From IMG/VR virus record IMGVR_UViG_3300025391_000020, positions 1-53,205 of that record: a stretch of DNA of 53,205 bases, one strand, 5' to 3'. The position numbers were made by a program, and so were the translations under genes. The notes under the pieces are model-generated. The model ran no database searches and was not told where the DNA came from. It worked only from the letters and a program-made list of their open reading frames with translations. Shown piece after piece: positions 1 to 53,205 of the stretch. How positions within the stretch are numbered: the stretch's first letter is position 1; each line of letters begins with the position of its first letter. This DNA is from a virus (taxonomy: Duplodnaviria; Caudoviricetes).

Positions 1-1
1 A

Positions 2-502
2 GCCGAGGAAATGGACGAAGCAATGGTTAAGGCTTGGAACGAACGGGTAAAGCCCACTGACAAAATCTACCACTTGGGAGATGTTGTCATCAATCGTCGA
101 GCGTTAAGTATTATGTCGAGATTAAACGGCGACAAAGTTTTGATTCGTGGTAATCACGATATCTTTAAGGACGAGGACTATCGTCAATACTTTAGAGAAT
201 TACGGGCCTACCATGTGATGAATGGACTTATTTTAAGTCATATTCCTGTTCATGAAGCAAGCCTTGGTAGGTTTGGCTGCTCAATACATGGGCATTTGCA
301 TGCCAATCGTGTTATGAAGGCGAGAGGTGTTGATGCTCGAACTGGTGAAATCTTATACAGCGATGAGATTGATCCTCGTTATTATAATGTATCAGTTGAA
401 CAAACTGACTTTGCACCTATCCTTTTTGAGGATGTTTTGAAAAAAATCAAAGAGCAAGGAGGACAGGTAGGATTTAGGAACGGTAACGGACCTACAATGT
501 AA
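2..502 (+). CDS. calcineurin-like metallophosphoesterase (5' truncated by window)
   Basis: HLGD, RGNHD, LSHIP and IHGHLH metallophosphoesterase motifs; frame is open from window start. Confidence 0.85.
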   Translation, partial: AEEMDEAMVKAWNERVKPTDKIYHLGDVVINRRALSIMSRLNGDKVLIRGNHDIFKDEDYRQYFRELRAYHVMNGLILSHIPVHEASLGRFGCSIHGHLHANRVMKARGVDARTGEILYSDEIDPRYYNVSVEQTDFAPILFEDVLKKIKEQGGQVGFRNGNGPTM

Positions 503-529
503 AATAGGACCTACGGGTCCTATTTTTTT
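501..529 (+). terminator. Rho-independent terminator
   Basis: AAAATAGGACC-TACG-GGTCCTATTTT perfect stem, UACG tetraloop, T-run. Confidence 0.9.
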
Positions 530-543
530 GACTAATTATTATT

Positions 544-1566
544 ATGACTACATTACATATTTTATCTAACCCTTATGGTCCGGTTAACCTTAATAACAGA
601 TCAGATCCTTTTAGTGTTGCCGCAGTTAAATTTATAAAATACATGACCTCATACGGTTGGGACTGTGTGCATTACAGTGTAGTAGGTGCAGATGTACCTT
701 GCGAAACTATCCAATGTTTAGATGTAATAACCGATGATAAAGACTTAAATGTATCAAGCTATAATCTAACAGCTGGACAAGCAATTCATAGAAGAAAATC
801 TTCCGGCGATATGATAGTATGTTTTCATGGCATAGAAAATCGAGGTGCATGTGATCTTAATCCTGATCTAAGAGCAGTCGAGCCAAGCATAGGGTATGAT
901 TCTACTGCTGTATTTGCTCCATATCGAGCGTTTGTTAGTTATGCACAGATGCATATGTACTACGGAACTCGAGGTATGTTAATGACGCCTAGTTGGTTTG
1001 ATACAGTAATTTATAATGCCATCGACAGTACAGAATTTGATTTTAATCAAAACAAAGATGATTACTTTCTTTGTTTCGGTAGAATTATTTCAACCAAAGG
1101 AATAGATCTAGCCATACAGGCCACAGAAGCTACAGGATCTCGATTGATTATTGCAGGATCAGGATCCTTAAAGGACCTAGGATATACCACTACTCCCAAA
1201 CACGTAGAAGTGTTAGGTATACAAAATGCGGAACAGAGGCGTCAACTAATGAGTCGAGCCCGAGCTATTATGGGATTAACCTATTATGTTGAACCATTTG
1301 GCAATATGGTTGTGGAAGGCCTAATGAGTGGCACTCCGGCAATTACAACAGATTGGGGCGGGTTTACTGAAACTGTACAAGAAGGTATAACAGGATTTCG
1401 TTGTAGAGAATTCCAAGATGTAGTCCGTGCCATAGAAAATATTGATAACATCGATCCGCTGAGTTGCAGAAGTTGGGCATTTTCCAATTGTGACGATACC
1501 ATAGTTCATCCACAATTCGATCGATGGTTTCGAAAGTTAGAAGCACATGATTTTTATAGAAAATGA
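544..1566 (+). CDS. GT4 family glycosyltransferase
   Basis: FGRIISTKG and EPFGNMVVEGLMSGTPAI (E-x7-E) GT-B motifs. Confidence 0.9.
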   Translation: MTTLHILSNPYGPVNLNNRSDPFSVAAVKFIKYMTSYGWDCVHYSVVGADVPCETIQCLDVITDDKDLNVSSYNLTAGQAIHRRKSSGDMIVCFHGIENRGACDLNPDLRAVEPSIGYDSTAVFAPYRAFVSYAQMHMYYGTRGMLMTPSWFDTVIYNAIDSTEFDFNQNKDDYFLCFGRIISTKGIDLAIQATEATGSRLIIAGSGSLKDLGYTTTPKHVEVLGIQNAEQRRQLMSRARAIMGLTYYVEPFGNMVVEGLMSGTPAITTDWGGFTETVQEGITGFRCREFQDVVRAIENIDNIDPLSCRSWAFSNCDDTIVHPQFDRWFRKLEAHDFYRK

Positions 1567-1624
1567 GTTAAGTGCGTAGTTAATTGGACAAATACACCGT
1601 AAAAGTTGAGTTAATCAAACTGTA

Positions 1625-1652
1625 ATGTACAATATTATAAATATTTGTACAT
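1625..1652 (+). promoter_or_regulatory. T4-type late promoter TATAAATA inside an inverted repeat
   Basis: TATAAATA 1636-1643 flanked by ATGTACAA/TTGTACAT. Confidence 0.6.
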
Positions 1653-1663
1653 AAAGGGTTTAT

Positions 1664-2380
1664 ATGTTTGATTGGTCTAATTTAGAGCGAAACAGTATAA
1701 TCAATATGTTGATGGAAATGTCTTCATCAATCTGCAATAAACCTATCTCCCCAACTACTTTCCATGATACTTTAACTCGTTATATTAGAAAACTGTGGCC
1801 GGTGATTACCGTACAAGAATGGGATCCAAAAGTCAAAACTCATATAGTATTTGTTGGTGGAGTGTATTACAGCGACAAAGACGAAGACAATAAAAAATGT
1901 ATCGAATTAACATTTGTCTATAATCCAAACGTAAAAAAAATCAAAGTGGGTTTGAGAAAATTCCGCACTATTTGTGGGGTTATTGCTGATACTTTATTGC
2001 ATGAGATCATACATATGCGTCAATATCGCCGTAGAGATTTTAAACAGTTGCCAGAGTATGCAAGTTCGGCATCGAGTAGCAAGCTCAGAGAAGAACAAAG
2101 TTATCTAGGGTGTACCGATGAAATTGATGCCTATGGATTTAATATAGCCTGTGAGCTATTGGAAAAATTTAGAGGTGATTGGAATCAATCGATTAAATTC
2201 ATGGGACGAGATCTTAAGGGCAGTCAAATTCGCGGCGGTTGTTGGAAAATGTATCTCAAAGCGTTTAAACATGATCACAACCATGAAATAATAAGAAAAT
2301 TAAAAAAGAAAGTTATTAGATATTTGCCAAGAGCAGAAGATGGCAAACCTTTCAAAAGTCGTGACTGGATCTGTCATTGA
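1664..2380 (+). CDS. hypothetical protein with HExxH zincin-like motif
   Basis: LLHEIIHMRQ followed by EIDAY. Confidence 0.6.
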   Translation: MFDWSNLERNSIINMLMEMSSSICNKPISPTTFHDTLTRYIRKLWPVITVQEWDPKVKTHIVFVGGVYYSDKDEDNKKCIELTFVYNPNVKKIKVGLRKFRTICGVIADTLLHEIIHMRQYRRRDFKQLPEYASSASSSKLREEQSYLGCTDEIDAYGFNIACELLEKFRGDWNQSIKFMGRDLKGSQIRGGCWKMYLKAFKHDHNHEIIRKLKKKVIRYLPRAEDGKPFKSRDWICH

Positions 2381-2410
2381 CCTTTAAATAACACTATGTT
2401 ATCATAGTGT
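2377..2410 (+). promoter_or_regulatory. sigma70-type promoter with palindrome over -10
   Basis: TTGACC-17nt-TATCAT; ACACTATG/CATAGTGT inverted repeat 2391-2410. Confidence 0.6.
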
Positions 2411-2412
2411 AT

Positions 2413-3273
2413 ATGAAATTACCTATGCCCGGTACCTTAGGTGGTGCCAAAATAATCTTTAGTCAATCTATGAAATTAAATCTTCCTAAAATTGGAATCG
2501 TCGGTCTAGGATTCGTCGGCGGTGCTATAAAAGAATCTATGACATTTTCTGATCATGAACTTGTAATTGTAGATCCTGCCAAAGGCTACACAAACACCTA
2601 CCAAGACCTAGCCGACTGCGATGGAGTATTTGTCTGTGTTCCAAGTCCACAAGGAGATGATGGAAGTTGTGATACAAGTATCCTCGAAAGTGTATTACAG
2701 AATTTACAGTCTATAGGTTATACTGGAGTTATTATCAGTAAGTGTACTGCACCTCCCGATGTCTATGAGCAGTTAAATGATCAATATCCTAATCTTATTC
2801 ATGCACCAGAATTCTTAACTGCCGCAAAAGCAAATTCAGATTACGCTAATGGTACCTTTGCCATTATAGGTGGCAAGGTTCGTGCCTATGTTTATGAAGC
2901 AGAACGCATCATTCGGCTAGGCCAACAGAATTTAGGGAACAATGTAAAATATTGTAGTATAGGTGAAGCCGCATTGTCCAAATATACCATCAATTGTTTT
3001 ATGAGTACCAAGGTTATTTTTATGAACGAAATATATAATCTTGCAATAAAGATGGGATTTGACTACGATACCATTGCCGATATGGTAAAAATGGATAAAA
3101 GATTTGGCACAAGTCACATGCTAGTTCCAGGACCAGATGGATCATTTGGTTTTGGTGGAGCGTGTTTTCCTAAAGACACTTCAGCATTACTAAAGATTGC
3201 AGAACAACAAAGTATTGATATGTCGGTATTAAATGCCGCGGTAAGAAAAAACACACTATTAAGGTTGACCTAA
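2413..3273 (+). CDS. ugd: UDP-glucose/GDP-mannose 6-dehydrogenase (lacks C-terminal domain); start could be 2470
   Basis: GIVGLGFVG Rossmann motif, CVPSP, PEFL, GFGGACFPKD catalytic motif. Confidence 0.85.
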   Translation: MKLPMPGTLGGAKIIFSQSMKLNLPKIGIVGLGFVGGAIKESMTFSDHELVIVDPAKGYTNTYQDLADCDGVFVCVPSPQGDDGSCDTSILESVLQNLQSIGYTGVIISKCTAPPDVYEQLNDQYPNLIHAPEFLTAAKANSDYANGTFAIIGGKVRAYVYEAERIIRLGQQNLGNNVKYCSIGEAALSKYTINCFMSTKVIFMNEIYNLAIKMGFDYDTIADMVKMDKRFGTSHMLVPGPDGSFGFGGACFPKDTSALLKIAEQQSIDMSVLNAAVRKNTLLRLT

Positions 3274-3326
3274 CCTAAATAAATGTGTATTATAAACAAA
3301 TGACATCCACGTCATAAACTCGGAGA
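3265..3326 (+). promoter_or_regulatory. sigma70 promoter plus structured 5' leader of folE
   Basis: TTGACC-17nt-TATTAT; hairpin ATGAC-ATCCAC-GTCAT, then AAACTC and SD GGAG. Confidence 0.6.
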
Positions 3327-3334
3327 ATAAAAAA

Positions 3335-4156
3335 TTGAAAACAACTGAAAAATTTATTGAAGATGAAAAAGCTGAACCTGCGGAATTTGTCAAGGACGAA
3401 TATGTTCCTATTACAAAAACTGTTTACCTAAAAGCTGGTGCTGATATGTCAGACAAAGGCTATGAAGAATCAAGTCTAGCAAACGTAATTCGTTTTAAAA
3501 TGAAGCGTGATGGTAAAAGATTCTGGGCTAACGATAATGTTAGCGAATATCTAAGCGAAAATAATAAAGAAGAATTGATTAATAATGCAACAGAAGCATT
3601 TGAAAAAGTATTAGATGCACTATTGATTGATAGAGAAACTGATCCTAGTAGTAAAGGTACTGCTCGTAGATTAGCAAAAATGTACATTAATGAGGTAATG
3701 AGTGGAAGATATGACCCAGCCCCAGACGCAACAGCGTTTCCAAATGACTCGGAGGACCGCTACGAAGGTATGTTGGTTGTTCGCAGTGAGCTTCGCAGTA
3801 TGTGTAGCCATCATCACCAACCCGTATCTGGTGTTGCTTATATTGGTATTATTGCCGCACAGAAACTCATCGGACTCTCAAAGTATTCCAGAATTGCCCA
3901 ATGGTGTGCCAGACGAGGTACTCTCCAGGAGGAACTTTGTAATGACATTGCTAAAGAAATAGGCAAGGCCACAGGGGCAACAGATCTAGGAGTTTATATT
4001 CAAATGACTCACGGATGTTGTGAGAATAGGGGAATTATGGCACACTCTAGTCTAACGCAAACTACCGTACTTAAAGGAGCCTTCAATACAGATGGCAATA
4101 CGAAGAAAGAGTTTTTTGATAATATTAAATTGCAACAAGAGTTTGCACCAAGGTAA
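3335..4156 (+). CDS. folE: GTP cyclohydrolase I (TTG start)
   Basis: SMCSHHHQP, GLSKYSRI, LQEEL, HGCCENRG motifs. Confidence 0.95.
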   Translation: MKTTEKFIEDEKAEPAEFVKDEYVPITKTVYLKAGADMSDKGYEESSLANVIRFKMKRDGKRFWANDNVSEYLSENNKEELINNATEAFEKVLDALLIDRETDPSSKGTARRLAKMYINEVMSGRYDPAPDATAFPNDSEDRYEGMLVVRSELRSMCSHHHQPVSGVAYIGIIAAQKLIGLSKYSRIAQWCARRGTLQEELCNDIAKEIGKATGATDLGVYIQMTHGCCENRGIMAHSSLTQTTVLKGAFNTDGNTKKEFFDNIKLQQEFAPR

Positions 4157-4179
4157 AGAAGAATTGAGCATATTGACCA

Positions 4180-4208
4180 TTGACTTGAATCAAGTGTTCT
4201 GCTATAAT
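4180..4208 (+). promoter_or_regulatory. sigma70-type promoter
   Basis: TTGACT-17nt-TATAAT with TG extension. Confidence 0.75.
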
Positions 4209-4227
4209 AAAACATCTAAGGATAAAA

Positions 4228-4953
4228 ATGAAAAACAAAGGTAAACTTAATATTCCAAATCGCCAGGCTGTAGCAGCCGCTACTCAACGAGCAGCCACTA
4301 CTCCTTCCCAACCACAAGCAGGAGGCAAACGCCCTAGCATTATGATTGCTGTCCCAGCAATGGAAATGGTCAATGCAGAATTTGCACAGCATTTGGCCAT
4401 GGCTGCCGCTAACATGGTAGCCAATGGTATCAAGATCAATTGTGCATTCAATATCGGATCAGTGATCACTATTGCAAGACGTAATTTAGTTGACATTTTC
4501 CTTAAGAGTGACTTTGATTACATCTTCTGGGTCGACAGTGATATGAAATTTCCTATTGATGCTCCAGTAAGATTGTTGGCTCGCAATAAAGATATTGTCG
4601 GTGCTAATTATCGTAGACGCCGTTTTCCAAATCCTAACTTTACTGGTATGAGTGGTAAGCCAGGAACATTTGTAGAATTCCATACCACAGATAATTCACC
4701 AGCAATGGAATTGATTGATGTCCTACCACATGGCCTGGTCTTGTGCAAACGTGAAGTATATGAAAAAATTCCACACCCTCACTATCTTCAAGAGTATGTT
4801 CCGGAACTCAATCTCGAAATTGGTGAAGATATTTTCTTCTGTCAGCAAGCTCAAAAAGCTGGATATGAGATTTGGTGTGATCAAGAACTGAGCAGAGAAG
4901 TAGCGCATATTGGAATTTTCCACTTTAACTACAATCTATCAGTGCCAAAATAA
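4228..4953 (+). CDS. GT-A fold (GT2-like) glycosyltransferase
   Basis: ARRNLV, FWVDSD (DxD), GEDIFFC, AHIG motifs. Confidence 0.8.
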   Translation: MKNKGKLNIPNRQAVAAATQRAATTPSQPQAGGKRPSIMIAVPAMEMVNAEFAQHLAMAAANMVANGIKINCAFNIGSVITIARRNLVDIFLKSDFDYIFWVDSDMKFPIDAPVRLLARNKDIVGANYRRRRFPNPNFTGMSGKPGTFVEFHTTDNSPAMELIDVLPHGLVLCKREVYEKIPHPHYLQEYVPELNLEIGEDIFFCQQAQKAGYEIWCDQELSREVAHIGIFHFNYNLSVPK

Positions 4954-4969
4954 CCCTGAAAGGTTCCCC

Positions 4970-5137
4970 ATGTTGTTTGAAAGCATAGAAATTCGTAAAG
5001 TACGTAATGGTGTTATAGTAACCCTGCGTACCGACGAAGATGAAGACCAAGAGTATGTTTATGACTCTGATCGTAAAGCAATTAAGTTTGTCAAAGACTT
5101 ATTGGAAACCCAAACTAAAGAGCAAGCTCAGGCTTGA
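4970..5137 (+). CDS. hypothetical protein
   Basis: ATG with AAGG SD; collinear in operon. Confidence 0.65.
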   Translation: MLFESIEIRKVRNGVIVTLRTDEDEDQEYVYDSDRKAIKFVKDLLETQTKEQAQA

Positions 5138-5145
5138 TATAAATT

Positions 5146-5619
5146 ATGAAAGTTAAAAAAGAATACAACATTGGGGATGCCGTTTGGGTATACGGAATTG
5201 CAAGATTAAATAATAAATTAATTCGCGGTGAAGTTATACATAGTTTTACTCTAGAACATGCTGGATATAACGATGAACCTCACTATGTTATTGCTATTCC
5301 AAACGAAATTGAACCTCTATTAGAGATACGCACATGGCACAATATCAGTCAAGATAGTAGAGGGCCAGTTGGTTCATTTAGAAATGAGATCTCAAAAGAG
5401 AACATGGATGCCGTAGATAAAAAATTAAGTCAACTAGGCCTGAATCTTGATGACGATAATCACTATGACGATGAACCAGATCCTACTCCAGAACAAATTC
5501 ATGCCGCACTGGAAAATAGTAAAAAAGCAGGCGTACATGGTCCGTTGATCATCAAGGAAAATAAACCTACCAGGCGTAGAAACTTTTCCAGAAAGAAAAA
5601 ACGTGAGCCACAATCCTGA
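5146..5619 (+). CDS. hypothetical protein
   Basis: ORF in operon; SH3-like N-terminus, basic tail. Confidence 0.7.
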   Translation: MKVKKEYNIGDAVWVYGIARLNNKLIRGEVIHSFTLEHAGYNDEPHYVIAIPNEIEPLLEIRTWHNISQDSRGPVGSFRNEISKENMDAVDKKLSQLGLNLDDDNHYDDEPDPTPEQIHAALENSKKAGVHGPLIIKENKPTRRRNFSRKKKREPQS

Positions 5620-5947
5620 ATTTAATATTTGGCGTTCAGCAATAGAAACAATACATCCCGACATTGATCAACTAACTGGAATTATGGCAGCTGGTTCAAA
5701 AGTCATGCCAGAATTAACTCGCAAGGGACGAGGTTGGCAAATACAATTGGTAGAAGTTTGGAACGTAGATAATAATCCTCCTATGATCTTTAGGAGCTCC
5801 CAATTAGATACACATGTAATTTGGGCCACTGAGCAATTAGAATCCTGGCCTAAAGTTAAAAGAATGGCTTGGGACATGTGGCAATTTTCCTCCAAACGAG
5901 ATGCTGAAAAGTTTATTACGTTGTATAATATAGTATGGCCGCAGTAA
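5603..5947 (+). CDS. hypothetical protein
   Basis: overlapping operon ORF. Confidence 0.65.
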   Translation: MSHNPEFNIWRSAIETIHPDIDQLTGIMAAGSKVMPELTRKGRGWQIQLVEVWNVDNNPPMIFRSSQLDTHVIWATEQLESWPKVKRMAWDMWQFSSKRDAEKFITLYNIVWPQ

Positions 5948-6243
5948 GATATACAGTTGAAGATGATTCCGTGAAAACAATTCACAAAGTTGTTGTGCAT
6001 AGGATTAGAATGGGTGATGTAGAAGATCCAGATCTGTATGTAGCGGAACCAATATGGCAGTGGCAAAATAGTGATCAAGGTAAGTTTGTTATGGAAAATG
6101 CGGTTAGCCAACCCGAATGGCATCGCTATAATTCCATGTTTGACTTTGGTTTGACCTACGTGATAATGGCAGAATTAGACAGTAAAAAACTTGCAGAATT
6201 TTATTTAAGATGGGGTAATCCAAATGGAAGTGACACGACATAG
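5935..6243 (+). CDS. hypothetical protein
   Basis: overlapping operon ORF. Confidence 0.7.
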   Translation: MAAVRYTVEDDSVKTIHKVVVHRIRMGDVEDPDLYVAEPIWQWQNSDQGKFVMENAVSQPEWHRYNSMFDFGLTYVIMAELDSKKLAEFYLRWGNPNGSDTT

Positions 6244-6457
6244 CGATAAGTGTATAGTAAAACAAGAAAAGACTTCTAAGACCGTAGAAGCCGAAGTATT
6301 TGATTTTAATGAAGGTCGTAGCCTTACAGTGGTATTAAATAAAAGTGTTAAACTTCCCATGATATGGAATGGCAAAATGTACGAAGGCAAAATGGCCGGT
6401 ATTGATTTTATCAGCGACGGACCTACCATAAGTAAAACAAAAACAGGAAGAGGATAA
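6224..6457 (+). CDS. hypothetical protein
   Basis: overlapping operon ORF. Confidence 0.7.
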   Translation: MEVTRHSDKCIVKQEKTSKTVEAEVFDFNEGRSLTVVLNKSVKLPMIWNGKMYEGKMAGIDFISDGPTISKTKTGRG

Positions 6458-6458
6458 T

Positions 6459-6638
6459 ATGGAATTTAAAATTGGTGACAAAGTAGAAAAGACTAGTGGC
6501 TACAAATGGCCGGGTATTGTTGTAGCAGTATTTGACACCTTATCAGGTGAGCGTAGACTTGTTGTAGAATGTACAGTACCAGAAATTGCAGGTGCACTAC
6601 ATATCTACAACGAGAAACAATTAACATTGGTAGACTAA
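6459..6638 (+). CDS. R67/DfrB-like (type II DHFR fold, SH3-like) protein, 59 aa, absent from ORF track
   Basis: MEFKIGDKVEKTSGYKWPGIVVAVF...VVE...GALHIYNEKQL resembles R67 core [18 protein letters not shown]...VE...GSVQIYP; SD GAGGA. Confidence 0.65.
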   Translation: MEFKIGDKVEKTSGYKWPGIVVAVFDTLSGERRLVVECTVPEIAGALHIYNEKQLTLVD

Positions 6639-6639
6639 T

Positions 6640-7002
6640 ATGAATGTGTTTAGAGATATGGAAAAATTTATGCGGGCTTGTGACCAAAGCGTCGACGGCG
6701 ATGAAAAACAATATGCTATGTATATCAAACTCATCAACGAAGAGCATCAAGAGTTGCTCGAAGCTACATTGGCTGAGGATTCTGTTGAACAGTTAGATGC
6801 CCTAATTGATATACTAGTTGTTACTATTGGTGCTATCCATTCAGCAGGTTACGATGCAGAAGGTGCTTGGAAAGAAGTTATGCAGACTAACTTTGCTAAG
6901 ATTGATAAGGAAACTGGCAAGGTTCGCAAGCGTGAAGATGGGAAAGTTTTAAAACCGTTGGGGTGGGTACCACCCAATCTAACACCGTTTATTGGAAAAT
7001 AA
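6640..7002 (+). CDS. MazG-like / all-alpha NTP pyrophosphohydrolase
   Basis: EEHQEL, LDALIDILVV, NFAK, REDGKVLKP motifs. Confidence 0.85.
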   Translation: MNVFRDMEKFMRACDQSVDGDEKQYAMYIKLINEEHQELLEATLAEDSVEQLDALIDILVVTIGAIHSAGYDAEGAWKEVMQTNFAKIDKETGKVRKREDGKVLKPLGWVPPNLTPFIGK

Positions 7003-7003
7003 A

Positions 7004-7831
7004 ATGAGATCAACATACTGGAGTTGTACAAAATTTGCAGACTGGCTGAGAGGCACAGAAAAACTCAGTGCGGCTACTAGTGAAGAATGGAATGAATGGC
7101 ATACCTCAGCTAAGATGCGTCACAGTTTCCGTTATTGGTTAGCTGAAGAAGCATTGGATGCTATTCAAGGTTTTTTATATTACCCTGTGGATTGTCTAAA
7201 TGACATTAGATATTATATTAATAATCGTTGGATATCTCGCTCTCACAGTCTCACTGCTCACCCTAAGGACATTAAACCAGGATCTTGGGCTGATGTTGGC
7301 AATCGTTTCCTTCCTTGCCTTTTTAATGAGTTGGTGGATTTTGTAGAAGTAGAAACAGCATGGCATCATGTAATGTGGGATAGTGAAGCTCGTAAAAAAT
7401 ATGCAGTGCCATGGTGGCGTAGTGGATGGTTACGATTAAGAACTTGGCGGTGTCGTGAAGCTGGTCTTGCACATCTAGACTGGGCTAGTACACTTACAAA
7501 CAAAGATTTTATTGAAGAAGGTGAGATAGAAGAGCCTACTCATCAAGCCAAGGCTGCCAAAGAGATCATAGCATTGTATTACTGGTGGACAGAGATTTAT
7601 CCTAATCGTCCAGATCCATATGATGCCAGCGGTTGGACTGCTTATTGCGAACTTAATCGACTACAAAATGGTGGCAAGTTAAGTTGGGATGGTACTAAGG
7701 ATAGTAAAGCTCTTCGTAAAGCCAGCGACCTAGCCCATAAAGAACTTCGTAAAATTGAAGCGGCACATGCTAAAGAAGAAGAACAAATGATGATTCGTTT
7801 AATTAAAATTCGTGAGTCACTGTGGACATGA
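7004..7831 (+). CDS. hypothetical protein (Trp-rich)
   Basis: long ORF in operon. Confidence 0.75.
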   Translation: MRSTYWSCTKFADWLRGTEKLSAATSEEWNEWHTSAKMRHSFRYWLAEEALDAIQGFLYYPVDCLNDIRYYINNRWISRSHSLTAHPKDIKPGSWADVGNRFLPCLFNELVDFVEVETAWHHVMWDSEARKKYAVPWWRSGWLRLRTWRCREAGLAHLDWASTLTNKDFIEEGEIEEPTHQAKAAKEIIALYYWWTEIYPNRPDPYDASGWTAYCELNRLQNGGKLSWDGTKDSKALRKASDLAHKELRKIEAAHAKEEEQMMIRLIKIRESLWT

Positions 7832-8013
7832 CCAATACTCCTAAAATTAAAGTTACATTTGCTCCTGGATGCTTTGAAGATTTTGAAGGCACTCAAGAAG
7901 AACTTGACGAGCTTGTAGAAAGCATCAAAGAGATGTTCAGTGACCCTGAAAAAGTTCTATCTATGTCCACAGATGTCGTCTTAGAAAAAAAGGATAGAGG
8001 TTATTTGCAATGA
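7828..8013 (+). CDS. hypothetical protein
   Basis: ATGA overlaps at both ends. Confidence 0.65.
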   Translation: MTNTPKIKVTFAPGCFEDFEGTQEELDELVESIKEMFSDPEKVLSMSTDVVLEKKDRGYLQ

Positions 8014-8576
8014 CAGATGATTCTAAAAAAGTTTCTTCAAGCCCCGATCGTTATACCTTTCAAAAAGAAGGGTACGTAAAACGCTGTGAGAAAGACGGCA
8101 AGTTGCCCAATCCAGCGTACATCAAGATGTATGAGACTTGGCGTGAACAAGAAGCAGAAGAAATTGTAGATCCAGAATGGCAAAAAGACAATATGGAATA
8201 CGATCTCCGTAGCACTAAATGGATCTGCGACAAAGTCAAGGCCAATGAGAACTATGCTCAAAACTTGTATGCGGCCATGTGTAATATGCAGTTTCAAAAA
8301 TTGGATGTCGTGCCTATACTAAAGGACCAGCGTTGGTCGTGCTCTTGGCGTAGTGCTGGTGGTATTGTTGCCAATATGCGTGAAAAGGGTGATTACATTG
8401 ATTGGTACTGTTCGGGTATTGGTGGTCAAGATACCGGATATGGTTTAGACGGAACTGTCCCAAAAAAGGAAGAAGACGGGCGTACTTATGTACCAGAAGG
8501 TGCAGTCACAGAAGAGATCCGTGAAGACCTTAAAGCACTAGGTTGGGTTCCCATAGAATGGAAAGATGATAGATGA
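8010..8576 (+). CDS. hypothetical protein
   Basis: ATGA-coupled ORF. Confidence 0.75.
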   Translation: MTDDSKKVSSSPDRYTFQKEGYVKRCEKDGKLPNPAYIKMYETWREQEAEEIVDPEWQKDNMEYDLRSTKWICDKVKANENYAQNLYAAMCNMQFQKLDVVPILKDQRWSCSWRSAGGIVANMREKGDYIDWYCSGIGGQDTGYGLDGTVPKKEEDGRTYVPEGAVTEEIREDLKALGWVPIEWKDDR

Positions 8577-9130
8577 AGATTGCACTCAGCAAGCGTACTA
8601 TTTCTAAAAACGGTGGCATCTATGATGCTATTGAAACCGCTTGGTACGAGTATCTCAAAGGACATGAACTTGTGTTTGTTCCAAATAGATTGGACCAAGA
8701 CTTTGATGCACTTGCTGATTCTGTCGATGGATATATCATTACAGGTGGCGACAACAGGCTTATAAGGCGTAAGACTGAACGCCGAATGACCATTGCTATG
8801 ATGAAACGGAATAAACCAATTGTAGGTGTTTGCCATGGCTGTTTTCTGCTAACCAAATTCTTAGGCGGAACTTTGGGCCGTAAAGAAGGGCACAGAGACA
8901 ACGAACACAAAGTCCAATATCACGGGCACGACTATCCAGTCAACAGTTATCATCGTTTTCATATTGAAACACTGCCCAAAAGTGCCCAAATACTAGCCAC
9001 TGACGAAGACGGGCATTGCGAAGCGTGGCTAGATCACAACATAGCCGGAGTAGTCTGGCATCCAGAACGGTTAGAATCTGGATGGGTTCCCACAGAATTA
9101 ATGAGATTTTTTGGTAAAACCGACTGTTGA
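8573..9130 (+). CDS. class I glutamine amidotransferase / peptidase C26-like protein
   Basis: ITGG, GVCHG nucleophile, VNSYH, WHPE triad motif. Confidence 0.85.
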   Translation: MKIALSKRTISKNGGIYDAIETAWYEYLKGHELVFVPNRLDQDFDALADSVDGYIITGGDNRLIRRKTERRMTIAMMKRNKPIVGVCHGCFLLTKFLGGTLGRKEGHRDNEHKVQYHGHDYPVNSYHRFHIETLPKSAQILATDEDGHCEAWLDHNIAGVVWHPERLESGWVPTELMRFFGKTDC

Positions 9131-9155
9131 CAGGGTGGTCAAATCTCTGTATAAT
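9127..9155 (+). promoter_or_regulatory. consensus sigma70 early promoter
   Basis: TTGACA-17nt-TATAAT. Confidence 0.85.
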
Positions 9156-9186
9156 ATAACTATTGTACAACACAATAGGAGCAAAA

Positions 9187-10374
9187 ATGACAGCAGTAGC
9201 AACCAAAGTTTCTAAAGCACAGGCCGCAAGAGCCTATGCCAAACGAGATCACAGTCCAAAGTGGGATAACTTAGATTTACTGAATGATGAGCAGTATGCG
9301 GCCAAATTCCGTGAGGCTATGAAGTATTACAATTTGGAAAGCAGTGGCAAAGAACTCAAACCCAAAGTTATTGATTGGATGGCTCTTAACGACTATTCCA
9401 AAGAAGACATTGCGGCATTTAAGAAAACCAAAGATTCTCGTGCTGGATTGACCATGGGTGCTATTGCTAGTTGTTTGTTAAAGGGTATGCCAGATGTGCG
9501 TCCAGGTTTTAACAAAGACCGTAGTGCCGTAGAGTGGCTACGCACAGAAATTGCCAATGTGTTGGCTGCAGGTGCTAACGATCTAGAAGAAGTCACAGAA
9601 GCCGTAAAGATCAAACAACCAGAACAAATTGTTACTATTCAAGATCGTATCCGTGAACAGGCTGTGACTATGAGTGATGAGTTAGATGCGGCAATTGACA
9701 GCTGGATCATGAATCCAGAAGCATTTGATCCCAAAGAATTCAAAGTTGTTAATCTCCTGCGTGGCAAGGGTGCCAAGGCCGCACAGGCTCGCTATATCAA
9801 ATCCTTTTTCCAGAAAGGTTATGATGAGTTGTTGGAACTGGCCAGTGGTCAAGCAGATGAACAGTTGCGTGAAGGTTACAAGCATAACACTCGTAAGAAT
9901 GTCAACAAATTGATTGCATTTTATGAAAGTATTGCCACAGCCTGTGAGCAGATTGCCGCAGAAGCCAAAGTACTTAAGAAAGTACGAGCCAAGAAAATCA
10001 AACCTGCAGAGGATTTGGTTAAGAAACTTAAATTCCGTGTCAGCGATGACAAGTTGGCTATCACCAGTGTGCCACCTGCACAGATGATCCGTGCACAGGG
10101 TGTTGTAGTCTACAATACTAAGAATCGCAAGATTGGATACTATGTCAGTACAACCAGTGAAGGCTTTGGAGTTAAAGGCACAAGCCTAACTAACTTTACT
10201 GCCAAAAGCCTGCAAAAGACCCTGCGTAAACCTGCAGAACAATTAAAAGAGTTCAAAGAGCAAAATACGCAAAAACGATTTGAAACTTGGTTTACCAAGA
10301 GTGTCAAAACCACTGAGACAGAACTCAATGGTAGATTCAATGAAGATATTGTAATATTAAAAGTGTTTAAGTAA
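9187..10374 (+). CDS. hypothetical phage protein (395 aa)
   Basis: long ORF, SD GGAG before ATG 9187. Confidence 0.8.
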   Translation: MTAVATKVSKAQAARAYAKRDHSPKWDNLDLLNDEQYAAKFREAMKYYNLESSGKELKPKVIDWMALNDYSKEDIAAFKKTKDSRAGLTMGAIASCLLKGMPDVRPGFNKDRSAVEWLRTEIANVLAAGANDLEEVTEAVKIKQPEQIVTIQDRIREQAVTMSDELDAAIDSWIMNPEAFDPKEFKVVNLLRGKGAKAAQARYIKSFFQKGYDELLELASGQADEQLREGYKHNTRKNVNKLIAFYESIATACEQIAAEAKVLKKVRAKKIKPAEDLVKKLKFRVSDDKLAITSVPPAQMIRAQGVVVYNTKNRKIGYYVSTTSEGFGVKGTSLTNFTAKSLQKTLRKPAEQLKEFKEQNTQKRFETWFTKSVKTTETELNGRFNEDIVILKVFK

Positions 10375-10389
10375 GAAAGGACACATAGT

Positions 10390-10518
10390 ATGTTTAATTT
10401 TATTATAGGTATGATATTTGGTATCGTTGTTAGTACAGCAGGTTTCAGTGGTATTGCACACATCTTAGACAAGGGTGTCGAGAGTGTCAAAACACAGACC
10501 TCAGAGATGGCAAAATGA
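10390..10518 (+). CDS. small membrane protein (42 aa)
   Basis: SD AAGGA; MFNFIIGMIFGIVVSTAG hydrophobic stretch; ATGA overlap with next gene. Confidence 0.6.
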   Translation: MFNFIIGMIFGIVVSTAGFSGIAHILDKGVESVKTQTSEMAK

Positions 10519-10748
10519 ACGAACGAATCTATACACTTGCTGAACAAACTGGTGCAACAAGATGGAATGATGAATTGAATGGCAATTCAATTGATTTTTC
10601 TCCTGAACAGTTTGAAAAGTTCGCCGAGTTGATTGTAAAAGAATGTATCCAAGTTGGTGGACCAGAAGATTCATATAGAGATGAATGGTTCGAGGCAAAA
10701 GCAGATTCAGTGTCAAAGATTAAACAACATTTCGGAGTTGAAGAATGA
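10515..10748 (+). CDS. MNERI/FAELIV/FGVEE family small protein, copy 1
   Basis: three conserved motifs present. Confidence 0.85.
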   Translation: MNERIYTLAEQTGATRWNDELNGNSIDFSPEQFEKFAELIVKECIQVGGPEDSYRDEWFEAKADSVSKIKQHFGVEE

Positions 10749-10972
10749 CTAGATATCAAACTGTTTATAAAGAAGTCGAAATCGATGTTGATTTAGCAGA
10801 CTTTGATGATGAGGAAATTTTAGACGAAATGGAAATTCGTGGTCTTGGCCTTGTTGATAGATCAATTACTACAGAATTACTTGTTACTATTTATCATAAG
10901 CGTAGAAATGGTTTAGACTATCAATATGAATTAGATCAACTCATTTATGAAGGTTTAGGTAGAATTATATGA
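10745..10972 (+). CDS. hypothetical acidic protein (passenger in array)
   Basis: starts at the ATG of box A. Confidence 0.75.
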   Translation: MTRYQTVYKEVEIDVDLADFDDEEILDEMEIRGLGLVDRSITTELLVTIYHKRRNGLDYQYELDQLIYEGLGRII

Positions 10973-11187
10973 ACGAACGAATCAATAAACTATTTGGACA
11001 GGCTATGGATCAATCTATACCAGAAACTTGGACTACACTGACCCATTCTCAGTTATCAATACTAAAGGACAAGTTCGCCGAGTTGATTGTTAAAGAATGT
11101 TGTGATATTGCTGATCAAGTAGAACGAGCAGACATGGATTCTTATGTGAGCAAATATATTCGAGCACATTTTGGAGTTGAAGAATGA
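10969..11187 (+). CDS. MNERI family small protein, copy 2
   Basis: three conserved motifs present. Confidence 0.85.
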   Translation: MNERINKLFGQAMDQSIPETWTTLTHSQLSILKDKFAELIVKECCDIADQVERADMDSYVSKYIRAHFGVEE

Positions 11188-11390
11188 ACGAACGAATTCG
11201 AGAACTTGTTAAGCAAGCCACTACTATCGAAGAACATAAGTGGGGAGTAAGTTATGATAATTTCAATAAAGAAAAGTTCGCCGAGTTGATTGTTAGGGAA
11301 TGTGGAGTAGCATTGGCACCTATGTTGCGTGATATGGTTAGTCGTGGACAAGCATTTGATTTGATTAAGAAACATTTCGGAGTTGAATGA
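11184..11390 (+). CDS. MNERI family small protein, copy 3
   Basis: three conserved motifs (ends FGVE). Confidence 0.85.
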   Translation: MNERIRELVKQATTIEEHKWGVSYDNFNKEKFAELIVRECGVALAPMLRDMVSRGQAFDLIKKHFGVE

Positions 11391-11566
11391 TGAATCTAAC
11401 AAATTTTCAAGATGACTTCACGAGAATTAGAAATACCCCAGACCAATACCGGCCTGAAGTTGAGCATAGAGGATTAAAACAAGTAAAGGTTGGTACATGG
11501 TTGTTTGGCCTGTTACCAATTTACAGATACGAATTTACCCCTTGGGAAAAGGACCGGCATGAATGA
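11387..11566 (+). CDS. hypothetical 59-aa protein (passenger, absent from ORF track)
   Basis: MMNLTNFQDD...EKDRHE starting at the box A ATG. Confidence 0.6.
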   Translation: MMNLTNFQDDFTRIRNTPDQYRPEVEHRGLKQVKVGTWLFGLLPIYRYEFTPWEKDRHE

Positions 11567-11675
11567 ATTTAATTGGGAATCAATCATTGGCACAGCCATT
11601 GCTATTGCGGGTATGTTGTTTGCATTGGTGATGGGTTATCTGATTGGTTATAATGATGCTAAGGAGGGCAGATGA
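11559..11675 (+). CDS. small membrane protein (passenger)
   Basis: MNEFNWESIIGTAIAIAGMLFALVMGYLIG single TM; SD AAGGA. Confidence 0.6.
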   Translation: MNEFNWESIIGTAIAIAGMLFALVMGYLIGYNDAKEGR

Positions 11676-11878
11676 ACGAACGAATTCAACAACTTGCTGA
11701 ACAGGCTAGAGAAAAGAAATTTGATTACCGTGCCAGAGAAGGTGAAAGTCATTACATTTATGTATTGAATGAAGAAAAGTTCGCCAAGTTGGTTGTGCGG
11801 GAATGTGTTGATACTGCCTTTCATAGAGGTCATCCTGATTTAGAATTTTTGCTGAAACATTTCGGAGTTGAAGAATGA
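11672..11878 (+). CDS. MNERI family small protein, copy 4
   Basis: three conserved motifs (KFAKLVVREC variant). Confidence 0.85.
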   Translation: MNERIQQLAEQAREKKFDYRAREGESHYIYVLNEEKFAKLVVRECVDTAFHRGHPDLEFLLKHFGVEE

Positions 11879-12159
11879 ACGAACGAATTCGACAACTTGC
11901 TGATGAGGCTGGATTAAATTATCACAACTGGATGACAAATGAATCTAATATAAACGATGGTGATTTTAAGTATCCAAGATTAGAAGATTACAAAAAGTTC
12001 GCCGAGTTGATTGTTAGGGAATGTATCACTATTGTGGACGAGCAGAAAGAATGCTTACACGAAGAACAGCAATATTGGCATGACCGAGACTATGGATATG
12101 CGTTGGCAGTGGACGATGCCAGCAAGGGTATCAAACAATTTTTCGGAGTTGAAGAATGA
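11875..12159 (+). CDS. MNERI family small protein, copy 5
   Basis: three conserved motifs present. Confidence 0.85.
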   Translation: MNERIRQLADEAGLNYHNWMTNESNINDGDFKYPRLEDYKKFAELIVRECITIVDEQKECLHEEQQYWHDRDYGYALAVDDASKGIKQFFGVEE

Positions 12160-12341
12160 ACAAAACTATTGAAGCATTTGTTCGAGGATACTTGTTCTTT
12201 GACGTTAATGGCAAAAGATTCCTGTTATATCATAGTGCAGTTTCTTATAGGAAAACAATAAATGGAAATTTGTTATTCAAAGGATGGCACATATCCAAAG
12301 GATGGCAAGGTTTTTTTGAAAGACTTGGAGTTGAAGAATGA
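12156..12341 (+). CDS. hypothetical protein bounded by box A at both ends (ends LGVEE, no box B)
   Basis: unrelated body with family C-terminus. Confidence 0.7.
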   Translation: MNKTIEAFVRGYLFFDVNGKRFLLYHSAVSYRKTINGNLLFKGWHISKGWQGFFERLGVEE

Positions 12342-12589
12342 ACGAACGAATTAGACAACTTGCTGATGAGGCTACTTCAACTCTCTCCATGAATCATGAA
12401 GGTTACAGAGGTAAAGGTTACATAGAACAAGTAGAATATTTTGACAAAGAAAAGTTCGCCGAGTTGATTGTGCGGGAATGTGCCAATCAATGTGATTTAT
12501 TGTTGGATCATAAAATAAGTTCAGAATGGGCAAGAGGCACACATGATTGCTCAAAAGCGATTAGGAAACATTTCGGAGTTGAAGAATGA
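12338..12589 (+). CDS. MNERI family small protein, copy 6
   Basis: three conserved motifs present. Confidence 0.85.
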   Translation: MNERIRQLADEATSTLSMNHEGYRGKGYIEQVEYFDKEKFAELIVRECANQCDLLLDHKISSEWARGTHDCSKAIRKHFGVEE

Positions 12590-12771
12590 TTCAAGGGTTC
12601 AAACACATAGGTGAAGATCACAAGTGTAATGTATGCAGTTGTGAATTTACCGAAGATGAAGGTGGGGTACTAGGTTACTTTGGTATACTACCTGTGGCTT
12701 TTTGCCCCACTTGTTATAGTAGCATGGTAGACATGGTCTCACAAGATTTAGAACTAGGAGAAATAGAATGA
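12586..12771 (+). CDS. small zinc-finger-like protein
   Basis: CNVC...CPTC; starts at box A ATG. Confidence 0.7.
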   Translation: MIQGFKHIGEDHKCNVCSCEFTEDEGGVLGYFGILPVAFCPTCYSSMVDMVSQDLELGEIE

Positions 12772-13109
12772 TTTATTTGGCATCAACTCACAACACAGCA
12801 ATCACCCCGGTAAATATTGCATCTAATTTAAGGATAGTACAAATCACAGACTTTGCACCTAATACCCCGCCTGCCAACAATATCTTCTTAGCCTATCAAA
12901 TAGCACAAGGATCACAACCTGGTTCGGCTATTTTAATTAATACTCCATATTACACCGCACCAACAGCCGCTACACCAACATTTGAAAGCATCCTTAAACC
13001 ACCAGTGCAACCAGTGTACGATGCTAATTATGCTATGTTAGTTGGCACCAATCCATTAGGAGCGATCCTTGGGTATAACGCCCCACTTCTTAATCCTATA
13101 CATTCATAA
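12768..13109 (+). CDS. hypothetical Pro/Thr/Ala-rich protein
   Basis: SD AGGAG, ATGA overlap. Confidence 0.65.
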   Translation: MIYLASTHNTAITPVNIASNLRIVQITDFAPNTPPANNIFLAYQIAQGSQPGSAILINTPYYTAPTAATPTFESILKPPVQPVYDANYAMLVGTNPLGAILGYNAPLLNPIHS

Positions 13110-13189
13110 AATGAACGAACAAATTAAAGCAGGTAGTAATATCCATGCAGGTGATAGTGGCATAGGAGGCTCATTGATGTGTACTAAAT

Positions 13190-13426
13190 ATGGGCATGAC
13201 ACCCAAACAAAGAAAAGCACATCGGATGGCCCATTTGAGAGCATGGCGGGAAACTAAGGATCTTGAAAACTATCCAGAACCATTGTTTCCTGTTACTATG
13301 GATTACTATACAAAAGAGATTGTTAGACAAACTTGGATGGAGTGCCTAAAATTGTGCCGAGAGCATCCAAGTTGGACTGCTGGTATGATTGCTAAAGAAA
13401 TTAAAAATCGGTTTGGCGAAGAATGA
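13190..13426 (+). CDS. hypothetical protein, possible degenerate MNERI-family relative
   Basis: KEIVRQTWMEC and IKNRFGEE resemble family motifs. Confidence 0.55.
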   Translation: MGMTPKQRKAHRMAHLRAWRETKDLENYPEPLFPVTMDYYTKEIVRQTWMECLKLCREHPSWTAGMIAKEIKNRFGEE

Positions 13427-13698
13427 AATTAATACATGTTAATTTCAATATTAGATTACCGTTTGAATATTTCAAACATCTAGGATCTGTCCGCGGGCAA
13501 GTTAATCAACATCTAAGTTGGGAGTTAGAGCACAGCTATTATGGAGGTGAGTTGATAAACTTTTATTTTAGTTATAGTGCTCAGGAAGATCATGCAGGGT
13601 TAAATATCATAGCAGGCATATTTGGTTATGCTATTCATTTCACTGTATACGACAAAAGACATTACCCTTATGAGCCTACACAACATTCAAAAAAATGA
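13423..13698 (+). CDS. hypothetical protein
   Basis: ATGA-coupled ORF. Confidence 0.65.
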   Translation: MKLIHVNFNIRLPFEYFKHLGSVRGQVNQHLSWELEHSYYGGELINFYFSYSAQEDHAGLNIIAGIFGYAIHFTVYDKRHYPYEPTQHSKK

Positions 13699-14038
13699 AC
13701 ATGGACTATACATCGAAACTGATGGTAGTTTTTTGTTTCCCTTTGGAGAAAGCAATTTTAAACCAGATGATGCAGTTGCACTAAATTATATTGAACACAG
13801 TCAGGTTGTAGTAAGTGATGATTCTGTAGAAACTGCGAATCCTTATACAGAAACCTGGCAGGTCAAATACATTGATAGGGAATTAACATTGTCAGAACAA
13901 ACACCCAAAAAAGAAATAGATACCAGCATAGACACAAGATTTGATAGAGAAATTCCAGACTTAACTTTATGGGCCGCAGTAATATTCACCGCAATGTGGA
14001 TGGTCTATGTTGATTACATTGTATTGGCAATAAAATGA
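13670..14038 (+). CDS. hypothetical protein with C-terminal TM helix
   Basis: ORF in operon. Confidence 0.6.
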   Translation: MSLHNIQKNEHGLYIETDGSFLFPFGESNFKPDDAVALNYIEHSQVVVSDDSVETANPYTETWQVKYIDRELTLSEQTPKKEIDTSIDTRFDREIPDLTLWAAVIFTAMWMVYVDYIVLAIK

Positions 14039-14147
14039 AAAAATTCCTACTAGGTATAATTGTCGGAACTGCATTTTGGCTAACAATATTAAGTAGTATT
14101 GAAATACCAGAATACACTATTGAACATACATGTTCTAAAAATTGGAC

Positions 14148-14176
14148 TTGACATTCTTTGAATATTCCTTTATAAT
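14148..14176 (+). promoter_or_regulatory. consensus sigma70 promoter
   Basis: TTGACA-17nt-TATAAT. Confidence 0.85.
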
Positions 14177-14195
14177 TATATTTTAGGAGTAGATT

Positions 14196-14387
14196 ATGAA
14201 CATATTCAGAAAAATCATTAATTGGTTTGTAGACTATGACATCCAAATATCTTGGTTCTTGATTGGTTTCACTACATCAATTACTGCTATTTCAATTGAA
14301 CGCGAGGAATGGAACATAGTAGCAATTAATGCCATTATTCTTGTAGCACTAATTACCACTGAAAGGTTGGGGGTAAAAACAAGATGA
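14196..14387 (+). CDS. small membrane protein
   Basis: two hydrophobic segments; SD AGGAG. Confidence 0.7.
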   Translation: MNIFRKIINWFVDYDIQISWFLIGFTTSITAISIEREEWNIVAINAIILVALITTERLGVKTR

Positions 14388-14902
14388 TCACAATGAAAGA
14401 ATTCATGGAGTTGGTCGACTACAAGATTACTGAAGGCAGTGATTATATGTGGAGTTGCTACGGCAACCATGCATATCAATTGAGTAGTTGGAATGGACTT
14501 CACGACAAAGGTGGTTGGAGTTTCAACATTGTATTCAGTACCAAGAGCCAAAAGGTATTTGAAGTTTCAGTCTGCGACTATACTAACAATCGTGCATATC
14601 GGATGATTCACCCTGATAAAATTGAAAAGTTTCAAAAGGAAGCAAAAAATAGGACCAGCAGTCCTAACCAAGCCTGGGATGATGTCGACTTTATAGATTT
14701 AGAAGTAGATGATGATTTTATTTCTAAATGTCTAGCTATCAAGGCAGGCGAGCCTTATGATACTCGTGTCGAGATCGAGTTTGACCTAGAAGAAGACCTA
14801 CAGTTACAGCTTATGAAATTGGCACATGAGCATGATATCACCTTGAATCAAATGATAGAAAAAATATTACAAGAGATGATCAACCGTTCAGAAAATGTCT
14901 AA
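14384..14902 (+). CDS. hypothetical protein, possible C-terminal ribbon-helix-helix
   Basis: LMKLAHEHDITLNQMIEKIL resembles RHH helices. Confidence 0.65.
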   Translation: MITMKEFMELVDYKITEGSDYMWSCYGNHAYQLSSWNGLHDKGGWSFNIVFSTKSQKVFEVSVCDYTNNRAYRMIHPDKIEKFQKEAKNRTSSPNQAWDDVDFIDLEVDDDFISKCLAIKAGEPYDTRVEIEFDLEEDLQLQLMKLAHEHDITLNQMIEKILQEMINRSENV

Positions 14903-15191
14903 TGTAACAGTACCAGTCAATCATCCTACGCCACATGCTGATTATACTAAAAAATATAATCATCAATTGGTATTGGATCAACAAAGACATCATGACGCTC
15001 AAGTTGCTACTAAACATTTTCATGAGAAGAATCTATTAAAGTTACAAGAACAAAGAAGAATAGAAAAGAACAGAGAACATAAACACACGGCCGAGAATAT
15101 ACATCTCTATAATCTTAGGAAAAATCATCATGATTACAATGATTATAGATACTTGTTTTATGTTGGCACTAATGTAGATACCTATATATGA
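14895..15191 (+). CDS. hypothetical His-rich protein
   Basis: operon ORF. Confidence 0.55.
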   Translation: MSNVTVPVNHPTPHADYTKKYNHQLVLDQQRHHDAQVATKHFHEKNLLKLQEQRRIEKNREHKHTAENIHLYNLRKNHHDYNDYRYLFYVGTNVDTYI

Positions 15192-15637
15192 AAAAAGAAA
15201 ACGACGAATACCTATGTAAAGTATACCCAAAGATGATGGTAAACCGTGACAAGCCTATGACTGAGACTGCAATGTGTTGGGGGTTTTCATGTGGTGATGG
15301 ATGGTTTCAAATTTTGAATCAATTAATGGGTAATATCCAAAGCTATATTGATTGGCAAAATAGAGAAAAAGAAGTTGTACGGCAAGTGACATTAGATCAA
15401 GTTAAAGAAAAGTTTGGCACATTGAGATTTTACTATACAGGTGGTGATGACTATATTCGTGGGCTTGTAGCAATGGCAGAAAGTATGAGTGGAGTTATCT
15501 GCGAGGAATGTGGTAAACCTGCTACTACCAATTGGCCTACACTTCCCCAAGGAGGATGGGTTAGAACTATGTGTAAAGAACACGGTGGTATTGATTATGA
15601 TACTCCAGAAGAGGAATTATCCAATGACGCTCCCTGA
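15188..15637 (+). CDS. hypothetical phage protein (QVKEKFGTLRFY motif, Zn-binding C-terminus)
   Basis: GDGW, QVKEKFG.LRFY, CEECG...C..H. Confidence 0.75.
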   Translation: MKKENDEYLCKVYPKMMVNRDKPMTETAMCWGFSCGDGWFQILNQLMGNIQSYIDWQNREKEVVRQVTLDQVKEKFGTLRFYYTGGDDYIRGLVAMAESMSGVICEECGKPATTNWPTLPQGGWVRTMCKEHGGIDYDTPEEELSNDAP

Positions 15638-15884
15638 TGAAAGATATCGTGCGGTAATATGGGCTGGCAAGTTTCTTCAGTCTATTGCTGATAAACGAAG
15701 TGGTCTCAGTGACGAGATGAAAACTGAAGCTAGAAATATTCTACGACATTATCCCAATGAGTGGGATATGGAAGAAGCGGCAGCAGGTGCTCCTCGTGTC
15801 TTTGCCAAGAGAATGGAAGATTTATACAGAATGCTCAAACAATACGAACAGGATAAAAATGACTCAGACTCCTCCAGCAAATAA
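15624..15884 (+). CDS. BPSL0761-like protein
   Basis: MTLPDERYRAV...ARNILRHYP signature. Confidence 0.65.
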   Translation: MTLPDERYRAVIWAGKFLQSIADKRSGLSDEMKTEARNILRHYPNEWDMEEAAAGAPRVFAKRMEDLYRMLKQYEQDKNDSDSSSK

Positions 15885-16059
15885 CACAATGTCAGACCTA
15901 TGGATAGGTATTGGATTTATTATTTTAGGTCTACTTATCTGTTGTAAGTACTTGCCCAAGCAAGATGGCAGAGTGTATAATTGTAGTACGGCGGAAATAA
16001 ATCCAGACTTTCCTATAGCGGCTAAGATGCAATGTCGTAAACAAATGATTGGAAAATAA
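15859..16059 (+). CDS. small membrane protein
   Basis: TM segment then C..AE..PD.P....C motif. Confidence 0.6.
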   Translation: MTQTPPANNTMSDLWIGIGFIILGLLICCKYLPKQDGRVYNCSTAEINPDFPIAAKMQCRKQMIGK

Positions 16060-16476
16060 ATGAAAATTGGACTATCATATAGTCGTTGTGTAAGAGATAT
16101 TGTCGACGGCACAGTAGACATTAATGATGTACTGGTGGTCATTGCTCGTACAGATTTTGATCCACACGATGATGACCAGTGGGAAGGTATTTGGCAAGGA
16201 TATCATGACCATTTGGGACTTAGTGCTCCAGAGTGGGCCAGTTATTCAAACGAAGACGAAGATCGGTTTCGTAGTGTTAGTATTGAACTCTGGGAAACAG
16301 GCAGGCTACATCAACCTCGTAAGTTTGGGTATCATGTCAGACGCATGCCTTATTATTGGTTAGAGGCAACTCTGCCCAGTGATGAGTTAGAGAAATTCCC
16401 CGCTGTTAAAACTGCTTGGGATAACTTCCAGGTAGTTGCAGGTCTAGCAAATATTAAAATGAACAAGGATGCATAA
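16060..16476 (+). CDS. hypothetical protein
   Basis: operon ORF. Confidence 0.75.
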   Translation: MKIGLSYSRCVRDIVDGTVDINDVLVVIARTDFDPHDDDQWEGIWQGYHDHLGLSAPEWASYSNEDEDRFRSVSIELWETGRLHQPRKFGYHVRRMPYYWLEATLPSDELEKFPAVKTAWDNFQVVAGLANIKMNKDA

Positions 16477-16630
16477 TGATTAAAATTTGGCAGTTCTTGT
16501 GGCACGGTTGCTGGCATGATTGGAAATTATTCGGCCATGCCCCAATGACTTATAACGAAAAGCCTGCTGGTCAATACTATGTATTTCAATGTAGCAAGTG
16601 CAATAGAATAGAAGAAAGAGGTGAAAGCAT

Positions 16631-16918
16631 ATGAAGTTTAGGAAAAAACCAGTGGTAATTGATGCAGTACAATTCATTTATACTGAAGAAGGTATTGCTA
16701 ATCTAAAGGCATTTTGTGGCGGCACAATTGGCAACATTAGCAAAGCTCGTCATCCTACTGCCCTAGGTGAAGCAGAAATTGGCACACTAGAAGATGGGGT
16801 CCATTTAACAGTTAAACATATTGCCACAGAAGGTGATTGGATTATTAAGGGTGTGCAGGGCGAGTTCTATGCCTGCAAGCCAGATATTTTTGAAGCAACA
16901 TACGAAAGTGTAGAATAA
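16631..16918 (+). CDS. conserved phage protein (MKFRKKPVV...GDWII...CKPDIF family)
   Basis: characteristic terminal motifs; SD GAGGTG. Confidence 0.8.
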   Translation: MKFRKKPVVIDAVQFIYTEEGIANLKAFCGGTIGNISKARHPTALGEAEIGTLEDGVHLTVKHIATEGDWIIKGVQGEFYACKPDIFEATYESVE

Positions 16919-17515
16919 ATGATTACAGATAATTTAGTACCAATGGTCGTAGAAAAGACCGGCCAAGGTGAGCGTGCCTTTGATATCTACAGTAGATTAT
17001 TAAATGAACGCATTGTTTTCTTAAATGGCCCAGTAGATGACTACTCTGCTAACTTAGTCATCGCACAGATGCTACATTTAGAGAGTGCCGATTCCGACAA
17101 GGATATTAACTTTTACATCAATAGTCCTGGGGGTGTTATTACTGCTGGCATGGGTATCTATGATGTTATGCAGTTTGTCAAACCAGATGTTGCTACCTAT
17201 GTTATGGGTCAAGCCTGCTCCATGGGTAGTTTCCTAGCACAGGCAGGAGCCAAAGGTAAGCGTTATCTGTTGCCCAACAGTCGTCATATGATACACCAAC
17301 CATCAGGCGGTGCTAGAGGTATGGCGTCAGATATCGAAATCAGTTACAAAGAGATTATGTTTTGGAAACGTAGGTTAACAGAACTTTACGTTGAACATAA
17401 TACGGCAGGTAAAACATTTGAAGACTTTGAGCGTGACATGGATCGTGACACATTTATGTCTGCACCAGATGCACTAGCCTATGGATTATGTGACCAGATT
17501 GTGGCCAAAAGATAA
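16919..17515 (+). CDS. clpP: ATP-dependent Clp protease proteolytic subunit
   Basis: DIYSRLL, YINSPGG, ACSMG (Ser), MIHQP (His), DRD (Asp). Confidence 0.97.
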
Positions 17516-17528
17516 TTAAACCATCACA

Positions 17529-17575
17529 ATAATCTCCTTCTAGTACGAGTAAATATTTCACTTAAGGGAGATTAT
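17529..17575 (+). promoter_or_regulatory. late promoter in loop of RBS-sequestering hairpin
   Basis: ATAATCTCC/GGAGATTAT arms around GTAAATA. Confidence 0.65.
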
Positions 17576-17578
17576 ATT

Positions 17579-17749
17579 ATGGCACATATTCATATAAACT
17601 TATTTGTTATCATAGGCTTTATTGGTTGGTTGTTATTCATTGGAAACATTATATTCACATTCAAAGGTCGTTGCGAAGAAGTAAAAATGATCAACGATAT
17701 CAAGTCAGACATTAAAATTGTTAAGGAAGAGCTACAGAAACTTAAATAG
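17579..17749 (+). CDS. small membrane protein (56 aa, absent from ORF track)
   Basis: SD GGGAG; TM helix followed by coiled-coil tail. Confidence 0.6.
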   Translation: MAHIHINLFVIIGFIGWLLFIGNIIFTFKGRCEEVKMINDIKSDIKIVKEELQKLK

Positions 17750-17752
17750 TTC

Positions 17753-17817
17753 AAGCGGTCTTGGCGTCATTCCCGCTTTACAAACTCTGCCGCCTATGCT
17801 ATAATTAACATAGGAGA
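17753..17817 (+). promoter_or_regulatory. structured 5' leader of queD (candidate pseudoknot switch)
   Basis: AAGCGG/CCGCTT stem, loop GGCG complementary to CGCC, CCTATG/CATAGG hairpin over SD. Confidence 0.5.
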
Positions 17818-17824
17818 AAACAGC

Positions 17825-18304
17825 ATGTCTAAAAAATTTATATCAACAAAAGAATATTCACATTTAGCCCCAGTGGCATATCGTCAATGGAGGGCCGACA
17901 GTCATTGTAATCTTGTCCATGGTTACGCACTATCATTCAAATTTGAATTTGAGTGTGATGACCTTGACGCCCGCAATTGGTGTTTTGATTACGGTGGTTT
18001 ACGCCCACTCAAGGACTTTTTAGAAGAACACTTTGATCATGTTCTACTATTGGCTCAAGATGATCCGCACTATGATACCATCAAGCAGTTAGGTAAATTA
18101 GGTTTGGCAAAAATTACAGAAGTAGAAAAGACTGGATGCGAAGGCATTGCAGATTTTCTATATGAGTATGTGAATACTATCTTCTTGCCAAGTTGCGGTA
18201 AGTATGAAGCAGACCGAGTTTGGTGTTCAAAAGTTGAAGTCAGAGAAACTCCATCAAATATGGCCTATCGCCAGGGTCACCGCGAAGACGGCGAGTTTAT
18301 TTAA
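17825..18304 (+). CDS. queD: 6-carboxy-5,6,7,8-tetrahydropterin synthase (QueD/PTPS)
   Basis: CNLVHGY, FDH, EVRET motifs. Confidence 0.9.
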   Translation: MSKKFISTKEYSHLAPVAYRQWRADSHCNLVHGYALSFKFEFECDDLDARNWCFDYGGLRPLKDFLEEHFDHVLLLAQDDPHYDTIKQLGKLGLAKITEVEKTGCEGIADFLYEYVNTIFLPSCGKYEADRVWCSKVEVRETPSNMAYRQGHREDGEFI

Positions 18305-18998
18305 GGATTACTTTATGTCGGCAATTTAAGTGGTGCCATCTTTTATAGTTGCCTGCACTTAAATTTCCTGTATTGCAGTGCTCGCAAACATATTTTTTAG
18401 CGTTTAGTTTTTCGGCATTTTGTTTGTTTAATTCAATTTGTAATTTTCTGGCACTAGATATTTTGGTTGCGAGCTCCGTTCCTTTTATTTTAACTCCGTA
18501 CCGAGGGTTCTTTTCACCTTTACTATGCCCTATGTCATTAAAAGTTTTTGATCGTTTAGCAGATGCCGATTTGGATTGCATATTCTTTACAAATCTTTCT
18601 GCCATTGACTTCTTAAAAGTTAGATCTGAATCCATATGTAGTCGTCTACTTTCATGACTACATTTCCATGAATCTTGAGAGTATGTATCAGTTGATATTG
18701 CCCTATTATCAGTTTTGTTTAGCCAGTCATCTTTTTTAACTGCGCCTACTCTCTTTAGGTATTCGTGCTCAAATATAAGACATTCTTCTTTACTTACAAA
18801 AGTTCTGTGAATTACAATAATATCTGGCGGACCAAACTCTTTCCAATGTTGTTTAGTATACTTAGATGATGTTTTATATTTGTGTGTTAAAATATTCTGA
18901 GGATTGGCATTCTTGCCATGTTGGCACCCGTAATATTTCATTTTTGTATTTGACCACATTAGAAAATAGGTATACGGAGAATTAGAATAAATATTCAT
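18297..18998 (-). CDS. free-standing GIY-YIG-type homing endonuclease (Seg-like) with NUMOD3-like and C-terminal Zn motifs
   Basis: PYTY...KYYG, Y.TSS, E, WLN nuclease pattern; GEKNPRYG; CEHC...NYKRWH..NC. Confidence 0.8.
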   Translation of the reverse strand: MNIYSNSPYTYFLMWSNTKMKYYGCQHGKNANPQNILTHKYKTSSKYTKQHWKEFGPPDIIVIHRTFVSKEECLIFEHEYLKRVGAVKKDDWLNKTDNRAISTDTYSQDSWKCSHESRRLHMDSDLTFKKSMAERFVKNMQSKSASAKRSKTFNDIGHSKGEKNPRYGVKIKGTELATKISSARKLQIELNKQNAEKLNAKKYVCEHCNTGNLSAGNYKRWHHLNCRHKVILK

Positions 18999-19062
18999 GC
19001 TGATAGTTCCTTTACAACTGTTAGAGTTCCTGGGTTTGGGAGAACCGCGAGGAACACTTTTA

Positions 19063-19097
19063 TTGACACAAGACTTTTTTGTGTTATAATTATTTAT
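19063..19097. promoter_or_regulatory. overlapping sigma70 promoter (+) and TAAATA late promoter (-)
   Basis: TTGACA-16nt-TATAAT on +; ATAAATA on - at 19091-19097 upstream of the endonuclease. Confidence 0.65.
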
Positions 19098-19115
19098 CTG
19101 AATTTAGATTTTTAT

Positions 19116-19196
19116 ATGAACAAAATACTAACTAAACAATCAAACATGGCATTCCGTGAAGGTCACAGAGAGTGGGGAGAGGATTTACTATCATGA
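19116..19196 (+). pseudogene. displaced queD 3' fragment re-started as a 26-aa mini-ORF
   Basis: MNKILTKQSNMAFREGHREWGEDLLS vs queD end SNMAYRQGHREDGEFI. Confidence 0.75.
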
Positions 19197-19534
19197 TAAA
19201 ATATAATACTCGCGACATTGGTGGAGAAATCGTCAAAGACAACGAAACTTATGTCCTTAAAGATAACAAAACACTAAAGAATTTAGTTCTTAGTTCGACC
19301 ATGTTACGTAGAGGTATGAGTACCAGAGGACATCGTCACCCCGGTCAAGAAGAAGTCTATTTCTTTGTACAAGGTTACGGTAAAATGATCGTCGGTAATG
19401 AAACTGATGATCCATTTAATGTAGGCCCCGGAGATGTTATACTAATTCCAGATGGTGCTTTTCATCGTGTTATTAATGATGGAGATACTCATATGTTATT
19501 TAATTGTGTGTTTGATGGTAACAGAAACCATTAA
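19193..19534 (+). CDS. cupin domain protein (ManC-like cupin_2)
   Basis: HRHPGQEEVYFF and IPDGAFHRVIN cupin motifs. Confidence 0.9.
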   Translation: MIKYNTRDIGGEIVKDNETYVLKDNKTLKNLVLSSTMLRRGMSTRGHRHPGQEEVYFFVQGYGKMIVGNETDDPFNVGPGDVILIPDGAFHRVINDGDTHMLFNCVFDGNRNH

Positions 19535-19694
19535 ACGTTTCTGGAGATTATGGGCCAAAGCACTTGGCAGTAAAGCAGGCGATACTGATCAAGAAGCTGA
19601 TTATATCGCTTGCTTTCGCACGTTAATTGTGCTATCATATATTATAACAAATTGCTTTATAGTAGCAGGTGTTATTCGCCACTGGAATCAATAG
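19515..19694 (+). CDS. small membrane protein
   Basis: WRLWAKALG.KA...TM...IRHW. Confidence 0.65.
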   Translation: MVTETIKRFWRLWAKALGSKAGDTDQEADYIACFRTLIVLSYIITNCFIVAGVIRHWNQ

Positions 19695-19876
19695 TGAAAA
19701 AAATAATTGGTCGTATATCAAGTGAAACGTTATTTTATCTAGGACATTGGATTAGTTTTCCAATGTCCTGGTTTGATTGGGTATGGCTATATCCTACTTA
19801 CAGCCGACTAATGTGTTGGAGTTGTGATATACAAGATTGGGCAGGAAACAATAAACCTTGGGAAAAAATGGAATGA
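19694..19876 (+). CDS. hypothetical Trp-rich protein (GTG start)
   Basis: fills the gap, coupled to neighbours. Confidence 0.5.
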
Positions 19877-20820
19877 AAAAAGTATTAGTAACAGGTGGTG
19901 CTGGCTTTCTAGGAAGTCACTTATGCGAAAGATTGGTCAAACAGGGACATCATGTTCTTTGTGTTGATAATTATTTTACAGGTAGTAAAGAAAATATTGT
20001 ACCATTATTACAATATTCAAACTTTGAAGTTATACGACAGGACGTATGCTTTCCTTTGTACGTAGAAGTAGATGAAATTTATAATCTAGCCTGTCCTGCC
20101 AGTCCATATTATTATCAATGGGATCCAATTCAGACTATGAAAACATCTGTTTTAGGTGCTTACAATATGTTAGGACTAGCCAAACGTACAGGTGCCAAGA
20201 TCTTACAAGCATCAACCAGTGAATGTTATGGTGATCCTACTGTACATCCACAACCAGAATCATATTGGGGAAATGTAAACCCAATTGGTATTCGTAGTTG
20301 TTATGATGAGGGCAAACGTGCCGCTGAAACTCTGTTTATGGATTATTGGCGTACACATTCTGTCAAGGCTAAGATTGTTCGTATTTTTAATACCTACGGC
20401 CCAAGAATGGCAGAAGGTGACGGACGAGTTGTCAGTAACTTTATTGTGCAGGCGTTGAAAGGTCAGCCAATTACAGTTTATGGAAGTGGAGAACAAACCC
20501 GCAGTTTCTGTTATGTAGATGACTTGCTCGATGGTATGATGAAGTTTATGGCCAATGACGATGATGAATTCATTGGTCCGGTTAATATGGGTAATCCTGG
20601 TGAATTTACAATGAATGAACTTGCTCAAAAGGTCATTGAACTTACAGGTAGTAGTAGTTTTATACTGCAAAAGCCATTACCAAAAGATGATCCAAAGCAA
20701 AGACGTCCAGATATTACATTGGCCAAAACAAGATTAGATTGGGAACCGACTATCGATTTAGCCACAGGACTACAGAAGACGATTGATTATTTTAAATCTA
20801 AGGGTCTTACCAATGTTTGA
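19873..20820 (+). CDS. UDP-glucuronic acid decarboxylase (UDP-xylose synthase)
   Basis: [42 protein letters not shown]. Confidence 0.92.
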
Positions 20821-21379
20821 TATAAATGTCAATATTAATAAAAAATTGTTCATCGTAAATGATTTTTATACTGATCCGGATTCTGTAAGAGAATACGCAT
20901 TAAAACAAGAATATGTATCAGATTTGAGATACTATAAAGGCCTTCGAAGTGTAGGAACATATTTGTTTCCTAGACTCAAAGAAACATTTGAAGAAATAAT
21001 TGGTAAACAAATATTTGAGTGGGAAAAAGGACCAAACGGATGTTTCCAGATTACCAACGCTGAAGATCCTCAGGTATATCATTTTGATTTCCAAAAATGG
21101 GCTGGAATGATTTATTTGACTCCAAATGCACCTATCGAAAGTGGTACAAGATTGATGCGTAGTCGACTCAATCAAACAAGCCATGCCGACGATTCTAATA
21201 TCGATCAAGCATTTAATGGTGGTTTTTTAGATTCAACTAAATTTGATATTGTTGATTGTGCTGGAAATTTATATAATAGATTGGTTATTATGGATGCACA
21301 AACTATACATTCTGCTGGTCCATATTTTGGTCAAAGACCCGATGACGGTCGATTAGTACAATTATTCTTTTTTAATTAA
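20813..21379 (+). CDS. 2OG-Fe(II) oxygenase-like protein (DUF6445-like)
   Basis: [14 protein letters not shown]...[26 protein letters not shown]. Confidence 0.75.
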
Positions 21380-22648
21380 ATGATTAACTACAAATTTAGT
21401 ATATTCACAGGCGAGCACGATCCTGGAAATATTCCTTTTTTATTAGAACTCTACGAATCTATATTAGCACAAAGTTACCAAAACTGGGAATGGATTATAC
21501 TAACTAACAATGAATGTAGGCCTGATAACATTCCAGAACTTATAAGGAATGATAAAAAAGTATCAGTAATTGATTATCGAGGCCCATCAAAGAATATCGG
21601 CATGATTAAAAAACAAGCCTGTAATCATTGCAGGGGTGATATTTTAGTCGAAGTCGACCACGATGATTTAATTACCACTGATTGTTTAGAAGAACTTAAT
21701 CAAGCATATCAAGATCCTGAAGTAGGATTTGTATATAGTAAAGATGCTATGTATGATATGAATAACGATTTTGTACCATTTAATACAGATAGTGGCTGGA
21801 CACACAGCAAATATACTTTTAGAGGCCGAGATCTATGGGTAATGAACAACTGGCCACCTAGTAGTCATACCTTTGCTTATATATGGTATAATCCAGATCA
21901 TGTAAGATCATTTAGAAAATCAGTGTATATACAAATAGGCGGATATGATGAAACTGCATTTGTCGGTGACGATCATGATTTATGTATTAGGTTATATCTA
22001 TCAACTAAGACAATCAATATAGATAAAGTTCTTTACATATATAGAATAACAGGTAAAAATACTTCAATCAGTAAACGAAACAATGAAATACAAATTAAAA
22101 CCAAAGAATTGTATATCAAATATGCACGAGATTTAGCCAATCGAGATGCTGAATTAAAAAATTTACTTAAAATTGATCTCGGAGGTGGCCTAAACCCAAC
22201 CCCGGGATATAAAACTATTGATCTACGCAACACAGCCGATATTGTTGCAGATTTAAATAATCGTATTCCGTTACCGGATAATTCGGTAGGGGTTATAAAT
22301 GCCAGCCATATTTTAGAGCATCTTCATGATAAAAACAAAATCATGGAAGAAATTCATAGAGTATTAGTTCATGGAGGATGGGCATTTATTGATGTTCCTA
22401 GCACTGATGGTCGAGGTGCTTTCCAAGATCCGACTCATGTTAGTTATTGGAATGAAAATAGTTTTTTATATTATACCGATGCAAACTTGGCTAATTTTAT
22501 AGATAACAAAACTGTTCGATTTCAAGAATATCACAAAGATACTTATTATCCTAATGATTGGATGCGTAGTATTCAAAGTTTGGTTACCAGTGTTAGTCTA
22601 GTAGCCGTAAAAGACGGACCTCGGTTGCCAGGAGTTTTAAGAATTTAA
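21380..22648 (+). CDS. GT2 glycosyltransferase fused to class I SAM methyltransferase
   Basis: EVDHDD, GGYD, DDHDL; C-terminal IDLGGG, SHILEHL, QDPTH. Confidence 0.85.
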   Translation: MINYKFSIFTGEHDPGNIPFLLELYESILAQSYQNWEWIILTNNECRPDNIPELIRNDKKVSVIDYRGPSKNIGMIKKQACNHCRGDILVEVDHDDLITTDCLEELNQAYQDPEVGFVYSKDAMYDMNNDFVPFNTDSGWTHSKYTFRGRDLWVMNNWPPSSHTFAYIWYNPDHVRSFRKSVYIQIGGYDETAFVGDDHDLCIRLYLSTKTINIDKVLYIYRITGKNTSISKRNNEIQIKTKELYIKYARDLANRDAELKNLLKIDLGGGLNPTPGYKTIDLRNTADIVADLNNRIPLPDNSVGVINASHILEHLHDKNKIMEEIHRVLVHGGWAFIDVPSTDGRGAFQDPTHVSYWNENSFLYYTDANLANFIDNKTVRFQEYHKDTYYPNDWMRSIQSLVTSVSLVAVKDGPRLPGVLRI

Positions 22649-22664
22649 TTATCAAAGGTTTAAT

Positions 22665-22838
22665 ATGACTAGGAAAACTTGGACAATTACTCTAGAAGAA
22701 GATCCAGAAACTGGTGATCTCATTCTTCCATTACCAGAAGATTTTTTACAAGGGCAAGGTTGGATAGAGGGTGATACTCTAGAATGGATAGATAATAAAG
22801 ATGGGTCGTGGACTATAGCAAAGGCCAAAAGTGAATAA
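22665..22838 (+). CDS. AbrB/MazE-like small protein (57 aa, absent from ORF track)
   Basis: GDLILPLPEDFL...GW.EGDTLEW swapped-hairpin pattern. Confidence 0.65.
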   Translation: MTRKTWTITLEEDPETGDLILPLPEDFLQGQGWIEGDTLEWIDNKDGSWTIAKAKSE

Positions 22839-23022
22839 TACAGAAATTCAAAAACGCATGGCTGAACTTATGTCTCCAATTAATCAACAGATTATGATGT
22901 GTGATGATCGAGAAGACCTTTTGATGATGGCTTCATGTATGATGGTTACAGTAAAGGATATATTTGATCAAGAACTCGGAGAAGAAGGCCGTAGACAAAT
23001 GTTTAAAGATATGTTAAAATAA
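22831..23022 (+). CDS. hypothetical protein
   Basis: operon ORF. Confidence 0.65.
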   Translation: MNNTEIQKRMAELMSPINQQIMMCDDREDLLMMASCMMVTVKDIFDQELGEEGRRQMFKDMLK

Positions 23023-23046
23023 TAATACTACATAAGGAGTGCAAGT

Positions 23047-23214
23047 ATGAGTTATGATGCAAAAGCAGTCAAGGTTCCCAAAAGTGTTAAGCGTGTTGCG
23101 GCACAGTATATCGATCCTCATCAGCGAGGTGCTTTTATCAAGAGTTGGGTAAAAGTATTAGAAAATGGTAATGCTAGTCGTGGAGCACGCCGCGATAGAA
23201 AAGATGCTAAATGA
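23047..23214 (+). CDS. small basic protein (55 aa, absent from ORF track)
   Basis: strong SD TAAGGAG; ATGA overlap with uvsE. Confidence 0.65.
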   Translation: MSYDAKAVKVPKSVKRVAAQYIDPHQRGAFIKSWVKVLENGNASRGARRDRKDAK

Positions 23215-24239
23215 TCGCCCGGATCGGATTTTGCTGTAAATGGATTGATACATTAGAGCAATGTGACGGCATCAAACCCACAGATGATGCTCGTCAATAT
23301 AACACAGGTAGCACTACTGTTGCCTGGCTCGGTCGGCAAACTGTAGATGTAGCTGAACAAAAACTTTGGGACTTGATGGTTAGTAACATTGAGTCAATTC
23401 GTAAACTTGTAGAAAGAGTAGGTACGCTAGATGAGCACTTACGTATGGTCCGTATTGGCAGTGATATACTGCCTGTGTACACTCACCGTGATTGGATGTA
23501 TTTTTGGCGCAGGCCTGATGTCGTGGCCTACTGCGAAAAATACTTTAGAGAAGTGGGTGATCTCGCTAGGCTACGGAATGTCCGCCTTAGTTTCCATCCT
23601 GGCCAGTTTACTGTCCTGGCATCAGACAATCCAGATATTGTCGACAGAAGTATAGAGGAGTTCGAATATCATGCTGACATGGCCCGTTGGATGGGTTTTG
23701 GACAAAAATTCCAAGACCTTAAAATCAATGTACACATCGCAGGTCGTCAAGGCCCCCAAGGTATCAGGCTGGCCTATGGTCGATTGTCACCCGAAGCTCG
23801 TAACTGCCTCACAATTGAAAACGAGGAGGTAAGTTATGGGTTGGATGATTGCCTTAGCATTAGTGATGTGGTTCCTATCGTTTTGGATATACATCACCAT
23901 TGGGTTAAAACAGGAGAATACATCTCCCCCATGGACCCCCGTGTTGATCAGGTGGTTCAGTCTTGGCGTGGGGTTCGGCCTACTATGCATTATTCTGTCA
24001 GCCGTGAAAATGTACTTGTTAATCACAGCACCGTAGACAAACCAGAAATGTCCATCTTACTAGAACAGGGCTACAAAAAGGCAAAGCTCAGAGCACATTC
24101 TGATCTAATGTGGAATACCACAGTAAATGAATGGGCGCTGAGCTTTTTAGGTACACATGATATTATGTGTGAGGCCAAAGCGAAAAATCTTGCCAGCTTC
24201 GCCTTAGCCAATCAGGCTAAAGAATTAGGCCTTCTTTGA
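23211..24239 (+). CDS. uvsE: UV DNA damage endonuclease
   Basis: RIGSD, RLSFHPGQF, INVH, IENE, LDIHHH, HSD, EAKAK. Confidence 0.92.
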   Translation: MIARIGFCCKWIDTLEQCDGIKPTDDARQYNTGSTTVAWLGRQTVDVAEQKLWDLMVSNIESIRKLVERVGTLDEHLRMVRIGSDILPVYTHRDWMYFWRRPDVVAYCEKYFREVGDLARLRNVRLSFHPGQFTVLASDNPDIVDRSIEEFEYHADMARWMGFGQKFQDLKINVHIAGRQGPQGIRLAYGRLSPEARNCLTIENEEVSYGLDDCLSISDVVPIVLDIHHHWVKTGEYISPMDPRVDQVVQSWRGVRPTMHYSVSRENVLVNHSTVDKPEMSILLEQGYKKAKLRAHSDLMWNTTVNEWALSFLGTHDIMCEAKAKNLASFALANQAKELGLL

Positions 24240-24536
24240 ACGAGTAGTTGTTGTAGTTTTCTTAGCAGGTGCCTTGGGCTTTGCGGCCTTAGGTGCCTTT
24301 TCAACTTTAGGCTTGCGTGGAGCACGTGGCTTCTTAGCTGGAGCTTCTTCAACCACAGCAGGTGCTGGTGTTTCAACAACTGGTTCTGTTACAACTACAG
24401 TTTCTTCTTTAGATGCAAATTTAATACCGTTGTCAGAATAGGTTTCTGCTTCAACTACTGGTTGTGCAGGAGCTTTACGATTGTACCAAATTGCAACACC
24501 GATGGCTATAATGATAATAGCAATAATTAATTCCAT
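24225..24536 (-). CDS. membrane-anchored Lys/Pro/Ala-rich protein
   Basis: N-terminal TM, histone-like basic tail; SD AAGGA and TAAATA upstream on -. Confidence 0.75.
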   Translation of the reverse strand: MELIIAIIIIAIGVAIWYNRKAPAQPVVEAETYSDNGIKFASKEETVVVTEPVVETPAPAVVEEAPAKKPRAPRKPKVEKAPKAAKPKAPAKKTTTTTRSKKA

Positions 24537-24587
24537 GATAGGATTTCCTTTATAATGTATGTTTATTTAAGTCGCAATAAATACCAT

Positions 24588-25160
24588 ATGCAAAAAAGTT
24601 TACCTGAACTAAAACAGTTGATCATAGAAGCTGAAACTCGCAAAGAACATCTGGTCCTAGAAAAACTACCCTTTGAACGAGACGCACTTGAACCAGTAAT
24701 GAGTCAAGATACTATCGATTATCACTATGGAAAATTAGCCAAAGGCTATGTAGATCGTTACAATAAGGGCGAAGGAGATCCGGACTTTAATAAAGCCGGT
24801 GCGTTTTTACACAACATATTTTTCCCACAATTAAAAGCACCTAACGGCAGTAATAAGCCCTATGATGCCAGTGAAGAATTTATTAATAAGCATTTTAACA
24901 ATTTTGATGCCCTTAAAGCAGAAGTTGAAGAAGTGGCTATGAAAATACAAGGTAGTGGATGGGTCTACCTTGCCCGCAATGGCAAAATCAAAACTATTGC
25001 AAATCATCAAATACGCCAAGATATAGTGCTACTTATTGACTGGTGGGAACATGCTTTCGCTTTGGATCATCAAGCAGACAAGCAAAAATACTTAAAAAAT
25101 ATATGGAGGATAATTGATTGGTCAGTGATTAATGACAGAATTAGTACAAAAACTAGCTAA
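24588..25160 (+). CDS. Fe/Mn superoxide dismutase family protein
   Basis: ALEP, DYHYGK, FLHNIFF, QGSGW, DWWEHA. Confidence 0.9.
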   Translation: MQKSLPELKQLIIEAETRKEHLVLEKLPFERDALEPVMSQDTIDYHYGKLAKGYVDRYNKGEGDPDFNKAGAFLHNIFFPQLKAPNGSNKPYDASEEFINKHFNNFDALKAEVEEVAMKIQGSGWVYLARNGKIKTIANHQIRQDIVLLIDWWEHAFALDHQADKQKYLKNIWRIIDWSVINDRISTKTS

Positions 25161-25199
25161 TTTTGTCTGTGTATGTTAAACTCTTAATGGAGAAAAAAT

Positions 25200-25421
25200 A
25201 TGTCCAACAATGTAGTAGCAACTGTAGAAGTTGAAGAATTTGAAGAAACTGAAGATTTTGGCAAGGATGATTATGGTTTTATCCTTGGACCCGATGGAGA
25301 ATTAAAAACATTTATGATCCCCGAACACTTAATGGAGGATCCGCCAGAAGAGGTCCTGGCAATTTTAAGTATTTTTGGTATTGATAATATCAATGATTTA
25401 GAAAATCCCACACTGCATTGA
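25200..25421 (+). CDS. acidic hypothetical protein
   Basis: SD GGAG. Confidence 0.7.
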   Translation: MSNNVVATVEVEEFEETEDFGKDDYGFILGPDGELKTFMIPEHLMEDPPEEVLAILSIFGIDNINDLENPTLH

Positions 25422-25433
25422 TGCCATTTGAGG

Positions 25434-25486
25434 TAAATATCTCTATACGTAGATCGTAAGTCACGATAATTTTATGGAGATATTTA
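25434..25486 (+). promoter_or_regulatory. late promoter forming the 5' arm of an RBS-sequestering hairpin
   Basis: TAAATATCTCTATA pairs with TATGGAGATATTTA. Confidence 0.7.
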
Positions 25487-25487
25487 A

Positions 25488-26303
25488 ATGGTCACAAGAA
25501 TACAGCTAAGACGAGATTCAGCCGCAAACTGGACATCCACCAACCCCATCTTAGATCAAGGCGAACCCGGTTATGAAATCAGTAGTTCTGGTAGCCTTGG
25601 CAATTTAAAGATAGGTGATGGGGCATCAAGATGGACTCAGTTGCCTTATCATAGCGGACCAGATGTTCCTATTCCTATACCAATTGCAACTCAAGCACAG
25701 CTGGGCGGTGTAATACAAGGTGATGGTGTATTAGTAGGCGGTTCTGGTATACTTACATTAACTCCTGCTAGTGGTTCTACCATCGGTGGTGTTACATTAG
25801 GACCAGCGTTTTTTGCTTATCAAACACAGGCACAAAATATAACATCATTGACTACCGCAACCGGAGTTGGTCATATTGTGAATATTGTTAAATATGATAC
25901 AACAAAATTCAAAACTGTTGATCAATCTACCTTTGACAATGCTGGTAATTTTACTCCATATCGCACAGGATACTATCAGGTTAATGCTACTGTAACTATA
26001 GCTACCGGTCCTGCAACACCAGCAGGCCAAACTTCTGCCATAGGTTTAGGTATTAGTGTAAATGGTGCAGGATTATCTGGTGATAGTTTATTTAATCAAA
26101 TAGTTGATTTTAATTTAATACCTGGAACATTTGGAGATACTACTGCAATGTGTTCTACTGTAGTAAAAATAACAAGTCATACAGATACCATACAAGCTGC
26201 CGCTCAACTAGCATTTTCTGATAGTAGTAGTCATACTGCTCAAATAAATGTTACAAATACAAGTAATTCAACTCTTAGTGTAGTATTTTTAAGAGATTTA
26301 TAA
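25488..26303 (+). CDS. tail fibre/receptor-binding protein with Mtd-like N-terminal domain
   Basis: RIQLRRD...W...NP.L..GEPGYE...LKIGDG...W..LPY; C1q-like C-terminus. Confidence 0.8.
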   Translation: MVTRIQLRRDSAANWTSTNPILDQGEPGYEISSSGSLGNLKIGDGASRWTQLPYHSGPDVPIPIPIATQAQLGGVIQGDGVLVGGSGILTLTPASGSTIGGVTLGPAFFAYQTQAQNITSLTTATGVGHIVNIVKYDTTKFKTVDQSTFDNAGNFTPYRTGYYQVNATVTIATGPATPAGQTSAIGLGISVNGAGLSGDSLFNQIVDFNLIPGTFGDTTAMCSTVVKITSHTDTIQAAAQLAFSDSSSHTAQINVTNTSNSTLSVVFLRDL

Positions 26304-26316
26304 AAATAAAAAAAGT

Positions 26317-28581
26317 ATGTCACAACTAGACTTGCAACTGCCGGAATCTCCATCTGGCAGTGATCTAGGAATACTTCGGTCAAACGATAATTATTATATT
26401 CCAATCACTGCTTATGATCCAACACCGCAGTTAGGTCCTGTTATATATGCATTAACAGAATTATTAGATGGCGGTATAGCATCTTGTACTTCAGCAACTT
26501 ATGGCACTAGTTTATTAGATCTAGGAGATAGCAATACAGGTACTGATATTACTACAATTTCATTTGGTTCATCTGTATCATCTAGTACATGGTTGCCATC
26601 TGATTTAGATTTAGATACTACAACTGGATACATTTTTGGATATGTTCCTACACAAACAGAATATCTTAAAAAATATTCTATAAATATTTCTGCTACAAAA
26701 ACTTATACAACATCATCTGTATCCGTAACTACACTTAATACATTTACTCTAGGAATACTAAACAATAACCCAGATATTATAACTTGGGTAAGTAGTAACA
26801 CATTGTCAATTCCTCAAGGAATGATCAGTGATCTTTCTATTGTAGCCACACATACAGAAGCTCAATCTGCCTTACAATATAGTTTAGTTGAAATTATTGA
26901 TACAGGTAATGCAACTGTAAATCAATATACTCTTACAAATATGAGTAGTGTAGTAGGAATTACTACAGGAATGTCCATAGTACAATTATCTACAACTACT
27001 TCAGTATTAGCTGATAATTCTTTTGTGGTTAGTATAGGTACTAGTACTGTTACACTTAATCAAGTTACTACAGGAACAATAGTAAATGGAAAATTTTCAT
27101 TCACACCTTATATAGGTGGATTGAGATTAACTAACACAGGTAATATTATAGGACAAGGAAATACTACAGGAACATTTACAGCCACTGTAGTAACATGGAA
27201 TCCTTATTACTCTGTGGAATTATTAGATGGTGGGATAGCAGACATAGAATATGATTATGATGCGTATGGCGGATATTCATACTCTTTCAACGGTATTCCA
27301 GGAAGAAATAATAATATTATTCCATTAGATGGCGAAACTTCAGATCCTTATGGATTATCAATAGACAACGGTTCAGCATCAAATGTAGGTAATTTACTTA
27401 TAGATGGCGGAAATAGATTATCCAATCTAGGATTAAAATTAGATGGAGGCTATGCATCATCCTATTATGCTGTTGTTATAGTATCTGGTGGATCTGCATC
27501 ATTGGGGTATATTCAACCAAAGTATGATGTAGACGGGGGATATTCTGGCAGTAAATATAGTGTTAATGATCCAGCTACTGATGGCGGGTCTAGTATTAGT
27601 TTATATGGTAGTAATGAAAATTTCCTTAATGGAGGAAGCTCGATATCAGCATTTAGTTTTTATAACAATGATGGTGGGGCTGCTAGTACAGTATATAGCG
27701 ATAATGATCCCAAAGCAATAGGTGCAGGTGTTGTTGTTATTCCTCCATTTGATACTAGTCTAACAGGACCTATATACATATATCCATTCTCTACACAAAG
27801 TTTAACAATCAATATACTTCCATCAATTCCGTATACTGGTATATATGTAAGACCTTTCCTAAGCATACCTAAACGTAAATCTTATTTGGAATTTATCAGC
27901 AATACTAAAATATTTCCTCCCAACTTGTTATATAGAGGTGATGATCCAAATTTTGGTGTACAAAAAGATATAAAAATGTTTTTAGAATTTGGTATTCAAT
28001 CGATCAACCTCAATGACTATGTACCTGCATTATGGGAAAATTTTAATCGTCGTAGATTAACATTTGAAAATATTAAAGTAGCTCGAGCTAAAGATCAAGC
28101 AGGAAATTACTTGTATGATGTTATCTATGCAGATATTATAGATAATATTAATGGAGTTAAATTAGTTATCTATGATAAAAACAACATTTACTATCCTGCA
28201 AGTATAGCAAACATGAGACATAGATTAGAATCCATTGTACTGCCAAATTATACATATATATCTGTTGACCAATATCACTTGCCTAAATTTATGCAGACTG
28301 CACAAACAGGAACTTATTTGCCTACGAATTATATTAAAGTTGTTCCGTTATGCTATGTCCAGCCCGGAAAAAGTAGCAGTATCATTGATCAAATTAGATT
28401 ATCAGGATTTGATTTTAAATTATATGATTTTGAAATTGATAGATTGATAATACAAAACAGCTTAGATAATACCACCGATAAATATCTATTGTTCCCACGT
28501 AACTCTTTAACAACAGTGATACCTCAGGATAATTTAATATTTGGAGATGACGGTGTACAGATTCCGATAACAAGAGCCTAA
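26317..28581 (+). CDS. virion structural protein (baseplate-like) with Ig-like segments and DGG repeats
   Basis: Ser/Thr-rich beta segments, LDTTTGYIFG, about 10 xDGG-type motifs; lies among tail genes. Confidence 0.6.
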   Translation: MSQLDLQLPESPSGSDLGILRSNDNYYIPITAYDPTPQLGPVIYALTELLDGGIASCTSATYGTSLLDLGDSNTGTDITTISFGSSVSSSTWLPSDLDLDTTTGYIFGYVPTQTEYLKKYSINISATKTYTTSSVSVTTLNTFTLGILNNNPDIITWVSSNTLSIPQGMISDLSIVATHTEAQSALQYSLVEIIDTGNATVNQYTLTNMSSVVGITTGMSIVQLSTTTSVLADNSFVVSIGTSTVTLNQVTTGTIVNGKFSFTPYIGGLRLTNTGNIIGQGNTTGTFTATVVTWNPYYSVELLDGGIADIEYDYDAYGGYSYSFNGIPGRNNNIIPLDGETSDPYGLSIDNGSASNVGNLLIDGGNRLSNLGLKLDGGYASSYYAVVIVSGGSASLGYIQPKYDVDGGYSGSKYSVNDPATDGGSSISLYGSNENFLNGGSSISAFSFYNNDGGAASTVYSDNDPKAIGAGVVVIPPFDTSLTGPIYIYPFSTQSLTINILPSIPYTGIYVRPFLSIPKRKSYLEFISNTKIFPPNLLYRGDDPNFGVQKDIKMFLEFGIQSINLNDYVPALWENFNRRRLTFENIKVARAKDQAGNYLYDVIYADIIDNINGVKLVIYDKNNIYYPASIANMRHRLESIVLPNYTYISVDQYHLPKFMQTAQTGTYLPTNYIKVVPLCYVQPGKSSSIIDQIRLSGFDFKLYDFEIDRLIIQNSLDNTTDKYLLFPRNSLTTVIPQDNLIFGDDGVQIPITRA

Positions 28582-28583
28582 AA

Positions 28584-29594
28584 ATGACTACTATAAGCAA
28601 TTTACCACCTTTAATAAACATAACCAATACTGATTTGGTTATAGTGTTAGCTGAAGATCAGCAGGTTGATCCACCTATTACGAAACAAGTATCATTAACT
28701 ACAGTATTTGCAGAAGCATATAATGGCATATTAGGTCCGCAAGGTACACAGGGATTGCAAGGTACACAGGGATTGCAAGGTACTCAGGGAGTACAAGGAT
28801 TGCAAGGGGTACAAGGTATAGCAATACAAGGTACTCAGGGATTGCAAGGGGTCCAAGGACTCCAAGGCCTGCAAGGTATTGCACTACAAGGTACACAAGG
28901 TAAAGCTGGTACCATACAAGGTGCACAAGGACTCCAAGGCGTTCAAGGTCGTGTACTACAGGGTACTCAAGGTATGGCTGGAAATTCACAAGGACTCCAA
29001 GGACTGCAGGGTGTGCAGGGAATTCAAGGACTGCAAGGCAAAGCAATACAAGGATTACAAGGTACAGCCGGTAATATTCAAGGTGTTCAAGGACTACAGG
29101 GAATTCAAGGACTGCAAGGCAAAGCAATACAAGGATTACAAGGTACAGCCGGTAATATTCAAGGTGTTCAAGGTATCGGTGGCACTAATGGAATCAACGG
29201 GACAGTTATTGCTAGGACAAATACCACAACTAATGTTACCGTTGAGGCTAATTCAAGTACCACATTTACTATTCAAGGATATAAAAGTTACGCCTTATTA
29301 AAATTAGCAACCAATGCCGCTGCCTGGGTTAGATTGTATACATCCAATGCCGCATTAACAGCAGATGCATCAAGAGTGCAGAGTATAGATCCCTTGCCAG
29401 GTACAGGCGTTATTTTAGATGTTGTTACCACAAGCTCTACTCTAGTTCCATATACTCAACCAATTACTCCGGCATTGATCGGATTCAATGACGATGCAAC
29501 CCCTACAATAAACATATACGCGGCTGCAACTAATTTGAGCAACACAGCAACAACTTTAACAGTTACACTGACATTATTGCAGTTAGAAACTTAA
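28584..29594 (+). CDS. collagen-like tail fibre protein
   Basis: G-x-Q triplets ~28734-29175; TISNLP N-terminus. Confidence 0.85.
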   Translation: MTTISNLPPLINITNTDLVIVLAEDQQVDPPITKQVSLTTVFAEAYNGILGPQGTQGLQGTQGLQGTQGVQGLQGVQGIAIQGTQGLQGVQGLQGLQGIALQGTQGKAGTIQGAQGLQGVQGRVLQGTQGMAGNSQGLQGLQGVQGIQGLQGKAIQGLQGTAGNIQGVQGLQGIQGLQGKAIQGLQGTAGNIQGVQGIGGTNGINGTVIARTNTTTNVTVEANSSTTFTIQGYKSYALLKLATNAAAWVRLYTSNAALTADASRVQSIDPLPGTGVILDVVTTSSTLVPYTQPITPALIGFNDDATPTINIYAAATNLSNTATTLTVTLTLLQLET

Positions 29595-31760
29595 ATGTCT
29601 ACATATTCTACAACACTAAATGTTTCTTATGGTAGTGATCCATTACAATTTGTAAATTTGTATGTTCCTACAGGAACTCCAAAAGGAACTATTTTACATA
29701 TACACGGTGGTGCATGGTCTGCAGTTAATGGATCAGTAGGACCATCATCAACATCAACTGATCCTAATATGATACCATTTGTTACAGCAGGATATGCTGT
29801 GATAGATATGCAATATCGTGATCGAGGAGTAGGCAATGGCGGAGGAACCTACATTACAGGAAACTCTCCGGGAGATGTTGCAGATGTTGTTACTGTATTA
29901 AGTCATTGTTTAGATTCTGCTGTGGCTGCGTCTGCAGGGGGAAGTTGGCCAAGTGTACAAAGTTATATTGCCGCTAATGGTGGATTATTTGTAGGTGGTT
30001 CTAGTGCTGGAGGACATCTAACTATCATGGGTGTTTGTACCTACGGGACAAATTCAGGAAAATGGCCCAAGGGGGCTATTAGTATAGCAGGACCACTTAA
30101 CATAGATTATTTTACTACATCAACAAATTATATTGATCCGTATATAAGATCAATAATTGTCGATGATTATATTCATACTGGTCTTGAAGCAGATCAAAAA
30201 CTGGCCAGTCCGCTTTGGCAATATGGAACACAATTAGGTGAAGGTGAGGCTCCTACTCCAGGACCATGGTTTAGTGCAGTAAATGCCAGTGCCTGCAAAT
30301 TTATTTTTGTCCAAAATGATAACGATACATTGGTACCTCTCCATACTGTGGCACCATGCATTGTTAGTTTTACCACTTATAATTCTACCAATACTAGTGT
30401 AATCCGTGTATTAGAAGGCCCACCTTTAGGTGATTGGGACGGATTTAGTCCTATTACCAATAAAGGTTCGTTGTCTTTAACGAGTCAATTACCTAGCAGT
30501 GGTCAAACATTAGGTGATATGTATTCATTGCCAAATGGCACTTGGGTTTATAACAATGGCACTTACCCCGGTGATGCATTTTATCCAGCATCAGTAAATG
30601 GATTTACACTTTGGTTCCAACATAATTATACAACTCAGGAATATCCAATGTTGTTAGATAATGCCAACGCAGTATTTGGAAATATTACACTATCACCTAC
30701 GGGAACATTGACCACAGGTACAACTGGTGTATTATATAGTCAACAGATTACTGCCAGTGGTGGCACAGGCCCATATACATATACAATGGCGTATGTCCCT
30801 AGCAATCTGATTAATGGTATTAATTTAAGTTCTTCGGGATTGCTTTCTGGAACTACCAGTGTTCCAGGTTTATATGCGTTTTCAATAAGAGCCACAGATG
30901 TCAATGGCGCCACAGTGGTAGGAAACTATCAACTGACAATTACAAGTGCCGCTCCTATAAAATACAATCCCAAACCTTTTTTACAAGGTCAGGATGCAAT
31001 ATTTACAGGAAATCGGTATCCTAGAGGCTATTGGCACAACCAATATCACATGGGTATCGAGACACAATTTTCTGGTGACATTTCGAATAGTACAAATGCT
31101 AATCCAGATTTTAGTGCAACTCAGGTTTATGTGGTAGATGAAATATGGTGGGGTACAGGAAAACCTACTGGACAAGATCTACAGGCATTGTGTGATTATT
31201 GGCGATATCACGGTATTAGTCCAGGTGTAGGTATTAATCATGCTGCCGAAGGAGGGTATTTTGGCAACACTCCTGTACCAACTGCTACTATACTTGCAGA
31301 TGCAATAAGGTGTGATTGGATAGCATTAGATCCATATTTGTTTACAGCTAGTGTGCCATATTTTAATAGCGGTAACTCTGCAATAACACAGACTAGCATT
31401 AACACTACTATTGCAGGGTTAGTTAATTGGACACAAGGTTGGATTGATAGACTTGCACCATATGGCATTCCTGTTGTACTAATCACACAAGGTATTAGAG
31501 AATTAAGTATGCCTCAGAATTATGTGGATCAATACTTAGAAGTACAATATAGTACTTTTGGAATACAGCAAACACCACTTAGACTGGTATTTCCTTATGA
31601 AGTATTGTTAGGCCTCGAAGTGTTTACATTAGTTAATGTAGATGTTAGTGGGCACGTTAATGCACATCCTTTTGCTAAAACCAATCAACATTTTCCAAAT
31701 TTAACTTCTGCTAGACCTGCCAAAGGTCAGTTATACCCTAGAAATACTTTCAAGTACTAA
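29595..31760 (+). CDS. alpha/beta hydrolase (esterase) fused to Ig-like domain and unknown C-terminal domain
   Basis: HIHGGAW oxyanion, GGSSAGG nucleophile elbow, DTLVP; YSQQITASGGTGPYTY Ig-like repeat. Confidence 0.8.
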   Translation: MSTYSTTLNVSYGSDPLQFVNLYVPTGTPKGTILHIHGGAWSAVNGSVGPSSTSTDPNMIPFVTAGYAVIDMQYRDRGVGNGGGTYITGNSPGDVADVVTVLSHCLDSAVAASAGGSWPSVQSYIAANGGLFVGGSSAGGHLTIMGVCTYGTNSGKWPKGAISIAGPLNIDYFTTSTNYIDPYIRSIIVDDYIHTGLEADQKLASPLWQYGTQLGEGEAPTPGPWFSAVNASACKFIFVQNDNDTLVPLHTVAPCIVSFTTYNSTNTSVIRVLEGPPLGDWDGFSPITNKGSLSLTSQLPSSGQTLGDMYSLPNGTWVYNNGTYPGDAFYPASVNGFTLWFQHNYTTQEYPMLLDNANAVFGNITLSPTGTLTTGTTGVLYSQQITASGGTGPYTYTMAYVPSNLINGINLSSSGLLSGTTSVPGLYAFSIRATDVNGATVVGNYQLTITSAAPIKYNPKPFLQGQDAIFTGNRYPRGYWHNQYHMGIETQFSGDISNSTNANPDFSATQVYVVDEIWWGTGKPTGQDLQALCDYWRYHGISPGVGINHAAEGGYFGNTPVPTATILADAIRCDWIALDPYLFTASVPYFNSGNSAITQTSINTTIAGLVNWTQGWIDRLAPYGIPVVLITQGIRELSMPQNYVDQYLEVQYSTFGIQQTPLRLVFPYEVLLGLEVFTLVNVDVSGHVNAHPFAKTNQHFPNLTSARPAKGQLYPRNTFKY

Positions 31761-31802
31761 ATCAATTTCATATAAATACACTTATTACAGGTAATCGATA
31801 TA

Positions 31803-34025
31803 ATGACCACAAGACCAAATCTTACAGCACTACCCCATTTAACTAACCCTACAGCGGGCGAAACATTGGTAATTGTTCAAGATTCAGCTGTAAATCAATA
31901 TATCACTATACCACAGGCTAGAGAATTATTATCAGGCGGTCCTAGCGGTCCTAGCGGTCCATTGGGCTTTCAAGGTGTACAAGGTCCTCAGGGATTACAA
32001 GGTCCTCAGGGATTACAGGGTGTTCAGGGTTTGCAAGGTTTACAGGGACATTGGGGTCCACAAGGAGTTCAAGGACTTCAAGGACTGCAGGGTGTTCAGG
32101 GATTGCAAGGAGTACAAGGAATACAAGGACAGCGCGGTATTCAAGGACTTCAAGGAGTCCAAGGCAATCAAGGAGTCCAAGGCAATCAAGGAGTCCAAGG
32201 CAATCAAGGGGTCCAAGGCCCCCCATCTAATGTAACTAATGCAGTTACCGGTGGAAGTACCGGTAGTCTACTTATACAATCGTCAGCAAATGTAACTAGT
32301 TTTGTACCAATTGGTCCAAATGGATATCTATTACAATCAAACGGTACAACTGCTACATGGGTAAGTACAAGTAGTATTGTAACTTCTCCTGGACAAGCAA
32401 ACAAAATTTATGTCAACACATTAACCAACACAGACTCTACAACTTATTATCCAGTAATGGTGCCCGGAGTAGGGTCATATGTTAACGATTATGCCAGCGC
32501 TAAATTAAGTTATGTTGGTAGTACTGGAGTACTAACAGTACCGTCAATCGCAATAACAACTACTACTGATTCTGTATCAACTACTACAGGTGCGTTAACA
32601 GTTGCCGGGGGTATCGGTATTGGCGGTAACATTTATTTTGATGGAGATTTATATCAACATGGACAATTATTTGTAAGTGGTACTCAAGGTCCGCAGGGTG
32701 TGCAGGGGACACAGGGTATTCAAGGAGTACAAGGGCTTCAAGGTGAACAAGGGCTTCAAGGAACGCAAGGTCTGCAGGGAGTCCAAGGTATTGCTATTCA
32801 AGGTGTACAGGGACAAGCCGGCAGTATTCAAGGAACACAGGGCGTGCAGGGAACACAAGGACTAGGTTCTCAAGGTGCACAAGGTATGGCTATTCAAGGT
32901 ACTGCCGGAAATACTCAAGGAGTTCAGGGAGTTCAGGGAACACAAGGACTAGGTTCTCAAGGTGCCCAAGGTATGGCTATTCAAGGTGCCGCTGGAAATG
33001 TTCAAGGAGTTCAGGGGACACAGGGGACACAGGGTATAGGTGCCCAAGGTGCACAAGGTATGGCTATTCAAGGTGCCGCTGGAAATACTCAAGGAGTTCA
33101 AGGAGTTCAAGGAACACAAGGTATAGGTACTCAGGGTGCACAAGGTATGGCTATTCAAGGTGCCGCTGGAAATACTCAAGGAGTTCAAGGAGTTCAAGGA
33201 GTTCAAGGAGTTCAAGGTGTAGCCATTCAAGGTACTGCTGGAAATACTCAAGGAGTTCAAGGAGTTCAAGGAGTTCAAGGAGTTCAAGGTGTAGCCATTC
33301 AAGGTACTGCTGGTGATGTTCAAGGGGTTCAAGGGGTTCAAGGCCGGTTAGGTAATCAAGGTAACCAGGGATTCCAAGGTAACCAGGGATTCCAAGGTAA
33401 CCAGGGATTCCAAGGTAACCAGGGATTCCAAGGTAACCAGGGATTCCAAGGTAATCAGGGATTCCAAGGTAATCAGGGATATCAAGGTTTTCAGGGATTT
33501 CAAGGAGCAGGTTTTCAGGGATATCAAGGTAATCAGGGATATCAAGGTAATCAGGGATATCAAGGTAATCAGGGATATCAAGGTTTGGGTAATCAGGGAT
33601 ATCAAGGTAACCAAGGTAATCAAGGTTTTCAGGGATATCAAGGTAACCAAGGTAATCAAGGTAATCAAGGTTCGGGTAATCAGGGATATCAAGGTAATCA
33701 GGGATATCAAGGAGGTCCAGGTAGTGGTGGAATTACATCATTTTCAGTCGGTGGCCCAGGATCAGCAGGATATGCAATATTCGGCAATGGATTAGTTATA
33801 CAATGGGGATTTAGTGCTACATGGGGTGGCTCAACTTTAGCTCAAGCAATTAATACTCCACTATCACTCGCAGTAAGTTATTATAATTTAACTCATAATG
33901 CAGGAGACACATATAGTATCGGTGAAATATCAGCCAAACTAACAGGTGGACCACCCTATACTACAATAACTCCTTCTACTAACGGCAACACAAATGAGTG
34001 GTGTTGGATTTTGATAGGTTATTAA
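31803..34025 (+). CDS. collagen-like long tail fibre protein
   Basis: two G-x-Q tracts; [13 protein letters not shown]; C-terminal GNGLVIQWG tip domain. Confidence 0.88.
32680..33712 (+). repeat. coding tandem repeats (9, 18 and ~60 nt units) encoding G-x-Q collagen triplets
   Basis: e.g. CAAGGTAACCAGGGATTC and CAAGGAGTT tandem runs. Confidence 0.85.
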
Positions 34026-34036
34026 ATAAAAAAATT

Positions 34037-34438
34037 ATGACAATATATTATTCACCATCATTACGAGGTTTTTTTGATTCAACTATAACTACTGTAAGTA
34101 TACCCTCCGACGGTATAGAGATAGAAAGTACATATAGAGACGAATTGCTTAAAATGCAAGGTCAGGGAGGGTCAATTGTTCCAGACGATACAGGAAGACC
34201 TGTTCTAGTCATGCCTAATACTGAACAGATAAATTTAGATTTATCTAAAAATGTTAGAGCACAACGAAATACTTTATTAGTCAACAGTGATTGGACTGAA
34301 CTTCCTAGTGTACAACTAGCACATAGTAATGATACAAATTGGATTTCATCGTGGGCAACTTATAGGCAGGCACTTCGTGATTTACCTACACAGACAGGAT
34401 TCCCAAATACAATAAATTGGCCTAATCCACCACAGTAA
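34037..34438 (+). CDS. tail fibre assembly chaperone
   Basis: YYSPS..GF, R..RN.LL..SDWT, YRQALRDLP.Q.GFP..I.WP. Confidence 0.88.
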   Translation: MTIYYSPSLRGFFDSTITTVSIPSDGIEIESTYRDELLKMQGQGGSIVPDDTGRPVLVMPNTEQINLDLSKNVRAQRNTLLVNSDWTELPSVQLAHSNDTNWISSWATYRQALRDLPTQTGFPNTINWPNPPQ

Positions 34439-34475
34439 TTAACTCAAGAAAATTCTCTAACAAACTACAACACAT

Positions 34476-34504
34476 TAAATACCTATATAATATTATATAT
34501 AGGT
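34476..34504 (+). promoter_or_regulatory. late promoter adjacent to RBS-sequestering hairpin
   Basis: TAAATA then ACCTATATA/TATATAGGT covering SD AGGTG. Confidence 0.65.
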
Positions 34505-34509
34505 GATTA

Positions 34510-35505
34510 ATGCTTGACACTAGTGATGAATTAATTTTTGTTCAAATGGTTTTGGACAGTGGTGGGGACCTGCAACCTCTAATAATTCCAGCAGAAGAAA
34601 CTCGAGGAACTGCCCTTGCTAACCCTACAATACTAGTACGCAACAGTGAAATTCTAATTAATATTAGAAATTTAAATTACGTTCTGTATCATGCAGAAAA
34701 AGGTCGTCACGAACATGTCTGGGGCCCATTAACATACCTTAATCCAGAAAATGATGTTGTACTACGTACCACAAATTATATTTGTAGACTTAATCCAGAT
34801 CTTACAATAAAACAATACCTTAAAGTAGACACCACTAAACTTGATGTAAAACCACTCTGGGAATTTATTGGTTTAGAAGATTGTCGTCTAGCTGATTGGA
34901 ATGGAAAATTATTCCTATGCGGAGTTCGACGTGATACAACTACCAATGGTGTAGGTCGAATGGAACTATCTGAAATTGAACTCACAGATACATCAGCTAC
35001 AGAGATTGCTAGGACTCGTATGCCTGCACCTGCCCCAGACAACAGCTACTGTGAAAAAAATTGGATGCCTGTAATAGACCAACCTTATACTTGGGTAAAA
35101 TGGACCAATCCCACTGAAGTTGTAAATTTTAATCCGGAAACAAAAATTACCAGCACTACCAAATTAGGTGATTGGGATTGGAGTTTTAAGAAAGATCAAA
35201 GAGGTGGCTCACAGGTTATTCCTTTTGACGGCGGATACTTAACTTTGACACACGAAACTGATTTGTACAATTCCGAACGTGGTCTTAAAAATGGAACTTA
35301 TAGACACAGATTTATCTTTTGGGACAAAGATTTTAACATGCGCCATCGTTCTGAGACATTTACATTCCTAGGTGCTAAAATTGAATTCAGTTGTGGAATG
35401 GCTGAGTACGGTAATGATTTGTTAATAACATTTGGTTTCCAAGACAATGCCGCTTATATCCTTAGAGTTCCCAAAACTTTTGTTCATGATTTCTTATATG
35501 CTTAA
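34510..35505 (+). CDS. five-bladed beta-propeller glycosidase/phosphorylase-like protein (GH130-like)
   Basis: NP, GLEDCRL, CEKNWMP, RGGS, IEFSCG, FG.QD motifs. Confidence 0.75.
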   Translation: MLDTSDELIFVQMVLDSGGDLQPLIIPAEETRGTALANPTILVRNSEILINIRNLNYVLYHAEKGRHEHVWGPLTYLNPENDVVLRTTNYICRLNPDLTIKQYLKVDTTKLDVKPLWEFIGLEDCRLADWNGKLFLCGVRRDTTTNGVGRMELSEIELTDTSATEIARTRMPAPAPDNSYCEKNWMPVIDQPYTWVKWTNPTEVVNFNPETKITSTTKLGDWDWSFKKDQRGGSQVIPFDGGYLTLTHETDLYNSERGLKNGTYRHRFIFWDKDFNMRHRSETFTFLGAKIEFSCGMAEYGNDLLITFGFQDNAAYILRVPKTFVHDFLYA

Positions 35506-37375
35506 TACTTTAAAAAACTACGCCTACAATATAGAAGACCCGCAAGCAAATTTTGATCTTGCATTAGAATACGATGCATTAGGTCAAAGCTATACTGCTA
35601 TTTCTTATTATCTCAGAGCTGCCAATTTTACAGATGATAAAGAACTTGCCTATACTTGTTTGTTAAAGATGGGAACTTGGTTTATCAAACATGAATGTAG
35701 GAACTTTTCTGCAGAAACTACACTTCAGCAAGCAGTAGCATGGATGCCAAAACGTCCCGAAGCTTATCAAATATTAGCCACACATTGGGAAAAGAATCAA
35801 AAGCATCTCGAAGCATACCAACTTGCTACCACGGCAATAGAAGTCTGCGATTTTAATCTGCCACCATTGTCTGTTGATTTTGGAAAAATTGATCTAGAAG
35901 GCCTGATGATACAAAAATTACTCAGCGGTTGGCACATGGGCAAGGAAGATCAGACTAGAAACATTTGTCAAGAGCTTGTAGATAATCATTGGGATAAATT
36001 GACCCAAGAACAAAAAGATCTTGTAGAAACACGTATCATTTCGCTAGGATGTGGTTATGGATTTAATCACAAGTACCTTAAAGAAATGCATTCGGAACTT
36101 AATTTTAAATTTCCCGGTAGTGAAAATATAAATGATAACTTTGCACAAGTTTATCAAGATCTTTTTGTATTGTTTATGACCAATGGTAAACGCAATGGAA
36201 CATTCCTTGAAATAGGTGGATCATCAGCATGGCATAAAAATAATACAGCGCTGTTAGAAAGAGATTTCGATTGGCGGGGCGTTAGTGTCGAAATTAAACA
36301 AGAAAAGGCTGACGAATATAAAAAACAAAGACCTAACATTAATATGATTTGTGCCGATGCACTACAACTTGACTATGTCGATATATGTAGTAAGTTTCCG
36401 GATAATTTAATTGATTACCTACAAATTAATCTCAAACCAGCTCGTAAAACATTTGAAGCGTTGTTAAAGATTCCTTTTAACCAACACAAATTTAGTGTAA
36501 TAACCTATGCACACGATTATTATGGCGATGTAACACGTAGTTTTAAAGATAAGTCTAGAAAATATTTTAAAGCATTAGGTTACGAATTAGTTGTATCAGA
36601 TGTATGTCCCAGAGATAATTGTCCTTTTGAAGATTGGTGGGTTCATCCGGACCTAATATCAAGAGAAAAGATAGATCAAATTAAAAATTTAAAATCAGAT
36701 CTAGAGTCTATTGATAAATTTTATATTACCAAGAATTCAAAAAAAAAAGCAATACTAGATAAACTTAAAAATAAACCCAAAGTTCAATCTAATTTTTTTA
36801 CTATTAATACTGATTATAAAAAGGGCATTTGGGTTATAGATAATTTTTACAAAGACCCCGACGCGGTTCGTGAATTTGCACTTCAGCAAGAATATATCCA
36901 AGGCGGATTAGGACGTGGATTTATAGGATCACGTACTGCACAACAGTTCTTATTTCCTGGACTTAAAGAAGAATTTGAACGTGTGATGGGGCATAAAATT
37001 GTTCGATGGGAAGATCACAGTATGAACGGACGTTTCCAATACGGTATGGAAGGTGATCCGAATGTGTACCATTGTGATGACCAAACTTGGGCAGGTATGC
37101 TGTATCTTACTCCGAATGCACCATATTCTACAGGTACAGGTACGTTTGCAGGTAAAAATAGTGATATTAGGCATAAAGAGCATCCTAATATTTTAAATTG
37201 TTTTAGGCCAGGGTCACAAAATTTAGATGGTACTATATTTGAACCTGTTGATAGTATTGGTAATGTCTATAACAGGTTAGTCATATTCAATGCTGGATAC
37301 TTACATTCTGCTTTGGGATATTTTGGTTATACCAAAGAAAATAGCAGATTGTGGCAAATGTTCTTCTTTGATTGA
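35498..37375 (+). CDS. multidomain TPR + FkbM-like methyltransferase + 2OG-Fe(II) oxygenase-like protein
   Basis: TPR-like helices (P.RPEAY); QVYQDLFV...FLEIGG...NNT.LLE...W.G; C-terminus paralogous to 20813..21379. Confidence 0.75.
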   Translation: MLNTLKNYAYNIEDPQANFDLALEYDALGQSYTAISYYLRAANFTDDKELAYTCLLKMGTWFIKHECRNFSAETTLQQAVAWMPKRPEAYQILATHWEKNQKHLEAYQLATTAIEVCDFNLPPLSVDFGKIDLEGLMIQKLLSGWHMGKEDQTRNICQELVDNHWDKLTQEQKDLVETRIISLGCGYGFNHKYLKEMHSELNFKFPGSENINDNFAQVYQDLFVLFMTNGKRNGTFLEIGGSSAWHKNNTALLERDFDWRGVSVEIKQEKADEYKKQRPNINMICADALQLDYVDICSKFPDNLIDYLQINLKPARKTFEALLKIPFNQHKFSVITYAHDYYGDVTRSFKDKSRKYFKALGYELVVSDVCPRDNCPFEDWWVHPDLISREKIDQIKNLKSDLESIDKFYITKNSKKKAILDKLKNKPKVQSNFFTINTDYKKGIWVIDNFYKDPDAVREFALQQEYIQGGLGRGFIGSRTAQQFLFPGLKEEFERVMGHKIVRWEDHSMNGRFQYGMEGDPNVYHCDDQTWAGMLYLTPNAPYSTGTGTFAGKNSDIRHKEHPNILNCFRPGSQNLDGTIFEPVDSIGNVYNRLVIFNAGYLHSALGYFGYTKENSRLWQMFFFD

Positions 37376-37419
37376 TCAAATAAATACAAACGAAATACAT
37401 ATTTTGGAGTCCAATACAC

Positions 37420-37881
37420 ATGGCCAGCACAGTAACTAATTTAATTAATACAATTGATACAGGATTTCCTGTAGCAGGACAAAACAACGATAGTCAAGGA
37501 TTCCGTTCGAACTTTAGCATCATACAATCAGCATTACTGAATACCGAAGCTGAAATTGAAAGTCTACAGTCTCTACTAGGAACTAAAGGAGATGTATATA
37601 ATAGTTCATTAACAACACCCGGTTATCAACAATTGCCAGGCGGGCTTATTATGCAATGGGGTCAAAGTGCTCCAATTACAGGCCAAACAACAGGAACCGT
37701 GACATTTGCTACTCCATTCTCTACTGCTGTTTTAAGTGTTACTGCAACTCCTATTAATGCAACATACAGTACAACTACCACTATTACATCACAAGCTGTT
37801 TCATCATCATTAACTGGTGCAACATTTATGGCTATTGGATCAGGTAGTGCCGCATTCAGCTACATTGCACTAGGATACTGA
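37420..37881 (+). CDS. virion protein with tail-fibre tip domain
   Basis: FPVAGQNNDSQGFR.NF N-terminus; GYQQLPGGLIMQWG. Confidence 0.75.
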   Translation: MASTVTNLINTIDTGFPVAGQNNDSQGFRSNFSIIQSALLNTEAEIESLQSLLGTKGDVYNSSLTTPGYQQLPGGLIMQWGQSAPITGQTTGTVTFATPFSTAVLSVTATPINATYSTTTTITSQAVSSSLTGATFMAIGSGSAAFSYIALGY

Positions 37882-38126
37882 TGTTTAATCCACTAATAGA
37901 AAATCCAAGTAAACTCAAAGATCAAGATCTTGAAAATAAGATTCTTGATCTAAGTCGCAAGTACGGCATTGCTATGCGTCTAGGACAAGGCGGTATAGCA
38001 CAACAAATTGTTATAACCTTAGATGCTTATAGAATGGAACAGCAGGCTCGTCAAATTGAAGCAATGAAGACAATACAAGAAAAACAAAAGAAACAAGGCC
38101 TGGACGATTTAATCAATGTTGAATGA
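37881..38126 (+). CDS. hypothetical protein
   Basis: coupled operon ORF. Confidence 0.7.
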   Translation: MFNPLIENPSKLKDQDLENKILDLSRKYGIAMRLGQGGIAQQIVITLDAYRMEQQARQIEAMKTIQEKQKKQGLDDLINVE

Positions 38127-38667
38127 TTCAGTACATCAATTTATTTGGCCTACAGGATTTGCTTGTACATTAATTACAGAAAAAATTATAGTTCCAAATT
38201 CTTATTCTATCGGCGTTCATATTGAACCCAGTGCCCAAATGAACATTGCTTTAGGTTTTAGAAAACTTAGATACTTTATTGAACACTATCTTCAAAACAG
38301 TATTTTTGTTCACAGGGAACATCCAATGGTTCCTATATTATTAGAATTAGAAACCAATTTAGTATTATTTCCAACAGATCCCTATGATTATTTTGTAGGT
38401 GGGGTACTTAACAGTAAGTTTATTGCTATTACCCAAAAATATTTTAATATCAGTGCTATAACCATTGACAGTGCGGTAGGAGATCATATACAATACTGTA
38501 TAGAAGAACCAGAAGACTGTGGTTTAGAACTCAAAGGCGATCACTGGTGGAATATAGATTCAACAGGTACAGGCTCTCAAGATGAGAATTCTTGGGAAGA
38601 ACTTAATATTACAGATAGCCCTAGATTCGAACCACGAATTGTTAAGGGCGGACGCAGTGAAGATTGA
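38116..38667 (+). CDS. hypothetical protein (possible degenerate QueD-like fold)
   Basis: operon ORF; weak pattern similarity to queD. Confidence 0.65.
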   Translation: MLNDSVHQFIWPTGFACTLITEKIIVPNSYSIGVHIEPSAQMNIALGFRKLRYFIEHYLQNSIFVHREHPMVPILLELETNLVLFPTDPYDYFVGGVLNSKFIAITQKYFNISAITIDSAVGDHIQYCIEEPEDCGLELKGDHWWNIDSTGTGSQDENSWEELNITDSPRFEPRIVKGGRSED

Positions 38668-39190
38668 CAAATACGGACAAGCATTAATATCAACCGAAGA
38701 AGCATTTCAAGCATTGTATAACAACAAGTTATCTTCGCTTAAAGATGTGTATGTTGACGATGATAAAACCATTGACCATTATAATACAGCCTGTGATATC
38801 AACGCTGATAAAATTCCTAGATTACAAAAATTGCTAGATAAAGGTTTAAGTATTGAAGAATTTGATCGTAAAAATCAAAGTCAATGGTATATGCCGCAAG
38901 AATATTTAAATTTTGACATAGAATCTTGGTTAACTGAACAATGCAATACTGACACAAAAATGATTAGATTGCAGAATGAACTAGTACTTTTTCGCCAACT
39001 TAATATGATCGACCTACTAAGATATCTTAAATACTTAGTAGATACCATGCGAAAACATAATATTGTATGGGGAGTGGGTCGAGGTAGTAGTGTAGCCAGT
39101 TATGCTCTGTATCTCATAGGTATACATAAAATTGATAGTATAAAATTCAATTTAGATATAAATGAATTTTTAAGAACACAAGGAGAATAA
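38657..39190 (+). CDS. DNA polymerase III alpha (DnaE)-like fragment
   Basis: WGVGRGSSVASYALYLIGIHKID...EFL; ends before the catalytic DxD. Confidence 0.85.
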   Translation: MKIDKYGQALISTEEAFQALYNNKLSSLKDVYVDDDKTIDHYNTACDINADKIPRLQKLLDKGLSIEEFDRKNQSQWYMPQEYLNFDIESWLTEQCNTDTKMIRLQNELVLFRQLNMIDLLRYLKYLVDTMRKHNIVWGVGRGSSVASYALYLIGIHKIDSIKFNLDINEFLRTQGE

Positions 39191-39191
39191 A

Positions 39192-39521
39192 ATGTACAAA
39201 ACAGCACAAGGTAAAACAATTGACATGGATAAACTAATGCGTCAAAACGAATTAGTACCAGCAGTAGGCAATGCAGGAGTAAATGCTCGAGGAGATAAAT
39301 TAGGTCCTGGAGGTAAAATAATTAAAAAACGTGAAGATGTTGTAGCTGAATATTACGATAAAAATCCCAAGGCACAAATAAAATCTACAAGTCGTCAAGT
39401 TAAATCTAATACGGTAGCAGAACCTATGCCAGAAACTTCAACTCCGCCGGTTGTACAGAAACCTGCTAGTTCGGCACCTGCTGAAGTTGTTGTAACAAAA
39501 AAAACTACTACAGGTGAATAA
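39192..39521 (+). CDS. hypothetical protein
   Basis: SD AGGAG; AVGN..VNARGD.LGPGG. Confidence 0.75.
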   Translation: MYKTAQGKTIDMDKLMRQNELVPAVGNAGVNARGDKLGPGGKIIKKREDVVAEYYDKNPKAQIKSTSRQVKSNTVAEPMPETSTPPVVQKPASSAPAEVVVTKKTTTGE

Positions 39522-39857
39522 ATGAAAGTACAAGGCAAATTAAAATTATTGCGTGATAGCGTGTTGTTATGCGATATGGAGTTTGGCGAAGAAAAGACCA
39601 CTAGCGGAATTATCCTAAAAAGCGATGATGGTCGCGTTGAAGGCATCAAACCACGCTGGGGCCGTGTGTGGGCAATTGGTCCAGAGCAAACTGATGTTAA
39701 AGTTGGCGAGTGGGTTCTTATGGAACATGGTCGTTGGAGTCGTGCCGCAGAGTACGAAAATGAAGATGGTACTATTACTAAAATTCAAAAAGCCGATGTC
39801 AAGGCAATGTTAGCCACAGCAGATGAGAAGCCAGCTGGTGCTTATCGTGGACAATAA
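39522..39857 (+). CDS. groES: co-chaperonin GroES-like protein
   Basis: L.D.VL, EKTTSGII mobile loop, V.AIGP, VKVGEWVL. Confidence 0.85.
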   Translation: MKVQGKLKLLRDSVLLCDMEFGEEKTTSGIILKSDDGRVEGIKPRWGRVWAIGPEQTDVKVGEWVLMEHGRWSRAAEYENEDGTITKIQKADVKAMLATADEKPAGAYRGQ

Positions 39858-39872
39858 TTCTTTCAAATACTG

Positions 39873-39914
39873 TTGACAAACAAAATATCCCATGTTATAT
39901 TAATATCATGGGAT
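39873..39914 (+). promoter_or_regulatory. sigma70 promoter with palindrome around -10
   Basis: TTGACA-17nt-TATATT; ATCCCATG/CATGGGAT inverted repeat including the ATG. Confidence 0.7.
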
Positions 39915-40150
39915 TTCAAAAAAGCTGGGACGTGCCCGATATAGCACGACAAATCAATACACTTACTTACGAGATTAACTCACCTCGCAATGATGGATTT
40001 CTATCATGGGGATGCAAACAAGATCTCTATAGAATAAAATGGCTAGTAGAAGATGCACTTAAAAGATGTGGCACTTATGTTGGCGAAGAAGAATGGCTCA
40101 AAGAACAAGAGCAAAAAAAGATCATTAGGATATTGAGCGATGATATTTAA
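39908..40150 (+). CDS. hypothetical protein
   Basis: ORF directly after promoter. Confidence 0.7.
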   Translation: MGFQKSWDVPDIARQINTLTYEINSPRNDGFLSWGCKQDLYRIKWLVEDALKRCGTYVGEEEWLKEQEQKKIIRILSDDI

Positions 40151-40604
40151 TAAAATAAAACAATTAAAGGCTGATGGAAAAAAGATAGGAATAGTATTTT
40201 CAACATTTGATTTGCTTCATGCAGGTCAGGTTGCTATGCTGTCAGAAGCTAAAAATCACTGTGATTATTTGATTGCAGGATTACAAACTGATCCTACTAT
40301 CGATCGCCCAGATACTAAAAATAAACCTATTCAAAGTATTGTAGAACGCCAGATTACTGTCAGTGCCACTCGTTATGTGGATGAAATAGTTGTGTATCAA
40401 ACTGAAGCAGATCTATGTGACATCTTGCTAACACTACCTATTGATGTTAGAATATTAGGTGTAGAGTACAAAGGTGTAGAATTTACTGGTAAAGATATCT
40501 GTAATCAACGAGGAATTGGAATTATTTACAACAGTAGAGACCATAGTTTCTCAAGTAGTAGTTTGCGTAAGCGAGTGGCAGAAGCCGAGAAAGGTAAGAT
40601 ATGA
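40140..40604 (+). CDS. cytidylyltransferase (TagD-like)
   Basis: TFDLLHAGQ (HxGH variant), NKPIQS, R...FSSSSLR. Confidence 0.85.
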   Translation: MIFNKIKQLKADGKKIGIVFSTFDLLHAGQVAMLSEAKNHCDYLIAGLQTDPTIDRPDTKNKPIQSIVERQITVSATRYVDEIVVYQTEADLCDILLTLPIDVRILGVEYKGVEFTGKDICNQRGIGIIYNSRDHSFSSSSLRKRVAEAEKGKI

Positions 40605-40936
40605 GTAGATGGGGAAAAGTATCAGAAATGCAAGCAGGAAGAGCAATACCTATGACACAAACATTAACATTAAAACAAAGACTGGCACGATGGCTAATGT
40701 CCGATGACAGTAATCAAAACAAAATAATCAGCATTGATGACGATAGACTTGATATCAGACAAGATAGTTCAATTCGTTTTGAGGTGCACAATGCATCAGG
40801 AGGTCGTATAGTCCAGACTCGCAGATATGATGAGCGTAAAGATAGACATTTTGAAAGTCTGTATATTATCACATCAGATAAAAACTTTGGTGAAGAAATT
40901 GATAAGATATTGACCATGGAGGCTCTTCGTGCCTAA
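40601..40936 (+). CDS. hypothetical protein
   Basis: operon ORF. Confidence 0.7.
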   Translation: MSRWGKVSEMQAGRAIPMTQTLTLKQRLARWLMSDDSNQNKIISIDDDRLDIRQDSSIRFEVHNASGGRIVQTRRYDERKDRHFESLYIITSDKNFGEEIDKILTMEALRA

Positions 40937-41053
40937 TCGTTGCGAAATATGTCGCCGAGAATATACGCCAGAGTGTGACTACCGGCAAGGACGATGTCCA
41001 CATCATCCCAGTTTATTAGAACAGATAATTAAATTCTTTAGGAGCAGAAATAA

Positions 41054-41974
41054 ATGAAAGAACTATGGGTAGAAAAATTTAGACCAAAAACAGTTAGCGA
41101 ATATGTGTTTGTAGATGACTCACAGAAGCGGCAAGTACAGAGCTGGATCAAAGAAGGCAGTATTCCACACTTGTTATTCAGCGGTGCCGCAGGTATTGGT
41201 AAAACAACTTTGGCTAAAGTCCTACTCAATGAACTAGGCATTGAAAGTTATGATATCTTAGAAATCAATGCATCACGAGAAAACAATGTAGAAACTGTGA
41301 GAGATAAGATCATTAACTTTGTACAAATGATGCCATTTGGTCCATTCAAGTGTGTGCTGTTAGATGAGGCTGATTATCTAACCCCTAACGCACAGGCTAT
41401 ACTTCGCGGTGTTATGGAAACATATTCCAGTACCAGTAGATTTATTCTAACCTGTAACTATCCTAATCGTATTATTCCAGCAATACATAGTCGTTGTCAA
41501 GGTTTTCATGTACTAAAAACTGATCAAACAGAGTTTACAGCTCGGGCGGCTACTATCCTGGTCACAGAAAATGTAGACTTTGACATTGACACCCTAGACA
41601 CATTTGTTAAACTTAGCTATCCAGATCTACGCAAATGCATCAACTTATTGCAACAAAATGTTGTAGAAGGTAAACTAGTATCTCCAAGTGCAGGTGATGC
41701 TGACTCTACAGACTATAGACTAGAAATGGTTGAATTGTTCAAAGCAGGCAACATTCAAGGTGCGAGAAAACTGTTGTGTAGTCGTGCACGACCAGAAGAG
41801 GTTGAAGAAATCTTTAGATGGTGTTATGACAATATTGAATTGTTTGGTGATACTGAAGAAAAGAAAGACTCTGCTATTATCATTATCAAACAAGGTCTTG
41901 TAGATCATACATTGATAGCTGACGCAGAGATAAACCTTAGTGCTACCATGGCAAAATTGGCCAGACTACAATAA
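41054..41974 (+). CDS. sliding clamp loader AAA+ subunit (RFC small subunit / gp44-like)
   Basis: LWVEKFRP, GAAGIGKTT, EINAS, LLDEAD, SRC. Confidence 0.93.
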   Translation: MKELWVEKFRPKTVSEYVFVDDSQKRQVQSWIKEGSIPHLLFSGAAGIGKTTLAKVLLNELGIESYDILEINASRENNVETVRDKIINFVQMMPFGPFKCVLLDEADYLTPNAQAILRGVMETYSSTSRFILTCNYPNRIIPAIHSRCQGFHVLKTDQTEFTARAATILVTENVDFDIDTLDTFVKLSYPDLRKCINLLQQNVVEGKLVSPSAGDADSTDYRLEMVELFKAGNIQGARKLLCSRARPEEVEEIFRWCYDNIELFGDTEEKKDSAIIIIKQGLVDHTLIADAEINLSATMAKLARLQ

Positions 41975-42017
41975 AAAAAATAACCGCGTAGTCGATGCAG
42001 GTCGGTACTACGCGGTT
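41973..42017 (-). terminator. terminator between convergent clamp loader and phoH
   Basis: AACCGCGTAGT/ACTACGCGGTT 11-bp stem with T-run on the - strand. Confidence 0.75.
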
Positions 42018-42048
42018 GGCTCTTGTTAAGTCAATGTTGTTTTATATT

Positions 42049-42807
42049 TTAATCACTAATATCTTCCTTATAGATTGATAATACTTCTTTAACAACTGGA
42101 TGTCTTTCCACGTCTCGAGTCCCGAACTTAGCCATAGCAATCATACGCGAATCACCTCCTTGTCCGTATAGATTACAAAATTCTAGCAAGCCATTCTCAT
42201 GTGGTCTATCTGCTTGATTTAAGTCTCCAGTTACTACCATGCGACTGCCTTCTCCTATGCGAGTAAGTAACATTTTCATTTGACTAGCGGTAGTGTTCTG
42301 ACACTCATCTGCAATAATGAAAGCGTTCTTAAATGTGCGTCCACGCATCATCGCTAAGGGTGCAATTTCAATAACACCGTCTTCTAACATCTCTGCAATT
42401 TCTTTTGGATGATAGTAGTCTTCGAACACATCCATGATAGGACGAGTCCAAGGCTCCATCTTTTGATTTAAGGTTCCTGGTAAGAAACCGTGATCCTCAT
42501 CTACACTTACAGCCGGCCTTGTGATAATAATTTTACTAATCACCCCCTCTTTGTATAGTTTAATGGCCATTTGTACACCCAACATAGTTTTACCCGTACC
42601 CGCAGGTCCGATGGCAAAAACAATGTATTTCTTGGGATTTTTTAACAATTCTAGGTAGTTTTCCTGCGAAATATTTCGTGGAACTATAAGAACTTGTTGC
42701 TTTTTTTTCAAATAAGGCTTGATCTGTATCAAGTTATTTGTGTCAGAAATAAATCGAGGATCTCGAATATTCTGATCTCTTTCGTTTCTTCTTCTAGCTT
42801 TGGGCAA
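42049..42807 (-). CDS. phoH: PhoH-like ATPase (TTG start after AAGGAGG)
   Basis: GPAGTGKT, GFLPG, MRGRTF, DECQN, LTRIG, GD..Q.D, RHP. Confidence 0.93.
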   Translation of the reverse strand: MPKARRRNERDQNIRDPRFISDTNNLIQIKPYLKKKQQVLIVPRNISQENYLELLKNPKKYIVFAIGPAGTGKTMLGVQMAIKLYKEGVISKIIITRPAVSVDEDHGFLPGTLNQKMEPWTRPIMDVFEDYYHPKEIAEMLEDGVIEIAPLAMMRGRTFKNAFIIADECQNTTASQMKMLLTRIGEGSRMVVTGDLNQADRPHENGLLEFCNLYGQGGDSRMIAMAKFGTRDVERHPVVKEVLSIYKEDISD

Positions 42808-42940
42808 TTTTACCTCCTTGGGAAGATCGACCTGCACAGATATTTACATACTATACTCAAAATACACCTCAAACACACCAAAAACGATTAATCTATTTTA
42901 CATCTCCACTTACATAAATAAAACAGTAAAGAGAACAACC

Positions 42941-43477
42941 ATGCACGATATAGTAGAAGTAATTAAAAACATACAAAAACTCAGCGAGAACAACGGTGCG
43001 TTCAAAGTTATCAAAGACTTTGAGCGAGTTCTTGACGAGTTGGATATATATGTGTTTAAGAATTGGAGTGAAGGCGAATTGGTTGAAGGGCCTGATGTCA
43101 GTAGATACAGCGTCAAATGCGGATTCATGTGGGACCTCAAAGAGATGCCAGATCCCGAAGGTGCTAAAAGACTCTACGACTATGGATGTCAAGTTGTTTA
43201 TAAAAAAGAAAATATCCTAATTCCCCGCAAGATCAAAGATCCCGGAGATTTCCGTCCTGGAACTAAAAAAGGTAAGATTGATGCACATCCAGTTTGGGTT
43301 GTAGAAATCACTATGCCCAAGAAACTCATGCAAGATGTTTACATCGGCAAAGAGAATCAAGATCACAATCAAATGGCCGAGCTAATGCGTTATAAGAATG
43401 ACGAATCAGTAGGCACAGATGAAGTAGCACAAGAAAGTCCAGAAAATGCAGTACCAGAAGAACCAACCCAAGCATAA
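42941..43477 (+). CDS. hypothetical late protein
   Basis: ATAAATA upstream at ~42915. Confidence 0.75.
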   Translation: MHDIVEVIKNIQKLSENNGAFKVIKDFERVLDELDIYVFKNWSEGELVEGPDVSRYSVKCGFMWDLKEMPDPEGAKRLYDYGCQVVYKKENILIPRKIKDPGDFRPGTKKGKIDAHPVWVVEITMPKKLMQDVYIGKENQDHNQMAELMRYKNDESVGTDEVAQESPENAVPEEPTQA

Positions 43478-44210
43478 GCTCAATGAAGGACTAAGGTCCG
43501 GAGATCTTAAAGAATTCGTCAGTGAACTATTCACTGTTGATCAGTATCGCAGTAAAATGGGCGAAGACCGTGATGTTGTTGTATTAGGATTCCGTGTTAA
43601 AGAAAAGTATCCAGCAATTGACCTAGTTGAGTTTATTGAAAAGGGTTATCCTTTTATTCTTGATGCAGACATGAGTTCAGGCGAAGAACATGATGGACAG
43701 TATCAAGTATTTGTAGAACTAGAGCGTACACCTAAGTTACCCGGACAATTAAAACACTTGTTAAATGGTGTAAGCCAATTAACTGATTGTTATGATTGGA
43801 AATTTAGATATCAAAAAGCAGATCACAGCGTTCCATTCGATGAACAAAGTGTTATGGAAAATATTCCACTGACTAAAGAAGACTATGACAATCGTATCAT
43901 GGAAATGAAACACGGAGATATTTCTAATTTCTTTAATCAAGGTACAACAGAAGTTGCACTAGAAGCAGACAATACCTTAACTTTTAGCAAACCCTACGCA
44001 GGTGATCTTACTGCTAAATTTGTATCAATAGGCGATTATAATGATGTTAAGGACACAGTTCCCGGCGCACTATCATTAGATGAAAGTAGTCAAAGCGAAG
44101 TTACATTCCTAAACAAATATCTAGGTAACTATGATATCAACAAAATAGGTGATAAGTTTTTAATTAGGAACGGTAACCGAGCAGTTGTCATTGAAAAAGG
44201 TAGGTGGTAA
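43446..44210 (+). CDS. hypothetical protein
   Basis: operon ORF. Confidence 0.75.
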   Translation: MQYQKNQPKHKLNEGLRSGDLKEFVSELFTVDQYRSKMGEDRDVVVLGFRVKEKYPAIDLVEFIEKGYPFILDADMSSGEEHDGQYQVFVELERTPKLPGQLKHLLNGVSQLTDCYDWKFRYQKADHSVPFDEQSVMENIPLTKEDYDNRIMEMKHGDISNFFNQGTTEVALEADNTLTFSKPYAGDLTAKFVSIGDYNDVKDTVPGALSLDESSQSEVTFLNKYLGNYDINKIGDKFLIRNGNRAVVIEKGRW

Positions 44211-44665
44211 AATTGTGGATACTACATTTTATTCCAGATGAGTTATTACAGAAAGCTATTTTATTTTTAATATTTTTTGGAATATCTTTATATCCTATAG
44301 GATTTTTGACAAACTTTCTCCCTGGTGGAAAAAAATATAAGAGTATTATTTTTGTTATTGCAACATTAATTACAATAGTAGGATTTTACTTTGAAGGTAG
44401 TTATAGTACAGAAATGGAATGGCGTAAGAAGGTTGAAGAAGTACAGGCAAAAGTTGCAGCCGCAGAAGCACAGGCTGCCGAAGCTAATACAAAAATAAAA
44501 ACCCGTATTATTAAAAGAACTAAAGTCATTCATGATCGACAAATTATTGTAAGAAAAGAATTGCAACAGGTCGAGAAACAAATTAACTCAGAATGTAAAT
44601 TAGATCCTATTGTTAATAAAATACATAATGATGCGGCTAAAAATCCAATGAGTATAGAGAAATGA
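44204..44665 (+). CDS. putative inner-membrane spanin (Rz-like)
   Basis: TM helices then coiled coil and C-terminal Cys; upstream of lipoprotein and endolysin. Confidence 0.6.
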   Translation: MVKLWILHFIPDELLQKAILFLIFFGISLYPIGFLTNFLPGGKKYKSIIFVIATLITIVGFYFEGSYSTEMEWRKKVEEVQAKVAAAEAQAAEANTKIKTRIIKRTKVIHDRQIIVRKELQQVEKQINSECKLDPIVNKIHNDAAKNPMSIEK

Positions 44666-44934
44666 AAAAATTATTAATTGTATCATTGTTAACTTTATTA
44701 GTAGGATGCGCTACAACTCCTGTTCCTGTAACCATTAAATTTCCAGATGCTCCCGAACCGCTTAAAACTGCCTGTCCAGACCTACAAACAGTAGATCCGG
44801 CAAATACCAAACTCACAGATGTACTAGGAGCAGTTGTAGGCAACTACAGCACCTATTATGAGTGTAAAGGCAAAGTAGATGATTGGATTGAATGGTATAA
44901 TCTACAAAAATCTATCTTTGATAAATTAAAATGA
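44662..44934 (+). CDS. putative outer-membrane spanin lipoprotein (Rz1-like)
   Basis: lipobox LVGC, Pro-rich segment, two Cys. Confidence 0.65.
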   Translation: MKKLLIVSLLTLLVGCATTPVPVTIKFPDAPEPLKTACPDLQTVDPANTKLTDVLGAVVGNYSTYYECKGKVDDWIEWYNLQKSIFDKLK

Positions 44935-45332
44935 AACAAATTGTTCTATCCTTATTAATGTTAACATTGTCTGGCTGTGCAGTTGTAGATGCTTATCTAA
45001 TGACACACTATGATCCTAACGAGTATAAAACTATAACAGAAATTCGTGCAGAATCTCAACAATTTAAAAATCAATGTGATGATGCTGTAGCCAGCCAGAC
45101 CAATGCTGTTAAAGTGGCCACTGATACTCAATACTTTGTACTATATAGTGAACACATTCCCAGAAATGATAATATGATCGCAGCCAGTAAAGACTTACAT
45201 GATATAGCACAGGGACTAGCTGATCAATATTCAAAAGCCAAAGTAAGTCCAGCATTTTGTAAAATAAAATTCACAAGCATAGAAACATCCGCAGACAGGA
45301 TGCAGACAGTTATAGCAGGGAGACCAAGATGA
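44931..45332 (+). CDS. lipoprotein
   Basis: lipobox LSGC. Confidence 0.75.
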   Translation: MKQIVLSLLMLTLSGCAVVDAYLMTHYDPNEYKTITEIRAESQQFKNQCDDAVASQTNAVKVATDTQYFVLYSEHIPRNDNMIAASKDLHDIAQGLADQYSKAKVSPAFCKIKFTSIETSADRMQTVIAGRPR

Positions 45333-45589
45333 GCGTAGAACAACACCAACAAGCATTGTTAGAGAGTTATCAAGGAACCAATGATCCAAAAGTACAAGAA
45401 TCAGCTCGTACTGCAAATGAATACACAGAATTACTAAAATCAGGACAGGTAAGTAAAGACGAATATATACAAATGATGCAAGATATTATTCGTGTCAATA
45501 ATATTAATCGAAGTGTAGATAATATGCAGGTATTAGAACACATGAATACTGCAATTAATGGACTGATTAATTTAGCCAGTCTAGTGTAA
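45329..45589 (+). CDS. hypothetical protein
   Basis: ATGA-coupled ORF. Confidence 0.7.
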   Translation: MSVEQHQQALLESYQGTNDPKVQESARTANEYTELLKSGQVSKDEYIQMMQDIIRVNNINRSVDNMQVLEHMNTAINGLINLASLV

Positions 45590-45608
45590 ATAATCAAAAG
45601 AGGAACAT

Positions 45609-46232
45609 ATGGCAGATTTTATTTTAAGTCAAGATCAATTAGCACAGATTATACCCGGCAATCCCTATGTGGATCATTGGTATACAGCATTAAGTCAAGC
45701 ATTACCAGATTACGATATCAATACTCCTCAACGGGTCGCGGCTTTCCTAGCACAGTGTGGACATGAAAGCGGCGGATTTACCGCTATCAAAGAAAACTTA
45801 AACTACAAAGCAGAAAGTCTTGTTCGTGTATGGCCTAAATATTTTCCTAATATGGATATAGCAAATCAATATGCACACAATCAAGAAAAAATTGCCAATA
45901 GAGCCTATGCTAATCGCATGGGTAATGGGCCAGAAGAGTCAGGAGATGGTTATAGATTCTGTGGCCGAGGATTGATCCAATTGACCGGACGCAGTAATTA
46001 TCAGGCATTTGCTGATAGCATAGAAACAGATATCAATGATCTGCCTGAATATCTAGCAACCTTTGAGGGTTGCGTACAGTCAGCATGTTGGTTTTGGGAA
46101 GCAAATAACCTTAATCAATATGCAGATAATTTTGATTTGGTAACAATGACCAAAAAAATCAACGGGGGCACACTAGGCCTTGATGATCGTACCGAGAGGT
46201 ATAAAAAAGCACTACAAATTATGGGAGCATAA
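45609..46232 (+). CDS. GH19 (chitinase-like) endolysin
   Basis: FLAQCGHES, ENLNY, GRGLIQLTGR.NY, INGG..GL. Confidence 0.92.
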   Translation: MADFILSQDQLAQIIPGNPYVDHWYTALSQALPDYDINTPQRVAAFLAQCGHESGGFTAIKENLNYKAESLVRVWPKYFPNMDIANQYAHNQEKIANRAYANRMGNGPEESGDGYRFCGRGLIQLTGRSNYQAFADSIETDINDLPEYLATFEGCVQSACWFWEANNLNQYADNFDLVTMTKKINGGTLGLDDRTERYKKALQIMGA

Positions 46233-46233
46233 A

Positions 46234-46824
46234 ATGGCATTAATAGACAGTGTATTGAATTTGATTACAAAACAACCTAAAGATCCTAATGCAGTTAAAC
46301 CACCTGTGGGATCACGGTCAGAGCGTGAAGCAAAACTCAAAGACAAAGCAGGGATGGTAATTAGTGTATTTGCACTATTACTTGCAGTGAATTCATGGTA
46401 CGGTGGTACTTTAAGTAGCAAGGTGTTAAACAACACAATTGCTTCAAACAATGTATGGGCATTTTATCAGGCTAAGAGTATTAAACAAACTCTAGCTGAA
46501 CAAAGTCTTGATGATGCCACATATCGCAAAGAAACAGACAAAATGGCTAAACTACAGGCCAAGATTGATCGTTACGAAAGCGATCCAAAGACAGGCGAAG
46601 GTAAGAAAGAGCTAATGGAAAAGGCACGCAAGTTAGAATCAGAGCGTGATGAAGCTAGGAAACGCAGTCCATGGATTGGCTATGCTAGTACCCTATATCA
46701 ACTAAGCATTGTTGTATTATCTGCAAGTATTCTTGCTGTTAGTATGAGTATGTTTTGGGGAAGTTTCTTTGTTGCCGGACTTGGATTATTGCTATCAGCA
46801 CAAGGTGTATTTTTGTTCTTTTAA
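46234..46824 (+). CDS. membrane protein (DUF4337-like)
   Basis: WAFYQAKSIK, coiled coil, three TM segments. Confidence 0.7.
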   Translation: MALIDSVLNLITKQPKDPNAVKPPVGSRSEREAKLKDKAGMVISVFALLLAVNSWYGGTLSSKVLNNTIASNNVWAFYQAKSIKQTLAEQSLDDATYRKETDKMAKLQAKIDRYESDPKTGEGKKELMEKARKLESERDEARKRSPWIGYASTLYQLSIVVLSASILAVSMSMFWGSFFVAGLGLLLSAQGVFLFF

Positions 46825-46849
46825 TAAAATACTAAGTTAATATAAAACT

Positions 46850-46892
46850 ACCGCTCCGTAAATAATAGTACACTATTATGGAGCGGTTTTTT
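46850..46892 (+). promoter_or_regulatory. long hairpin containing late promoter and SD; may also terminate
   Basis: ACCGCTCC..TAAATAATAGT-AC-ACTATTAT-GGAGCGGT then T-run. Confidence 0.7.
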
Positions 46893-46893
46893 A

Positions 46894-47787
46894 GTGGATC
46901 CACTAACCCTATTTGCCTTGGCCAACGGAGCTGTTGCTGCCGTTAAGAAAGGATGTCAATTATACAAAGACATCAAAGGTGCCGCAGGTGATGTTAAGGC
47001 CGTTCTCAAAGATCTCGACGATCAATTCCATAAAGCACATCCCCCTGGTACTCCAGTATCAGTAGAGGTAAAGAATCAATTTGTTCAAGAAAAAAATCGT
47101 GTTATAGAATTAAACAAGCGTGACGGTGAAACCGCAGGTATATATACCGAACTTGGTAATTATCTTGGGGACTTTTTTGATGCCATGACAAAATGTATGG
47201 CAGTCATAGAAGAAGAAGAACGCAAAAATCGTGAAGAGCTTTATGAAGGCGAAAGTAGTTTAGGTAAAAGAGCACTCCAACTTGTACTAATGAAAAAACA
47301 ATTAGAACAAATGCAGGTTGAATTACGCGAAATGATGATCTACAATGCACCCCCTGAATTAGGTGCACTTTGGACTGATGTCAGCGAAATGATGAAATCA
47401 ATGGGTGCTGAACAAAAATTCTTACTTAAGAAAAAACTACGAGACGAAGAAAGAATAGCGGCTAGAAGACGAGCCAAATTTAAACTTTATATGACCGAAT
47501 TAAGTTACGGTGGAATAGCGTTTGCATTAGTGATTGCTATGGTAATTTTAATGGCGTGGGTGTCACATGATAGACGACAACGATGGCCTGAACTAGAACC
47601 CGATGTTCTTGCACAAAAACGAGAAGAAAGAAAAAAATTAAAATTAATAGAATTAGAAGAATGGCAAGCAAAACAAAAAGCTGAAGATGAATATTATATT
47701 AAACATCAACAAGATTTTGTTAATTCACAACGAGTCAAAGAAGCTAATGATGATTTGAAAAATGAAGATAAACCAGGAGAACAGTAA
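46894..47787 (+). CDS. coiled-coil membrane protein
   Basis: GTG start with GGAG SD; one TM near C-terminus. Confidence 0.75.
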   Translation: MDPLTLFALANGAVAAVKKGCQLYKDIKGAAGDVKAVLKDLDDQFHKAHPPGTPVSVEVKNQFVQEKNRVIELNKRDGETAGIYTELGNYLGDFFDAMTKCMAVIEEEERKNREELYEGESSLGKRALQLVLMKKQLEQMQVELREMMIYNAPPELGALWTDVSEMMKSMGAEQKFLLKKKLRDEERIAARRRAKFKLYMTELSYGGIAFALVIAMVILMAWVSHDRRQRWPELEPDVLAQKREERKKLKLIELEEWQAKQKAEDEYYIKHQQDFVNSQRVKEANDDLKNEDKPGEQ

Positions 47788-47917
47788 TAGCCACAGTCCA
47801 TAATCCCAACCCTACTGCGGTCATTAACCAAAAGAATGTTTCAAAAGGGAGATCAAGTACCCAATCTGTAAAACTATCATTATTTTTTTGATTATCATCT
47901 TCAATTTCTTCTTGCAT
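47744..47917 (-). CDS. small antisense-strand membrane protein (57 aa, absent from ORF track)
   Basis: MQEEIEDD...FFWLMTAVGLGLWTVAITVLLVYL; GTAAATA 5 nt upstream. Confidence 0.5.
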   Translation of the reverse strand: MQEEIEDDNQKNNDSFTDWVLDLPFETFFWLMTAVGLGLWTVAITVLLVYLHFSNHH

Positions 47918-48009
47918 TCAAATATTTACTGGTAGATTAAGCATATATTACATAGCAGATAATTCCTGCCAATAAAAATAAATAATAGTACACCAACATG
48001 GAGTAACAA

Positions 48010-48657
48010 ATGGCTGACGAACAACCAATTAGCGCAAGTGAGCAGAAAAAAGAAGACTGGATGAATAGCAAGTGGCGTCCTATGATGGGATGGATGTACA
48101 TGCTAGTCTGTACCATGGACTTTGTAGGATTTCCTATTTTGTGGAGTTTATTACAAGGATTAGATCACGGTAATGTGTCAAGCCAATGGCAACCATTGAC
48201 TCTACAGGGTGCAGGATTATTTCATATTGCTATGGGTGCTGTTATAGGTATCAGTGCATATGGACGAACACAAGAGAAATTAGGCGGGGCGGCTGGACCA
48301 ACTATGAACTTCCCGCAAGGAGCAGGAACAACCTATGTACCACCCGGACAAGGTAATGTCAATGTAAGTAACCAACCAAATATGGGTGGGGGTTTTGGAG
48401 GAGCAAGCAATGGCGGATTTGGGACACCAGCAAGCGGGGCGCCAGCATTTGGCACACCTGCGTCAGGAGGATTCGGCAGTTCCAGCAGTGGTTTTGGTTC
48501 AGCACCGGCCGCAGGAGGCTTTGGTAGCAGTACAGGAGCTGGAGCAACAACGACTGGCTTTGGCTCAGCCCCAGCAGCCGCACCAGTCACAGGTCAAGTA
48601 GCTGTAGGATTTGGTGGTAAACCAGCCCCAGTACCTGCACCGGATCCAGTAATTTAA
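48010..48657 (+). CDS. holin-like membrane protein (3TM/GTA-holin type) with FG-rich tail
   Basis: WRPMMGWMY, G.SAYGRTQEK; Gly/Phe low-complexity C-terminus. Confidence 0.7.
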   Translation: MADEQPISASEQKKEDWMNSKWRPMMGWMYMLVCTMDFVGFPILWSLLQGLDHGNVSSQWQPLTLQGAGLFHIAMGAVIGISAYGRTQEKLGGAAGPTMNFPQGAGTTYVPPGQGNVNVSNQPNMGGGFGGASNGGFGTPASGAPAFGTPASGGFGSSSSGFGSAPAAGGFGSSTGAGATTTGFGSAPAAAPVTGQVAVGFGGKPAPVPAPDPVI

Positions 48658-48673
48658 AAAAAAAGGGTATAAC

Positions 48674-48880
48674 ATGAAAAAAATATTAGCATTATTAATT
48701 GTAGCCTGTATGGCCAGCACTGTATTTGCCGAGGCTGAAGTAAAAACTGTGTGTCATGATAAACTTGACAAAGCAGGTAAACCAATTACAGGTAAAGATG
48801 GTAAAACTGTACAAGATTGTAAAAAAATCAAAGTACATAAAAAACTAGAAGGCGATGACGCAGTTCCAGTTAAGAAATAA
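48674..48880 (+). CDS. small secreted protein
   Basis: signal peptide, two Cys, Lys-rich. Confidence 0.7.
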   Translation: MKKILALLIVACMASTVFAEAEVKTVCHDKLDKAGKPITGKDGKTVQDCKKIKVHKKLEGDDAVPVKK

Positions 48881-48886
48881 TAACTG

Positions 48887-48930
48887 TTGACAATCTACAA
48901 AAGGTATAGTATACTTTACTATACCTTTTT
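48887..48930 (+). promoter_or_regulatory. sigma70 promoter overlapping a 13-bp hairpin (terminator/operator)
   Basis: TTGACA-17nt-TATACT; AAAAGGTATAGTA/TACTATACCTTTT. Confidence 0.75.
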
Positions 48931-48935
48931 CTATT

Positions 48936-49772
48936 ATGGCAGATCATTATCAAACTTTGGGCGTAGATCGTAACGCCTCACAAGATGAAATCAAACGAGC
49001 ATACCGCAAATTAGCGGCACAGCATCACCCCGACAAGGGAGGTGACACTGCTAAGTTTCAAGAAATATCTGCGGCCTATGACACACTAAGTAACCCAGAG
49101 AAAAAAGAACAATACGATAATCCTCAACCACAATTCCAAAATGCTCCCGGTGGATTTCCGGGAGGATTCCATTTCCATACAGGAGGTGGTATTCCTCCAG
49201 GATTTGAAGATATATTTGCACAATTTGGAATGTTTGGACAAAGGCAACAACCTAGAAACAGAACATTGAATATACAAACTACTATTTCTTTAGAAGAAGC
49301 ATTTCATGGTAAAGATTTAGTTGCCACTCTCGGACTACCTAGCGGACGAGAACAAGTAGTCGAAATTAAAATACCTGCAGGTACACATGACGGATTGGTA
49401 TTACGATTAGCAGGTATGGGCGATGATAGTGTTCCAAATGCACCTAGAGGTGATATACATTTAACAGTTAGTGTATTAGAACACACACTATTTCGAAGAC
49501 AAGGCGATGACTTAATTCGCAATGTAGAAATCAGTTGCATAGACGCCATGCTAGGTAAAAACATCTTTGTAGACACCATAGATGGTAAAACTTTAGAAAT
49601 GACTGTTCGTCCTGGAACACAACCTGGACAGATACTTTCTGCCGCAGGTTATGGTATGCCTAAGCTCAATGATAATAGATTCAAAGGGAGATTATTAATG
49701 CCCGTAAATATCAAAATTCCTACTTTCTTAACCGATGAACAAAAAAGAATCCTTCAACAAAACTTTCAGTAA
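48936..49772 (+). CDS. dnaJ: DnaJ-class chaperone (CbpA-like, no zinc finger)
   Basis: J domain with HPD, G/F region, C-terminal substrate domain. Confidence 0.92.
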   Translation: MADHYQTLGVDRNASQDEIKRAYRKLAAQHHPDKGGDTAKFQEISAAYDTLSNPEKKEQYDNPQPQFQNAPGGFPGGFHFHTGGGIPPGFEDIFAQFGMFGQRQQPRNRTLNIQTTISLEEAFHGKDLVATLGLPSGREQVVEIKIPAGTHDGLVLRLAGMGDDSVPNAPRGDIHLTVSVLEHTLFRRQGDDLIRNVEISCIDAMLGKNIFVDTIDGKTLEMTVRPGTQPGQILSAAGYGMPKLNDNRFKGRLLMPVNIKIPTFLTDEQKRILQQNFQ

Positions 49773-49780
49773 ATATTTGT

Positions 49781-50296
49781 ATGTTAAAAATAATTAAATT
49801 TCCCAATGAAATATTAAGACAAAAAGTCGAAGAGTTTGATTTCGAAAACTGCATTCTTGATCCGGAAAAATTAGAAGCAGAACTAATCGAAACTATGTTT
49901 GCACACGACGGCATCGGACTTGCTGCCACACAAGTTGGAATAACTGTGCGGGTGTTTGCTATGGGACACAAGGATCATCCAGAAACTGCACAAGCGTTCT
50001 TTAATCCTATGGTCGTAAAAACCACAGACACTGTAGAAGATCTGGAAGAAGGATGTTTGAGTTTTCCAGGTGTTTATGTTAATATAAAGCGTCCTACAAA
50101 AATACTGGCTCGTTGGCAAAACTCAAAAGGTGAATGGCAAGAATCAGAATTTGATGGATACAACTGTAAATGTTTCCTACACGAATTGGATCATTTAGAA
50201 GGTATAGTTTTTCAAGATAGAGTTAGCACTCTTAAATGGGCGTTAGCAGTTAAAAAAACAAAAAAAGGAAAGAAACATAATGTTAGAACCAAATAA
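49781..50296 (+). CDS. def: peptide deformylase
   Basis: GIGLAATQVG, EGCLS, HELDH. Confidence 0.95.
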   Translation: MLKIIKFPNEILRQKVEEFDFENCILDPEKLEAELIETMFAHDGIGLAATQVGITVRVFAMGHKDHPETAQAFFNPMVVKTTDTVEDLEEGCLSFPGVYVNIKRPTKILARWQNSKGEWQESEFDGYNCKCFLHELDHLEGIVFQDRVSTLKWALAVKKTKKGKKHNVRTK

Positions 50297-52553
50297 AGAT
50301 TTGGAAGAAATCTTTGAAAATGCCGTACAGGTAGCTAGTGTTAATAAACATGAATATATTACCCTAGAGCATTTTTTACTTAGTATGCTCAATAACGAAT
50401 CGTTTGTAGGGATATTAACTGAATTTGGCACAGATGTTAAAGTCTTCAAAGAAGAAGTTGAAAATTATATCAACAATGAATATCAAACTATTACATCAAA
50501 CGAAGATGTTAAACCCAAGAAAACTGTTACTGTTGATAGAGTACTAAATCGTGCATTCACTCATGTTTTATTCAGTGGTCGACAAATTATAGAACCAGTT
50601 GATTGTTTTATCAGTATCTTTGCTGAGAAGAAAAGTCATGCAAATTATTTTATTCGTAAAGCTAACATTGACAAAGATACATTTATTAATTTTGTTAAGA
50701 AAGATGTTATCAATGAAGATGGTGAGACAGCCAGCACTTCGGGGAATAATACACAGTTAGAAAGATTGATACTACAATTTTGTACCAATTTATCAGCTCG
50801 TGCTAAGAGTAAAAAGATTGATCCTGTGATAGGTCGAGAAAAAGAAATTGAAGAAATAGAACTTGTTCTCGCCCGTAGAACCAAAGCCAATGCTATTTTA
50901 ATTGGAGATCCAGGTGTAGGTAAAACTGCTATTGCAGAAGGACTAGCCCGTAAAATCTTTGAGGGCACTGTGCCCAAATTTATTCAAGATTACACAGTTT
51001 ATAGTTTAGATATCAGTGCCCTACTTGCAGGTAGTAAGTATCGTGGTGACTTTGAAGAAAGACTCAAAGCAGTGTTACACGGTTTAGAGAAAAAAGGCAA
51101 ATCAATATTGTTCATTGATGAAGCACATATGATGAATGGTGCTGGTGCAGGCGGGGGCGGCAGTACCAATGATATGGCTAATATGCTGAAGTCTGCATTA
51201 ACCAAAGGCAACATCAAAGTTATTGCCAGTACCACATGGGAAGAATATCGTAAACACTTTGAAAAGGATCGTGCATTGATGCGCAGATTCCAGCGTGTGG
51301 TTATTGATGAACCTAATGAAGCAACTGCTATTAAGATCATTAAAGGTCTTAAAAAGTATTATGAAAAACACCACGGTGTTAAAATTACCAATCAAGCAGT
51401 TATTGACTCTGTTAAGTATTCTATCAAATACATCAGTGATAAGAAACTTCCCGACAAAGCAATTGACCTAATTGATTGTGCAAGTGCTCGCTTCAAAGTG
51501 CGTGATGAAGAAGGTGGCATTGTTGATCATGACGAAATCTTATTTGAAATCAGCAAGATTGCTAATATCCCGCTTGAACAAATTAATAACAAAGAAGGTA
51601 ACAATCTTATCAACCTTGAAAAGAACATGAAAGAAAAAGTGTTTGGTCAAGAATCTGCTATTGATAGTTTGTTAGACAAGGTGTTTATTGCACAGTCAGG
51701 ATTAAAATCATTGAACAAACCAGTTGGTAGTTTTTTGTTTGTGGGGCCTACTGGTGTTGGTAAAACTGAAGCCGCTAAACAACTGGCCACTAACATGGGC
51801 ATTAAACTTGTAAGATTTGATATGAGTGAGTATCAAGAACAACACTCTGTTGCTAAGTTTATTGGTAGCCCTCCCGGATATGTGGGATTTGAAGATAATG
51901 CAGGACAACTTGTAACCAGCTTACAAGAACATCCTAACTGTGTCTTACTTTTAGATGAAGTAGAAAAAGCACATCCAAGTGTACTTACTGTATTACTACA
52001 ATTGATGGATAATGGATTTATTACAGGTAGCAATGGTAAGAAAGCAGATGGTCGCAATGCTATTATCATCATGACTTCAAACTTAGGTGCCGCTGATGCT
52101 GAAAAGAATGCTGTAGGCTTTGGTAGTCTAGAGCGTGACAGCGATCCTAAAGATGCTGTAAACAAATTCTTTAGCCCAGAATTCCGCAATCGTTTAGATG
52201 GTACAATACGATTTGGCAAATTGGATCCAAAGACCATGGCTAAGATTGTCAAGAAGTTTATTGATGAACTCAACGAACTTATCAAAGACAAGAACATTCA
52301 TATTAAACCTACAGTTGAAGCAGTTGAATATTTGATCAGCAAAGGCTTTGACAGCAAGATGGGTGCTCGTCCTTTACAGCGTGTTATTGATAATATGATC
52401 AAGAAACCTCTGAGTAAAGAAATATTATTTGGTAAGCTAGTTAATGGCGGAGTCGTAGAGATTTCTGTTGAAAATGACGCTCTTAAAATTAATGTCATTG
52501 ATGTACTTCCAGTAAAGGTAAAAAGTGAATCACCAGAAGTTTCCGACATCTAA
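50280..52553 (+). CDS. clpA: ATP-dependent Clp protease ATP-binding subunit ClpA
   Basis: Clp N domain, two AAA+ modules (GDPGVGKT, GPTGVGKT), no ClpB M-domain, VGF ClpP-binding loop. Confidence 0.93.
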   Translation: MLEPNKDLEEIFENAVQVASVNKHEYITLEHFLLSMLNNESFVGILTEFGTDVKVFKEEVENYINNEYQTITSNEDVKPKKTVTVDRVLNRAFTHVLFSGRQIIEPVDCFISIFAEKKSHANYFIRKANIDKDTFINFVKKDVINEDGETASTSGNNTQLERLILQFCTNLSARAKSKKIDPVIGREKEIEEIELVLARRTKANAILIGDPGVGKTAIAEGLARKIFEGTVPKFIQDYTVYSLDISALLAGSKYRGDFEERLKAVLHGLEKKGKSILFIDEAHMMNGAGAGGGGSTNDMANMLKSALTKGNIKVIASTTWEEYRKHFEKDRALMRRFQRVVIDEPNEATAIKIIKGLKKYYEKHHGVKITNQAVIDSVKYSIKYISDKKLPDKAIDLIDCASARFKVRDEEGGIVDHDEILFEISKIANIPLEQINNKEGNNLINLEKNMKEKVFGQESAIDSLLDKVFIAQSGLKSLNKPVGSFLFVGPTGVGKTEAAKQLATNMGIKLVRFDMSEYQEQHSVAKFIGSPPGYVGFEDNAGQLVTSLQEHPNCVLLLDEVEKAHPSVLTVLLQLMDNGFITGSNGKKADGRNAIIIMTSNLGAADAEKNAVGFGSLERDSDPKDAVNKFFSPEFRNRLDGTIRFGKLDPKTMAKIVKKFIDELNELIKDKNIHIKPTVEAVEYLISKGFDSKMGARPLQRVIDNMIKKPLSKEILFGKLVNGGVVEISVENDALKINVIDVLPVKVKSESPEVSDI

Positions 52554-53205
52554 GTTATTCTACGGTAAATGGCCCTACAAGATTCTTTGTATAGTAAAAG
52601 AATCTTGGAAGATCAAACGAATGGGTGTGGATAAAACCATTGAATACTGTTACAATCCAAGGAATACTTTTTATGCTAACAAATGGAGAGGTAACCCTAC
52701 AGATATAAGTCGCTTGTTGAAATTTACCACTGCGGTTGAACCTTTCCTGTCAAAAGAAATACAGGTTAGAGCAGAGAATAGTATGTTTAATATCTACTGT
52801 AAAGACCAAACACTGTATAATGATATGGTTACTCAGTTAGATGAGTTTATTACAGAGGTTCATGAACCTATTAATATCTACGAACTAGATTACATAGTTG
52901 ATAATGGTGCTAAAAAAATCCTATGTAATCAATTACCGCATAAAAAATATCAGTATAGAGTTTGGATAAAGCCATCATTTAAGCCCGATGCTAGACTTAA
53001 TTTTAGTATTTGGCTTGCAAATTACCAAGATCGTGTATTATCCAACAACAGTACAATTAAATGGTTTAACAGTCAAGGCAGGTACTGGAGTGATCAACCT
53101 AGTATATACATCAAAGATTCAGCAACATTAAGCATGGTAGGACTGTATCTAGGCAATAACCTACAAAAAGTTGAAGAATTTATTCCAAGATCTAATATAA
53201 ATATT
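52525..53205 (+). CDS. hypothetical protein (3' truncated by window)
   Basis: GTG-start frame open to the window end, 227 codons. Confidence 0.7.
   Translation, partial: MNHQKFPTSKLFYGKWPYKILCIVKESWKIKRMGVDKTIEYCYNPRNTFYANKWRGNPTDISRLLKFTTAVEPFLSKEIQVRAENSMFNIYCKDQTLYNDMVTQLDEFITEVHEPINIYELDYIVDNGAKKILCNQLPHKKYQYRVWIKPSFKPDARLNFSIWLANYQDRVLSNNSTIKWFNSQGRYWSDQPSIYIKDSATLSMVGLYLGNNLQKVEEFIPRSNINI

Follow-up and report, generated by a model that had tools for sequence, protein, structure and literature searches.

An array of six paralogous phage mini-genes whose three constant blocks probably serve as exchange points for homology-dependent recombination

The PeSLs of T4-type phages are described as intergenic elements composed of a promoter and a stem-loop terminator, which form short linkers in variable regions where small genes are inserted, deleted and swapped by homologous recombination (Arbiol 2010, PMC2839356; Comeau 2014, PMC4122927). 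In the gp38 adhesin of T-even phages, hypervariable segments are reported to reside between conserved motifs, with exchange in or near the motifs and a population-wide pool of segments (PMC3157838). Similarly, small variable genes are exchanged at conserved elements in the internal protein (IP) loci of T-even phages (Repoila 1994, as cited in PMC2839356). The locus described here is located in a 53,205-nt stretch of viral DNA (Duplodnaviria; Caudoviricetes; IMG/VR record IMGVR_UViG_3300025391_000020), which is referred to as the window in its full length. Its mini-genes consist of two variable segments, V1 and V2, and three constant blocks, designated block C, box B and box A.

The array resembles the PeSLs in that short conserved linkers exchange small genes and no dedicated recombinase has been identified, and gene exchange at a repeated element was found at our locus as well. 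The linkers differ in that they are coding, one of them residing mid-gene and shuffling half-proteins, and that none of them is a promoter or terminator. PeSL elements would each be expected to carry a sigma-70 early promoter and an adjacent stem-loop terminator, whereas no promoter-like site is present in any box, no terminator was found on the + strand between positions 8900 and 13500, and stems between the blocks are unsupported. The likeness to gp38 lies in the swapping of variable segments at conserved coding motifs. However, gp38 is a single-copy virion adhesin with glycine-rich motifs, whereas the array encodes multi-copy proteins of 60-100 aa that are predicted to be helical, and its blocks also move whole genes. 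Homology to gp38 or a tail-fibre context was not found; the family matches no Pfam, PHROG or NCBIfam entry, and its neighbours are small non-structural genes. The elements of the IP loci are reported to be based on early promoters and to occur at two loci only, whereas the mini-gene family is present at several places per genome. Taken as a whole, the array works like the modular shuffling of PeSLs and gp38, yet it does not belong to the PeSLs.

Integron cassette arrays consist of small genes between repeated sites and are reordered and exchanged, features that are shared by the array. In contrast to integrons, neither an IntI-type tyrosine recombinase nor an attC-like hairpin with a fixed crossover was found in the material surveyed, and exchange occurs also inside genes. 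Nor is the array CRISPR-like, as the variable segments are in frame with a dN/dS of 0.105 and Cas1 was detected in none of six records. A diversity-generating retroelement is not indicated either, since the reverse transcriptase profile PF00078 was absent from five records (two complete) and from the window, and the variation takes the form of segment swaps.

Layout, products and distribution of the array

The array of six family mini-genes with its boxes was confirmed to be a real feature. Six paralogous genes of 68-94 aa contain the boxes, and five unrelated cargo genes are interleaved. Each family gene is arranged in the order block C (MNERI..LAEQA), V1, box B (EKFAELIVREC), V2 and box A (HFGVEE, followed by the stop and the overlapping start of the next gene). 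All genes are located on the + strand, beginning with u1 (10515..10748, 77 aa; block C 10515-10550, box B 10614-10646, box A 10728-10748) and a cargo gene of 75 aa that belongs to no family (10745..10972), which starts within box A by an ATGA overlap and resides behind a different box A copy in run X5 (loose end of 15 letters). Next to u2 (10969..11187, 72 aa; box B 11068-11100, box A 11167-11187) and u3 (11184..11390, 68 aa; box B 11271-11303, shortened box A 11373-11390) are a cargo gene of 59 aa (11387..11566), which is also found behind a u3-like V1 gene in locus L090, and a hydrophobic one of 38 aa (11559..11675), which is joined to the V1 of u2 at block C in run X14. A 61-aa cargo gene without box B (12156..12341), starting in one box A and ending in the right part of another, separates u4 (11672..11878, 68 aa; box B variant 11774-11806, box A 11858-11878) and u5 (11875..12159, 94 aa; box B 11992-12024, box A 12139-12159) from u6 (12338..12589, 83 aa; box B 12449-12481, box A 12569-12589). 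The last cargo gene, 61 aa with two CxxC pairs (12586..12771), starts within the final box A and is matched in five other loci.

Upstream of the array lies a conserved phage gene of 403 aa (9163..10374, + strand; phrog_11903), which occurs in 65 related loci at 39-71% identity and has distant relatives in PA5oct-like and T4-type phages. Box B is present in only 15 of these 65 loci, and thus the position of the array is not fixed. A perfect match to a sigma-70-type promoter (TTGACA-17-TATAAT, 12/12) is located at 9127..9155 (+ strand) and is, judged by its sequence, likely to drive early transcription of the operon to which the array belongs. Together with the lack of a + strand terminator up to position 13500, it suggests that the genes are transcribed as one early operon. 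Further downstream, an ORF of 78 aa (13190-13426) contains an EC motif, has an ATGA overlap and terminates with RFGEE. It has the appearance of a degenerate family tail attached to a different gene, and the family profile did not match it.

Several other features of the window deserve mention. The intergenic region 17754-17829, 5' of a QueD/PTPS gene (17825-18304), is shared at 88-94% identity with at least 11 relatives, the coding DNA of which has diverged much further; it has no Rfam match and might possibly be a regulatory RNA or a promoter. On the - strand, against the direction of its neighbours, lies an ORF of 233 aa (18297-18998) without a Pfam match, the N-terminus of which presumably resembles GIY-YIG homing endonucleases. 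A UvdE UV endonuclease is located beside a superoxide-dismutase-like ORF (23211-25160), two long fibre genes of the collagen-like QG-repeat type, with GxQ repeats in tandem, occupy 28584-34025, and 38582-39190 encodes an isolated 202-aa part of DNA polymerase III alpha.

With regard to the products, a rough counting method yielded a dN/dS of about 0.105 for both V1 (105 pairs) and V2 (98 pairs), indicating purifying selection on both segments as protein. Accordingly, V1 and V2 are in-frame protein segments and not spacers, and all 189 exact box B copies with sufficient flank are located in open frames. The original prediction of a coding repeat-spacer array with two alternating repeats has therefore to be revised, also with respect to the number of repeats, as a third block, block C, recurs at six positions. 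Structural modeling of u6 resulted in three helices and a hairpin formed by V1 (pLDDT 86.5, pTM 0.71). No clear structural relative was found in the PDB (best E 0.32 by Foldseek; best Z 5.7 by VIA-align, rmsd 3.2 over 60 residues), and viral structures matched at E <0.01 were exclusively uncharacterised or unnamed. In Pfam and NCBIfam, none of 141 family members was matched, and the neighbours of the family in the Atlas are unnamed viral clusters. Based on the model, the products are likely to be three-helix proteins with two variable segments that may act early as binders in host takeover or anti-defence.

The mini-gene family comprises at least 7,998 clusters at 90% identity, the profile matching 7,998 of 8,000 clusters scored. 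The window represents some 14% of its virus genome. Complete relatives have a size of about 355 kb, and a Gp23-family capsid was identified in both complete records examined. All 24 listed sequencing runs with the sequence are freshwater DNA, and no RNA run was listed. Among isolated phages no match was obtained; in GTDB genomes the box B pattern occurred in only 16 stretches, all in MAG contigs, which are probably mis-binned phage DNA. We found no published description of the family, although closed journals and supplements could hold one.

Conservation of the blocks as DNA

Box B (AAGTTCGCCGAGTTGATTGT) is exact at positions 10617, 11071, 11274, 11995 and 12452 and has two mismatches at 11777, while 100 shuffles of the sequence gave no match at all. 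Box A (GGAGTTGAAGAATGA) is exact at 10734, 11173, 11864, 12145, 12327 and 12575 and shortened at 11379, with a chance mean of 0.29 and observed counts that shuffling never reached. Block C (ATGAACGAACGAAT..., coding for MNERI) is located at 10515, 10969, 11184, 11672, 11875 and 12338. Thus, the copy numbers originally given for boxes A and B were confirmed, as was the presence in both boxes of an out-of-frame core, TTCG(CC)GAGTTGA. The GC-ending codons noted for box B are also borne out by the codon usage of the window (AAG 0.24, TTC 0.24, GCC 0.22, GAG 0.18, TTG 0.17, ATT 0.50), from which its six-codon string would be expected with a probability of 2e-4.

That the boxes are conserved beyond the needs of the protein, as had been proposed, was borne out by scans of IMG/VR in which the patterns accepted every synonymous codon. 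The scan for box B covered 4 of 64 IMG/VR parts and yielded at least 138 loci with 178 distinct copies, 129 of which have unrelated flanks. In these 129 copies the codons were retained as AAG in 116, TTC in 99, GCC in 104, GAG in 112, TTG in 111 and ATT in 126, while the third position of the Val codon following ATT varies freely (GTT 60, GTG 47, GTC 17, GTA 5). For box A (136 loci, 185 distinct copies, 151 unrelated), CAT was kept in 148, TTC in 115, GGA in 150 and GTT in 145 of the 151 copies, and the Arg codon of block C is CGA in all 31 MNERI starts. The silent sites of the boxes do therefore not vary freely. Silent differences amounted to 0.45 in V1 and 0.39 in V2 versus 0.24 and 0.19, about half, in box B of the same pairs. 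One V1 family, fetched by its own motif, has a looser box B (TTC and GAG each in 31 of 66); it was represented by 83 distinct copies of 120 loci, 17 of which failed the box pattern and were set aside.

Homogenisation within genomes was considered as the cause of the consensus and rejected, as box likeness within and between genomes was 0.809 and 0.800, respectively (p 0.26); despite this overall value, a slight within-genome excess was observed at positions 20-23 (p 0.01). Position 20 of the box and the next codon are free to vary in the middle of the block, which is not explained by selection for identity alone. Hairpins pairing box B with block C or with box A were similarly rejected: no covariation over shuffles was detected, the mean pair probabilities were 0.05 and 0.08 and the folding z was -0.41.

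Exchange of gene halves and neighbouring genes

All evidence for exchange stems from assembled contigs, and no recombination event, circle or within-sample deletion was observed directly. From 331 complete genes, the 264 with all three blocks were kept; they comprise 213 V1 families, 215 V2 families and 257 combinations, and in 17 of the 22 pairs with V1 segments at least 95% identical, V2 was unrelated. When 507 copies centred on the box were pooled, a set in which one V1 and one V2 family are over-represented, the other half was unrelated in 57 of 80 pairs matched in V1 at 97% identity and in 127 of 152 counterpart pairs. Identity reaches the edge of the box and ends beyond. For the V2 of u3 (47 distinct copies from 70 sources, 14 of them without a box in register and set aside), the 33 copies retained combine with 29 V1 partners and are followed by 31 different contexts, and the 66 copies of one V1 family have 45 V2 partners between them. 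Across box A, the downstream sequence was unrelated in 51 of 57 pairs with the same upstream sequence.

The internal ends of DNA matches to the array of the window support the same exchange points, as 57 of 66 fall in a block or no more than 3 nt from one, compared to 31% expected from the block share of the region, in loci that were chosen for boxes or for one V2. Individual loci provide concrete cases. In L002 a single gene consists of the V1 of u3 (100%) and the V2 of u6 (97%), as expected of a deletion from the box B at 11274 to that at 12452; in L702 the V1 of u5 is joined to a u3-type V2; in L206 the V1 and V2 of u2 occur in two genes about 800 nt apart; in L090 the V1 of u6 is placed before that of u3; and in four loci u3 is intact. 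An exchange at block C is indicated by the joint 11671 to 10969 in run X14 (short side 47 letters, 14 shared letters). Most joints in sequencing runs have sides below 30 letters and were left out of the counts. The flank 10450-10601 was almost without cover in runs X14, X18 and X20, in which the modules were covered, and the uncovered part was not counted as evidence. Boxes close to the consensus swap more, as 43 of 48 pairs with 0-1 mismatches did so versus 22 of 34 with three or more, the pairs not being independent.

Exchange from B to B thus pairs any V1 with any V2 in frame, and exchange from A to A and from C to C swaps the neighbouring gene. As box A brings the stop, the ribosome site and the overlapping start, a new neighbour keeps its translational coupling. 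Unrelated genes in L198, L204, L206, L121 and L686 end with a complete box A tail (..KHFGVEE), suggesting that this tail has been grafted onto foreign genes. The constant blocks, accordingly, mark swap points for gene halves, whole genes and unrelated genes between phages. The proposal that the boxes are crossover sites stands in so far as the breakpoints are located at them; the shared core as a common site does not, as outlined below.

Possible mechanisms and implications

We consider it probable that the three blocks of this operon of six paralogous mini-genes serve as exchange points through homology-dependent recombination of the RecA/UvsX type. V1 and V2 halves and neighbouring genes would be exchanged at the blocks by the general machinery of the phages, with heteroduplex or crossovers spread over the whole block of about 30 nt and no fixed cut. 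Silent sites would be held at one population-wide consensus because only consensus-like blocks enter the exchange pool, and new combinations of V1 and V2 might be favoured. This is favoured by the lack of a fixed breakpoint within box B, the lack of A-B exchange, the exchange at block C, which has no core, the absence of a dedicated recombinase from the records surveyed and the presence of RecA/UvsX, found in five of five records tested. A search for a recombinase or reverse transcriptase accompanying the array had been suggested originally, and none was identified in records carrying the mini-gene family or in the window, whose own genome is mostly missing: tyrosine recombinases (PF00589) were absent from ten related records (four complete) and from the window, serine recombinases from five complete records, and Cas1, IS110 and Rad52-family annealing proteins from six records each. 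A search for UvsY matched nowhere and is uninformative. With a length of 15-33 nt, the blocks are on the short side to be exchanged by a RecA-type reaction; T4 recombination patches of <50 bp are cited in PMC2839356. The shared core, the free bases within the box and the lack of within-genome homogenisation are left over by homology-dependent recombination.

In a different reading, a putative sequence-specific protein (a nickase, endonuclease or loader) binds the core and starts recombination, and the flanking homology limits exchange to A-A and B-B. The 7-mer is common to A and B in different frames, for which chance gives 0.6-3.5% post hoc; the consensus is population-wide and not genome-specific, GC-ending codons are held at 37-40% GC, and swaps outnumber point changes in near-identical modules. 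Nevertheless, we regard such an initiator as unlikely, since block C exchanges without the core, the core is no more conserved than the rest of box B (GAG 0.87 and TTG 0.86 versus AAG 0.90 and ATT 0.98), and in the related genomes L188 and L148 a private box B variant breaks GAGTTGA in several copies while the halves are still swapped. Nor is there a Chi-like enrichment of the core, with 11 observed versus 16.1 expected in the long genes of genome G005 and 1 versus 2.7 in the window. A classical site-specific system, integron-like or shufflon-like, with a fixed cut in the core is very improbable and largely refuted. It would be in line with short repeated sites around cassette-sized genes, and both boxes contain GTT followed by what we take to be a near match to GTTRRRY. 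A fixed cut would, however, link the left bases to V1 and the right bases to V2, whereas linkage is flat and the box B alleles follow neither flank: the four variable bases at positions 20-23 were kept in 10 of 51 V1-only and 11 of 59 V2-only pairs, both counts referring to disjoint pairs, compared to 13 of 17 both-halves pairs and about 5% of unrelated ones, and minor alleles go with either flank about equally (position 5, 5/15 versus 4/15; position 11, 5/12 versus 6/16). In addition to the missing recombinases and hairpin, genuine A-B hybrids were not found. Full IMG/VR scans gave one B-left/A-right and 11 A-left/B-right matches, every one of them in an unrelated gene whose locus contains no further box, and the fetched loci, with 328 B and 289 A contexts, contained none, an absence that is no proof, as a hybrid of this kind would carry a frameshift and selection may remove it. 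The core as a crossover site common to A and B was therefore rejected.

It might also be argued that the boxes are conserved for expression, as a ribosome site, for translational coupling or for an RNA-binding regulator, and that recombination merely uses the shared homology. In box A, GGAG precedes the ATGA overlap by seven bases, and the following start is of the family type in 55 of 151 copies and unmatched by the family pattern in the remaining 96, which explains part of the conservation of this box. In contrast, box B lies mid-gene and, as had been stated at the outset, has no such role: no conserved start or promoter is present there, the only perfect promoter match in the region being that at 9127-9155. 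Given also the unsupported inter-block stems and the lack of an Rfam match, we consider this possibility improbable. The least probable explanation, and an extremely improbable one, is that the chimeras were produced by faulty assembly across short repeats. The data consist entirely of assembled contigs, and Logan contigs do break at the boxes. However, the same V1-V2 pairing recurs in independent contigs, the partners differ by silent changes and at positions 20-23 where mis-joins would copy the parent, and the conservation of silent sites is independent of assembly over repeats.

Homology-dependent exchange by the RecA/UvsX-type machinery is thus our preferred explanation. It might further be speculated, although we think this unlikely to be correct as a whole, that the giant phages of freshwater maintain a population-wide antibody-like library on a three-helix scaffold, in which V segments would be reshuffled by a phage factor reading GAGTTGA to give new inhibitors of host or rival-phage proteins.

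The linker model of modular phage evolution is illustrated by the array with unusual clarity, and it applies here both within and between genes. The scaffold halves assort almost freely, while each is still under purifying selection. The boxes offer an exact substrate for studying the minimum length of homology that can serve phages and the reasons for which silent sites may become frozen when a sequence has to recombine. Should the proteins be binders, the family would constitute a natural combinatorial library of phage effectors.
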